The notes under the pieces: model-generated | The model's input: the letters and a program-made list of their open reading frames with translations, nothing else | What the model was told of the DNA's origin: nothing | The model's database searches: none | Position numbers and translations under genes: made by a program | Origin: Hormiphora californensis | Lineage: Eukaryota; Animalia; Ctenophora | Assembly: GCA_020137815.1 (NCBI GenBank) | Contig: CM035358.1 | Location: 3,224,001 to 3,288,000 of the forward strand | DNA: 64,000 nt | Reading direction: 5' to 3' | Part shown: one piece after another, positions 1 to 64,000 of the stretch | Layout of the letters: each line of letters begins with the position of its first letter | Numbering within the stretch: the first letter of the stretch is position 1

Positions 1-3000
1 TCCTCGGATACCTTGGGGAGAGGATGTATCAGATATGTATCGAATCATGATTCATGAGTGAAATATAAAGGAGAATAAAACATGTCAAGGAGAAAAGTTA
101 CACCGTCTTAAAATCTCTATGAGTACTCATATTCACCTATACCTGGACATGAGAGGGTCCGCCTTGTTGGTCCAGTAGGTTGATAGGGGACCGGTGTGCT
201 CGTGTGTCGCCGTGCTAATCTCACTACACAACAATGTACTACTGATACGGGATAGCCCCGGTGTACTTAGACCCGGTGTACCTAGAAAACAACACTAGTT
301 TAACAACACTAGTAAACAACACTAGTTTAACAATTCATCATAATTATAATAATTAACAATAATTGTCTCACAAAAAGACAGCCCTCTCCGAACTCGAATT
401 GTGAGCACGACGTTACAGTTGAATGTAATATGACAACAGGTTTTAGTAGTTGTCAACATTTGGTTGTGGATCATTGAGGAAAAAAACTCTTATATATAAT
501 AACAGTATCTGACCTGATGGAAAAGTGGCTGACTCCTCAAGAAAGGCTCCACTATGCCTGACTGACTCGCTGATGAACACCCGACCTACAACTAGCCGCA
601 TTGCCACTGTGAGCTGAATCTGAGATAAAGATTTTATCACTTTGAGTCGACAACAACAATAGCTGATAATGACACTCAGTACTCCCCCCAAGATACTCAC
701 ATTCCGATCCCATATCCCCGGCATCTCCAGCCCCCTCTGGGAGATCCTCCATAGTAAACTGGGTGGACTGATCCAGTATGGGAGTCTTCAGGTCCTCTTC
801 CTCCCCTGGACGGAGTGTCCCACAGTCACCTTCGGCAGAGATCATGGTCTCCCCACTTTCCTCTGCTACCAGTGGCAGTGATAAACCATCCTCACTTGCA
901 GCTGGGTGGGAATGAGTTAGGAAGGGAGATTTTATAAAGTGAGATGAATGGGATAGGGCGGGTGGGGGAAAGTAGTTCTTGGATCAAAGAGAAAGAGGAA
1001 TAGGTTAGTGGGTGACTGGTGCCAGTATGGATGTTCGTGTGAAGGCAATAAAGCCAGAAATATTCACTGTCAAGCATACTTCCCCTACTCCTAGCTTCTT
1101 TTCTCTCTCTCTCTTTCTTTTTCTCTCACTCTTTCTCTCACCTCCATCTTCTTGCTGGTTTTTATCAAGACTATCGTAAGAGGCAGCCGATGAGAGACTG
1201 ATACCGTCTGGTGTGGTTGCCATTTGAAGGGTCGGGTTGTGGAACAGTAGATCAAAGTCGTGAAACAACCCTGGAGAAAGAAGGAGTATGTGTGTTAGTC
1301 TTACTAACAGGAACCGACCGAAACTAGTAAACAACCAATCAGAACCCGTTATTTAGGTCACGTGACTGGTTATCAGCCAATCAGGGACCAGTATTTCCTG
1401 ATTCGGTCGGTTCCTGACTGATATAAAACTGATAAATGTTGTCTCACAAAAGACTACCCTCTCAGAACTGGGCCGAGGCTTTCATTCGCAGCGTGCACAA
1501 AGAAACGGTCATGCAGTATCATGACAAGATATATATGGTTCATATCAGTGGTCTACAAGTTGAACTTACTTCCTTTCATGTCCTCCTGCACACTAAGTGG
1601 ATCACCTAAACTTGGTTCTAGTACCCGGTCAATAATGGATCCATCGTTAGTACTATCCAGGTTCTTACCCAGCACCTGCAGTGGAATTAACATTTAAATA
1701 CTCCTCCCATGCCACTCCCCCTCCACTTGTTTGGATATTTGGATCCCAGGCCAATTTTTTGATCGATTGTTTTACTGACCTCAGTTTGACTCTTCAATTT
1801 ATCACCGTGTGTGGATGGCAGTGAAAACACAAGAATCTCTTCCTCGGCTGTTGGGTTAGGTAACTCTGGCTTGTTCTTCTTCTGGCCCTTATCTGATCCA
1901 GGTGCTGGGGGTCTCTCTGGACGGGCGGGCCGGTCCCGTAGGTACCTTTGGGAAAGACGATCTCACTAAAAAATAACTGATTTTCGGAAGTTTTGGACCA
2001 GTTTTAATTTGGTGAAAAACGGGTTGGATGAAACGATAAGTTCGAACAGGCCTATACCTGGTAGGTTCAGAAGGTAGTTGTGCTAGTGCTGTTGCTAACA
2101 TTTCCTTTTCATCGGGCTGGAACCTCCCACTTGCTAGAAACTCCATTAATGTATTGATCTGAGAGAGAGAGGGAGGGATAGAGATGCAGTTTATTCCCTT
2201 TTTGTATCCTTATAATACAACTAATATTCCCCTCATACAGACATGTCACAGTTTGATGACCCATTGGAATGATTCAATAGTCAACTTCCCATGGTATCAA
2301 CACCCTCTAGCTGCACATGACGTGTTATTACCAGTTTTTTGAGATGCCTTTCAGGGATCATGAGGGCTGATCTGTGGAGAGGAACATCGTCAGTTTGGAG
2401 GACAGAGGAAGAATAGGGTACATCCACTATCTCTTCCAGCAGAGTTATTATGTGGCATTTCTGGGCGGAAGGGGGGGGGGTTATGGAGTGATTCTGGTGA
2501 GAGAGAGAGCTGGCTGTTTGTCAGATTTAGTTCACACACTCAGTTCAAATATATATCATATACAGTCTCAAACAGTCTCAACAACTCATATAACGGCTCG
2601 ACTAGACTTAACTACTCAGAAGTCAGTAGTTAGTACTCAAGAACTTACATAATCCCCGATGTATTGGAAGACTGATGTAAAGTTACACTTCTCATAAGTT
2701 AGGAACCCCAGTTGCATTAGGAATACTTCACGGAACGCTAACGTTACCATCTTCAGATTACTCTTGGCTAGATCTGACACCTGCAACAAGCGGGAGAATA
2801 TTATAGGAATGCTTTAGATTTGGTTACAAAATAATAAACCATCTACATATTATTATCATACAAATTGATGGATTACTTTTTACCTCAGATTTAGTCTGTG
2901 AAAAGTTAGGTTGGTTGAATAAAGGGGAAGAACAGCATCCTAGTGTAGAAGAACTCCCCCAGCACAAAGTTTATCTGAAAAGATAGAGCATTACGTGTCT

Positions 3001-3819
3001 TCTCCCAGGGTGAAATATTGCAGTTCCAAGTTCCCACCAAATAACAATTTGCCTGTCCTTCCCAGACCTCCTACCTCAAATTAACCCTGACTCCTTTCTC
3101 TCCCTCCCAGTTCTCTGTACCTGATCGTGGTTGCAGCCCTGGTACTGCCTCAAGAACTCCGCCATGCAGCACCCCAACCACCGAAGGTAGGGTGGGAAGG
3201 AGTGGAGGTGCCTTCTTATCTGGGTTACCATGGCAACAACATGTTCTGCAATGCGCTTCCGATATCCCTCCACCTTGCCCCTTATCGTCATTAAATCCTT
3301 GTACTGGGGATACTTCTCTGCGTACCTTCTCTCCTGGGAAATGTAACTAGTTCTCATGACGATATCTATAGTTAGTATTTATTACACGCATAATGCATAT
3401 TACTAAAGAGTATCGGTAGGACATTGCGGATGGTTGTCCCCCTAGTTATTTGACACTACTGGTGTAATATTACACACATGAATTACACCCACTCTCGTCT
3501 CCAGGAGTCACTGAGACGGGTAATAGTGTATTGTGTCTGTACTCAATGTACTCAATGTAGTAAACACTGTGTGATTTAACTGAACCTTTTTGGGGATGGG
3601 GTACAAAGCTAATAAGGCTTGCCTGAAACCTTCCGTTCCAACATAAACTTTCCAATGAATAGGATTATATTGCAATTCAATCATGCAGGACTGAATTACA
3701 TATTATCAAATATTACCTCGACGACGAATAGCTCAGGTTCTGAGATAATGTTATAAATTACATCCTGCATAAGATCTGATATGTAGTATCGGGTGTTGTG
3801 ACTCCACTCAATAAATAAC

Positions 3820-3907
<88 letters not shown>

Positions 3908-4930
3908 GAGAGAGAGAGAGGGAGAGAGAGAGAGAGAGAAAGTTATACCAGATGGTATACTCGTCTCACACACATATTCCGGGTGGTACCTCAAGCACAG
4001 TGAGAGAGGGGTACTGGATGTTGAGAAGAGGTTCTGAATTGGCCCAACAAACTCAGCCAGCTGAATTCGTGCAACCTCACACACAACCTGAAATCAACAA
4101 TTGGTGTTCTTCAACTAATTCTCTGAAAGAGTGTAAGCAAAACAACAATTTATATGAATCAAAATAAGTATTTTGTCAGCGTCCGTACCTGGATGAGTCG
4201 TTTTTCATCAGAAGGCAGCACTCCAAACCCACAAGCAGTTGATAGAGTTATGTGTATCAACTCAGAAAGTTGCTAATGGGGAATACAGATTTAGTGAATA
4301 TATCAAATATTATTGTTATTATTATTGTTAATTCTATAAAATGATAATATTTTGAGAGCAAAAACATTAGTTTTACTTACTTGTGCATTTCCTCTAGTGT
4401 GCGAATCAGTTAGAAATATTATTGCAATCAAGCTAGCATTGTCCCTCAATGACTTGAGAAAGTTTGCAAACTGCTCAGTTTCTGGTCCAAGCCTGTCTTT
4501 GGCATCAACAAATCGGCATTTATCTAGTGACTGACTGTAACGATCAACTTCACTCAGCTCCCTAGGTCAAATGGCGCGTTATTCAGTGTTGAACTTAGAG
4601 TTAGATTAGCAGGATATTATTATGGTAGGGACCCACGAAGGGAACCGCCCTACCACATTCAGTGTTGAGCGACTAAATTTCGTTTTCTCTCACGTTGCCT
4701 TGTTTCTCTTAAGTCGTAGCATCCTCCATTTTTGATTGATGATCCATGCAGACTTATTGAGCTTCGTTATTGGTCCTTTCAACTCTTCGTGCAGCTTTGC
4801 CACCTGCTCCCTTTCTGAAAATATCAATGAATATTAAAGCGCACAGTTATTTGGCAATCTAGCCCATACCGTAGGTGATATACTGTCGGGTTTGCCACAG
4901 ATTTTGTTGAATGGTTCTGATGCGCTCCAT
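1..4930 (-). CDS. GAPVD1: GTPase-activating protein and VPS9 domain protein 1 (RasGAP N-terminal part); multi-exon, 3' end outside the window
   Basis: Spliced minus-strand exons read MERIRTIQQNLWQTRQYITYEREQVAKLHEELKGPITKLNKSAWIINQ, LDKCRFVDAKDRLGPETEQFANFLKSLRDNASLIA and RRHLHSFPPYLRWLGCCMAEFL. These are collinear with the GAPVD1 N-terminus as I recall it (LKQERLYVNSEKQ...LYRTAWIAKQ...FVDGYKQLG...FLSRLRENPRLIA...FPHSLRWI). ATG at 4930; GT-AG boundaries. Confidence 0.85.
1308..1416. mobile_element. Short MITE with CAGGAACCGACCGAA terminal inverted repeats (hAT-like family), intronic
   Basis: CAGGAACCGACCGAA...TTCGGTCGGTTCCTG, with internal CCAATCAG and GTCACGTGAC. Related copies at 23101-23224 and 33221-33343. 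Confidence 0.75.
3822..3938. repeat. (GA)n microsatellite; others near 22590, 34320, 37095, 37457, 39730, 57430 and 62780
   Basis: Long runs of GA/TC dinucleotides. Confidence 0.95.
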
Positions 4931-5219
4931 CCTTTCATCCTATGTCTAAACTCCAGGGTTTCATACTAAAATGTATATTTTTTGTAAAACACAAATTGGC
5001 CTGCCTTTTGCCTACTTTTAGGAGCAATGAGCATCCTATATTGTCGTCGTGCAGGAGGAAAGCCACCAGTTCCAGCCGTCTTGAAAGTGCTAAAAATTGC
5101 CACCTGAAGATATTAATTATCATGCAACTCTTTTGGATCAGTAGATGGCTGGAGTCTTAGGCCTACGCTCCCGCCTCGGCGCTCCACTTCTACAGAATAC
5201 ATCAGAGGGACCTGAAAGT

Positions 5220-5410
5220 CAAATCAGAGGAAAAACGATACGAAAAAGGACGAACTGAACTGCAAAAAAACTGAAAACTTTTCTCACCTTCGCAGTTTTC
5301 GTTGCCGCGGCGTTAAATTTAATGTAGCGCGCGAATAAAAATCAGTACAACGCTGCATTTTAGAGTTGCTTGAGTTTTTGGACAAACAAATTTTTTAAAA
5401 GTTCGTCGTT
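5220..5410. promoter_or_regulatory. Putative bidirectional promoter between GAPVD1 (-) and the + strand gene cluster
   Basis: About 200 bp separates divergent transcription units and contains a CG-rich patch (GCCGCGGCG, AGCGCGCG). Positional inference only. Confidence 0.4.
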
Positions 5411-5413
5411 TTT

Positions 5414-5454
5414 TTTCAAACTTTTCAACACTACTTTAAACAAATTAATTTGAG
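5414..5454 (+). other. Genomic copy of a ctenophore-type spliced-leader exon
   Basis: TTTCAAACTTTTCAACACTACTTTAAACAAATTAATTTGAG matches, from memory, the ctenophore SL ending in ...AAATTAATTTGAG. It is followed by ATCTC, not by a GT donor, so it is not an SL RNA gene. Confidence 0.8.
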
Positions 5455-5495
5455 ATCTCTTCCAACCCGGCCCTCGCGGTCGGTTAGGTATAGTG

Positions 5496-8400
5496 ATGAC
5501 GAAAAGTACGAAGAGGAGAACGAACAAGACCACCGTTCCCCCTTCCTCGTCCTCGGATCCACGCTACAACTGCCCAGCATGTAATGTCTACTTGTACGAA
5601 GAAGATGACATCCCCTGTGTAGCTTGTGACAATTGTAACGGTTGGTTCCATTTAAAGTGTGTTGGTATTCCGGACTCAGACTATGCCAAAGTTACTGCCA
5701 AACCTCACTGGTACTGTCCCAGCTGTATTAGGCTTCCAAACTTTATACCTGCAGCTCCCCTCAAGACATCATGGGGTAAGCTGTCAGGCCAAGCTCTGTC
5801 TGATTCCTTCTCACGCCTCCTCGTCTCTGTTTCCTCTTTCCGTCCCAACCTTTTCAAGCTTCCTTCCGGAAGTTCCGGCAAGCAGTTTATAACTGAATGC
5901 ACCCGGCTCATCAAGGAATGGAACTCTTCTTCTGGCCTTGAGAGTGTTGCAATAACAGCCATCCATCTCATGGGTCCTCTCCTGTTGCAAAACCCTGGTA
6001 AAAAATCCAAACCAAGTGAGCAATCGGCTGCCCTTCTCAGACGTTTACTCCATTGGCAAGCTGGCGAATTTGACACTTTACTATCAGAGTGCATGGTTAT
6101 TCAGTCCAGGTTACCTAAGTCTACAACATCAGACAACAGAAGGGGTTTTGTAAGGATGATGTTTACAGGGAGAGTCGGAGCTGCACTACGACTACTCAGT
6201 GCTACTCCCTCTGCAGCCCTCGACATCACCCCCGAGGTGTTGGAAAACCTCAAGGAAAAGCACCCGGATGCTGCTCCTCTCAGTCCCGATCACCTCGTGT
6301 CTACCCAGCTCCCTCCTTCTTTCGAACCCGCCATTTTTCATGACCTCAACTCGGATAGCATAAGGCGAGCTGCTGCTGCCACAAAGGGCGGTGCCGGCCC
6401 AAGTGGTATGTCAGACGGCCTCTGGACCCGTATGCTCTGCAGTAAAGCTTTTAGAAAGGCTTCCGATGACCTTTCTCACGAAGTTGCCATCATGACGAGA
6501 CGTTTATGCACGGTTTATGTCGACCCCAGCTCACTAACTGCGTTCCTGTCCTGCAAGCTAATTGCCTTGGACAAGAATCCTGGGATAAGGCCTATCGGTG
6601 TTGGCGAGGTTCTCCGTCGGATAGTAGGTCGAGCAGTAGCACAACATCTCAAACCCGAAATCATCCAGGCTGCCGGCCCCTTACAACTTGCTGCCGGCCA
6701 GCAAGGCGGTGCTGAAGCTGCTGTTCACTCAATGAGAGAATTCTATGCAGACGAGGGTACTGAGGCTGTTCTCCTAGCTGATGCTCGTAACGCGTTCAAC
6801 ATCCTAAACCGGCAAACCGCCCTGGTGAACCTCAGGCACCTTTGTCCAGCTCTCTCCATCTTTGCGATAAACCTTTACCGTTTCCCAGTTCGTCTATATC
6901 TCTCCAACGGCACATTTATCCTCTCTGCAGAAGGCACCACCCAAGGGTGTAACATCGCCTCTCCTTTCTATTGTATCAGTCTTCGCCCTCTCATCGACAA
7001 ACTGTCAAGGACTTCCCCAAACCAGATTTTTTACGCTGATGATGGAGCCTCTGCCGGTTCCCTAGTTGGTGTGAGAGAATGGTGGGACGCTCTGGTCACC
7101 AACGGTCCCGGTTACGGCTACTTCCCAAGACCGGATAAGTCAGTATTAATCGTAAAACCAGAACACCTTGAAAAAGCAAAGTCGATCTTTTCAGACACTG
7201 CTGTAATCATCAAATCAGACGGCCACAGATACCTGGGCGCTCCTATTGGTACCTTAGATTACCAGCGGGAATACGTGGCCAAGGATGTTTGCCGCTGGGT
7301 AACGGATGTCACAGCGATCTCCAAAATTGCTGAAACTGAACCCCAGGCAGCATACTCGGCTTTCTGTATGGGGCTGTCAAAGAGATTTCTCTTTCTAATG
7401 AGGACGACCCCGAACATCTCTGAGCTCTTCAGGCCCTTGGAGTCAACAATTTCATCTGTTCTCCTTCCAGCTATCCTCAACAATCACATCACCCCTCTAC
7501 ACCGTGAACTGTTTTCCCTGCCTTGCAGAAACGGAGGACTTGGTATTGAAAATCCATGTGAAGTCGCGGATCTTGAGCACCAACGATCCCTTCATGCAAC
7601 TGCACCGCTCTCTCAGATTATTACTGAACAGAACATAAATATTACTGATGAGAGAGCGGTTGCAGTTGCTAAGGGATTAAAAACAGCCAAGCAGGAAGTA
7701 ATTCAGATGAAAAAAGAACACCATAAAACTCGTTTATCTGCTGTTTCCGACCAGCTAGCCCCAGACTATCGCAGACTCCATGATGAGCTTTGTAGACGTG
7801 GCTCTTCCACCTGGTTGACAACCCTTCCCTTGGAGGAACACGGCTTCAATCTCAACAAATCCGAGTTTCGTGATGCTCTTGCCCTGAGGTATGACCTTTC
7901 CCTTCGGGAGTTTCCCAACCATTGTGCTTGTGGTAAACCAAACTCCATCGAACACTGTCTAACTTGTGCTCGAGGAGGCTATGTGCATCTCAGGCACAAC
8001 CAGATTCGCGATCTAACTGCCAATCTTCTGGTGGAGGCTGGGTGTACGGATGTTAAAGTGGAGCCCCATCTTCTCCCTCTAACTGGTGAGACACTCCAAT
8101 ATGCCTCCGCGATCACCAATGATGAGGCACGTCTTGATGTCTCGGCTCGTGGTGTCTGGTCTGACTTATCAAAACTGTTCATTGATGTCCGCATCTTCAA
8201 TTCTCGAGCCCCAACCAACAAATCATTGCCAGTCAACAAGGTTTTGAAGAAGCACGAGGACGAGAAGAAGCGTGCTTATGGAGAGCGTGTACTGCAGGTA
8301 GAGAAAAGCTCCTTCACACCAGCTGTTTTCTCTACCTCTGGAATCATGGGCGATGAGGCTGATAAACTTTACAAACAAATTGCCCACCTACTCTCAAAAA

Positions 8401-8576
8401 AGACCAAACAGTCTTACCCCGATTGCATCCGGTATATCAGACAGAGACTATCTTTCTGCCTGTTAAAAACTCTTATCATTAGTCTCCGGGGTCATCGTGG
8501 CCAGAGCCCGAAGAGTTTTAGTGATCGCAATGATATTAACATTTTATACATGATTAAAAACAATAACCAGAATTAA
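5496..8576 (+). CDS. Retrotransposon polyprotein: PHD finger, reverse transcriptase, Cys/His zinc motif, restriction-like endonuclease
   Basis: PHD: CPAC...CDNCNGWFHLKC...WYCPSC. RT motifs: GIRPIGVGEVLRR, DARNAFN, GTTQG, FYADDG, RYLG, RNGGLGI. Zinc motif: CACG...EHCLTC...HLRHNQIRD. Endonuclease: ARLDV...FIDVRI...HEDEKKRAY...FTPAVFSTSG. Uninterrupted and intronless. Confidence 0.92.
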   Translation: MTKSTKRRTNKTTVPPSSSSDPRYNCPACNVYLYEEDDIPCVACDNCNGWFHLKCVGIPDSDYAKVTAKPHWYCPSCIRLPNFIPAAPLKTSWGKLSGQALSDSFSRLLVSVSSFRPNLFKLPSGSSGKQFITECTRLIKEWNSSSGLESVAITAIHLMGPLLLQNPGKKSKPSEQSAALLRRLLHWQAGEFDTLLSECMVIQSRLPKSTTSDNRRGFVRMMFTGRVGAALRLLSATPSAALDITPEVLENLKEKHPDAAPLSPDHLVSTQLPPSFEPAIFHDLNSDSIRRAAAATKGGAGPSGMSDGLWTRMLCSKAFRKASDDLSHEVAIMTRRLCTVYVDPSSLTAFLSCKLIALDKNPGIRPIGVGEVLRRIVGRAVAQHLKPEIIQAAGPLQLAAGQQGGAEAAVHSMREFYADEGTEAVLLADARNAFNILNRQTALVNLRHLCPALSIFAINLYRFPVRLYLSNGTFILSAEGTTQGCNIASPFYCISLRPLIDKLSRTSPNQIFYADDGASAGSLVGVREWWDALVTNGPGYGYFPRPDKSVLIVKPEHLEKAKSIFSDTAVIIKSDGHRYLGAPIGTLDYQREYVAKDVCRWVTDVTAISKIAETEPQAAYSAFCMGLSKRFLFLMRTTPNISELFRPLESTISSVLLPAILNNHITPLHRELFSLPCRNGGLGIENPCEVADLEHQRSLHATAPLSQIITEQNINITDERAVAVAKGLKTAKQEVIQMKKEHHKTRLSAVSDQLAPDYRRLHDELCRRGSSTWLTTLPLEEHGFNLNKSEFRDALALRYDLSLREFPNHCACGKPNSIEHCLTCARGGYVHLRHNQIRDLTANLLVEAGCTDVKVEPHLLPLTGETLQYASAITNDEARLDVSARGVWSDLSKLFIDVRIFNSRAPTNKSLPVNKVLKKHEDEKKRAYGERVLQVEKSSFTPAVFSTSGIMGDEADKLYKQIAHLLSKKTKQSYPDCIRYIRQRLSFCLLKTLIISLRGHRGQSPKSFSDRNDINILYMIKNNNQN

Positions 8577-8753
8577 TTTATTATACCCAATTTATGTACA
8601 GATAAGATTGATTTCTATATCCATTTTACTAATTGAACCGGTACCCCGGCTTTCGCAAAAAAAATTTTTTTACTTTTAGTTTTTAATTTTTGCTATGCAT
8701 CTCTCTTATCCGTCGATCTAGCCCGCTTTAACAAGATATTTCCCCTTAAGGTG

Positions 8754-10061
8754 ATGCATAGGGTGGGGAGAGCTTGCCTGTTACGCTTGAGTGCTTCTCG
8801 GCCTCTTGTTACAGCGCCAAAAACCCTCCGAAAATATGGAAATCATCAGCTGCTTAGTATCCGTGGCCTCCAAACGTCAAGCTGCCTGTTCGAAGTGAAA
8901 ACCATCGAGACCCCTACATTCCCTGACTCTGTAGCAGAAGGTGACATTATTTGGTTGAGGGAGGTGGGAGATGCTGTCGAGGAGGATGAGGTTATTGGCG
9001 AGATTGAAACGGATAAGACCACACTTCCCGTTCAATCCCCTGCCGCTGGTGTCATCACTGAACTTCTTGTATCTGACGGAGATACCATCGCCAAGGGAAC
9101 ACCCCTAGCTAACATTGATATTGGTGGTGCAGGTGCTGAACCAGCTAAGGCTGCTCCAGCAACACCAGAACCTGCCGCTGCACCAGCCCCTCCTCCAGCT
9201 GCCGCTGCTGCTGCCCCAGCTGCAACAGCTCCTATCCCTGAGGCAATTGGAACCCCTCCCCCTACTCCCTCCGCCCCTATTTCTGTAGCCCCACCTCCCC
9301 TGCCCAAAGCAGCTCCCGCCCCGCCTGTCGTGCCAGCTGGGGAAATGAAGCCTCCTGGTTTGAGGGGTGAGCACGCGGTTAAGATGTCCCGAATGAGGTT
9401 GAGGATTGCTGAGAGACTGAAGGAGGCCCAAAACACCGCTGCAATGCTCACTACCTTTAACGAGATAGACATGACAAACATCATGGCGCTACGAGGAAAG
9501 TTCAAGGATGATTTCAACAAGAAGCATGGTATCAAACTTGGTTTCATGTCCGCCTTCATGAAGGCATCTGCCCAGGCCCTGGCTGAGATGCCTGAGGTTA
9601 ACGCGTACATTGATGGCAAGGAGATTATCTACCGAGATTACGTGGACATCTCTGTTGCTGTGGCAACCCCTAAAGGACTTGTTGTGCCTGTGTTGAGGAA
9701 CGTGGAGACGATGAGTTACGCTGATATTGAGAAAGGATTGAACAGTCTGGGAAAGAGGGCCAGGGATGGGGATCTTGCTATTGAAGATATGGATGGAGGT
9801 ACCTTTACTGTGTCTAATGGAGGAGTATTTGGATCCATGTTTGGAACACCCATTATCAACCTACCCCAGTCCGCCATCCTTGGTATGCACGCCATCCAGG
9901 AGCGACCTGTTGCCAGGAATGGGAAGGTGGAGATAAAGCCGATGATGTACATTGCTCTCACCTACGATCATCGACTCATTGATGGTCGTGAGGCTGTGAC
10001 GTTCCTGAAGAGGATCAAGTCAGGTGTCGAGGATCCTGGTATCCTCCTTCTGGACCTCTAA
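8754..10061 (+). CDS. DLST: Dihydrolipoyllysine-residue succinyltransferase (2-oxoglutarate dehydrogenase E2), mitochondrial; intronless
   Basis: Mitochondrial transit-like N-terminus, lipoyl motif EIETDKT, Pro/Ala linker, [27 protein letters not shown], catalytic TYDHRLIDG. Confidence 0.97.
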
Positions 10062-10357
10062 ACGAGATGAAATGAGAGAGTTGCTAGTGGGACTGTACTG
10101 GGACTGCTGCTTTTTCTGAAACTCTTATCTAATTGGGACGGAAAGTGTGTTTGTACATAGATTTAGGAGAGATAGAGAGAGAGATGGTAGCTCTAACTTT
10201 CTGGCATGTTTTTTGAATTATAACAGGCTATGATATTTATTACACTAACGACAAAACCCGTTTGTTTCATTTCTTTTGTACGTTGTTAACCCCCCCCCCC
10301 CCCTCCCCCACTATTGATTCAATTCTAAACATCCCTCTATTTCCCACAGGTTGTGAG

Positions 10358-11935
10358 ATGTTTGTCCAGAGGGTTGTTTCCCACTCTAGCGGAGTCGGTC
10401 GGTGTATCTCGACTGTTCGCAACAGAGTGGGCCTGAAGGAGTTAGCGGACATTCACCGTCGAAATACCGACATCATCCGAACCAAACGAGATCGGGACCG
10501 AGAGGAGAGAACATCTAAACCGAATATCTCCACTACTGTTGCAGTTCACAACACTTTAGTCTCACAATCTCCTCCCCCGCTCATCAAATTCAACTTATCG
10601 TGTCCTGGGTGTGGTGCTAAGTACCAACACAAAGACTCCGATAAACCCGGTTATTTGGAGGAAGGGGTGATGAAGACTTGGGATACTATCAGTCCCGTAC
10701 CTTGTCAGCGGTGTGTCAGTATCAGTGACCTAAAGGATCACCGCATGTACTCTTGTACCGAGGAGAGGTTTAGGAAACTGCTTAAAAACATTGCCAGTAG
10801 ACGATCTCTGACGGTGATAGTGTGTGACATAGTTGGGTTTCCTACGACCCTCCCTCCATTCATCACAGATATCTTCCCCCGGGACATCGCCCCTGTTATC
10901 CTTGTGCTGAACAAGTGTGACGTCATAGCGGAGAAACCAGGGACACTGACCACAGTTCAGAAGTATTACAGCGGTGTTGTAGAAGCGTGGGAGAGGGTGA
11001 ATAGGTTCAAGTTTTCTGAGGTAATGTATGTTAGCGCCAGGAGTGGTACTGGTGTTCCAGAACTCTCGGAGACTATCCAGTCTCATTTGTACGGAGATAT
11101 GGGGCTGGACAAGTGCTATCTGATCGGTGCCACTAACGCAGGTAAATCAACTCTCTTCAACAAGCTCCAGCCCCTTCTCAGGAGGGATATGGGGTGTTTG
11201 GGCTGGGTTACTGAATCATCCCATCCTGGTACTACCGTCACCAATATCTCTACTGATGTGTCCCCTCCTGGAGAGAGGTTATCCGGTAAGGTGAGACGTC
11301 TCCAGGCCATCTTGGAGAGATCCTCCGCCCCTGACTATAATAGTAGTTCCACCGACTGGTTCTCTCAGCAGATAAACCACCAGCTGGATGGTACAGAGGG
11401 TAAAGCCCTGATTGACACCCCGGGTGTGCTACCTGCCAACACCCTCCCTGAAGCCACCTTTACCTGCCAAAACTCCATCCTCCGTACTGACCTCACAATG
11501 TCAGCGGGTCAGGTTCTCAGTTTCGGGTGGTACAAGATTTACTATGCGAGAGGGAACAACAACATTCGTCTTGCCCTCCATTCCTCCAGGATCCTGACAC
11601 CCCAACTTATATCAGAGAGTTCCGATAAGCGGGTGGGTATGTCCGATACAGGAGTGGCACTAGCTAACAAACTCTATCTCATCCACAATGTCAATAGGAA
11701 GCCAGGTCCGGTAGGGGATATAGTGCTGGGGAACCTGGGGTGGGTTACTGTGAGTCTGAGCCACGATGATGATGTTACGGTTGTGGTGCTTGGACCCCGG
11801 TTAGAGGACATCCAGTACAGGACACCCGGGTTGTTGCTCAAGATGAAGGGTAAAGGAGGGGTGATGAAGAGGGAGAGTGAGCTAGTTGTGGAGGTGGTAG
11901 AGGAGGAGTATGAGGGTGAGGGGTCAGCAGAATGA
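10358..11935 (+). CDS. NOA1: Circularly permuted YqeH/NOA1-family mitochondrial GTPase; intronless; probably continues into 11910-12899 across a 1-nt frameshift
   Basis: Zinc motif CPGCG...CQRC, then G4 NKCD, G5 SAR, G1 GATNAGKST, G2 PGTT and G3 DTPG in permuted order, and a C-terminal DIVLGNLGWV. ATG at 10358 follows the acceptor TTCCCACAG. Confidence 0.85.
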   Translation: MFVQRVVSHSSGVGRCISTVRNRVGLKELADIHRRNTDIIRTKRDRDREERTSKPNISTTVAVHNTLVSQSPPPLIKFNLSCPGCGAKYQHKDSDKPGYLEEGVMKTWDTISPVPCQRCVSISDLKDHRMYSCTEERFRKLLKNIASRRSLTVIVCDIVGFPTTLPPFITDIFPRDIAPVILVLNKCDVIAEKPGTLTTVQKYYSGVVEAWERVNRFKFSEVMYVSARSGTGVPELSETIQSHLYGDMGLDKCYLIGATNAGKSTLFNKLQPLLRRDMGCLGWVTESSHPGTTVTNISTDVSPPGERLSGKVRRLQAILERSSAPDYNSSSTDWFSQQINHQLDGTEGKALIDTPGVLPANTLPEATFTCQNSILRTDLTMSAGQVLSFGWYKIYYARGNNNIRLALHSSRILTPQLISESSDKRVGMSDTGVALANKLYLIHNVNRKPGPVGDIVLGNLGWVTVSLSHDDDVTVVVLGPRLEDIQYRTPGLLLKMKGKGGVMKRESELVVEVVEEEYEGEGSAE

Positions 11936-12895
11936 CTTGGTGTTCGAGAAAGTGATGTTCCAGAATGATCTGGAGGATCGGGAACACAACTTGATGTCTG
12001 CAGCAGCAGGTTTTGGCAATGTGATTACCCCGTCTCTCCCCACCCAACCTCTCCCAACCATAACCGCGAGAAAGTCAACCATCATGAAAAGTGGAGATGA
12101 TGAGGATAATGATTTGTTTGATGATTTGGATGATGAAAAGGCAAAGAAAGCAGCCGCAAATAAGAAGAAGGAGAAGGAGAAAGAGAAGAAAAGGTTGGCA
12201 AAGGAAAGGACTGTTGAAACACCAAAACAAATTCCAGAGCCCGAGTCATTTGAAGAGTTTAAAATCAGACGTCAGAAAGAGAAGGAAGCACAATATAAAC
12301 AGAGTTTGAAAAACAAAAAAGGGAAGTTTGTTCCAAGAGCACGAGTTGGTTTGATGGATAACGATTGGAAGAGGGAGAGTGAGCTAGTCGTGGAGGAGGT
12401 AGAGGAGTATGAGGGGGAGGGTCAGCAGAATGACTTGGTGTTCGAGAAAGTAAACAAAGTGGTGTTCCAGAATGATCTGGAGGATCTAAGTGATCTGGAG
12501 AATAGGGAACACAACTTGATGTCTGTAGCAGCAGGTTTTGGCAATGTGATTACTCCGTCTCTCACCACCCCACCTCTTGCAACCATAACAGCGAGAAAGT
12601 CAACCATCATGAATAGTGGAGATGATGAGGATGATGATTTGTTTAATATTTTGGATGATGAAAAGGCAAAGAAAGCAGCCGCAAATAAGAAGAAGGAGAA
12701 GGAGAAAGAGAAGAAAAGGTTGGCAAAGGAAAGGACTGTTGAAACACCAAAACAAATTCCAGAGCCCGAGTCATTTGAAGAGTTTAAAATCAGACGTCAG
12801 AAAGAGAAGGTAGCACAACTTAAACAGAGTTTGAAAAACAAAAAAGGGAAGTTTGTTCCAAGAGCACGAGTTAGTTTGATGGATAACGATTGGAA
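11866..12895 (+). repeat. Tandem duplication of about 500 bp encoding an acidic/lysine-rich tail (ORF 11910-12899)
   Basis: Units start GAAGAGGGAGAGTGAGCTAGT at 11866 and 12368. They are near-identical, with small in-frame indels. Confidence 0.9.
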
Positions 12896-13076
12896 ATAAG
12901 TTTTGTTGTTTTGTACTGTGTGTTTTGTAAAAGGTCTTTTAATTTATTATGGTCTGCCGAAAACTTTTATTCAAATACGAATCACCGACTCTTGACTACT
13001 CAATTAGTTCTAAGCTGCCACCCTCTAACCCACCCCCTCTCTCCCTCTCTAAGATAGTATCTTAGTAAGATACGAT

Positions 13077-14863
13077 ATGACCATAGAGGATACTACTAGT
13101 AAGATGGTTCCAATGCTAGAGAAACTGTGTGCGGAAGTGATAACCCAACACCCTGATCTTCCTGACCTGTCCTCTGCTCCCTTTCACATGTGTGATCTCC
13201 TACTGGAAACCTCCATCAATAAAGACAGGTGAGACAAACAGAGATCGGACCGTTCAAACTCTATCTCATGTATGTGAGCAACACACACGTGAACAATGTA
13301 CGCACAAACATTCTTGATTTGCCGAACACTCAACACATTCGACACATTACGGTAATGCCACTACAACCTGTTTCAGGATGGCTATGGTACAGCGATTGTT
13401 TGAGCAGTGGCCTCACTCTGAAGCTGTTATGACACTAAAACCTATGCAGTTACACTGGTTGAGGACACTGGCCTTCCTTGAACACCAGGGAAGGGTATCT
13501 AGTCTGTTGGAGAAAGTTTGGGTTTATGCTCCATTTGCAGGTAACGAGGGGCGGTTTTGGAGGCAATAGATGGGGGTGAAAGTCGGGATTTATTGTATCA
13601 AATGGATTTTAGATCGAAATTTATTTGAGTATGATATCCCCTCTTTCTTCTATCGTCCTGCGCTGTCTCTCTCTCTCATGTTGTCTCGTGCGCTACGTTT
13701 AATTCAGGATTGCCAAGAAGAGAGGGGACACCGTACCCAAGAAATTTATACAGTTTTGACTTTTGTACTGATCCCTCCCAACTTTATACACAGGTTACGT
13801 TAGTACGAACGTTCTGTGTTCGGCAGCTGTCGGTACCCTTGAATCCTACCCTCCCTGCAACATAACTGAGAACCACCCCGTTACCTACCACCATCCTCCA
13901 CCGAGAAAACGGCCCCGTGTAGATCACAAGAAGGGTCGCCGAACTCTCTCAATTCACACACCACTTAGTTTCAACTCTTCAAATATATCCGGTCTATTCC
14001 GGTATGTGCAGACCCGGCCAGAGAGAAGGAACATTAATCTCCTCCCTACTGCCCTCATCTTCACATCCCTCCCCTCAGTCAGTATTTTCAAAGCTCTCAG
14101 AAAGGTGGATCACTCACATTTGGGGATGCTAGGTATGGACTTTTGTTTGCAGCCCGGACAGGACTTGGACCAGGCAACAGACATGACAGTCATTTCAGAA
14201 CTAAAATCTCTCCAAAACATTTCTCTAACATACGATTACCTATGCGGGAGTGAGAAGGAACACAATCTGATCCGTATCATTCACTCTCTACCTAACTTAG
14301 CACGGCTGGACCTCAGTGGCAACAACCTAAAACACGGTGTACACCTGTACGCTCCACCCCAAATCAGGGAACTGGTCCTGGGAAACACATACGCTACAAC
14401 TGAGAGTCTAACACTGCTGGGCGAGAAGTGCGGAAAGAGCCTGGTGTACCTTAGACTCACAGATAACGCACTAGGTTCACGGGACAGGTTGAGGGGGTTG
14501 ATATCACTGTTAAACCAGTGTACACAGTTGAGTGCACTAGATCTATCAGGGAACCACTTCCCGGGTCAGCCCCACATTGGGTCCTTGTTGGAGGCACTCG
14601 ATGGAGTCAGGGAAACATTGGAGAGACTTGATATAAATGATAATCTGATGTTGGAACGAGAGAGGGGTGAGGTTATCGGGCATGTTGCCAAGTTTCCCAA
14701 ACTCAAATCTCTCCATCTCGGATCGTATCTACCTGAGTTGCTGCTATCAGATAGGATATTGGAGAGGGAGAGGAGGTTAATGGACACGGTGTGGGAGAGA
14801 CCTGATGTTGTCATGACGGAGGGAGTACTGGATTTTACTGCAGTTGAAATTGGACCTTTGTAA
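13077..14863 (+). CDS. LRRC14/PRAME-like leucine-rich repeat protein (3 exons: about 13077-13228, 13378-13540, 13794-14863)
   Basis: N-terminal BC-box-like VPMLEKLCAEVI, the motif LFEQWPHS (compare LVxxWP in PRAME/LRRC14), and RI-like LRRs LARLDLSGNNL, LSALDLSGNHF and LERLDINDNLM. Confidence 0.7.
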
Positions 14864-14992
14864 TTTATTGGGATTTGTTTATTGTGATTCTGTTTTTACT
14901 GTTTTATTAAACTGAACTGTTAATTTTGAGATTAATTTATTTGTTTTTATTTCGATTCTCAAACTTTATAACTTGCCGTCCTTTAGGGCTCA

Positions 14993-17742
14993 ATGTTATC
15001 TCCAGATACCTTTATATCAACCCAGTCCGCCCTTCTCGCCCTCGACAAAGCAGAGGAAACAGCACAGAACAAACTCCTATTCGATGGGCAGTCTCCAAAA
15101 GATCTTGAACAGCAGGGTGTCTGTGTCACTAAACTAGTCCCCCAATCCGTGGCAACAGGTCTCTATGGACGGAGGGTTGTTGTATTTGGACGAGACCAGA
15201 TGCCTAATCACAGCTTTAGTAGCGGTGATATCGCCTGTGTGACACATCGCGATCTATCTGCTATCTGTGAAGGCATTGTCAGTAAGTTGGGCAAGGCAAC
15301 CATTGCAGTAGCGTTCGATGTACTGAGTGAGGATGTTCTGGGGTTGAACAAGGTATGTCTGATAAAGCTGTCAAACAGTGTCACGTTCACCAGGCTGGAG
15401 AAGTGTTTGAAACAGATAGAGAAGGGTGAGAACCCTCTTATTGAGAAACTCCTCTCCTCCAATCCATCCCTATCTTCTCCAACTCCCTCCTCCACCACCA
15501 TGACACCCTTCAACACGAACCTAAACACTGGTCAAAGAGCTGCAGTTCAACTAACCCTCCAGCGATCTGATCTTGCTATTATCCATGGACCCCCCGGTAC
15601 AGGGAAGACTACCACCATAGTAGAGGTGGTTCGACAGCATGTGGTGCTAGGTGAGAAGGTGCTGGTGTGTGCCCCATCTAATATTGCTGTTGATAACCTT
15701 CTCGCTAAACTAGCCCCTACCACCCGAGTTATCCGAGTTGGGCACCCTGCCAGGGTCAATACAGAGCTCCAGAAGTACTCGCTGGATGCCCAACTTAAGG
15801 CATACGATGAGGATAATATCCTGGGTGATATCCGATCTGAGATTGATGCTACTTTGTCAGGACCGTTCAAGAAAGGTGCTCCTAGGATTGGGGAACTGAA
15901 GAAAGAGCTGAGGGAGAGGGAGAATAAGGCACGAAGGGAAGTGTTATCTAGGGCCCAGGTGGTTGTTTCAACTCTTACATCTGCTAGTCGGGAGGGGCCT
16001 CTTGGTAAACTTCCTAAGGATCATTTCTCAGTTTGTGTAATTGACGAAGCATCACAAGCCCTCGAGCTGGCCTGTTGGATGGGGATACTCAACAGTCGCA
16101 AAGTTATTCTCGCTGGTGATCATTGTCAGCTACCCCCAACTATCAAATCAGAGAGAGCTGCTAAGGAGGGTTTAGCGCTAACACTTATGGAGCGGTTAGT
16201 TAAAACAACCTCTCAACCTGGGGGAGGTGTGTGTGAAGCTGACAGAGCAATACAGGATGAACAAGCTCATAATGGAGTGGAGTAGTGGGGAGTTGTATGA
16301 TGGGGAGCTAACAGCCCACTCTTCTGTATCAGACCACCTTCTTTCCGACACTCTGGAGGATACTGAGCTCACCTCCACTCCCCTCTGTTTTGTGGATACA
16401 GCGGGTGCTAACTTGTTTGAAACTACAGTTGGGGTCTCCAAGGGTAACCCTGGTGAGGCCCAGCTAGTGGTTCAGTATGTTACAGAGTTGATAGAGAGTG
16501 GTATTAGTGAGCGGGATATCGCTGTGATAACCCCTTACTAACCTCCAAATAGAGCTGGTGAGGGGTGAGATGAAGGGGAGGTTACAGAGAGGTTGAGGTG
16601 TGCTCTGTTGATGGGTTCCAAGGGAGAGGAGAAAGATGCTGTTGTGATAACGATGGTGAAGGAGTAACGAGAAGGGAGAGATTGGGTTTCTGGCTGAGGA
16701 GAGAAGGATGAATGTAGCTGTGACTAGAGCCAGGAAGCATGTTTGTCTTATTGGGAACAGCCAGACTGTGAGAAGAAGCGCCTTTCTGGGTAGGATGGTG
16801 GATCACTTTACTGAACATGGTCTCGTTAAAACTGCATTTGAATTTGATGTAACGGTTGAGGAGGAAGTGGTGGTGATGGGAGGTGATGATGATCCGGAGC
16901 AGGAGGAGGAAACGAAGAAGGAATCATCTAAACACACTCCACAGAAAACTGATGGTCCAACGTACAAGATTACTACCCAACAACAGTTGGAGGCCTTTAT
17001 AGCTGATGAAGGTAGGATGGAGTTATCCCTTCCTGGTTTGAATTCCTACCAGCGGAGGATAGTTCATTGTTTGTGTGAGGAGTTAGGGTTAAAATCAGAG
17101 AGTAGTGGTTCAGGTACTAACAGGACTATCACTGTGACAAAGAGTTCTGGGGAAGAGGAGAAACCCGCAGATATACCTGGAGAACAAAAAACACCAGTTA
17201 TAGCCCCCGAAGAATTGAAACTTAGTGCTGATTCTAAAACACCACCAGAAGATCCAGCAATTATCCCTGACCTAAGTAGTCTAGTTGTGTGTAAACAGTG
17301 TGGGAAGAGGATCCCCTCTCCTAATATGGAGCTGCACCTAATACACTGTAAACCTAAAACATTCACCCCAACCCCATCTGGCAAGGGAAAGAAAGCCAAG
17401 AAACCAGTAGCCCCAAAACCTAAACCACCCAAACAAAACCTAGATCAGGATCTAGATGATTTCGCACTGCTGGACCAGGCAATTCAACAGAAAAACACTT
17501 GTATGAAGGAAGGGTGTAAGGGTAAGACATTGTCCTATATAGCACCATGTAAATACTGTTCCCAGTGCCACTGTACTGATCACCAGTTCCCAGAATCCCA
17601 TGGGTGTGGTTTAGCAGCTAGGCAGAACGCACGTGCTCCTTCTGCAGGATTTTCTGCAAGGAAACATGAATCTGCTAAAGGAAGGTTGAAACAACAGTTA
17701 CAGGACAAAGCTAAGGGCCGGACTAAAAACAAGAAATCCTGA
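14993..17742 (+). CDS. IGHMBP2: DNA-binding protein SMUBP-2 (UPF1-like SF1 helicase, R3H domain, AN1 zinc finger); intronless, with about five single-base insertions at 16220-16660
   Basis: IHGPPGTGKTT, VCAPSNIAVDNL, IDEASQ, GDHCQLPP, QYRM, ITPY(N)LQ, SVDGFQGREK, RRMNVAVTRA, R3H motif LNSYQRRIVH, AN1 motif CKYCSQCHCTDHQFPESHGC. Confidence 0.93.
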
Positions 17743-17957
17743 AATTGTTGTTTTATTTTGAAAAGTGTGAGAGACGAGAGTGTCAGTATATTTGTTCCTG
17801 TGTTTTTTGTGTTTCATTTTGAAATTTGTTTGGGATTTTTACATATGTAATTAAGTTAGTCTTCAAGCTTTGTAGGCCCGGTTCTAAATAACCCTCCTAT
17901 CTCTAGCCCCGTCTAGCAATGACATCACCATAAATTACAGTCCCTGAGAGAAAGGTC

Positions 17958-18856
17958 ATGTTCCTTATTTTACTGCTATCTGTGATCTTGTCTGTGAAGG
18001 GACTAGGACCGGTACTACTAAAGGAAAATGAGGCCCTCTTTCACGAGAGGTTATCAAATGGGGAGATGAAACAATACGTCCTTAGAGATCTGATCTCAGG
18101 TGATTATTGTCAGAATGACAAACTCTCAATATTGGTGTATCTCCCTTGTGATTATTTGAAGAGTTTGTCCCGTTTTTAACAGTAGAAACAGTTCATGTGA
18201 TTCTTCCAATAGATCTGCTCTCAATAACCATCTCTCTCTCTCCACCACTAGGTCAGGTGTATGAGTTAAAAGTCAGTTACCCAGCCTCCCAACCCTTTGA
18301 TTTCACAATCTCCTTCTCCTCCTCCTCCCACACAGAGGAGCTGCCTCAAAGGAAGTTACTGGATGTTGAGAAGGAGGAGTTCACACCAACATCAGATACA
18401 GTCTTTGTTAATGTGAGTTACTGGTCCCTGTGTAATGTGTATCGGGATGTAAAACAGCTGTTCATACCTTCATGGGATCCCGAGAGTGTCAGATTAAGGT
18501 GTCCTGTGACCTGTATCCTGTTTGTATTGCCATGTTATTCTGAAGAAGTCATTATTTGCCAAGATGTGTGAAATAGGAGGCAGGTTAGATACATGTTACA
18601 CACTGCAATACTCAACCTCAATGTTCATCCTCTAAAAACCCTCCCTCCTCCTCAGGTAATAGCACGAGATACCCAGCGATCTCTCCGTCCCTCTCCGCAC
18701 GTTACCTACTCTGTCATGTTTGAGAAGGTACACAATGGAATCCCTGCCCAGGCGTACAAGCTAATAGCCTGGTTGTGTGTCTGTCTCCCTGTCTCATTGG
18801 GGACTAGTTGGTGGGTGTATAATAACTGGTACTGTGGGAAGGAACATAACAGCTGA
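17958..18856 (+). CDS. Small type I membrane protein, possibly Pga1-like (3 exons: about 17958-18099, 18252-18413, 18656-18856)
   Basis: Signal peptide MFLILLLSVILSVKG, lumenal YELKVSYPASQPFDF...RKLLDVEK, C-terminal TM segment LIAWLCVCLPVSLGTSWWVY. Family assignment is from memory and tentative. Confidence 0.6.
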
Positions 18857-19222
18857 GGGAGGGATGATTGGTACAAAGTATACAAATCTGAGTGAAACTG
18901 GAAACTTTCCTGGATCCGTGGAAACTAAAAACAACCCGATGTCAGAAGAATTGACCAAGAACAAGACCTGAAGAAACGAAGAAGACAGCAAATATTTAGA
19001 TTGACTAATTAACCAACTTTACCCCGACTATTAAAATACCGTTTTTTTTTCATACAAAAATTTGCAGCCTAGCGAATAGAATCTTGCAGCCTAGCTGAAG
19101 GCTTAGAAAAATATTTTTTTAGATTTCTGAAATTCGGGGCACTGGGCATACATGATCAATGATCGTTGATCATCTTCCTCCTCCTTTACAAATTTATAAC
19201 AAACCCCATCCCTCATCTAGCA

Positions 19223-21682
19223 ATGGACGTTACCAGAGTATCATGGCCGATTATCTACCTTCTAACCGCCTTCCTGAAACTATTCCTTCTTCACTCCTAC
19301 TTCTCTACTGACTTTGATGTACACAGGAACTGGCTCGCTATAACTCACTCACTCCCTCTCAGCCAGGTGGGACATTGTGCGAGTATATAAAGCGGAAAAT
19401 TGCAGTTCAGACACTGGGGGAGTAGCTCAAATGGTAGAGCGCCCGATTCGCATTCGGGAGGTAGCGGGATCAATGCCCGCCTTCTCCACTTTTTGTTGGA
19501 ACTTTTTAGAAATATGAATTCAGTAAATTACGAGGCTTCATTTGGTCTTGAAGATTTGTGGACTATAATTTTCACTTTATATGATTTGGACAATTACCTG
19601 TTCACTGGATCTTAATTGTAAATTGATAAAATGGGTCAAATATTGACCTTGTCATTCAAAAAGTGGAGAAGGCGGGCATTGATCCCGCTACCTCCCGAAT
19701 GCGAATCGGGCGCTCTACCATTTGAGCTACTCCCCCGGCATGCAGGCCGTCATTCTGGGCTGGGTGACTCAGATTTAGTGCCTACCATTGTCCTGTTATG
19801 TGTCAAGTGACAGGGGACGCATAGAGAGGAGGGTATGAGCTAGCTTTAGCTTGTTACCAAAGGAAACTAAGACTTGTGTGTGTACAAGTATTTTATGCAT
19901 TTGTAGGTTGCCATAAAAAGTGGTAGTAGTGCACGCTATAAATCAGATTACTCGAAATTTCGTTGAAAATCTCAAAGTCACGGATAGATCACGCATAATC
20001 TTAGTGTTCGTTCCCGAATTTTCAACTTTATATGGAAAACTTTAAATTGTTTGCCTTCCGTTCCCATCTATGGTAACATGCATTTATGTAAACCTAATTA
20101 ATTAACTATAGTCTATGGAAAAGTACTTTTTGCATTTCAGTCACATTTTGCAAACTCTTCCCCCTTGTCTGTAGGGCGCGAGACTGATTCAATGGGGTGT
20201 TAACATTTGATGCGCGCGCGATCTCCAGAATTCTGTGATCACGTGACCTGTGTGCACCTACACAACTTTACACGCGTTTTAGCATTGTTTTAACACCTTT
20301 CCATCACACAACTAACATTAAATATGTTTCAGTGGTATTACGATGAAACATCACAGTGGACACTCGACTACCCTCCCTTCTTTGCCTGGTTTGAGTGGGC
20401 TCTCAGCCACATAGCTGCTCTGGTGGACCACAAGATACTGACCCTCCAAGCAGAACCCTACCACTCCCTCTCTACCCTCATCTTCCAGCGGTGTTCTGTT
20501 ATAGTATCAGATATTGTACTCTGCTACGCCTGTTACAGAGCCGCTAAACCGCTAGAGGCGGGTGTTGTTGGCGGTAAAAAAGTGGATAGCTGGACTTGTA
20601 AACTGTTGTTAGTTGGTTGTTATCTAGGTTGTGCGGGACTACTGATAGTAGACCATGTTCATTTCCAGTATAACGGATTCCTATCCGGTCTCTTCCTCCT
20701 CTCCCTATGTGGGGTGCTGGAGGGGAGATGGGTGGAGGGTGGCTTCTGGTTTGCTGTGCTCCTCAACTTCAAACATATCTACATGTACGTTGCACCTGTA
20801 TACTTTGTGTACCTACTGAGATGCCACGTGTCTCAACCCGGGCAGTTCCTGGGTGTCAACTGGAGTGGGCTGATAAAACTTGGTCTAACTGTTATTGGAG
20901 TTTTAGTGGCATCCTTTGGACCCTTCCTCTCTCACATCCCCCAGATTCTATCCCGGCTATTCCCCTTCCAAAGGGGTCTCTGTCACGCGTATTGGGCCCC
21001 CAATATCTGGGCACTGTACAATACACTAGACATCACCGCTACTAAAGTCCTCCAACTCGCTGGAATAATGCCAAGTGATGGTCAGGTGCACCCTCTAATG
21101 TCAGGCCTGGTACAGACTTCAGACTTCAAGGTCCTCCCAAACATCACCCCACTTCATTGTGCGACCCTGACCCTCGCTCTGTGGTCCCTACCCCTGATAA
21201 AACTTTTCAAATCTCCCTCCCCTGAGAGGTTCCTAAGGAGCGTGGTATTTGCAGCATTCACCTCCTATATGACGGGATATCACGTCCACGAGAAGGCCTT
21301 GCTTGTCATCCTAGTTCCATACGGACTAGCCCTATTCCTAGACTCCTCTACAGCCAAGGACTACCTGTTTCTCTCTGTTATTGGCACCTACTCCCTCTTT
21401 CCCTTGTTATACCAAGTCCAGGAGCTCCCTCTCAAGGTTGTAATACACATCATGCTACATTCCTTCCTTCACCCAGCCCTAGTATCCCTTCACGGAAGGG
21501 TGGATATGAACAGAATGGAGAAAGTGTATTTATGGGGTCTTGTGGGACACTTTATCGTTACTGAGATTGTGTGCCCTGTGTTGTTACCCGACAAGGAATT
21601 CCTGCCACTTATGTTGTACTCAGTGTACTGTGCAGTTGGTTTCCTCTGGGCTTATGTTAGAGTGTGGGTCAGTGTGTGTTAG
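19223..21682 (+). CDS. ALG8: Dolichyl-P-Glc alpha-1,3-glucosyltransferase ALG8 (exons 19223-19366 and 20333-21682)
   Basis: [82 protein letters not shown]. Confidence 0.96.
19416..19488 (+). tRNA. tRNA-Ala(CGC)
   Basis: Cloverleaf with acceptor stem GGGGGAG/CTTCTCC (G3:U70), anticodon arm CCCGA-TTCGCAT-TCGGG, a downstream TTTTT terminator and an upstream TATATAA. Confidence 0.95.
19664..19736 (-). tRNA. tRNA-Ala(CGC), identical copy on the opposite strand
   Basis: Exact reverse complement of 19416-19488, with its own T5 terminator. Confidence 0.95.
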
Positions 21683-22590
21683 ATATATTTAGATTTTAAG
21701 TTTTCACTTTGATTTATTGTTGGTTACAGTGTGCTGATATATCTGTAGTTTAGTCATTATTTAGAGCATGTGTTAATAGTGAAGGTTGCAATGAATATTT
21801 TTAACTGGGGTCTAGCAGCATGAATAAAAATGTGATCATTCTGAATTTTAAATTGTATCGTTATGATTTATTTATTTACTTGAAATTGGTATCACGTGAC
21901 TGAGAAATATTCTAAACTAAATTGAACGTTATATGCCCCACTTGTAATTTCACAACTCGCTCTAGCAATATCTCTCTCTCCTGAACCCCTCTATCAAGCC
22001 CTCCATCATTCCTTGTTCCTACAAATCATTCTCCAAGAACTCACTTTCTCCAAGAACTATTCGGAGAAACCTATTTCCTGCTAAACTGGTAATGTTGACA
22101 TAGCACTGGCAAGTGCCCAGGGTTACAATCGCTAAATTGCCATTGATTCAATCACTCAAAGTGCAATCAAAAAATATCTTGAGATTTAGAAGACCCTTCA
22201 CCACTCCCCTTCTCCCTTAGATCAGCTGGAACCGAAAAAAGTATTCAGATACACATCCTTTACAAGATACACACAGTGGAAGCCTATTGATATACAGGTA
22301 AGCTCCACCAGCCACCCATCCCCAATAAGTTGTCTGGCGCCGCGATCCCACCTGAGCGCCGCCAGACAGCCAATTTAAGTTATTGTTGATATATTTATTT
22401 GTCGGTCTAGTGCAGGTGAGCAGATCCCCCCGGCTCCCCCCCCCCCCCCCCCGGCCTAACGTGTGAGGGTAGTATTGCTGTCCGATTATTACACAACAAG
22501 TTGCTATTACAGGGCGCTCTATATTGCTTAACAATGCAACTGTTTGTTTCATCGAGTGCCCTTTTGGAGCAGTGAAGAGCTAAATTTAGA

Positions 22591-22640
<50 letters not shown>

Positions 22641-22888
22641 CCTCTCTCTCTCTCTCTCTTCTTTAGAATTGCTTCTGCGGTCTCTATCATGAATAACTGA
22701 TGCGAAGTCAAATGTACTACTTGGTCACGGGGGAAACAGCAATTTTTAATACAGCAGCAACAATATAATACCCTCAAGAATGTGACACACAGTCTGTACG
22801 AGATTTCAACCTCTCTTCCTCTCGCTCTATTCCTCTCTGTCAGAGCATTGGCCTGACAAATTCCTCTCTGCATTGTTCATTCCGCCTG

Positions 22889-25624
22889 TTACTGGGCAGC
22901 ATTTTTCTTTCTCTCCTCGTCTATGATCTGCCATACCCCCGTAACAAAATCAGACGGGAATCCAAACTCGTCAAATGTATTATTTACCTCCTGAGAGAAG
23001 TGTCAGTAAGTTTGAGCCCCGTTCTAGCAGATGTTTGCTAAAACCAATGCCAATATTGAGCATAATATATGAAGATAAATAATAATAAAAGCCTCTAGAT
23101 CAGGAACCGACCGAAACAAGTAACAACCAATCAGAACTCGTTATTTAGGTCACGTGACTGGTTATCAGCCAATCAGGGCCGCGAGAACTGTGGTCAGAGC
23201 ATTGGCCTGACAGGTCGGTTCCTGTTCTAGATCTATTTACCTCAACAAATTCCTCTACACTGTTACTCTCGTCACTGATTTCCAAGATGGTACATGCCAA
23301 CTCTAGGTCCCTGATCCCCATGTAGTTCTCTAGTAGATCGTCAACCTGTGGAGAGTTGTTGAGTAAGGGGTAACTCTCAACCTATGGGTGGGGAGGATTC
23401 CAATTTTCATTTCCCCGTCTGTGTGTAGGAATACCTGTGTGGCGACGCTGACCCGATCGGAGCACAGTGTCCCGTGCTCAGATTGGTAATCAAAACGGGG
23501 CCTAGCGCCGACACACATTGTAGAATTACCTAACCGGATAGGAGGGAAATGAGAAACCCTAGTTTCCGTACCTTTTGTTTAGCTACTTCAAGCCAGTTAC
23601 ATGTGGTTGTCTCCTGTACAGTTCCGTCGTTCTTTATCCTCACCGTAGCTCTACCATCCTAGTAGTGAAACTGTTGTCAGACACTGACTGTACACCGCAC
23701 AACCTCGATGCACCTCTTTGAAGAGGACGGTCTTATAAGAGACAATGAAAAAGTTGGGTGATCGATATAACGGGTTTGATTGACAGAGTTTTAAGTATTC
23801 TGTCTGGGCTGAAGATATATTACTTTAGATGCAGTAATTTATTGTTTTCGTTTCATTTAGTATATTATACCTCAAGTGGTGCTCCCAAAGTGTTACTCTT
23901 TGCCGGGTCCTGGGCAGGGGTGGCAGCGGCAGTTCCCGTTGGTGCCCTCCTGGGACTCAGATTGCTATCGAATCCTTGTTTCGGCTCAACTACCATCAGA
24001 TTTATCATGTTCCCCACCTGTATGTGAAATATTTTTAGAGATCCTGGCAATCAGAATACCAAATTTAAATAAAGTATCGTTGGGTATGGCCTGTCTGGCG
24101 ACTTCAGTCCTCCAGACCCCTTTTTTTATTCTCAGATCGGGTCGGCGCTGCCAGAAGGATATGTAACCCGGTATTACACTGACCGGTATTTGTTTGAGTT
24201 TGTTGGCCACAGAAAAGTGTCTAGATCCAACGAGGCTAAAATCGTCTATTGCAAAGAGTTGATCTCCCACATGGAACTTGCCGCTTTTCTCTGCCACACT
24301 TCCAGGCCTGATTCTCTTGACAAAACAACACCTGGATAACATTATAAACAGGTGATAGACAAGTGATGATAGAGAGGTGAAACTCACAGTGCTGCTTGCA
24401 GTCAAAATACGGTAACGCAAAATACAGTAAGGAGACGCGCACGGTGCATATCGCGCGGCAAAAAGTTCATGTGTCAGCACGTACTAGCGCCCTGATTGGT
24501 CACGCGGTTGCGCGTCGTCTTACTGTATCTTCGTTTTCCATTACCGTTTTCCCACTACAAGCGACCGTGTCAGTGTGCAAGAGGAGGCACTAAACTGGGT
24601 AAATGATAAATCAGATAAATTGACAGGCACTTTCAAGAACACTATGTTTCACGTGCTGAATAAAAAGAAGCTGAGAACGAACATAATGAATGAACAACAA
24701 GGCGTGTATTGAACATAATGAATGAACAACAAGGCTTGAATATCATACCCCATGCTGTTATCAGTGATAGTGATCCCGATACTTTTCTCCTCCTTTTTAA
24801 ATGACACCTTCCTGGCGTTCCCCTGGACGTGCACAAATATGAAGTCGTTATACACAACTAGACCTGTAATAGAGGGGGTTTTCGATGATGAAAAGAATAA
24901 AATTAAATATTTAGGACAGAGTTTGTGAGTTTAAAAAATCCCTCCTCCCCCAAAGACCTGGACCCTGGTGTAGTGGTATATTATTTACCTGATAGAAGGC
25001 TCCTCATGTCGACTCGAGGGTTATTTAGTGTACAAAACATTATCGTTCGAATATCGATCTCTAGCTCAATTGCTGAGGGGGAAGTGGAACGATTAGATAG
25101 GATAGGATTCAATCAAGAGAGGGATTATTGACAACTAACTTGTTTAACAAGTTGTTACTCAACAAGAACTAACCAAGTTTAGAATAAAGTTCCTTGAGGG
25201 ACATGAACGCGTTGATTCTCTTGGTAGGACCACCGTGTGCCAACTGAGTGTAGAATTGCATCTGGAGGAAGCATGGGTGTTATACAACCACATCCTCAGT
25301 CCTCACCATCATTGCAATGGTATAAAAGTTATATACTCACATCTTTCTTAGCTCCAACACCACCGCTACCTTTTTTGCCTGTCGTGGCGCTCTTTTCCTG
25401 GGATTAAGATTGTCAGCTGAGATAATATCAATGAAGAGGCAATAGTACCGCCTGTTGGACTTCTTTGAGTTCCCTACTCCCGAGGGACGGCTGAGTTCCT
25501 AATTCTACCGCCCTCTACAGCTAGATATGATAGCACGTCTTACCGTTGAGCTTACTGAATCTGCATCATCGTTCAGTGGTGCCTTGTTGTTGCGACGGAA
25601 ACTAAACCACGGCATCTTAACCAT
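22889..25624 (-). CDS. GIPC: GIPC PDZ-domain adaptor; multi-exon
   Basis: QFYTQLAHGGPT, FCTLNNPRVDM, DFIFVHVQG, SIGITITDNSMGY, CFVKRIRPGS...SLVGSRHFSVA and FDEFGFPSDFVTGVWQII follow the GH1-PDZ-GH2 order of GIPC. Confidence 0.9.
23101..23224. mobile_element. Short hAT-like MITE copy in a GIPC intron
   Basis: CAGGAACCGACC...GGTCGGTTCCTG flanked by the near-identical 8-mers CTCTAGAT/TTCTAGAT. Confidence 0.75.
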
Positions 25625-26633
25625 GAGGAGCAATTAGTGTCAGAGCTCAAACAGTTGTCAACTGTCAAACACACGTACCAAAAAGCGGCAAATCTAGAGT
25701 GCTGACAGATCGAGATCTACAACAATTTAATAAATGAAGTTCTGACAGTAGTTAATAAACATGCCACCACACCCAAATTATGTCAATGGGAGGGAATCCC
25801 TGACAGTTGTTTGGACAAAAAAGCAAAGACGTGACGGGGGTTGCATAACAGTTGCATGACGTAAGGAGGGAGGAGCCAAGTCAAAAAATGGTATAATAGT
25901 CAAACACGAAGCAGCAGGTATAATAGACCTCAAAGAAGCTCGGGGGTGTCCGTTATATTGGGGTCACATACTGTTAATTTCCTTTATCGGGGGAAGTTTA
26001 TCATCCCGGTAAATCAGGGTCCGTTAAATCAGGGTCCGACTGTATTTGAATTTTAATTTCGCAATCCCGGCTGCATATTTGAAAAAGAAACAAAAAAAGA
26101 AAACAAAGGTTGCTGAAACATTGGTCGAATATCATGGTCCTGCTCAGAGAGACAAAATGTTAAGAATAGGCACACGTAGTACAGTCTCTTTATCTTCGAG
26201 AACTTCGAGCGCCAAAATCGGCTTAATGGATCATGCTTTCTTATTGTTATATTCAGTGGGATGTACGTGTGTGAGTGTACGGCTGAGGAGTATATCTTTG
26301 GCACATGCGAGAGAAAAGGGACCGAATATCTTTGAGTACGTAGGGAATGTCATGCTAAAGAGATAGTGCATTAGAGTGCTTTGCAGTCCTTATTTAGGTT
26401 AGATCTAGATTATAAAACACCCCACACTTATAACAGAAGTACATGATCGCAGACGCGGAGGTAGAGTTTTCACAAGATCGATGTATAACAGCAACATAAA
26501 GACGACACACAACTATTGGGTGCTAAAAGGAGAGAGCTATATAACACATGTGTACGTGTAATGTTGTACAGGTCTAAGCGGCTCTCCCTCCCGACTAGCT
26601 CTTCTAAACCTCAGATCCTGAATCTCATTTTTA

Positions 26634-26787
26634 CAGTGGTGCTCCGTCATATTGGCTGCACAGAGTGCACATGAATCGTTCCCAGCATCCAAATCTAACA
26701 ATGTTTGCTTTTTTGTGCGTTTTGGACGCTGGGAACGATGTATGGGGGAGGGGGTGTGCATGTGGCCAATATGACGGAGCACCACTG
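26634..26787. mobile_element. Small Tc1/mariner-like MITE
   Basis: 23-bp perfect TIR CAGTGGTGCTCCGTCATATTGGC, with TA on the left flank. Confidence 0.6.
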
Positions 26788-27428
26788 TTACAAATGTTTT
26801 GAAACTCAACTGATTCTGGAAAATGCAACTGGTATAGTTGAGTGGTTTTCAAACAGCCTGAAGGTTACTGTGTATAAAAGTCAATGACCTGGTAATAACC
26901 AAGGTATTATATTATGGGTGAGTGTGTACCGCACATGTGGTGCACTCTCATGAATATGCGATGATATCAGAGTAATCCAGGATCAGAGCAATTCAGTACC
27001 CAGGCCAAACACCGATCATGTAAATCAGCAGCTGCCACAGCCTAATACCTATAGAACAATCAGAATAGGGCACCCTTTAGCTCTCCGGAGACGAGAGTGT
27101 AGGAGAGAGCGAGAGAGAGAGGGAGAGAGAGAGAGAAAAGGAGGGAGAGAGAGAGCACTCGTTGCCATATAATAGTTCGCAATTGAAACGGTGACAATGA
27201 GTGCACGTGTCTCTTTAAGAGCTGTAATAGTTACAGAGTTTTTAGCCGAGCTGTCCGATCTTTAAATAGCACCAAACTTGGTAAGAATTTGAAAGTGTTG
27301 AATATATTCATGAAAATATACATCCAACAGTGCTGAAACTGTTAAAGTCTTTCAATAAATCATGCTCCCTATTATACATAATGTTTTTAAGAGAACCACC
27401 TGGTTATCCATTCCACGGTACCAGTTAA

Positions 27429-27878
27429 AGGTTGACAAGATACCTAAAACTTTTCGTATATCGTCTTATTTTGATTTATCATTAATTTTCAGCATTTTTT
27501 CAGAATTTTTTGTCGGCTAGAAATATGTGCAAAATAAGGGGTCTACTGATAAACGAGAGGCGCAATTTCAAAATTGATACCGTAATATCTCCGGTTCCTG
27601 ATGAGATACAGAAACCGTTTTGGTAGCGTTGGAAAGGTCTTATTGAGACCAATCCAACGCAACCAAGATCAAGTAGCTATCTTTTGAGGTACCGGAAACG
27701 TGAATTTCAATTTGCGAGACGCAGTGAGTGTGCCCAGTAAAACCAGTGCTGACAATATCGGTAGACCCCCTATTTCGAATTTTTTTCTAGCCGACAAAAA
27801 ATTCTGAAAAAATGCTGAAAATTAATGATAAATCAAAATAAGACGATATACGAAAAGTTTTAGGTATCTTGTCAACCT
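27429..27878. mobile_element. Non-autonomous TTAA-flanked element (Kolobok-like), copy A
   Basis: TTAA|AGGTTGACAAGATACC...GGTATCTTGTCAACCT|TTAA, with TIRs of about 95 bp. Confidence 0.85.
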
Positions 27879-27882
27879 TTAA

Positions 27883-29219
27883 GCCTGTCAAAACGTGTCG
27901 ATTTTTGGCCAAACCTTGAAGTCACGAGAGGCAAGCCAATTCCGGTTGTACATCCTAGGTATAGGTCTCCTGAACATAAAAAACCAAAACGTCAGTCTCA
28001 ATTATTTGGGGGAAGGTGTGTAATTAGCCCCTAATTGATTGGTAATTGAGCACAAGGGGGAAAAAGCTGTATCTACCCTTAGGAAAGGAGTAGAGACAAA
28101 ATTAAGGGCACCAAAGTGTTCAGCGTCCTCGCATTAGTGGGGGTAGGTGCCGGAATGAATTCTCTATCTCATCTGGTTAATTAGATAATTGGATAATTAG
28201 GTATGCGCATAGCCGTTTGCTGGCCAAATGGCTATAGCCATGTTAGGAAAGGAGTAGAGACAAAACCGAGGGCACTAAAATGATCAGCGTCCTCGAATTA
28301 GTGGGGGTAGGTGCTGAAATTAAATCTCTATCTCATCCGGTTAATTAGATAATTGGATAATTAGTTTTGCGAATAACCGTTTTTAGGCTATATGGCTATA
28401 GCCACTTAGGAATGGTTCAGAGACTTTTCATTGGTGCCATTTTGTAGGCAATGGCCAAGTTATGGGGGGTCGACGTCGAACTTTTAAGCTCTATCTTCAA
28501 CCGTTTAGCCGTTATTTGGCTTTTAAGGTGCTGAAAATGAGTAAAAATCGGGCTTTTTACCGTTTTTTTGCTCATTTTGAGCACCTTCAAAGCCAAATAA
28601 CGGCTAAACGGTTAAAGATAGAGCTTAAAAGTCCGACGTCGACCCCCCATAACTTGGCCATTGCCTACAAAATGGCACCAATGAAAAGTCTCTAAACCAT
28701 TCCTAAGTGGCTATAGCCATATAGCCTAAAAACGGTTATTCGCAAAACTAATTATCCAATTATCTAATTAACCGGATGAGATAGAGATTTAATTTCAGCA
28801 CCTACCCCCACTAATTCGAGGACGCTGATCATTTTAGAGCCCTCGGTTTTGTCTCTACTCCTTTCCTAACATGGCTATAGCCATATGGCCAGCAAACGGC
28901 TATGCGCATACCTAATTATCCAATTATCTAATTAACCAGATGAGATAGAGACTTCATTCCGGCACCTACCCCCACTAATGCGAGGACGCTGAACACTTTG
29001 GTGCCCTTAATTTTGTCTCTACTCCTTTCCTAAGGGTAGATACAGCTTTTTTCCCCTTGTGCTCAATAACCAATCAATTAGGGGCTAATTACACACCTTC
29101 CCCCAAATAATTGAGACTGACATTTTGGTTTTTTATGTTTAGGAGACCTATACCGAGGATGTACAACCGGAATTGGCTTGCCTTTAGTGAGTTCTAGGTT
29201 GAAACACGTTTTGACAGGC
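27883..29219. mobile_element. 1.3-kb palindromic foldback element with TTAA flanks (element B)
   Basis: TTAA|GCCTGTCAAAACGTG...CACGTTTTGACAGGC|TTAA. The two arms are near-perfect reverse complements around about 28550. Confidence 0.88.
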
Positions 29220-29258
29220 TTAAGTGGCCCACTGTCCCAGTACAACGATTAGATGGCC

Positions 29259-32200
29259 CTATCCAGTCCACTGTCCAAGTACAATGGCTCTATCCTCGTC
29301 TGTCCAGACGCATCCCACAGCGACTGCCTCCCGTCTCCACTCCTCAGGGCTGGCGCAACCGTACACATTATCCCACCTTGGGGGGTGTAGTGATTAGTTC
29401 CCTTCTTTACTTGCTTAAAGGTTGACAAGATACCTAAAACTTTTCGTATATCGTCTTATTTTGATTTATCATTAATTTTCAGAATTTTTTCAGAATTTTT
29501 TGTCGGCTAGAAAAAAATTCGAAATAGGGGGTCTACCGATATTGTCAGCACTGGTTTTACTGGGCACACTCACTGCGTCTCGCAAATTGAAATTCACGTT
29601 TCCGGTTCCTCAAAAGATAAAGACTTGATCTTGGTTGCGTTGGATTGGTCTCAATAAGACCTTTCCAACGCTACCAAAACGGTTTCTGTATCTCATCAGG
29701 AACCGGAGATATTACGGTATCAATTTTAAAAAAGGCACACTCATTTGTCAGTAGACCCCCTATTTTGCACATATTTCTAGCCGACAAAAAATTCTTCAAA
29801 AATGCTGAAAATTAATGATAAATCAAAATAAGACGATATACGAAAAGTTTTAGGTATCTTGTCAACCTTTAAAGGGGGATTACATTTTGTCAAACATGTT
29901 CAAAAGTCCGATAAGCTGATGCTGGTATAAACTAATTCTCTAGTGTACCTGTTTACACAGATGCCCATATCTGCAGCACGTTCCTCCATCATCTTCGCCA
30001 TGTTGCATCCTGGAGGGGTGGGGAGGTTGTGTGGTGGAGGGGTGGGGTGGGGTGGGGAGGTTGTGTGGTGGAGGGGTGGGGTGGGGTGGAGGGGGTGGGG
30101 GAGGGGGTGGGGTGGTGTGTTACTTGAGGGTAATGGCCATGTTGCAACATAGGGTGGAGATTACTGGTGACTGACATGGAGTAGCACTATATTATTTGAG
30201 GGCTTGTTGTTTGAGGGAGGGATATATCATGGGAGAGAGGATATCAATGGTCATTGTCCGATCTAAATATATGTTTGTGTGAGTTATCAAAACAACAAAC
30301 CCAAACTGGACTGGGGACTGCCAGCTCCAGGATTCATGAAGATTCTTGGTGCAGTAGGAAACGAAGAACGGAGAAAGTGACTCATTTCAAGATCTGATCT
30401 AGTTGCTTTTTGTATCAACAAGGGAAAAAAACGATATTATCCTAGCAGTCAGGAGCACTTACTTTGGAGCATCAAATCATATCGGAATGTAGTTGGGTCG
30501 TCTGTGTACTGGAAATCATGTACACACGTATCAATAAGATCCTCCACCATTTGGTTTGGAATCCTAGCCATGACTGTAGCTAGTGGGGCATCTGTTGAGT
30601 TGCTTTTACCGTAGACGATCCTTCTGCAGAACATACTGACAGGGGAGAGATTGGAGGGTTATGATATCAGTGTGAATCAAATGAATTAACAGTCAGATTG
30701 GAGAGTTATATATCTGTTCTATAGGGTCAATAAATTTTGCATTTTCCATGATACTGTCTTCTTACTCTCGTAATCTGTGTGGCATGTGTAGGTTGAAATC
30801 AGTCTCCAAGTCTTCTAGCGTTATATTCTTCTTGACCTCTGGTTTGAGGAATTCAGCACTCAAGCGACAACCTGCGAATTTAGGGAGAAGTTTTCTCTAG
30901 CTGTGTATACTCTGTCTGACTGCCAGCGCCAACTCGGACAGTATACTATACGGGATTACTGGGCCAGAGCAGTATAGCGCAGAGCAAATCTCAGCCCATG
31001 TCTAGCGATCTCAGCCCATGTATAGCGAGGTGAAATGTGTTTAACTCACCCGCTCCAACGGACCAGGCATCTCCAAACTCGTCAGAAGTCCTTTCAACAC
31101 TGTCATAGAAGGAACTTAAATCATCCGATGCATCACCTAGGATAGGATGAGGATGGAAGACAAAGATATAGAGTGTAAATTGACGCGAACGGAATGACCG
31201 ATACATATAATATCCCATCAACCCTTCTCCTCTTAACCTCTGGGCACTATATATGTTCCCTTCCCTTATCTCACCATTGTTATTTCCACAGAGGCCCATG
31301 GTCGGCATGTCGGTGGGAGCGACTACACTGGCACCCGTTAGACCGTCATAAGTGACAGTGACACCGTGCGCACCTATCACCGCGACAAGTCTGTCACCCG
31401 TGAAGGTGACTTCAACACCTGCAGCAGTGGAGATGAGATCAGGTCAGTATGATGCTTTTATCAATAATATAATGCTATCCACCCTCGTTATATATATGAA
31501 AGTACGTTGTCTTGTTTTATTGAAACACTATATTACAAGGGTCTGACAGGACCATCCACCTTTCCCTGTATTACAAGGGGTGCCAGTTAGGAATTACACC
31601 CAGTTCTAACCGTCAATGTTTTCAGTTTGTCCCCTGGAAAGGAAGAGTTTCTTATATCCCAGGTTGATTGCGTACCCCCTTAGAAACTGGATCTGAGCTG
31701 AGGGAAGAGAGAGAAAGGTATGTTGTGTTAGGAACAGTGTATTCTAATCGCGACCAGTAACTTTTGAATGGCCTATAGCAGTAGCAAACGTTAGAGACCT
31801 TTATATTTGGTGTCTATTTAAATCACCGGTAACTTTTAAATGGCCTAACAAATTCTCCATCCCTCCCAACTTACTTGATCCCTTGATAATGATGGAGATG
31901 CTCTCAAGACATGAGCTGTATTCCCCACATGCACTAAACCACCCGTATACGAACCAATTCATACTCTTGTCCATTGCGATCACGTACCAACAGTTTCCCT
32001 TGTACGAGTATAGCTTATCTGATGGGGAGGTTGGGGTGAGAGGATTGGGGAGTGGCAGGAATGGGGTGAGGGGATTGGGTAGTGGGAGGAATGGGGTGAG
32101 GGGATTGGGGAGTTGGAGGAATGGGGTGAAGGGATCGGGGAGTGGCAGGAATGGGGTGGGGGGATTGGGGAGTGGCAGGAATGGGGTGCGGAGAGTGGGG

Positions 32201-33489
32201 AGTGGCAGGAATGGGGTGAGGAGAGTGGGATGGTTGTACGAGTATAGCTTATCTGGTGGGGGAGTGGGAGGTTTAGTTTTTGAGGGATCTAGAGCAATAT
32301 TAGAGTGAAGAACTAAACATATGTTCTGATACACTGTTGCAGTTTATTTTTAGTACTTCCTTTAGTGGTCCAATCCAATCGCTCATTATATTTCTCGCAT
32401 ATATTTCTTGCATCCGCTAGATATCCTGGCCACTACTTTTCCCAAGTCATTTCACATGGCAATGTTTTTCCACATTCAAGCTTCTTTGAACTCTAATAAG
32501 CTGTTTTTTTGCCTAGCTAGACTATGTTTCTTGCGCCCCGTGTTAGAACATAACACGCTGTTTTGATTGAAAGCAGAAAGAGAACACGTCCTTACCGTCG
32601 AATGTATAGAAGTGGGGGTCTCCAAAGATGCTGCATCGTCTAGTTGTGGGAGGGCTCCAATTCACCCTGTCATTCACTGCTATATTATTGTCATTACATG
32701 CTCCCGTGTTAGTTCTAGGAAATAGGGTTTTTTAGTTGAGAGAGGAGATTAATATTCTGTGTGAGAGATGTTTCGAGGATCAGAAAATACATGACCTCCA
32801 TAACATTTAGTATCTAGGTATTTCATATATAAGGGGTCCCTTATAGCTGCAGCATTTGCTGTGTGGGATCCCTGGGTGTGTGTGTGACGATATTTAATAA
32901 TTGTGTTTCCCACCCAAAATAGTTCAACCCAATAAAAAATATCAAATAAGACATTCAGACATCAAATCAAGGTTGTTACGTACTCATGATAAGGGCACCT
33001 CCTTATCTTGCAGTACACATGCCCTGAATCCTGACATCCCACTGTACCGATATCTAGAGTGAGATCTGAACTGGCATCCTGGATCATGTAGTCGTCTCCC
33101 CATCTGTGTGGAACAGTATAATAGTTAGTGGTGAGTTGACAAGTCCCTAGTGACAAGATACCGGCCCTTGAATGTACAATGTACATTGTACATGCCGTGA
33201 TGGGAGTCATATGTTCCTTCCATGAACCGACCGAATCAGGAAATACTGGTCCCTGATTTATAATTGGCTGATAACCAGTCACGTGACCTAAATATTAAAT
33301 AACGAGCTCTAATTGGTTGTTTACTTGGTCCGGTTGATTCCTGGTTCCTTGTGTACTTACTGCGGTGATCTGAACCAGGTGCTGGTCCACTGATTATCCA
33401 GTCTGTAGGCACCAAACTTGTGGTTCCCATAGATTTCATTTTTGTCTTCCTGGGTCTGACATGTCAACCTCACATTATCACCCGTCTTA
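29259..33489 (-). CDS. Extracellular protein with Ig-like, von Willebrand type D and C8-like domains; multi-exon; 5' exons probably further right (possibly to about 36430)
   Basis: Ig-like: GDNVRLTC...DSGHVYC. VWD: CSIFGDPHFYTFD|KLYSYKGNCWYVIA, VTVTYDG, GLCGNNNG, DEFGDAW. C8-like: LIDTCVHD...MGICVNRWDNVYGC. Stop at 29259-29261. Confidence 0.75.
29419..29868. mobile_element. Kolobok-like element, copy A' (inverted relative to A)
   Basis: Same TIRs and TTAA flanks as 27429-27878, with the internal sequence reverse-complemented. Confidence 0.85.
32035..32225. repeat. 30-bp minisatellite (GGGGAGTGGCAGGAATGGGGTGAGGGGATT)
   Basis: About six tandem units. Confidence 0.9.
33221..33343. mobile_element. 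Short hAT-like MITE copy (reverse orientation)
   Basis: Reverse complement of the 1308-1416 element; 8-bp flanks GTTCCTTC/GTTCCTTG. Confidence 0.7.
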
Positions 33490-34357
33490 CTGGTATACAT
33501 AATGGGGGAATGGACGATTTAGTATATATTTTTTTTTTTTTTTTTGGGGCATTAAGCTAAGGCGTACCAAGTCTCATACCACCCGGGTATAGACGGCATA
33601 GCCTGGAACCCTCCGTACGAACTCCCTTGAAGATTCAAGGGAGAGCAGTGCACATTGGAGGGCCCTACGCTTGTCATTGTGTCTGTCTTGGTCTGTCTTT
33701 GTAGGGTTAGAACACTGCCTACTTTTCCCCACGATAGTTGCAGTGTTGGCAGACGGCCGCACTCTTTGCGTTACCGGCACAACTCGCTCTGCTCGTTGGT
33801 ACTAGGTATTAGGTGACTAACCAAAGAGTAGAATTGAAGGTATAATCAACATAATAAATGAGTGAATGAAGGTATCGTTTGCCTTTGAGAGTTTCTTGAG
33901 TTTAGTTTGGTCTGGAACAAGGTATCGTTTTGCCTTTGAGAGTGAAATGTGGATGGTTTGGTCTGGAACAAGGTAACGTTTTGCCTTTGAGAGTGCCTTG
34001 GGTTTGGGTCTGGCATCCCGATGTATACCGTGTTTTGAGTGGCCAATTACTTTCAAACATACACTTAACACAATCTATGAACAGACAATACGAACAAGTG
34101 AACTTACAGAATTTTGATGGATGATTTGTACCGTAATGCAATGTGGCATATTTGATCTTGTGTGAATTCTTCGGTCGCAAAGTTATTTCTTAGTTCAAAT
34201 GCAAGATTATTTTAATTAAATTAAAATTTTGAAATATGTACTTGAAATTTTGGGAGTACTTTGGACAGCATATTTACACTTCAGAAAGGTTCTAGTAAGC
34301 GAAGGAATGAGTGTGAGAGTAGAGAGAGAGAGAGAGATAGAGAGAAGAGAGAGAGAT

Positions 34358-34430
<73 letters not shown>

Positions 34431-34635
34431 TATTGACCAAAAATGCTGCCATAAACTAATGATTGGACTAGGCCATGCCGGGGAGAGTGCTCACGGGTAG
34501 CAGAGAGATCATATATGTGCTAGAATATTGGTATATGAGGCAGATTTAAGTAGCATTTTAATGAGGAGAAGAGCTCATATTGGTGTCCGAGACAAGCAAA
34601 AGTGAAACGAATTGCAATGTAACGAGAGAGTAATC

Positions 34636-34983
34636 GGTATGCTCTCTTTGGTGATCATAGAATCTTGGTATAGAAAGAAAGGGGACTGTGTGTTCGTGTG
34701 TGAATCAGGGGGGGTATGCTCTCTTTGGTGATCATAGAATCTTGGTATAGAAAGAAAGGGACTGTGTGTTCGTGCGTGAATCAGGGGGGGGGTATGCTCT
34801 CTTTGGTGATCATAGAATCTTGGTATAGAAAGAAAGGGACTGTGTGTTCGTGCGTGAATCAGGGGGGGTATGCTCTCTTTGGTGATCATAGAATCTTGGT
34901 ATAGAAAGAAAGGGACTGTGTGTTCGTGCGTGAATCAGGGGGGGGGGGGTATGCTCTCTTTGGTGATCATAGAATCTTGGTAG
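34636..34983. repeat. Minisatellite with a unit of about 58-60 bp
   Basis: Five to six copies of GGTATGCTCTCTTTGGTGATCATAGAATCTTGGTATAGAAAGAAAGGGACTGTGTGTTCGTGCGTGAATCAGGG-like units. Confidence 0.9.
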
Positions 34984-35933
34984 ATTTAGTATATATGTAT
35001 TGCTTAGGACTGTAAACTGGTAAACTCCTTGAAACCAATTGAATTGAGATAATATATCTGTTGTCTCATATAAGACCGTCCTCTTCGCACCGGGCCGGGT
35101 TGCGCGATGTACAGTCAGTGCCTGACAATATATCTGGAGGTTGTTTTATATCAACCATACATACGCGTTGTTAAAGAATCTCCTCCCATAGTCCTCTCTA
35201 GCAAAGTTTCTCAACAGGTGGTATGGGATTAAGGGGGGAAAGCGGTTTTGGGGGGGAGGGGGGGAAAAAGGGGAAAAAAAAAAAAAATAGCTCCTCCCCT
35301 CTTCCCTTTTTTTTCCCCCCTTTTAAAAATTTTTTTAAAATTTAAAAAATTATCCCCGGAACCTTGGTTTTGAAATCAGTTTTAGGTGTTAATGATGAAA
35401 AAATTTTTTGAAAAAGTAGGTCAGGTATGCTTAACATCATATCAAAGATCGTGGCAAAGTTTGAAGTTTCTATCTTGAAAGGTCTGGCCATCAAAATTAA
35501 AAAGGTCTTGAAGTTGAACCATTTGTACAAAACATGTTGTAACTCAGCTTCTACTTTGCCAAATTAAACCTGGTTTGAAACACTGAACTGCTAATCTATC
35601 CCTCCGAATACGGACGAAGTTTGAAACCGCCAGCTCTATTGGCCGCTCTGCAATACTTGTTTGTGTCAAAGAAATCTGGAAAGTAACGAGATTTGGTCTC
35701 GGTGTGGCCCTGTGCGCGGCTCAAACCCCTTAGCTAGAACTATGTAGTGTAGACTACAACTTTTCAGTGCTCAGTATAACGTTTTGGGCGCGCTATAAAA
35801 ATAGGGCAAGCCCTTCTGATACCTCTAAACAGAGTGTGAGGTGTCTTCGATACCAAAAGATAAAGCGTGTCAACTTGATAATTATCACTTATCCCCTGAC
35901 TGCATCTAGTGACGAAGAGAATCTTGAGCGGAG

Positions 35934-36114
35934 GGGAAGGAATTATGAAGGAGTAACCAGGGGAAGGAATTATGAAGGAGTAACCAAGGGAAGGGATTAT
36001 GAAGGAGTAACCAGGGGAAGGAATTATGAAGGAGTAACCATGGGAAGGAATTATGAAGGAGTAACCAGGGGAAGAAATTATGAAGGAGTAACCAAGGGAA
36101 GGAATTATGAAGGA
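35934..36114. repeat. 24-bp minisatellite
   Basis: (GGAAGGAATTATGAAGGAGTAACC-like) about 7 copies. Confidence 0.9.
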
Positions 36115-37454
36115 GCAGCCACCTTCCCCCTCCTGTCGAACACCTGGTCATTATCATCAGACCGTTGAGAGAGAGAGAGAGAGAGAAAGAGCGAATTTTC
36201 TAGAACACCAAACCTTTTCAAATCTCATCATAAACGATACACCCTGCTGTGTGCATGATGGTTTTTGAAACATTGCATTTTGTCTCAAATGAATATGTTG
36301 CATTCATCAAGTGATATTGTACCTAGGGTCCACACACAAGTGTGCTTCTTGTTTATATCTGATCTAGAAGGATCTCCCAGTCCTTCTTCTTCTTCTGACA
36401 TGTCCTCTGTCGAGCCATTACAAGAGCTATAAGAGAGTTAGAGAGACAAATAATAAAGCAGTTACTAGTCACAATTGGATCGCCATGACAAAAAAGAGGG
36501 AGGGAGAGAGAGGGATAGAGAGAATAAAATAGTACACGCGGTATTCTAGATCCTTGTTCGCTCTAACCTCTCTGATCTCTTTGCTTCCATCCTTCAATAG
36601 ACACAATCGGGCGTGGCAGTTGTTTGACGTCCTTTGATCCTTGGTCCTTGTAACCCTCTTGAATTACTAGGCTCGTGGCGTCTAGTATTATAATAATATA
36701 TCATCTAGATATAGCATCATTCAGAGCGCCAATGAATTGTGTGTATTCTGAGATGTTAAAGGCCCTATAGGTTATACTGGCCTAGCTGTTCCATAAATGC
36801 AGTTCTTTAGTCTTATGGGACGCATATAATAATAACGGATAGAGAAAGAGAGATACTCAGGGGAGGGGCTAGGGAGAGAGGGGCTGGGAAGATAGAGAGA
36901 GATTGGTTTTTACTTCATGTTTGTTTTACATCCGACATGCAGCTCAGCGTCCCCGGATTCATTTTACATAGCCCCTCAGTCCTGACCTATAATAGACATT
37001 AGGGTAATTCTTGTTGTAGATGGAGATCAATGATTATATCTTTAGATGTCAGTTAGAAATTGGAATGCAGGAAGAGTCTGCTCTTCCCGGATGAGAGAGA
37101 GAGAGAGAGAGAGAGAGAGGTAGAGATACAATGAGCTAGAGAGTAGATATAAAATGAGATGGGCTTTGCTTACACAAAAAAGGGTTTTCAATCTGTTGTA
37201 TAGTTCTTTCGGTGCCAATACCTACATCATGTGATCAATGTGTGTGTGTGAGACTGCGTGTATGTGTTCCCTCATCCTATGTGGGGATATATTCATTTCC
37301 CTTTTTCGTTGCCTTGTTTTCAATGTTTTCAATGTTTTCATACACAACTAGCTGGTTATTTAGTTTAGCTAGCTGCTAGAGTCCGATCATATATACCACA
37401 AGTACCAAGTTGTGTACTAAGTTACAATGCCATTCTATCTAGTAAGCTGTCTGT

Positions 37455-37524
<70 letters not shown>

Positions 37525-37919
37525 TCTCTCTTTCTCTCCCTTGGTTTATGATACATACAGCGCCAACCTAATGCTTTTCTCTCTCACTTCCTCCTTGCGC
37601 ATCTAATTGTCTGTTTTATGTATGCTCTTTCTCATCCCTCTTCCCCTGTACATCTTCCAATATCCACCTATTGAAGGCATTCACAATGCAGCCCTTCAAT
37701 GACTATTTGAAGTAGTTAGAGTACGGTGACTAGTTGGAGTAGTCGTTATGACGTCATAATTCCTGTGTAACGTGTCTTTGAGTAGTTAGTTATTTAGGAC
37801 AGTACTAGATCTGTGTACATTGCGTGTATATACACTGTATATTAGGTAAACAAACATTCTTGACATCATATTGTTTCCATATCTCAGTCCATTTCCGGTT
37901 TACTAAACCCCGGGCCTAT

Positions 37920-38130
37920 AGCACCACCATACTAGATCACACATAATCCCAGCCAGTACCACAATAATCACACACATAATCCCAGCCAGTACCACAATAA
38001 TCACACACATAATCCCAGCCAGCACCACCATACTAGATCCCACACATAATCCCAGCCAGTACCACAATAATCACACACATAATCCCAGCCAGTACCACCA
38101 TAATATATCACACATAATCCCAGCCACCAC
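37920..38130. repeat. Minisatellite with a unit of about 30 bp
   Basis: Repeated CACACATAATCCCAGCCAGTACCAC. Confidence 0.85.
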
Positions 38131-38145
38131 GGTGACACTAGAAGC

Positions 38146-39502
38146 CAGGAAACGACCGAACCGGGTTTTTTTCCACCGAACCGAACCGAACCGAATTTGA
38201 AAAACTTTTTTACCGAACCGAACCGAACCGAACCGAACCGAATTTCGGTAACCGAACCGAACCGAACCATACAAAACTTTTTCTGTATAAATGTTTCTCT
38301 AAAAAGTCATGGAGAGCACCGATCAAGGTATTGAGAATCATTCTCTGAAATTTTGTTAAAAAATGTTTGAAAAAATTTCAGAGTCAATTTTGTGAAAAAA
38401 TTTTCAAAGTCAATTTTATCGTAAATTTTCTATGTCAATTTTTGCGTACGAATCGTGTTTCGAATCGGCAATGATATACGGGAATGGTATTGCTAATTAG
38501 CAGGATTAAACGAACCATGAATCGTGTCTCTCTAAATTTCCTAATAAGATTTGATGGGGGATCACGTATCAGCACAATCCATCTCGGACCCACTAATTAC
38601 CAACATCACTCCCGTTTAGCATTGTCGATTAGAAACACGATTCGTATACCATATTTTACTTAAAATATTTTTCACAAAAAAAATTTCACAAAATTTCAGG
38701 TAATGATTCTCAATACCTTGATCGATGCTCTCCATGAATTTTTAGAGAAACATTTAATTTTGTGAAAAAACTTCAAAGTCAATTTCGGGAAAAAAAATTC
38801 TATGTCAATTTTGCCGTACGAATCGTGTTGCGAATCGGTGATGCTATGCGGCAGTGCTCTCGCTAATTAGCATGATTTATTGAAACATGAATCGTTTCCC
38901 CTAAACTTCCTAATTAGATTTGATGGGGGGTCACGTATCACTATCAGCATAATCCATCTCGGACCCACTAATTAGCAACATCACTCCCGCTTAGCAATAC
39001 CGATTCGAAACACGATTCGTACGCAAAAATTTACATAGAAAATTTTCCATAAAATTGACTTTGAAATATTTTCCAAACTTTTTTACAAAATTTCAGAGAA
39101 TGATTCTTAACACCTTGATCGGTGCTCTCCATGAATTTTTTGAAAAAAAAAGTTTCTGACTTTGTTGACCCTCTCATGAGGACACGATTCGACGGGAAGT
39201 CAGGTATCAAATCAATCCATATCGAACCCGCTAACTAGCGAAATCATTTCCACATAGCACCACCGATTCGAAATAGGGGGGGAAATAGGGTTAATACGGC
39301 GAAATTGACATTGAAATCCATATAATTTTCGTGAAATAATTGAAAATTTTGCATGAAAAAGCCCGATTTCTGGGCATTTTTTGACCAAAAAATTCGGTGG
39401 TTCGGCCAAAATTTCCTACCGAACCGAACCGAACCGAACCGCCCAAAAAACACCGAATTTCCGAACCGAACCGAACCGAACCGAATATTCGGTCGCTTCC
39501 TG
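38146..39502. mobile_element. Non-autonomous hAT-like element, copy 1
   Basis: TIRs CAGGAAACGACCGAA / TTCGGTCGCTTCCTG, perfect 8-bp TSD CTAGAAGC, subterminal (CCGAA)n arrays. Confidence 0.92.
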
Positions 39503-39739
39503 CTAGAAGCGCTGCTATACTGTCATGTAGTAGTGCGGTGTCTCTTCACCCACTCACACTGGTATCTCACACTTCTAGATTTGCTTGCAGATCCGCTTCC
39601 TTCGTGTATGTGATGTTTTCAGTGGTGTTGTAAGCTTTGGATCGCATGTATCTGAATGATATTGATGTAGATAGATCTAGACAATTACCACCCACCAGGC
39701 GTACTTATGACTAGTTGGTTCTGATTCTTTCTTTCTCTC

Positions 39740-39809
<70 letters not shown>

Positions 39810-40376
39810 TCTCTATCTCTCTCTTTCCTGTTGTACACAGCCCAAAATACATTTCCCAAATATTCATGAATCGTCTCATACCAGTCATGCTTTAACTAGA
39901 TGGTAGATGGAGCTGTATGAGCTAAGGAATAATATATTTTAGTCACGCGCTTCTTTATTGTAATATTTAGTGGCCACTAGCATAACTTTTGGGTGGCGGC
40001 GTTGTATAGCTGACGCTGTAATAATTCCCAATTTGTCCTTTTTGATTAGAAAAATCAGCGATTTTGACATCACGATCCTTTTGCTTCACTAATTTTATGT
40101 GATTTATAACCATCAGTTGAATTGTGATCATACCTGCCAATATCATACGATTTGCAATGATTTATTATTGTTTTTTATTATTATTGTTTTATTATTGTTT
40201 TTTTTATTTTGTGCGTATAACAAGTTTCCCAAATTGAAATTGATTTATATTAGAACGCTTTTAAATTCATTCAATTGAGAACTAACCCCCTTATTTTCCT
40301 GTCTAGTGAGCTATAGCTGAAAGTCCCTACGAAGCAATGGTGTAAATACGAAATACAACATATAACAATCTACATA

Positions 40377-43300
40377 ATGAAATTACTACTAGTACTAATC
40401 ATCTTACTGGTAAGTTCAATGTGTCCTCAAACGTTCCGTAGACACTAGACTGTATGTCATTCTGCCGCATATTTAACGGTATTTTAACCTCTTCTTAGTC
40501 GCACATCGGAGTACTTGGCTACCACGACGGGTTAAGTAATCGTCAGTTCCATTGCTGGAACCTGGTAGACGCCAACCAAAAAAACGACTTCCCCTGCGAA
40601 AGTAAGTAGTTTGGTTGATCCCCCGACCCCCTCCTTTCCCTCCTATCCCTCTTTCTACAGATGTTAACATTGTGTGGTTGAAGAGCCCCCTCTCCCCTGA
40701 ACCCCCCTCTTTCTACAGATGTTAATTTTGTGTGGTTGAAGGAGCCCCCTAAGGAGGTGGTCCAGGGACAGCCTTTTAATGTGACCTACGAGTTGCAATT
40801 CCCTGATAATGATTCCACTGAGTTCTACCAGTGGCTACTCGATAATGGCTTTATGGACCAATACAATTCAACAGACGAGGTAACGTGATTGCAACAAATT
40901 GTGTAGTATTCTTACCTAACTTCTGAGGTCCTTCTAACTCGTTTCACTTTCTGCTCTCGGAGATCCCGATTGAGCACTGTTGGTGGAAAGCGAGCCAATC
41001 CTGTGTCTATCTAACTTATATGTATGTGTCCCCCAGGTGGCAAACTTCTGTGAAAGGGAAGAATGTGACCATCCAAACCTGGCCGATGCAGAAAATTGCT
41101 GTGTCCATCATATTAACATCCACTCCTGTCCCGAGGAAGAGGTAAGAGTAGTAGGTGTTACCATATTTGGGAATTATATTTGGGTATGACGTCATCACAT
41201 GCCCAAATATGGACGTGATATGGTCCATTCTTGTCCTGAACCTGAGGTAAGGGCAAGTTTAACGATGGTCTTCTTTAGTATATATACTAGTACATAGACT
41301 CTACACCGTTCAACGTATCATGATATAACAACACCCCCCCCCCCCATAGATTCTCAAACTGGGGGATGTGTGTGGTCCATGGATTCAGCCTATGGGTACA
41401 GTCTTCACCCACACCCCCTCTAATGCCTCTAAGATAGAGATGTGGGAGACAGAGGTTGTACTAACCAACCTCTTCACCAACTGGATTATAGCACATCTTA
41501 GGGTGGGCAAGGTCCAGATGGCATTAGGGTGGAAGATGTACGTCAACAAACCTGCCAGTAAGTACAGAACCTGAGAAGTGAAAAATAGCCTCCATTCTGA
41601 CTACAATTACCGACAAAGTCGAGTCATTGGCATGTTCCATGTTCCTAACTCCCGATCCTAAGTTCTTACTCCCCTTCCCTCAGATTGTGGTGACGGGTTT
41701 TGTGATGAGAAGGTAGAGACATGTGAGACGTGTAAGAAGGATTGCTGTCCTGGTCTTTCTCTGGAGATCATTATTGTTATCTCTGTCCTGTGTGCCCTCA
41801 TAGCATTCGTTCTCTTCGTCCTTCTTCCCGGGGTACGTATTGTGTGACTCTGTGAGGGTGCGTAGAGACACGTGGTCGGTAGAGAGACATGTTAGTTGAG
41901 ACATGTTAGGGGTATAGTAGGTAGAAAGGCAAAAGCGTTACCATCATCCTTGTATATGTACAACTAGAAAACTAATAAAAAACAGATCAGGCAGGCCATA
42001 TATTTTCAGTGATGATATAGCATTCTTTATACCTCTCCTCCCACCAGATCTGGTACTACCAAAAGCAGAAGTTCCTTTATGACGAGAGCTGGATGATAAA
42101 CTGGGACGATATCAAGGCATCTACTGGATACAAAGGATTTGGATCGGTCAGGAGCATTGCCAGTACCATGCTCAGTCAGACTAGTATCGGACAAAATGGG
42201 GGCATCAACCCGCCCCCCGTCCGAGGCCAGATCTTCTGTGACACTGGAATCTTGTAAGTGATGTAATGTCATAGTAACGCGTTTAGTTGCCATAGTAGCG
42301 CGTGAGTTACCATAGTAACGCGTGAGTAGCCATAGTAACGCGTGAGTTGTGACGTCACGTTTGTTTCAGTGCGGGAAAGCTTGTGTCAGTTAAGAAGATC
42401 AACAAGAATCAGTTTACACTAAACCGACCCGCTCGAGTGGAGATCAGAAATGTCCGGTATGTTGCTAATCAGAACTTACAATACATGAACTCTGTGTTGT
42501 TAACCAAAGAACTAAAAGTAAAATACACCTGCAAAATAAAAGTGAAGAACTAAAACTGACCTTCCCTTTCAGAGCGTTAGATCACATAAATCTGGCAGCG
42601 TTCCACGGCATTGTAACAGAGATAGAGAACTTCTCCATCATCACAGAGTACTGCAATAAAGGATCACTTAATGATGTCCTACTGAACGATGGAATTCCTC
42701 TAAATTGGGGATTCAGGTACTTGGATCTTCTGGATCTAGAAATAGATTCCTAGATCTAGAAATGTACTTTCTGAGATCTGACCAATATTTTCCCAGACTC
42801 TCAGCTTGTCAACATCATTTGTATAGCTTCACAATGTGCTTATCCAGCATCAGACACTAACCCACCCTTTACTCAACAACTCACACTACTCAGTACCCCA
42901 CCCCTAACTCAACAACCAGGAAGCGACCGAATATTCGGTTCGGTTCGGTTCGGTTCGGAAATTCGGTGTTTTTTGGGCGGTTCGGTTCGGTTCGGTTCGG
43001 TAGGAAATTTTGGCCGAACCACCGAATTTTTTGGTCAAAAAATGCCCAGAAATCGGGCTTTTTCATGCAAAATTTTTCAATTATTTCACGAAAATTGTAT
43101 GGATTTCAATGTCAATTTCGCCGTATTAACCCTATTTCGAATCGGTGGTGCTATGTGGAAATGATTTCGCTAGTTAGCGGGTTCGATATGGATTGATTTG
43201 ATACCTGACTTCCCGTCGAATCGTGTCCTCATGAGAGGGTCAACAAATTCAGAAACTTTTTTTTTCAAAAAATTCATGAAGAGCACCGATCAAGGTGTTA

Positions 43301-46300
43301 AGAATCATTCTCTGAAATTTTGTAAAAAAGTTTGGAAAATATTTCAAAGTCAATTTTATGGAAAATTTTCTATGTCAATTTTTGTGTACGAATCGTGTTT
43401 CGAATCGGTATTGCTAAGCGGGAGTGATGTTGCTAATTAGTGGGTCCGATATGGATTATGCTGATACGTGATCCCCCATCAAATCTAATTAGGAAGTTTA
43501 GGGGAAACGATTCATGTTTCAATAAATCCTGCTAATTAGCGAGAGCACTGCCGCATATCATCACCGATTCGCAACACGATTCGTACGGCAAAATTGACAT
43601 AGAATTTTTTTTTTCCGAAATTGACTTTGAAATATTTTACAAAGTTTTTTCACAAAATTAAATGCTTCTCTAAAAATTCATGGAGAGCATCGATCAAGGT
43701 ATTGAGAATCATTACCTGAAATTTTGTGAAATTTTTTTTTGTGAAGTAAATTATGGTATACGAATCGTGTTTCTAATCGACAATGCTAAATGGGAGTGAT
43801 GTTGGTAATTAGTGGGTCCGAGATGGATTGTGCTGATACGTGATCCCCCATCAAATCTAATTAGGAAATTTAGAGAGACACGATTCATGGTTCGTTTAAT
43901 CCTGCTAATTAGCAATACCATTCCCGTATAGCATTGCCGATTCGAAACACGATTCGTACGCAAAAATTGACATAGAAAATTCACGATAAAATTGACTTTG
44001 AAAATTTTTTCACAAAATTGACTTTGAAATTTTTTCAAACATTTTTTAACAAAATTTCAGAGAATGATTCTCAATACCTTGATCGGTGCTCTCCATGACT
44101 TTTTAGAGAAACATTTATACAGAAAAAGTTTTGTATGGTTCGGTTCGGTTCGGTTACCGAAATTCGGTTCGGTTCGGTTCGGTTCGGTTCGGTAAAAAAG
44201 TTTTTCAAATTCGGTTCGGTTCGGTTCGGTGAAAAAAAACCCGGTTCGGTCGTTTCCTGTCAACAACCCACACTACTCAGTACCCCATCCTTAACTGAAC
44301 AACCCACACTCCTAACTCAATAACCCACACTACTAAGGTTCAGTACCCCACCCACTAATCACCAACCCTACCAGGTTGAGTTTCGCCCAGGATATCTGTA
44401 GGGGTATGGAGTACCTTCACAATCACAAGATGTTCCACGGGAGGCTGAAGAGCAGCAACTGTATTATTGATGACCGATGGGTCTGCAAAATAACCGGTAC
44501 GATTGCCATGGGGTTCTAGGAACATGCCGATACCCTCCTTTCCTTCTATCCTCCAAATAATCTAGCTTCTCTCTCATCTTACTAAAATCTTTACCATTAC
44601 TTACTTACTTTCTCATATCTAGATTACGGTCTATCGAACATCAGGCAGCCCGATGTGGATCCGGAGATCGGGGAAAACTTTAGTTCTCTAAGAGAGAAGA
44701 GAATCAACAGGTATGTTACCAGCAGCTGGACCAAGCTTCACATCATGACGTCACCCATTTGTCTCATCGTCAATATCACCATGTTGGGCGCTATCTCTCT
44801 ATCTAGCTCCCTCCCCCTCTCTCTCTCATTCTCTCTCTGTTTCTCTCTGACAGAGGGGTAGAGGGTGCTAGATGAATCAAAGCCCGTTCGTATTTCGTCT
44901 ATCCTCTCTATCTATCATTTGGATATATTTCCTCCATGATTATCGTCTACATGTAAACCGCTTTTCACTTAACGCCATTGCAGCTAACCCAGCTGTAAAC
45001 TGAGATTTTGATGTTTGTCAGCTTTTCCCCCAAAAAAAACCCGTAGCAGTTTAGCTACAACAAGATTTGAGATTTGTGTGTGGCGTGTGTGTGTGTGTGG
45101 TATGCATGAAGAGGGATTTGAACATATAGCATCAGCAATTCTGACACAAACAAACAGACAAACAAACTGACTTGATATATATATTTGATGCTATGATATG
45201 GAAGGGACCTCCCATCTCTCTCCCTTCTTGGTCCGTGGTGGGGAGGATGTTGGCTGAATTGTTTTTTCTTCTAACGGTGATTTAAATTGTGATATGATCC
45301 GGCCTTTTGTTCCCTGCATCATAAAACTAACAATTCTTTTGACAACCTTTCCTTCTCTTATCTCCCTATCATGCATGTTCCTGCAATCACCAACCAGTTA
45401 ACATGGTAACACACTGTTACCATGTTAACACTGTGCGTGTTACCATGGTAACCAATTTCACAGCTCACCCCCACACACTCACACCAGATTCTAAACCACC
45501 CCATGTAAATTATTACAGGGAACAAACCCGGCAAATGATAACCAGGTAAGCAGAACAAGATGTGAGTCTCAGTGAGTGTCTCTCATTTTGGTGTGTTTGT
45601 GTTTAGAAACTCTCCTTATCGTGGTCAAGTTGTATTAATCACGCGTGACGCGTTATGTCTCACGCGTTACGGTATTAAGGTATTCTATATGTGTGTGTGA
45701 TACCACGCGTTATCAGTCCCACGCGTGATCTAGCTGGTCAAATAAGATAACTGTCGCGTTGGGTGTCTTGGATAGTTGTGTGTGGCTGGGTGAATTATGT
45801 CAATATATTACTGGGTTCTACTAGCTGACAGTACCACGTGTGATCAATATAATATATGTGTGATATCAATATGTGTGTGATCAATGTGTGTGATATATCA
45901 ATGTGTGAACAGTGGAAACTAAATCGACTCGGACAAAGTACCCTCCTGGAGAGTGTTTCCCTTTTTCTGAGCCGCTGCGAAATGAACGATAGACGCTCTC
46001 GCTTTGCACTTTTCCCGCCATATACTCACTAAACTCTATCTCTCTCTCTCTCTCTTTCAACGCTGCACCATCTCTCTCTACCCCGCATTTCTTCACAGTT
46101 GGTTAGAGCCGGGTGCCGTGAATTCTCCTGAGGCAGCGGCAATGGCAGGCACTACTGCACCCTCATCACAGGAAACACAGGGTGTTGAATTCTCCGACCA
46201 GCCCCCCGCTGCCGGTCTAGCATCTAGGTGGGCAGGCTATAGAGCTGCTGCTGCTGCAGTGTGATCAAGTGTGTGATCTGCTGCTGCAGTGTGATCAAGT

Positions 46301-49300
46301 GTGTGATCTGCTGCTGCAGTGTGATCATTCAGTGTGTGATCTGCTGCTGCAGTGTGATATCTGAAAATATAGAGCTGCCGCAGTGTGTGTTATTGTGTGT
46401 GAGCTACAGCTGGCCGTGTGAGTGCAGAATAATAGAGAATGCAGCTGATGTTACCCAGGGTGTTGACAAGGATAGAACCATGTACCCTACTTTGTGGGAT
46501 TTCTCTCTCTTTTTTCATTATTTTATCTCTCTCTCTCTCACGACCCCCCTCCGGCCCATCTAACCCCTGTCTTCCCTCACGACCCCACGGCCCGTCTAAC
46601 CCCTGTATTCCCTTGTTTGTGCCTATATAAAGGGTAAACAGAAGGATATCAGGGCTACTCCGTAAGGACGTAGAGGCCGCCCAGGATCAGTTTAGGATGG
46701 AACAAGTACCTGAGGATGTTCCTGAATCACCTACCTTCCCACCCATGCCCAACAGAGAGGAACAGCTCAATAGGTAGGTATCTGGGAACTGGGATATTTT
46801 TAAAAAGGGGGTGGTTTTTAGTTTTTAGAGGGGAAACTTGGTTTTGTTATGGGGATTTCTCCGACAAACAAACAAACAAACTGACTTCCTGACAAATATA
46901 CATGTGTTGCAAGTGTGTGCGTGCCAGTGCGTATGTGCGTGTAAGATATCTCTCTCCTTCTCTCTTCTCTATTTAGTGTCCTTTACTTTAAACCTTCCTT
47001 TTTATGTACCTTCCCTCACAAATCGTTCTTTAAATGTTGATTTAGTGTTTGCATGGAATGACGTGTCGTCTTCTTTTACACAGTTCACCTAGGTCTTATA
47101 ATACACCAACCAATTATATACAGTCCACTCACTTGTCTTCACTTTATCAATTATTAACACAATAAAGGGGGGGGGCCAAGGCCAAAAAAAGCCAAACCCG
47201 CCCTGAAATCCGGGTCTGATCTGGCTTTTTTTGGCTTTTTTTGATCTGGCTTTTTTTGGCTTTTTTTGATCTGGCCTTTTTTGATTTGGCTTTTTTTGGC
47301 CTTTTTTGGCTTTTATTGGCCTTTTTTGGCTTTTTTTGGCTTTTTTTGATCTGGCTTTTTTTGATTTAGCAGTTTTGATCTGGCTTTTTTTGGCTTTTTT
47401 TGATCTGGCTTTTTTTGATCTGGCTTTTTTTGGCTTTTTTTGATCTGGCTTTTTTTGGCTTTTTTTGATCTGGCTTTTTTTGGCTTTTTTTGATCTGGCT
47501 TTTTTTATATCAAACTTTTTTCGGTATAAAATTTTTTTCCCTAACGATATAAAATGGTAAAACTAGATCAAAGAAGCCATTTTAAAGTGTTTTTAATGTC
47601 AAACAGACCATATAATGTCAGAATTACATGCCAAAATGACCAAAAAAGTAGGGCCAAAAAAAGCCAAAAAAAGCCAGACCCGCCCTAAAATCCGGGATTG
47701 ATCTGGCTTTTTTTGGCCTTGGCCCCCCCCCATAAAGTTCTCAACAAAGTACCTAAACGATTTTACAAATCCATTATAACAGTGAAACTTCATCAGAATG
47801 CTTGTCTAGTCAGTTAATACGGGCTAAATCTGCCCTAAAAGGAGTAGCTAACTCATTGTACCATAATAATACACACTGAATTGGCCTGACTTGTAAGTGT
47901 CCACACATAGCCCTACAATTCACACTTTGCATGGGCGGTAGGCTTCTTCTAAGAGATAGCACACGCTGATTTTAGACTAGATCGGGGCCGGGGTCCGTCT
48001 CACTGTAGTGAATCACGGATAGTTACACCTCGCAGACTAGAAATTCATCCAAATACGAAGCCCCCTCTTTCCCTCATTTCTATCACTTATCCCACATACA
48101 CCCCCAACTAATTGTTGCATCACTGCATCTCTACGAGCACCCTGTATGAGCACATGCATCTGGTAACTACACACGCCCCCTTGTCTCCCCAAGTCCCCCA
48201 GTCAACTGCCTCCCTTCCCTAACTCTCTAACTACCCAGGGTTTACCGGCCACCCGAGGCAGTTCACGATGAGCATCAGATTTACACCGCATCCACTGACG
48301 TCTACAGTTTCTCTATAATTCTAGTGGAAATCGGGGGACGGACAGAAATATCTCCGCCGGTATGTGTCAACCTCAATGGTGTAGTGCATCGCCATTAGTA
48401 ACAGTACAGTGGTTACCAGTAACAGTGGTTACCATGGTTACTAGTAACAGTGGTTACCAGTAACAGTGGTTACCATGGTTACCAATCCTCCCTCTCAGGA
48501 GGAGACGCGTTATGATCCAGCGTGGAGGCCTGAGTTACCAGACCTGGATTGTTCTGACAAGGACCCAGATAACTCCCTCCCCATGGCTTTCCGGTATCTT
48601 GACGTGAGTGTATAATGACCAGAGCTAGTTAAACCGTTTGTTTAATGTCAAGAAAATCGACCTTTGTGGTTTGTACGATTTCCTTTCTAGATCTTTACGT
48701 CTAATTTTCCAGAGAACTTGTAATTTGGTAATGACTAGATAAACCATTATCTTCTCCCCTAATTATCTCTCTCGTGATCACCCTCTCTCTCTCTCTCTCT
48801 CTAGTTAATCAAGTCATGTTGGGATGACAGGCAGGGTGCCAGACCGTCCTTCACCGAAGTGAAGAAGCAACTTCACCTGATAAACCCCAGCAAGGTAACA
48901 GGAGTTGTATATTTTGCTATAGCGCAAATCATTGCTAGTTTTACTCTGACTCACGTTAATTCTATTGTAGGAGAACCCTGTGGACACGATGATGAAACTC
49001 ATGGAGAAGTACAGTAAACATTTGGAAGCCATGGTTACCGAGCGAACTCAGGAGTTAGTGGAAGAAAAGAAGAAAACAGATCGACTCCTCTACGGTAAGA
49101 AAACTTTCTTCTACTAAACTTCCAATAAAATATTCCATCGCTTTGTAGATTGCTACCCCTGGGGGGTACGTCACCTTTTTTTTGCCCACTGCCCACATTA
49201 TTCTTAAATTTTGAATTTGCCCACATGGGCAAAAGTGGGCAAAAGTGGGCAAAAGTAGGCAAAAGTAGGCAAAAAAAATTAAATCCATAAAAAATATATG

Positions 49301-51957
49301 CTATCAACCAGGTAATCGTCTGTGACAAAGGTTTTTCACCACTAATGTCCTCCTAGAGGTCCCCCCTATCGATTCCAACCGATAATTTATTTGCTCAAGG
49401 TTGATAAGGCTCCATATCCAACTGGGAAAAATGGGCAAAATATGTTGGTAAAATTAGGAAAATTGGTCATTTTAGGCACGTTTCTCACATAATTGGAGTG
49501 GAAAATTTTTCTGGTTTTTCTGGGACCCCATTGGAGTACAATGCAAGTGGAAAACCTTTGTTATGTATCAGTTCCCTAAATAGCCCCAAAATGACGAAAA
49601 ATCACTGGCCTTTGCCTAATTTTGCCAAAAATTTTTGCCCACTTTTGTCCAGTCGGACATGGAGCCTTATCAACCCTAAGTCATAAGTAAGTACATTAAT
49701 TATCGGTTGGAATCGATAGAGGGGACCTCTTGGAAGACATTGGAGGTGAAAAACATTTGTCACAGAGGGTTTTCTGGTAAAGTTTTGATGCTTATAATAT
49801 TTTTGCCCACTTTTTGCCCACTTTGCCCACATTATACCTGTTTTTTGAGATTTCAGTTTGCCCATGTGGGCAAATGTGGGCAAATGTGGGCAAAAAAAAA
49901 GGTGACGACCCCCCCCTACCCCTCCCTAAATCATAAAACCAATAACCATTTGCATTACCCTTCTCCCAGCTATGTTGCCGAAAGCTGTGGCAGAGGATCT
50001 AAAGCAGGGTAACCCTATCTTGGCTGAAAAGTTCGATTGTTGTACCATCTTCTTCAGTGACATTGTGGGATTCACCCACTTGAGTAGCAGCTCAACACCC
50101 CTCCAGGTAACTAGTTAGAGGCAGGTAACTAATAGGGGCAGATAACTAATAGGGACAGGTAACTAATAGGGGCAGGTAACTAATAGGGACAGGTAACTAG
50201 TTAGGGACAGGTAACTAATAGGGGCAGGTAACTAATAGGGGCAGGTAACTAATAGGGGCAGGTAACTAATAGGGGCAGGTAACTAATAGGGGCAGGTAAC
50301 TAGTAGGGGCGTGAACCATTACTAGTTTGTTGTACAACTATGTTTCATGTAAACCCAGTTCCCAGGTGTGATATAACACTCCTCTTCAACAGGTTGTAGA
50401 ACTGTTGAACCAGATGTACACTGCCTTTGATAGCATCATTGATGAACATGATGTATATAAAGTTGAAACCATCGGAGATGCCTGTACGTGAGATTCAATT
50501 ACTTTTATTACTCTGCTACTACCCCCCCCCCCTCCGTAATTGCCTTGCTCGATCCTATTTCCGCGACGTCCCTAACACTCCCCTATTCTATTTCTTTAAC
50601 CCACCCCTAGACCCAACATCATCTCCCTATTCCCCCCTAACCCTACTCCGATCCCCCCTAACCCTACTCCGACCCCCCCTAGCCCTACTCACCCCCCGGC
50701 CTCCACCCCCAACCCTACTCCCTAACCCTACTCCCCCTAACCCTACTCCCCCTAACCCTACTCCCCCCTAACCCTACTCACCCCCCCCCCCCCTAACCCT
50801 ACTCCGATCCCCCCTAACCCTACTCCCCCTAACCCTACTTCCCACTCTTTCAGATATGGTGGTTAGTGGTGTACCCAACAGGAACGGAGACAGACACGCA
50901 GAAGAGATTGCCACAATGGCTCTCAAGATTGTCTGTTTCTGCCGGGGGTTCCGTGTGCCACATCGACCTGAGCAGATTGTTAATATCCGGGCGGGCATCC
51001 ATTCTGGTTCTGTGGTAACCGGAGTCGTGGGTCTCAAGATGCCGCGGTTCTGTTTGTTCGGTGATACCGTCAATATGGCCAGTCGAATGGAGAGCACTGG
51101 AGAGGGTACGTCTCATTAGTAATTAGTTATTAGTTAATTATTGATAACTATAATTATCAGTACTAGCTGTGTATTCAATGCCCATTCTCCCCTTTACAGC
51201 TCTGAAGATTCAAGTGAGTCCTGATACCCATGTGATCCTAAAGGATGACCCTGAGTTTACCTTCCAATACAGAGGACCAATCACAGTCAAGGTAAGTTAC
51301 TCCTTCATAAACACAACTGCTCCTTCATAAATATAATTGTTGCCAAATATTAACAATATGGCCTACTAGGGTAAGGGAACAAAGGAGACTCATTGGCTGC
51401 TAGGAAAGAAGGACCTAAACATTAATCGATGTCTATCCCCTGGAGCCCACAAGAGGATATTCAAGGGCAACAAACATGTTCCGCCGCCCAACCCCCTCAC
51501 GCCAAACTCGTAAGTTTTCCAAGAATGCCTAGCATGTAGAAATAACAATTGTACAATTTGGGTTAAATCTCCTGATCATTTCTAGATCACCATCCCTTGA
51601 ATGAAAGTCTGACGAAAGCGAGGTAGCTCAGAGTGTGTGAGAGAGTTGTTAAAGCCTGGGATGTTGCTTTAGATGTTGGGTTTTTAAGTAAATAAAGCAT
51701 TCGTAATCTTCCTTACTATTACCACACAGAATTAATTTCTAAAGTTAACACCACCCAGGCCCGAGCCGCTGCCACCTGCAAAATCGGAACTGTCACCGCC
51801 CCCATACTCACCAAAATGTAACGGCAATGGTAGCACCCCAAATAATAACGGTCCCAGTCCCTTCGACATTAGTCTGGAGGATACCCCCTTCCTGAGGGGC
51901 TCAACGGAGAGGGAATCAGCGACATCCCGAGACCATCTTCTCGATCCAAGGGTCTGA
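40377..51957 (+). CDS. Receptor (transmembrane) guanylyl cyclase; more than 20 exons
   Basis: Signal [11 protein letters not shown], Cys-rich ectodomain, TM segment [20 protein letters not shown]. Kinase-homology motifs [16 protein letters not shown]...[31 protein letters not shown]. Cyclase motifs [48 protein letters not shown], with the Glu/Cys pair that specifies GTP. Confidence 0.93.
42917..44259. mobile_element. Non-autonomous hAT-like element, copy 2 (inverted), in a guanylyl cyclase intron
   Basis: Reverse complement of 38146-39502; perfect 8-bp TSD TCAACAAC. Confidence 0.92.
47167..47731. mobile_element. MITE with G-run termini and an internal (GATCTGGCTTTTTTTGGCTTTTTTT)n array
   Basis: TIR GGGGGGGGGCCAAGGCCAAAAAAAGCC / GGCTTTTTTTGGCCTTGGCCCCCCCCC; ATAAA on both flanks. 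Confidence 0.75.
49161..49915. mobile_element. MITE with GGGGGGT(A)CGTCACC TIRs and TTGCCCAC subterminal repeats
   Basis: TIRs at both ends; 8-bp TSD CTACCCCT. Confidence 0.8.
50104..50310 (+). repeat. Minisatellite of about 17 bp built on the 5' splice site (CAGGTAACTAATAGGGG)
   Basis: About 12 tandem units starting at the exon end CTCCAG|GTAACT. Confidence 0.9.
50630..50840. repeat. CCCTAACCCTACTCC minisatellite, intronic
   Basis: Tandem 17-22 bp units containing CCCTAA. Confidence 0.85.
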
Positions 51958-52699
51958 GAGACAGTAGTAGTTATTACACAAGAAAATTAAGAGATAGAGA
52001 GAGAAATGAGAGTTTTTGTACGAATTCAGATGAAACTTTTTGAGTGAACGTGTGTTACAAACTGGTTTTTATGTAGCGTGTACGTTTGAGTGTGTATCAA
52101 ATATATGATTAGGAAAGTTCTACTACAACAAACTACTTGACCCGCAATATAAACACTTTGATTATCGAGAGCTTTAGAAAGACTGAGAGAAGTTATATAT
52201 AGAAATATACAACATTCTTTATTTTTCACACAACTGAGAAGAGTAAATTATTGAAGATTATTTTTATTGAAGCAGCACCTCTTGTAAGATAGTGTAATTG
52301 TGGTTTAAACTGTGATAACTCTGACACGTTTTAACACTGTTTCTATTACATAAGGAACGGTTTGAGTAAGAGGTCTTATGTAGATTCTGCAGGCCCTCTA
52401 GAATTAGAATTAGAAAATGGGAGATGGCTGTCAGAGCATTGACAATGACAGGGATGTGACAGTGGAGAGAGATCTTGTTCAGCGCCTCACGTAATGGTGT
52501 TATAAAATGATTTCAAAATTGCAGCTTTTAGCCTGCTTTCATAGTTTAATTGACGCCTTTTAACTTTGTTGTTGAGCTCTCACCAAATTGGTATATTTAT
52601 TTTGAGATATATGCCGCCGATGCTGGCTTTTATATTTTACACTGCAAATTATGGCGCGCGGGCTTGTAGTCCCGCCGCGCGCGTTACAAGAATCTTTCT

Positions 52700-53671
52700 A
52701 CGGTGGCAGATTCCGGCCAAGAGTTTTTTTCAATCAAGTGAAATATTTTTGTTTGAAGTTTTATAAAAAAATTATTTCAAAATAAAAATAAACATGTCGT
52801 TAAAATTATTGGCCGGAATCTGCCACGCGAGTGGCAGATCTCGGCCAAAATTCTAAAAAAACCTTGGCCAGAATCTGCCAACCACGTGGCAGATTCCGGC
52901 CAACAAACTGAAACTTACTTATATCAAAGCGAAAACCGCTGTACCCGACTAATTTTGATACGCTGAATCACGTAAGCAACTTTTCCAATCCCTCAGAGGT
53001 CGGGAAAGTGTCCTAATTGAGCATAATAGGGTCTAATTGACCCCACTTACAACTTTTCACCTGGAAACGATAGACGCTTATGTGAAGGCACTTTTCCGAC
53101 TAATTTTGATAAGCTGAATCACGTAAGCTATTTTTCAAAGCCCCCCAAGGTCGGGAAAGTGCCCTAATTGAGCAATTAAGGCCAATTAGACTTAATTATA
53201 CTTAATTAAGCCAAATTCCCGACCTCGGAGGGCTTAGAAAAGTTGCTTACGTGATTCAGCGTATCAAAATTAGTCGGAAAAGTGCCTTCACATAAGCGTC
53301 TATCGTTTCCAGGTGAAAAGTTGTAAGTGGGGTCAATTAGACCCTATTATGCTCAATTAGGACACTTTCCCGACCTCTGAGGGATTGGAAAAGTTGCTTA
53401 CGTGATTCAGCGTATCAAAATTAGTCGGGTACAGCGGTTTTCGCTTTGATATAAGTAAGTTTCAGTTTGTTGGCCGGAATCTGCCACGTGGTTGGCAGAT
53501 TCTGGCCAAGGTTTTTTTAAAATCTTGGCCGAGATCTGCCACTCGCGTGGCAGCTTCCGGCAATAATTTTAAGGACATGTTTATTTTTATTTTGAAATAA
53601 AATTTTTATAAAACTTCAAGCAAAAATATTTCACTTGACTAAAAAAACACTTGGCCGGAATCTGCCACCGT
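52700..53671. mobile_element. Palindromic foldback element, MULE-like
   Basis: Arms of about 480 bp, ACGGTGGCAGATTCCGGCCAAG...CTTGGCCGGAATCTGCCACCGT, with a perfect 9-bp TSD AATCTTTCT. Confidence 0.9.
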
Positions 53672-54879
53672 AATCTTTCTTTACTTCTCAAGTTAAGCGC
53701 GGCGGCGGAAAATTTTCTTAAAATTTCAAAAATTGTGCTCCAAAATTTCTCGTCGTTCCTGCATTCGTTTCTTCCGCATTCCTGCACCCCTGAATCACGT
53801 TTTTCGCAGTATATACCTCAGATCACGAACCTTATCACATAAATTTCCTTCATATTTGTCTCAGGGTGATTGGATTTCGCATTTTGGTGAGGCGAAAAAG
53901 GAACTGTGAGGGCTGCGGAGTGCAGGCTGCCCGTTGCACTAAAGCGTGTTAGATGAGCGCCTCCGTAACCAAATAATAAGTGCACTCTTGTGGTATCACT
54001 TGGTCCAGTGGTGGAACCGGAGAGGAGGGGGGGTGACATTTTGGCCAAAATGAGCTCAAAACACTGCCCAAAATTTTCCGGGCTTCGCTGTCTCTCCGCC
54101 CGAATTTGAAAAATGATACCTTTAAGTGAGAGAGGATAGCGGAGATTTTCTTAACAAATTATCGGGGTACTCCTTGGTGGCCTAAGTTCATTGCAGAGGC
54201 CCATTAATGGTGCGTCTCGCATGTGTTAGCTCGATTTTCAAAAACATGCTAGACTCTAGAGACAAGCGGTTTTCACTAAAGTTTTAGTTAGCCATCAAGG
54301 AGTACACAGATAATTTGTTAAAAAACCCCTGCTGTTCTCTCTTCAAACAATGAAAACATCGACTTTTTGGCCTAAACACAAAAAATTTTCTCGGGGTCCG
54401 CTGTCTCCCCGCCCGAAGTATGGAATTTTACTGGAAAAATATATTTTACTGTAGAAAAAAACCTACAAGCCAGGCCAACGGTCGTGTGACCTGTGTGTTT
54501 CGGAAAAGCTGGAAATCTTGAAAATGGTTGGGGACACTAGATTACTGAACTCAAGACGGGAATTGACGGGGAAATGTAGGCACCAAACCAGATGGAGACT
54601 ACCCCGTCCACCAAATGGCTAGAGTGTACAATACCACAGAGAGAGAAAGGGGCAGCCATAGATCTGTGTCCCCCAAACTCCCCCTGACTGTTCCCATGTG
54701 TTTTTTGAGTGTGTAGTGAACAATGCACGATGTAATCCGACACTTTACACAACATTGATCCTGTGTTGGGTAGCACCCTAGTTTAGATGTTTTCTGACCC
54801 TTATTCACTAGTAGTTACATTCATCGGTTTATTAATATTGATATTAGATTTATATTGTATAACCCTAACATTCTGCATA

Positions 54880-54923
54880 GCACTGATGAGCGGAATGTTA
54901 CATTCTGTGAAACATATGTTTGC
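54880..54923 (+). ncRNA. Candidate minimal type I hammerhead ribozyme
   Basis: GCA-CUGAUGA-[GCGGAAUG UUA CAUUCUGU]-GAAAC-AUAU-GUU-UGC: conserved core, 8-bp stem II, palindromic loop 3, 3-bp stem I. Confidence 0.55.
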
Positions 54924-55275
54924 GTAAATCTCCGTGTTTCATTTCTACTAAGTTCATAAGTTCAAATATAAGTTCAATTCACCTTCAAATCTCCTCACAG
55001 TTCATGTTTCCCGGTTCACATCACACTTCATCACATCAACGTCATGACTCCTCAACAGACACAAGTAATATAGTTTTATCTGATCAATCCTCCCTTTCAA
55101 TATTTAGTTTGCTGCATTAGTTATCATAATAGCTATTTTCAATATTCAATTCTGGGTTAACCCTTTCGATGTTTAGGGTATTTAGTAGATTTAAAATGCA
55201 TTTTCAATATTCAACTCTGGGTTGTGTTAACTCATTTGAAACTTCTCTGTGTAGGTTCAGGGAATACCAGACGCG

Positions 55276-57441
55276 ATGTGGCAGTTCTTTGACTTGGGTC
55301 TTTGGTATTCTCAATTATCTTGGTGAGATATATTGCCCCCTTTCTCCGAGATACTGACTGAATTAATTTCCGAATTATAATATCCAATGAAATGCAAAAA
55401 TAAACATTAAACGAGCATGCATTATCTTTTTATTTTTCAGGTTTGGCAAAGAAATCAGGAAAGTTGTTGCTCCTCGGGTTAGATAATGCCGGTAAAACAA
55501 CACTTCTACAGATGCTTAGAGATGACCGGTTAGGAACCAACGTACCCACCCTGCATGCTAGTGAGTTTCTAGTTAATTTATTCGTTCATTTCAACTCGCG
55601 TTCTCAGAAGGCCACGCTGTTTATATATTAATTCCTGGAACCGGCAATGATCCATAGTATACAAGGGACAAGGGTAGTTTAATATGAAGTGTCCTCCAAT
55701 TTTAGGGAATTCCTTTTGACCTTGCTGAAACCCAGCGCCTACTTCAGAAATTCAGTTTGAGAATATTATAACTAGATTTTGGGAGATGAATTGCTATCCT
55801 CCTTATTTTACACGTAGAATTGGTTGCTCTTAGACTTTGAGAACACGGAGAAAGCAAAACATTTTTAGATCATTATTTGCCCTAAAGTGGGTTTTAAAAT
55901 TGAGAGAGAAATTAGAAAGCTGGCAGTTTATTTTAGTGTCCATCTACAACCGGACTTGAATGTGGATACTAAAAAAGTGTTCTGGCTACCCTCTGATACA
56001 CCTTCCGTGATTCAAAATCCTTTTCTGTGTGATTCTACAAGTGTAGTCTGGGCCCTGGGGTGTAGTCTTTGTTACCGCATGTGAAATTATTATAGGGAGA
56101 GAGAGAGAAAAAAGAGAGAGAGACCGCTCAGAACGCGTGCTTTCTCTCTACTCCAGCTCTCTCTCTCTCTACATGTGTGTAAGCGTGTGTATTGCGGTGT
56201 GTAACATTAACCCCCTGATGCGTACTGAGTGTGTGCCTGTGGGTCCAATTATAAATAACTCTCCCCTTCTCTCTCTCCAATTCACACTCACACAACCTAA
56301 CAAGCAAAACTCAATAGTACACTTTCACACTATGAGATGGGGTAGTATTTCAATCCTAGAGAGATGGGGGATAAAACAGTAGATTTAAATACTTTTTTAC
56401 ACGCACACTCAAATTATACCACCTCAGATTTCTTAGAATAACACTGGAGTAGTCCATAGTACCCCTACACAGGACATGAGAGAGATCAGAGAGACTTCAT
56501 TATTGAATTATCCTTCACATCTTAATGCCACTCTGTCCCTCCTTTTCTCTCTGCTTCTCCAGTGCAGGAAGTGGAACTTCTTATCCCCTCTGCTATCTTA
56601 CTACCCTCTCCCTGCTATCTCACTACTCTCTCCCTCCTATCTCCATCTATGACGTCCCTTTTATGTCACACAAGTTGCTCTTGTAAAACAAGATTTGCTG
56701 GATCAATGACGCAAGAGGCTCCCTTATCGCTAGTTTTGCAGAGTTGCGCGCAATTGTGAGTGACAGATGTCAGCAGTAGGGGTGCGCGTTCAAGCCATAA
56801 TAGAGGCTACGTGTTACCTTTCAACCTACATTCGGATCTTCTGTCGATCCAAGTGATTCCCGTTATTTTCAACCTGGATTTGTAATGTTTACATGTTTTC
56901 AGCTTCTGAAGAATTGACGCTCAACAACATCAAATTGACGACATTTGATTTGGGTGGCCACACACAGGGTGAGTCAGTTAAAACACAACATTTTAGTAGT
57001 CCATCATTTGACTCTGGATTGTTGTCTAACTTTATCACTCTAATAACTAACCCCCTCCTCCTCCTCTTTCAGCTCGTAAGATCTGGAAGGACTATTTCCC
57101 TGTTGTTGACACCATTGTTTTCATTATTGACTCTGTTGATCGGGAAAGGTTTAATGTCGCTAAAGAGGAACTGGACGCTCTTCTGTCCGACGAACAAATC
57201 GCCCATCTGCCCATCCTAATTCTTGGAAACAAAATCGACTGTCCTGGTAAGAGAGACAGCAAAGTCATGATAATTTTTTGAAATGTTTCGACAGTTTTAT
57301 TCAAATAATTGTAGTTAGTTTCGTTATTTCAATGTTGTTCCCACCAGGAGCCGCTGGTGAAGACGAAGTGAGGCACGTTTTCAGCCTACACGGACAAACT
57401 ACTGGAAAGGTAACTCTCTTTCTTCCTTTCTCTCTCTCTCT

Positions 57442-57515
<74 letters not shown>

Positions 57516-57649
57516 AACCCCGATCCTCTCCCTAGGGTACCATCCCCCGAAAGGACCTCCAGACGCGACCCATTGAACTCTTTATGTGTTCTATCCTGAA
57601 ACGACACGGCTACGGTGAGGCCTTCCGATGGCTTTCACAGTACCTATAA
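55276..57649 (+). CDS. SAR1: COPII small GTPase Sar1; six exons, with a probable 1-nt sequencing insertion in exon 1
   Basis: [85 protein letters not shown]. Confidence 0.96.
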
Positions 57650-59345
57650 AGACAACTGATGCAGAACAAGACTAGTGTTGATACGAGGAACCCGGCGGGC
57701 TCAAATTGTTAATGGTGATTGTAGGATGATCACTATGCGCTATAGTTTTCTGTGTTAATGTGTATGAATTTCTGATATATCTGAGGCACATCCATACAAA
57801 TCCAGGGACTGACATGATGAGAGAGAATGGGTTTTGTTGGGCCATAATCTTATTCTGTCTTGAGAGGGGGTGAGATAGTGAGTGGGATTATTGGGAGAAA
57901 ATGAGAGGGTGGAAGTTAGTGATATTGTGTGTCTGTATGAGTAAGTGTCCACCTGTAAACTTGATGCTATGTTAAGTTTAATTAACTGATGTGTTTAATG
58001 ATTCCCCGAAATAGCGATCCGTAAATAATTCAAGGGGTGCAGGTGTGCCTCACAACTTGGCGCGGGCCTCAGTTTTAAGGGTGACTGCGTCTATTGACCA
58101 ACACCAGGTTATTGTGGGTCTAACGACCTTGTCTGAGACAATCTCTCCCACGACACGGCAAATCGTGTTCAGATTATTAGAAGCACACCCCTTGAGCTGT
58201 TAACGGATCGCTGAGTTTCTCGTTTTTCGAGCGGGTTGGAAGATAGAAATCTGTAAGGCAGGGTCGACATTGAACTGGACCGCGGAGACAGAACAAACAG
58301 TTCAAGATCCATCTAATCCCAAGATCGGGCGAGAGTGTATCTGGGAGAAAGGGGTGTCACTGACAGACTAAATGACAAATGTAGCCCACGTGTCTTGTTA
58401 GGAGGTGATTGGGACACTGCTTGTTGGGAGGGGACAGTGACACGACAGCTGTACCTTTTCCAGTGAGATGGGGGTATCTGTTAGCTGTAGATAGTCTGTC
58501 AGGCCAATGCTCTGACCACAGTGCAGTTCTCGTGTGCTCCGCGAAATGAGAATAGGGTCAGGCCAATGCTCTGACAGTGGAAAGGGCAACACCTATTATT
58601 TATACTAGGCGGATCAGACTGCCGTGTCCCCAATGCTCTCTGAGCGTGGTAAACTTCCCATTTATTGATACTAATTGGATTGGAGTATCGAAATTATAAA
58701 GCATTGTCACTCTCCTCAAAGTCTATCCATCTCTCGGAATAGTTTTAGTGCTTGGTGAGGAATGACGCAACCTCTCGCACTAAGTTGGCGGCCTCTCTGT
58801 GCAAGCGTGGAACAGGCACTGAACTATTTAGTCAAGCACCCTAAGAAGGGGATACTTATTTGGTGCTAAGGTAGCGGCATACTGGCGGGGCCTTGTTCCT
58901 GATACGATCTTTCACGGATCAGTATATCGTTTCAATTTGTCTCTGACGTTTGCAGGATCTGGATATTGACAGTTTCAATGAAACGGATCAGTTTCTAAAT
59001 CCCCGAATTCAATTAAAGACTCTTTAATTGTGCCGCTACCTCAGTAAAATTAAAGAACACATCATTTAAATGATTTGAAAAGTCAGACTTAAAATTTACA
59101 ATATGGTTACGTAATAAATAATCAAATATTATCTTCCCTCTGTCACTACCTCTCTCTCTCTCTAATGTCTAACTCACTCTCCATCTGTCTTTCTCTTCCT
59201 CTCTCACTCTCTTTCTCTCACTGCAATACGTAACAATATAGCAGAACAAATAATATCAAAAATGCTAAAACAACGAAAACAAAAATACGCCTACCAGTAC
59301 TCTCTATGAACGGCTATATCCTATAAAATGTGCCGCCCAATACTC

Positions 59346-61535
59346 TCACTGAGAGTTACAAATAAGAGAAAACACTGCACTGGGCGTATAAAGAACAGTA
59401 CACAGATCATTAGATATACCCCAACTCTCACTGAGATCTATATCTGTCTGGTACTGTCCTCTAGTCTGGGGAACGAACTGAAAAAAGGGGGCTACGAAGA
59501 CTACAAAAAACACTAAAATTGCTGAGATTCTAATGGACAAGATCTCGATGCTAGAAAGTTCTGTCCTGTCTCTTTGTGAGGGTGTAAGAGGATTTGCTAT
59601 TTTCTCTCTCATTCCCCCGCTGCAATTCATTATGTCGTGATGGCCGTGCGTGCATTCCAACCCCAGAAACTTTCCTGCACCCATAGCTAGCGCCTGGTGA
59701 GAGAAAATAGAGAGTTAGGAATAGGAGAAATTAGAGAGTTAGGAATAGGATAGGGAAGTCAAGAAACTAATGCAAATGACGTTCATTCATTTAGATATGA
59801 GCAAAACTATAACTTACATTGATGATAAGATTTCTGCTCAGTTCAAGCTTGTCATTCACGTAAATGGTTTTCCTCTTAGAACTGTAGAACATGAGAGTGT
59901 CTGGTCGAGTGTAGAACTTGTTCGTTTCAAATGATATTGAGACGTTGTAGTCGTCACCCTGATGGTAGAAAGAGGCCCGGTTAGTACTTAGAGAGTAGAC
60001 TATTTTTTAGGGTGGGTTGTGAGTTAGATGAAATAACATTAGATACTCTGACACATAACCCCTTCTTCACCCTGGTACAACCCCCCCCCCCCTTGCCATG
60101 TTCGACCCACTGTGAAGGATTGTTACAACATAACCCCCCCCCCCCCTCAACATGTGTATGTTGACCTCACCTTGGTTGCATTGAAAGAGACGGTTCTGCA
60201 GCCTTGTTCCTCAATATAATCTGACATCTCGGGTGTGTTCCACTGGTTCAATCCAATGTTAACATAATGCTCCATGTGTTGGGTAGTCTGGTCTGCTGTA
60301 CTTGATACAATCTTGTAGTTGAACACTTCATGGTCAGCTGAACTGATATCAGACATTCCTGAGAGAGGGGGGGGGGTGTTAGGTTCCTGGGAGGGGGGGG
60401 AGGTTGTCAGGCTGTGTGGGGTACAAGTTGGGATGTGGGAGGGCACTTTCGGTTTCTCGCTTTGCTGTTTAGGATCTGCCCCCGCATAGATTAAACTAGT
60501 GTTAAACAGAGCATGTGGGAGGGGGATGAGATCAGATGGAGGAGGGTTGTTCAGAACACTAGCTGGGAGGGGCGATATGATCACAGCCATGGATCTTAAA
60601 GTTAACAAACTATTTTAGACACGTGAAAAGGGAAGTGTGAATTGTCTAAAACGGGGGTCCCCCGAAATAGCGGCAAAAGTAACTAGGTGAGAAGAATTTG
60701 AAGTAACAAGCATGAATCATCGTGTCTAGAGAGAGCTGGGGATATTCCTGTTTTACCAACTTATATCTGACAGCTAGGACCTTCTTTTATAACTGGCAAA
60801 ATGCACCAAAAGTTTGGCCTACATGGATTTGTTCGTTCTATTTCTAAAGAGAAAAGGCCAACTTGAGCTTTGAGAAGCCACCACCCACTTTTAGGAAACA
60901 GTTTGCAAAGTAAAAAGACAGGCACAAGCAGTGTGTGTCAGTGTGTAAGCATTATACACGGCTGGTCGTCAGAGTAATCCAATTTTACAAGTGCGTCTCT
61001 CTGTAGAGTGCAAACAAGCATGGATAAATGGAGTTACATATTGAACTGTCATGTATACATATGTCATTCTGTAGAGTTTCAAGAAGGGAGTTGGCAGCGC
61101 TACGTACAGGGGATAGCGCGACGTGCCCAAAGAAGGGAGGTAGAAGGAAAAACAAATTTACCCAAACCCAACTTAAAAACGTACGGTTTAGTTTTTCGAT
61201 GAGAATGTTCAGTTTCCTCTGTTGCTCCTCGTTCAGATTTAGCTTTCTCAGACTCCGTAGAGTTCCTTGAAGGTCTTCGCCATTTCGGTGGTTTGAGGAC
61301 TGGAGGAATACTGATGGTTAGTTTTATGAAGGAGCAATATTGGCATTTTAACCTAGGTCAAATATCTATGAAACTCTAGAAGCAGTTCACAACAAATTAT
61401 TGAATATTAGACCAGTGGAAAGATGATATATGTTTCAAAACCCACTCTATACTGCCCATATTTTACCTGGTGTGAGGGCACAATGAGGATTGTAGATATC
61501 AGTAGCAATGAGTAGATAGCAGATGTTTGGACCAT
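59346..61535 (-). CDS. Secreted or membrane-anchored matrixin (MMP)-fold protein lacking the zinc-binding residues
   Basis: Signal MVQTSAIYSLLLISTILIVP; exons FNYKIVSSTADQTTQHMEHYVNIGLNQWN, VSFNATKGDDYNVSISF, NLIINALAMGAGKFLGLECTHGHHDIM; hydrophobic ISAILVFFVVFVAPFF. The exon 1-2 phase is unresolved. Confidence 0.55.
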
Positions 61536-62780
61536 AGCAATGGTGATAGTAATACTCCAATAGGGCGTGTGCTACAGGGAGAGAGAGGAGGGTTAGGGGG
61601 TGCTAAAGGGAGAGAGGAGCGAGAGGAGGGTTAGGGGGGAAACAATGGGTGAAATTAGGGTGAAATTAGGGTTAGGGGTGCTGGGGAAATAATGTTACAA
61701 TATGACAAGGGGTAAAACTCATTTCACTCAAGACAGAACAATAACATTGAGTGGCATGGATTCAAGAAACAATTCATCAATGTGGGTTATGCTGCGATGA
61801 TAATAAACATGAATCCAGGATTATATAAAAAAGCGATTGAATTGTTCTGAGAAATAGGAAGCTTCGTATCAAATATCCCTTCTTGAGAAATATCTGTTAA
61901 CTTTTTTCAATGCACAGAAATGTTCAGTATGTACTAATACGTAGAATTGTAGCTTATGGCCTTTCTTGACAAGAAATCTTGACAGGAATTCAAATTGGCG
62001 AGAAGAGTAAACAGATTTTGTAACACATTATTTATTTCTACTTAAAGGAATATGGCAGGATCGATATTCGATACGTACTAGCTATGCCAAACAGTGGTCT
62101 ACTCATAATAAAGAGAACTCTAACTTGTTAGTTTAAATAGCTACAGCTCTCACTTATTATAGGGTCCTGCTTGACAAGTGGGGAAATTAAAAAGGGAAAC
62201 ATCTCAGCAGCTCGGATCGCTGCAGTAGGGCGACTCTGAAAAGCGGCAGTGGCCAAGTGATCTATTTATACGACTGACCATGACCTCTCACTTCCCGCCC
62301 CTCTTCCCACCTTGGCACCCTCCCCCACTACTGCAGCTGCGACCGTCAGTAATTGTCCCACGATGCAGAGGGATGGGTACTGATGGAGTCCCCTAGACGT
62401 CTAACGCAGCCTCTTATCAGGATAAAGAGAGAGAGAAAGAGAGAGAGATAGTGAGAGAGATAGAGAGAGAGAGAAAAGATAGGGAGTGGGACATTTAGGT
62501 GCCCCGATTGTCTATGATCATAATTAACACTGTATCGCATATATGAAGGGGGCATATAACTTCTTCACTGGTAGGGCGTGACATAAACCGCAATATAACA
62601 TGGACCTGCAGACACTGTGCCCGATTCAAATTGAGAGAAAATGACAGCCCTCCCTTAGAGGGGAGGGGGGAAGATGGTCTCGGGAGGTCTGAACGATCCA
62701 CAACTTGTAAAGTTGCCATGTTTCAAATATTCGCCCACACCCGAATATGACGTCATCAAATGGAAACAATGTCTCAGCTA

Positions 62781-62911
<131 letters not shown>

Positions 62912-63069
62912 CTCTCTTTAGTACCGGCCCGTGCCATACTGATCTTGACAATGATCCAGGCACTAAGGATGGTGAGAGTGAATTATGAAGGAGCAGTGCT
63001 GAGTCTGACCGTAAGTGGAGGAGCACGCAAGGAGTGGACATGACAGTAATTCAATGCGCCTCCTCTATA

Positions 63070-63900
63070 AATGCTACGGGTTGTGGGGGTTTTTGGAGGT
63101 TACCCCCCCCCTTTATTTTTTATTACGATGCCAAATTTTTTTCCCCCCCCTTTTCCCCCCTTTTGGGCCCCCCCCCTAATTCGGGTAAAAGAAAAAAGAT
63201 GGAGGGATGGGAAAGGGAGGATTAGGAAAAAGGCCCCCCTTTTTGGGAAAAAAAAAAGAAAAAAGAAGGGGGAAAAAAAAAAAAAGGGAAAGGGGGGGGG
63301 GGGGCTTTTAATGCCCGGGATTTTGCCCATAAAATGACGAATGGGGGGGTTAAAAATGGGGGGCTAAATAAAACCCCCCCCCTTCCCCTTAAAAAATTTC
63401 CCCCCCTTTTTTCCCTTTAAATTTCCCCTCCCGCCCCACAATTGAAAGGGAAATTTTCGCCCCCAAGAGGGGAGTTTCGGGGCCCGGCCCCAAAAAGGGA
63501 CTTTTTTTCCCCCCCCCCCCCCCTTTTTTTTTTCAAAAAAAATTTTTCCCCCTTTCTTTTTTCCTCTCCCCCCTTTTTTTTCCTTCTCGTTCTTCTTTTT
63601 TCCCCTCCCCTCTCCTTTGGTCTTTCCTAGTTTTCTTTTTTTTTTCCCCCTTCCCCTTTTTTGTCCGGGGGCCCCCTCTTTTTGGGGGCCTAAGGGGGGA
63701 ATTTTTGGGAATCAGCCCCTAAGTGGGGAGGAAAGGAGGAAATGACCCGAATTAATTAGGGCCCCCCCCAAAATTAAATTTTTTTTTTAAAGGGGGTTTT
63801 TAATTTTCCCCCCCGGGGGAAAAAGGTTTTAAAGGTTCCAGACCTGAGGTTGATTTTTTGGGGGAAAAAAAAGGCGAGGGGGGGGGCCCCTCCCCCCCGT
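63070..63900. other. Low-quality, homopolymer-rich sequence (also about 35230-35345)
   Basis: Dense runs of G, C, A and T typical of read-end artefacts. Confidence 0.75.
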
Positions 63901-64000
63901 GCGGGAAATTACAAAAAATTTTACTGTGAATGATTCGGCCTTTAACAGAAGCTGCTAGACAATGGAGAAGAGGACAAAATGACGTCGAAAGATACCCATT

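Follow-up and report, generated by a model that had tools for sequence, protein, structure and literature searches.

A segregating R2-like LINE insertion headed by a spliced-leader copy upstream of DLST in the ctenophore Hormiphora californensis

Transposable elements (TEs) that bear a spliced leader (SL) have already been reported in Schistosoma and Hydra (PMC5832876; PMC12220107). In Schistosoma mansoni, six genomic SL exons are merged to TEs and were proposed to have been trans-spliced and retro-transcribed; in the part of that paper that deals with these fusions, no family is named and chimeric assembly is described as not excludable (PMC5832876). In Hydra, about 30% of TE Iso-Seq reads carry an SL (PMC12220107). 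Other retrotransposons are tied to the SL genes themselves, e.g. the trypanosomatid CRE elements, which insert in the SL-RNA gene (PMC12278014), and the nematode NeSL elements, which also have the SL gene as their target (PMC4640811). Trans-splicing removes the 5' end, where LINEs usually keep their promoter, which raises the question of how LINEs persist in animals that trans-splice.

Here, we analyze an SL-headed element upstream of the DLST gene of the ctenophore H. californensis, in a 64,000-nucleotide stretch of contig CM035358.1 (positions 3,224,001–3,288,000; hereafter the window, to which all coordinates refer). This stretch was compared with contigs assembled from sequencing runs (X1, X2, X5, and others) and with a related organism (organism B), leaving out runs X12–X16 (small-share seawater) and X17–X18 (zero-share). 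We consider it probable, if well short of certain, that this is a young, segregating R2-like LINE insertion at a T-run in the likely DLST outron, whose SL head derives from reverse-transcribed trans-spliced RNA.

Structure of the element and its protein

The SL copy spans 5414–5454 (features are on the plus strand unless stated), and 41 of its 41 nt are identical to the 3' end of the 44-nt leader printed for H. californensis in section 37 of PMC8527503, which bears out the original prediction that this 41-mer is the SL. The first three bases of the leader are absent from the genomic copy, which ends in TTTGAG and is followed by ATCT with no GT donor; the ATG lies 41 nt downstream, after a 5' UTR of that length (5455–5495), the spacing and the lack of a donor being as originally described. 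The runs at the two ends also lie where they had been placed: a T8 run at the 5' junction (5409–5416), of which the last three T belong to the SL itself, and a 3' junction (8657–8671) composed of an A8 tail (8657–8664) and a host T7 run (8665–8671), the latter likely a target-site duplication of the T-run. As such, the locus has the hallmarks of an SL-relic retrocopy—i.e. a genomic 5' SL copy without a donor GT, and an A-tail. Neither the SL nor the element occurs a second time in the 64-kb window.

The element has a single intact ORF (5496–8576; 1026 aa) with a PHD finger, a reverse transcriptase (RT), and a CCHC/restriction-like endonuclease (RLE) region, and an R2-like fold. The order of RT, then CCHC knuckle and RLE, within one ORF is the architecture of RLE-type (R2-like) non-LTR elements. 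Specifically, the RT core (6579–7046; Pfam RVT_1 at aa 362–517, below the curated cut-off) contains a YADD motif (aa 513–516) with both Asp invariant across 58 aligned sequences, and in the CCHC knuckle and RLE active site (7923–8186; C810, C812, H820, C824, RHN833–835, E856, D881, and D897) the Cys, His, Glu, and Asp are likewise invariant in the 58 sequences. The best fold matches are R2 proteins (8gh6, E 4.6e-19; 9nl3, 9nl2, and 9dou), and profile matches agree. No protein relatives are found in viral contigs, the ESM Atlas search returned only unnamed RT clusters, and no named CRE sequence is among the protein-search matches.

The PHD finger (5571–5726; aa 26–77; Pfam PHD, E 1.9e-7) matches Pygo1 (E 1e-7), and residues Y24, L33, E35, C41, and W50 of the element align with Pygo1 Y341, V350, D352, A356, and W366, the pocket residues for H3K4me being those given in PMC2726290. 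Judging by these residues, the finger retains a Pygo-type H3K4me pocket, and binding is predicted; across the family, only the Trp of this pocket is conserved and the Tyr is not kept. Pfam detects neither a C2H2 finger nor an Ulp1 protease in the element protein.

The 3' UTR (8577–8656) is 80 nt long and has no AATAAA; its last ~28 nt and the tail (8629–8663) are common to contigs with different upstream sequence. A reading of this shared 3' 35 nt as the 3' half of the SL RNA was rejected, as no contig joins 5454 to 8629. A ribozyme or SL stem-loop is also unsupported: neither the 5' UTR hairpin (5455–5495; z −1.26) nor the 3' end is more stable than shuffled sequence, and Rfam gives only chance-level matches for the element and five relatives. 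Among eight foldings computed for heads of relatives, just one stood out (L002, 19–75, z −2.6). The 3' 22-mer of the element has no match in metagenome contigs, nor does a degenerate SL motif in viral or prokaryote genome contigs.

Filled and empty alleles at the DLST locus

The original prediction proposed a search for an empty allele, and this is found in X1 (sample S1), where a contig with a depth of 44.6 joins 5396 to 8666, skipping 3269 nt with 7 letters between. The filled 3' junction is present in the same sample. It is bridged without differences in X1 (8637–8695) and X2 (8634–8695, 31 letters each side), at depths of 32.7 and 18.5, respectively, i.e. about half of the shared downstream contig (64.6 and 32.6). 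Relative to the empty allele, the filled 5' junction has five additional bases and a single change; it is in no X1 contig, and the bin depth of 42.6 is explained by the empty contig alone. The site is also empty in organism B, where one contig of 1927 nt covers 4200–5078 and 8715–9172 with about 400 nt between. The insertion is thus recent and still segregating, with an intact element.

Additional copies exist outside the window. An X1 contig with 21 nt of the SL, the UTR, and part of the ORF (5434–5950) has a depth of 200.7, against 181.9 for the element body, i.e. it is multi-copy, and all 5' ends assembled in X1 carry the SL. Four element contigs show 8 differences from the window over 2851 nt, and the family diverges from organism B by 3–6% (DLST, 4–7%). 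In each of the four runs, element depth climbs toward the 3' end, the pattern that 5'-truncated LINE copies would produce. The A-tail, these truncated copies (judged by depth), and the empty allele are hallmarks of target-primed reverse transcription, and they support the retrotransposition origin first proposed. Of the features that the original prediction proposed to look for in other copies, SL heads do recur, both in relatives and in further full-length copies, but the T7 run is absent in both readable single-contig 3' flanks; among relatives with an A-tail, only 3 of 15 have T-rich DNA after it. Two-contig loose-end consensuses (agreement 0.4–0.7) were excluded as flanks, and one insertion site was mapped.

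Upstream of the insertion, a CpG-rich block (5289–5368, no strand assigned; 9 CpG in 80 nt, with TCAGT at 5342–5346) aligns in organism B whereas its flanks do not (joints 5165–5289 and 5368–8715), and T-rich tracts extend away from it on both strands. We infer that it is a candidate promoter acting in both directions, for DLST and for a multi-exon gene on the minus strand. The host DNA left of the insertion (5369–5413; 47% T) ends in the 5' junction T-run and probably constitutes the 5' half of the outron of DLST, while that on the right (8665–8750; 48% T) ends in a candidate DLST trans-splice acceptor AG (8749–8750). In X5, which looks partly like RNA, the DLST contig starts exactly at 8749 and 8676–8747 is uncovered, but this start is only a hint of trans-splicing, the listing of X5 as DNA being a guess. 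The insertion site is likely an outron, and the element does lie, as had been claimed, with a conserved promoter-like block on one side and the acceptor AG on the other.

DLST (2-oxoglutarate dehydrogenase E2; 8754–10061; Pfam 2-oxoacid_dh, E 1.7e-84, and biotin-lipoyl) is intronless and, of the host genes, comes first in a co-oriented cluster, the rest of which (10358–21682) comprises a GTPase, an LRR protein, an IGHMBP2-like helicase, a small spliced gene, and ALG8. The conserved helicase gene has frameshifts in the window at 16200–16700. Host stop-to-ATG gaps are 177, 129, 176, 296 (DLST to GTPase), and 365 (the last), and three of the five (177, 129, and 176) fall below the distance of about 250 bp between co-oriented genes that has been used as a criterion for operons (PMC12460157). 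The layout is operon-like and polycistronic transcription is putative; no operons are reported for ctenophores in the literature searched. A common spacing of about 180 bp had been claimed, and this fits the element (177 nt from stop to ATG) and two host gaps (177 and 176) but not the other three. The element's gap is made up of the 3' UTR and tail that it carries, followed by host DNA that was there before.

Origin of the spliced-leader head

The SL was brought in by the element, given that the empty site has none. According to the reading we favor, element RNA would have been SL-trans-spliced and then reverse-transcribed almost to the cap, giving a DNA copy headed by the SL, with target-primed reverse transcription at the T-run and a short T duplication. 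Trans-splicing would have cost the element its original 5' end, such that the new copy would depend on host transcription. Transcription from the DLST promoter would run on through the inserted copy, cleavage and polyadenylation near the A8 would release the element RNA, and DLST would still get its SL 85 nt further on, resulting in a new two-gene unit. The PHD finger would bind H3K4-methylated nucleosomes, raising the chance of landing beside promoters. Such an "operon parasite" cycle is a plausible proposal. Among the assembled contigs, no run being confirmed as RNA of this organism, we find no element–DLST read-through, no SL joined at 5454, and no SL-plus-relic tandem transcript; the partly RNA-like X5 has no cover at 8676–8747, and its sample may lack the filled allele. 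GAG is a poor splice acceptor, and it is found at none of the 6 candidate host acceptors inspected.

The SL-like head recurs among relatives. It is detected (score P < 0.05, 120 nt before the ATG) in four of eight loci of the clade (SH-aLRT 97) and in none of 14 others (Fisher P = 0.0096), a count that is not independent evidence because the clade loci are kin; a Pfam PHD is found in 5/7 clade loci vs 0/11 others. One could imagine, more broadly, a clade of marine-animal LINEs without a promoter of their own, where the PHD would steer insertion to H3K4-methylated DNA downstream of promoters, a T-run preference would orient copies in sense in U-rich outrons, trans-splicing would regenerate a capped 5' end each generation, and the host gene would keep its leader, the present cluster being the first ctenophore operon. 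This scheme is speculative, and we doubt that it holds in full.

Alternatively, the element could follow an NeSL/CRE-like cycle, with master copies in SL-RNA genes at the exon–intron border, where the SL promoter would give SL-headed RNA without trans-splicing, and with the DLST copy as an off-target stray. Besides the trypanosomatid precedent, this would fit the 718 SL copies reported for the genome (PMC8527503), and insertion exactly at the donor would leave an SL without GT. Three relatives (L001, L002, and L034) also have an SL-like head followed by GTATGA and a shared ~55-nt segment (26/28 nt between L034 and L002), even though L034 belongs to a different subclade. However, this segment may be element UTR, because in L001 and L034 the start codon of the element itself lies within it, together with a short upstream ORF, and the leader common to L034 and L037 (in L037 only its 3' 22 nt) is followed by a shared GT and then by different sequence. 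Moreover, the empty DLST site has no SL, no contig connects 5454 with the shared 3' end, and where the 3' flanks of other copies can be read, they are unlike one another, with none listed beginning with GTATG, most of these being unreliable two-contig consensuses. We see such a cycle as unlikely, yet as a serious competitor of the favored reading.

Somewhat less likely still is a LINE with a promoter of its own, either in the SL copy or in the 41-nt UTR, that carries the SL as an old fixed relic and reached DLST through a liking for T-runs or open chromatin and by chance. The original prediction argued that there is no room for an internal promoter, which does not follow from the sequence; in other LINEs, compact internal promoters of ~40 nt exist. 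The SL on every 5' end assembled in X1, the variable flanks of other copies, and the unlike heads of the close relatives L001 and L002, found in one sample, as drifting relics would be, all fit this idea, and a promoter role has been proposed for a T-rich box in the SL of dinoflagellates (PMC12014239). An old relic is harder to reconcile with a 41/41 match to the current leader despite the 3–6% divergence of the family from organism B (comparable to, or below, that of DLST), or with the heads in other hosts, which differ from that of the window yet retain the TTTGAG end.

An assembly artefact joining a repeat to the DLST locus is very improbable: the missing 5' junction in X1 and the helicase frameshifts would be in line with it, but contigs from two runs bridge the 3' junction exactly, with roughly half the depth of the flank. 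Lastly, the domesticated RT cistron offered by the original prediction, to which the intact ORF, the same orientation, and the similar spacing would lend themselves, is refuted: the same sample also has an empty allele, the orthologous site of organism B is empty, several near-identical copies lie elsewhere, and the tail and SL are intact.

Comparison with known systems

With the CRE clade (CRE1, CRE2, SLACS, and CZAR of trypanosomatids), the element shares a single ORF with RT and C-terminal RLE, a poly(A) tail, and a link to the SL (PMC12278014). All catalytic residues of the REL motif described for SLACS/CRE (PMC12857005) are present, but the spacers (8, 20, 22, and 15, vs 9–10, 19–33, 9–21, and 12–14) are off by one in three places, and RLD replaces R/KPD. 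The CRE N-terminus has one or two zinc-finger-like (C2H2-like) motifs where the element has a PHD finger. CRE elements insert in the SL-RNA gene, whereas at DLST both the empty allele and the orthologue lack an SL; for this site, the arrangement is unlike that of CRE and NeSL, as first claimed. The "CRE" label appears to express a resemblance by features. NeSL and Utopia (nematode, SL-specific and U2-gene-specific, respectively) are similar in that they include an animal RLE-type LINE associated with the SL, but NeSL is described with an Ulp1-like protease and an SL-gene target (PMC4640811), and here Pfam finds no Ulp1 and the copy is dispersed in single-copy DNA. R2 proteins provide the fold and profile matches at about 15% identity, yet R2 has an rDNA target and zinc finger and Myb domains, while the present element has no rDNA target and a PHD instead. 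If confirmed, a chromatin-reading RLE element that inserts beside promoters would be of interest for R2-type protein engineering.

Similarities also extend to systems of a different nature. In the DinoRL retrogenes of dinoflagellates, a genomic 5' SL remnant marks reverse-transcribed trans-spliced RNA (PMC12014239); these are passive copies of host genes, whereas the Hormiphora case is the autonomous element itself. The Hydra RFC140-flp operon offers a promoterless newcomer expressed through a host transcription unit and trans-splicing, for which a T-rich intergenic region is enough (PMC3273482). However, flp was acquired horizontally, is fixed, and lies downstream of a host gene, and in Hormiphora a mobile element lies upstream, with putative co-transcription. 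The locus also points to an operon-like cluster in Ctenophora, and an SL-headed element offers a concrete origin for some of the 718 SL copies in the Hormiphora genome (PMC8527503). Because the copy is intact and polymorphic, the persistence of LINEs under trans-splicing becomes testable with existing kinds of data. Compared with the SL-bearing TEs described in the Schistosoma and Hydra reports, the Hormiphora element is intact and polymorphic, one of its junctions is confirmed by reads, and its SL head recurs across a clade.

A recent, polymorphic insertion adjoining a candidate host promoter

The element at this locus is a recent and polymorphic insertion of a spliced-leader (SL)-headed LINE adjoining a candidate host promoter, and this result is real and well supported. 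ORF and junction coordinates bear out the position and layout originally predicted: an open ORF of 1026 aa (5496–8576, + strand), a T8 run at the 5′ junction (5409–5416), an A8 tail (8657–8664), and a T7 run at the 3′ junction (8665–8671). Contigs of four sequencing runs were aligned to 4200–10200, with a second alignment on 8580–8790. In run X1 (organism A, sample S1), one contig is identical to 4872–5396, continues with seven other letters, and resumes at 8666, skipping 3269 nt—i.e. the empty allele that the original prediction called for. Since X1 also holds the filled 3′ junction without differences (8637–8695, depth 32.7), both alleles are present in S1. Run X2 carries the same junction without differences (8634–8695, 31 letters on either side, depth 18.5), and its depth in both runs is about half that of the shared downstream contig (64.6 in X1 and 32.6 in X2). 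For the filled 5′ junction, which rests on the window sequence, 5397–5405 is in no X1 contig; here, relative to the empty-allele contig, 5397–5413 has five additional bases and a single substitution. In the related organism B, a single 1927-nt contig (run X11) spans 4200–5078 and 8715–9172 with ∼400 nt between, representing an empty orthologous site. Together, the two alleles in S1 and the empty site in organism B exclude a domesticated reverse transcriptase (RT) gene, which had been the proposed alternative.

Over 2851 nt, four X1 element contigs show 8 differences from the window, and element copies elsewhere in organism B diverge by ∼3–6%, vs 4–7% for DLST (8754–10061, +). Depth rises toward the element 3′ end in all four runs. 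The last 35 nt (8629–8663) also occur in contigs with different upstream sequence, at depths far above the element body, and these may be sister families or non-autonomous passengers. An AAG end is also common, at low agreement, among the loose ends 5′ of other SL copies.

Around the insertion, 5289–5368 and 8715 onward align with organism B, and the DNA between does not. The first block contains 9 CpG and TCAGT (5342–5346), and T-rich tracts lead away from it on both strands (5212–5288, 48% A on +; 5369–5413, 47% T; 8665–8714, 60% T). A transcription start near 5344 would give the empty allele an outron of 145 nt. In run X5, the DLST contig starts exactly at the AG at 8749–8750, with 8676–8747 uncovered, which hints at trans-splicing onto DLST at this AG, a hint weakened by X5 being classed as DNA by guess.

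The spliced-leader head in the element and its relatives

The SL copy (5414–5454, +; 41 nt) has TTTGAG at its 3′ end with ATCT directly after it, and 41 nt separate it from the ATG. As predicted, it is host SL, being identical to the last 41 of 44 nt of the H. californensis leader in PMC8527503, which also gives 718 genomic SL copies in the 110-Mb assembly and SL on no fewer than 56% of Iso-Seq reads. From that copy density we calculate a probability near 3e-4 that chance alone would put an SL copy within ∼100 nt of a given start codon in the correct orientation. Judging by its leader, the host is probably a pleurobrachiid-type ctenophore. Leader and element each occur only once within the window. 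Because the empty target site lacks SL, the leader was brought by the element and not by the target. Other copies probably begin likewise: in X1, the contig with the 5′ UTR has its start within the SL, at 5434, and is unbroken to 5950 (depth 200.7 vs 181.9 for the element body). By this measure X1 would hold about five or six full-length copies, all SL-headed, a rough figure as contig depth does not equal copy number and rare variants are lost. An X11 contig joins 5452 to 5414, giving two tandem SL copies with seven letters between, which recalls stacked SL relics, and an X5 contig runs from the endonuclease region (8179) to the SL start (5414), possibly an SL-headed insertion within another copy.

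A protein search returned 140 relatives (closest 80%), and a metagenome scan 79 loci (31–45%). Trees built from RT and RLE together place the window element in one clade with L001, L002, L034, L037, L055, L072, L025, L020, and L003 (FastTree support 1.0, 86 rows; SH-aLRT 97, 44-row subset). The 120 nt 5′ of the ATG were scored for SL in 22 of the 79 loci: 21 that have 20 nt upstream of an ORF of 950 aa or more, together with L015, put in the clade by likeness to L020 and not by tree. SL-like heads (P < 0.05) were found in 4 of 8 clade loci (L001, L034, L037, and L055) vs 0 of 14 others (Fisher P = 0.0096, with kin loci not independent). L002 does not pass this score, yet has TTTGAG 49 nt 5′ of its ATG. 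The L037 head is only the last 22 nt of the leader; L034 and L037 have an exact 24-mer in common, their proteins being far apart, and an additional weak 23-nt match downstream. The PHD domain (Pfam) occurs in 5 of 7 clade loci vs 0 of 11 others. Before the A-run, the 3′ regions of L001 and L034 each carry a bulged hairpin motif in two similar copies.

Candidate mechanism, rivals, and host context

The leading reading, which we consider moderately probable, is that element RNA received SL by trans-splicing, was reverse-copied nearly to the cap so that SL heads the DNA copy, and inserted at a T-run within the DLST outron, where host read-through could express it. The fully promoterless outron-parasite cycle of the original prediction is directly testable and, in our judgment, improbable. 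Re-splicing at the terminal GAG of the SL relic is doubtful, because GAG is a disfavoured splice acceptor and, among six candidate host acceptors examined, not one uses it.

A master copy resident in an SL-RNA gene is a rival of lower probability. In L001, L002, and L034, the SL-like head is followed by GTATGA and a common segment of ∼55 nt (L001:332–390, L002:19–67, and L034:40–95); were this the start of the SL-RNA intron, these loci would be SL-gene residents like CRE and NeSL elements, which reside in SL genes (PMC12278014 and PMC4640811). Alternatively, the segment could be element UTR: in both L001 and L034 the start codon falls inside it, and host exons (DLST, GTPase) also start with GT. 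By eye, the segment in L001 and L034 also includes a short upstream ORF whose stop overlaps the main ATG. Slightly less likely is transcription from an internal promoter, the SL relic being fixed and the landing site a matter of chance.

With a single mapped site, a target preference for outrons is hypothetical. The 3′ flanks of other copies are varied, and the T7 run is absent from both readable single-contig 3′ flanks in S1. Among 57 loci with a C-terminus, 15 have an A-tail of at least 8, followed by T in 10 of 15 and by T-rich DNA in only 3 of 15. Outside the clade, L006, L013, L027, and L052 adjoin short microsatellites, which suggests that target preferences differ elsewhere in the wider family. 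The PHD finger is the sole positive lead on targeting.

Six co-oriented host genes or ORFs (8754–21682), mostly intron-poor housekeeping genes, lie downstream and are separated by T-rich stop-to-ATG gaps of 296, 177, 129, 176, and 365 nt; AATAAA is absent from all measured gaps. The host operon originally claimed thus stands as an operon-like layout, with the operon label itself a candidate. Operons had not been reported in ctenophores according to PMC7986045, and our search of titles and abstract starts found no report of one. The cluster also contains an inverted tRNA-Ala(CGC) pair (19416–19489, +; 19663–19736, −) inside an apparent ALG8 intron, several frameshifts at 16200–16700 that break an IGHMBP2-like helicase (assembly error or pseudogene), and a ∼500-nt tandem duplication (11866–12895, 90% identity) overlapping the GTPase gene end.

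Protein domains and comparison with known systems

Pfam identifies a PHD finger (aa 26–77, E = 1.9e-7) and RVT_1 (aa 362–517, E = 9.7e-6, below the curated cut-off). In the PDB, a 58-sequence profile matches the reverse transcriptases of LINE-1 and R2 (E = 5e-11 to 4e-5), and the RT aspartates and CCHC/RLE residues are invariant in 58 of 58 sequences. The predicted structure is confident (mean pLDDT 90.2), and R2 proteins make up its best seven Foldseek matches (top E = 4.6e-19, ∼15% identity). The best PDB matches of the PHD are Pygo1, Pygo2, TAF3, and ING2; Y24, L33, E35, C41, and W50 (positions counted from the alignment) align with Pygo1 pocket residues Y341, V350, D352, A356, and W366 (PMC2726290). 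The pocket Trp is kept in all family PHDs printed and the Tyr is not; pocket binding is predicted from this alignment. An AT-hook-like GRP motif lies N-terminal to the PHD finger in L001, L002, and L055, and is absent from L034, L037, and the window protein.

A literature search (titles and abstract starts, with most subscription papers and Repbase outside its scope) found no SL-headed ctenophore LINE, PHD-bearing RLE element, or outron targeting. The CRE label stands for a resemblance to a printed motif: catalytic residues agree with the SLACS/CRE REL motif in PMC12857005, whereas three spacers each deviate by a single residue and the element has RLD for R/KPD. The following sources describe related cases. 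SL-relic retrogenes are treated in PMC12014239; in Hydra, SL is found on ∼30% of TE reads (PMC12220107) and a promoterless gene joined an operon (PMC3273482); and in S. mansoni, six SL exons are merged to transposable elements, for which the same origin was proposed (PMC5832876).
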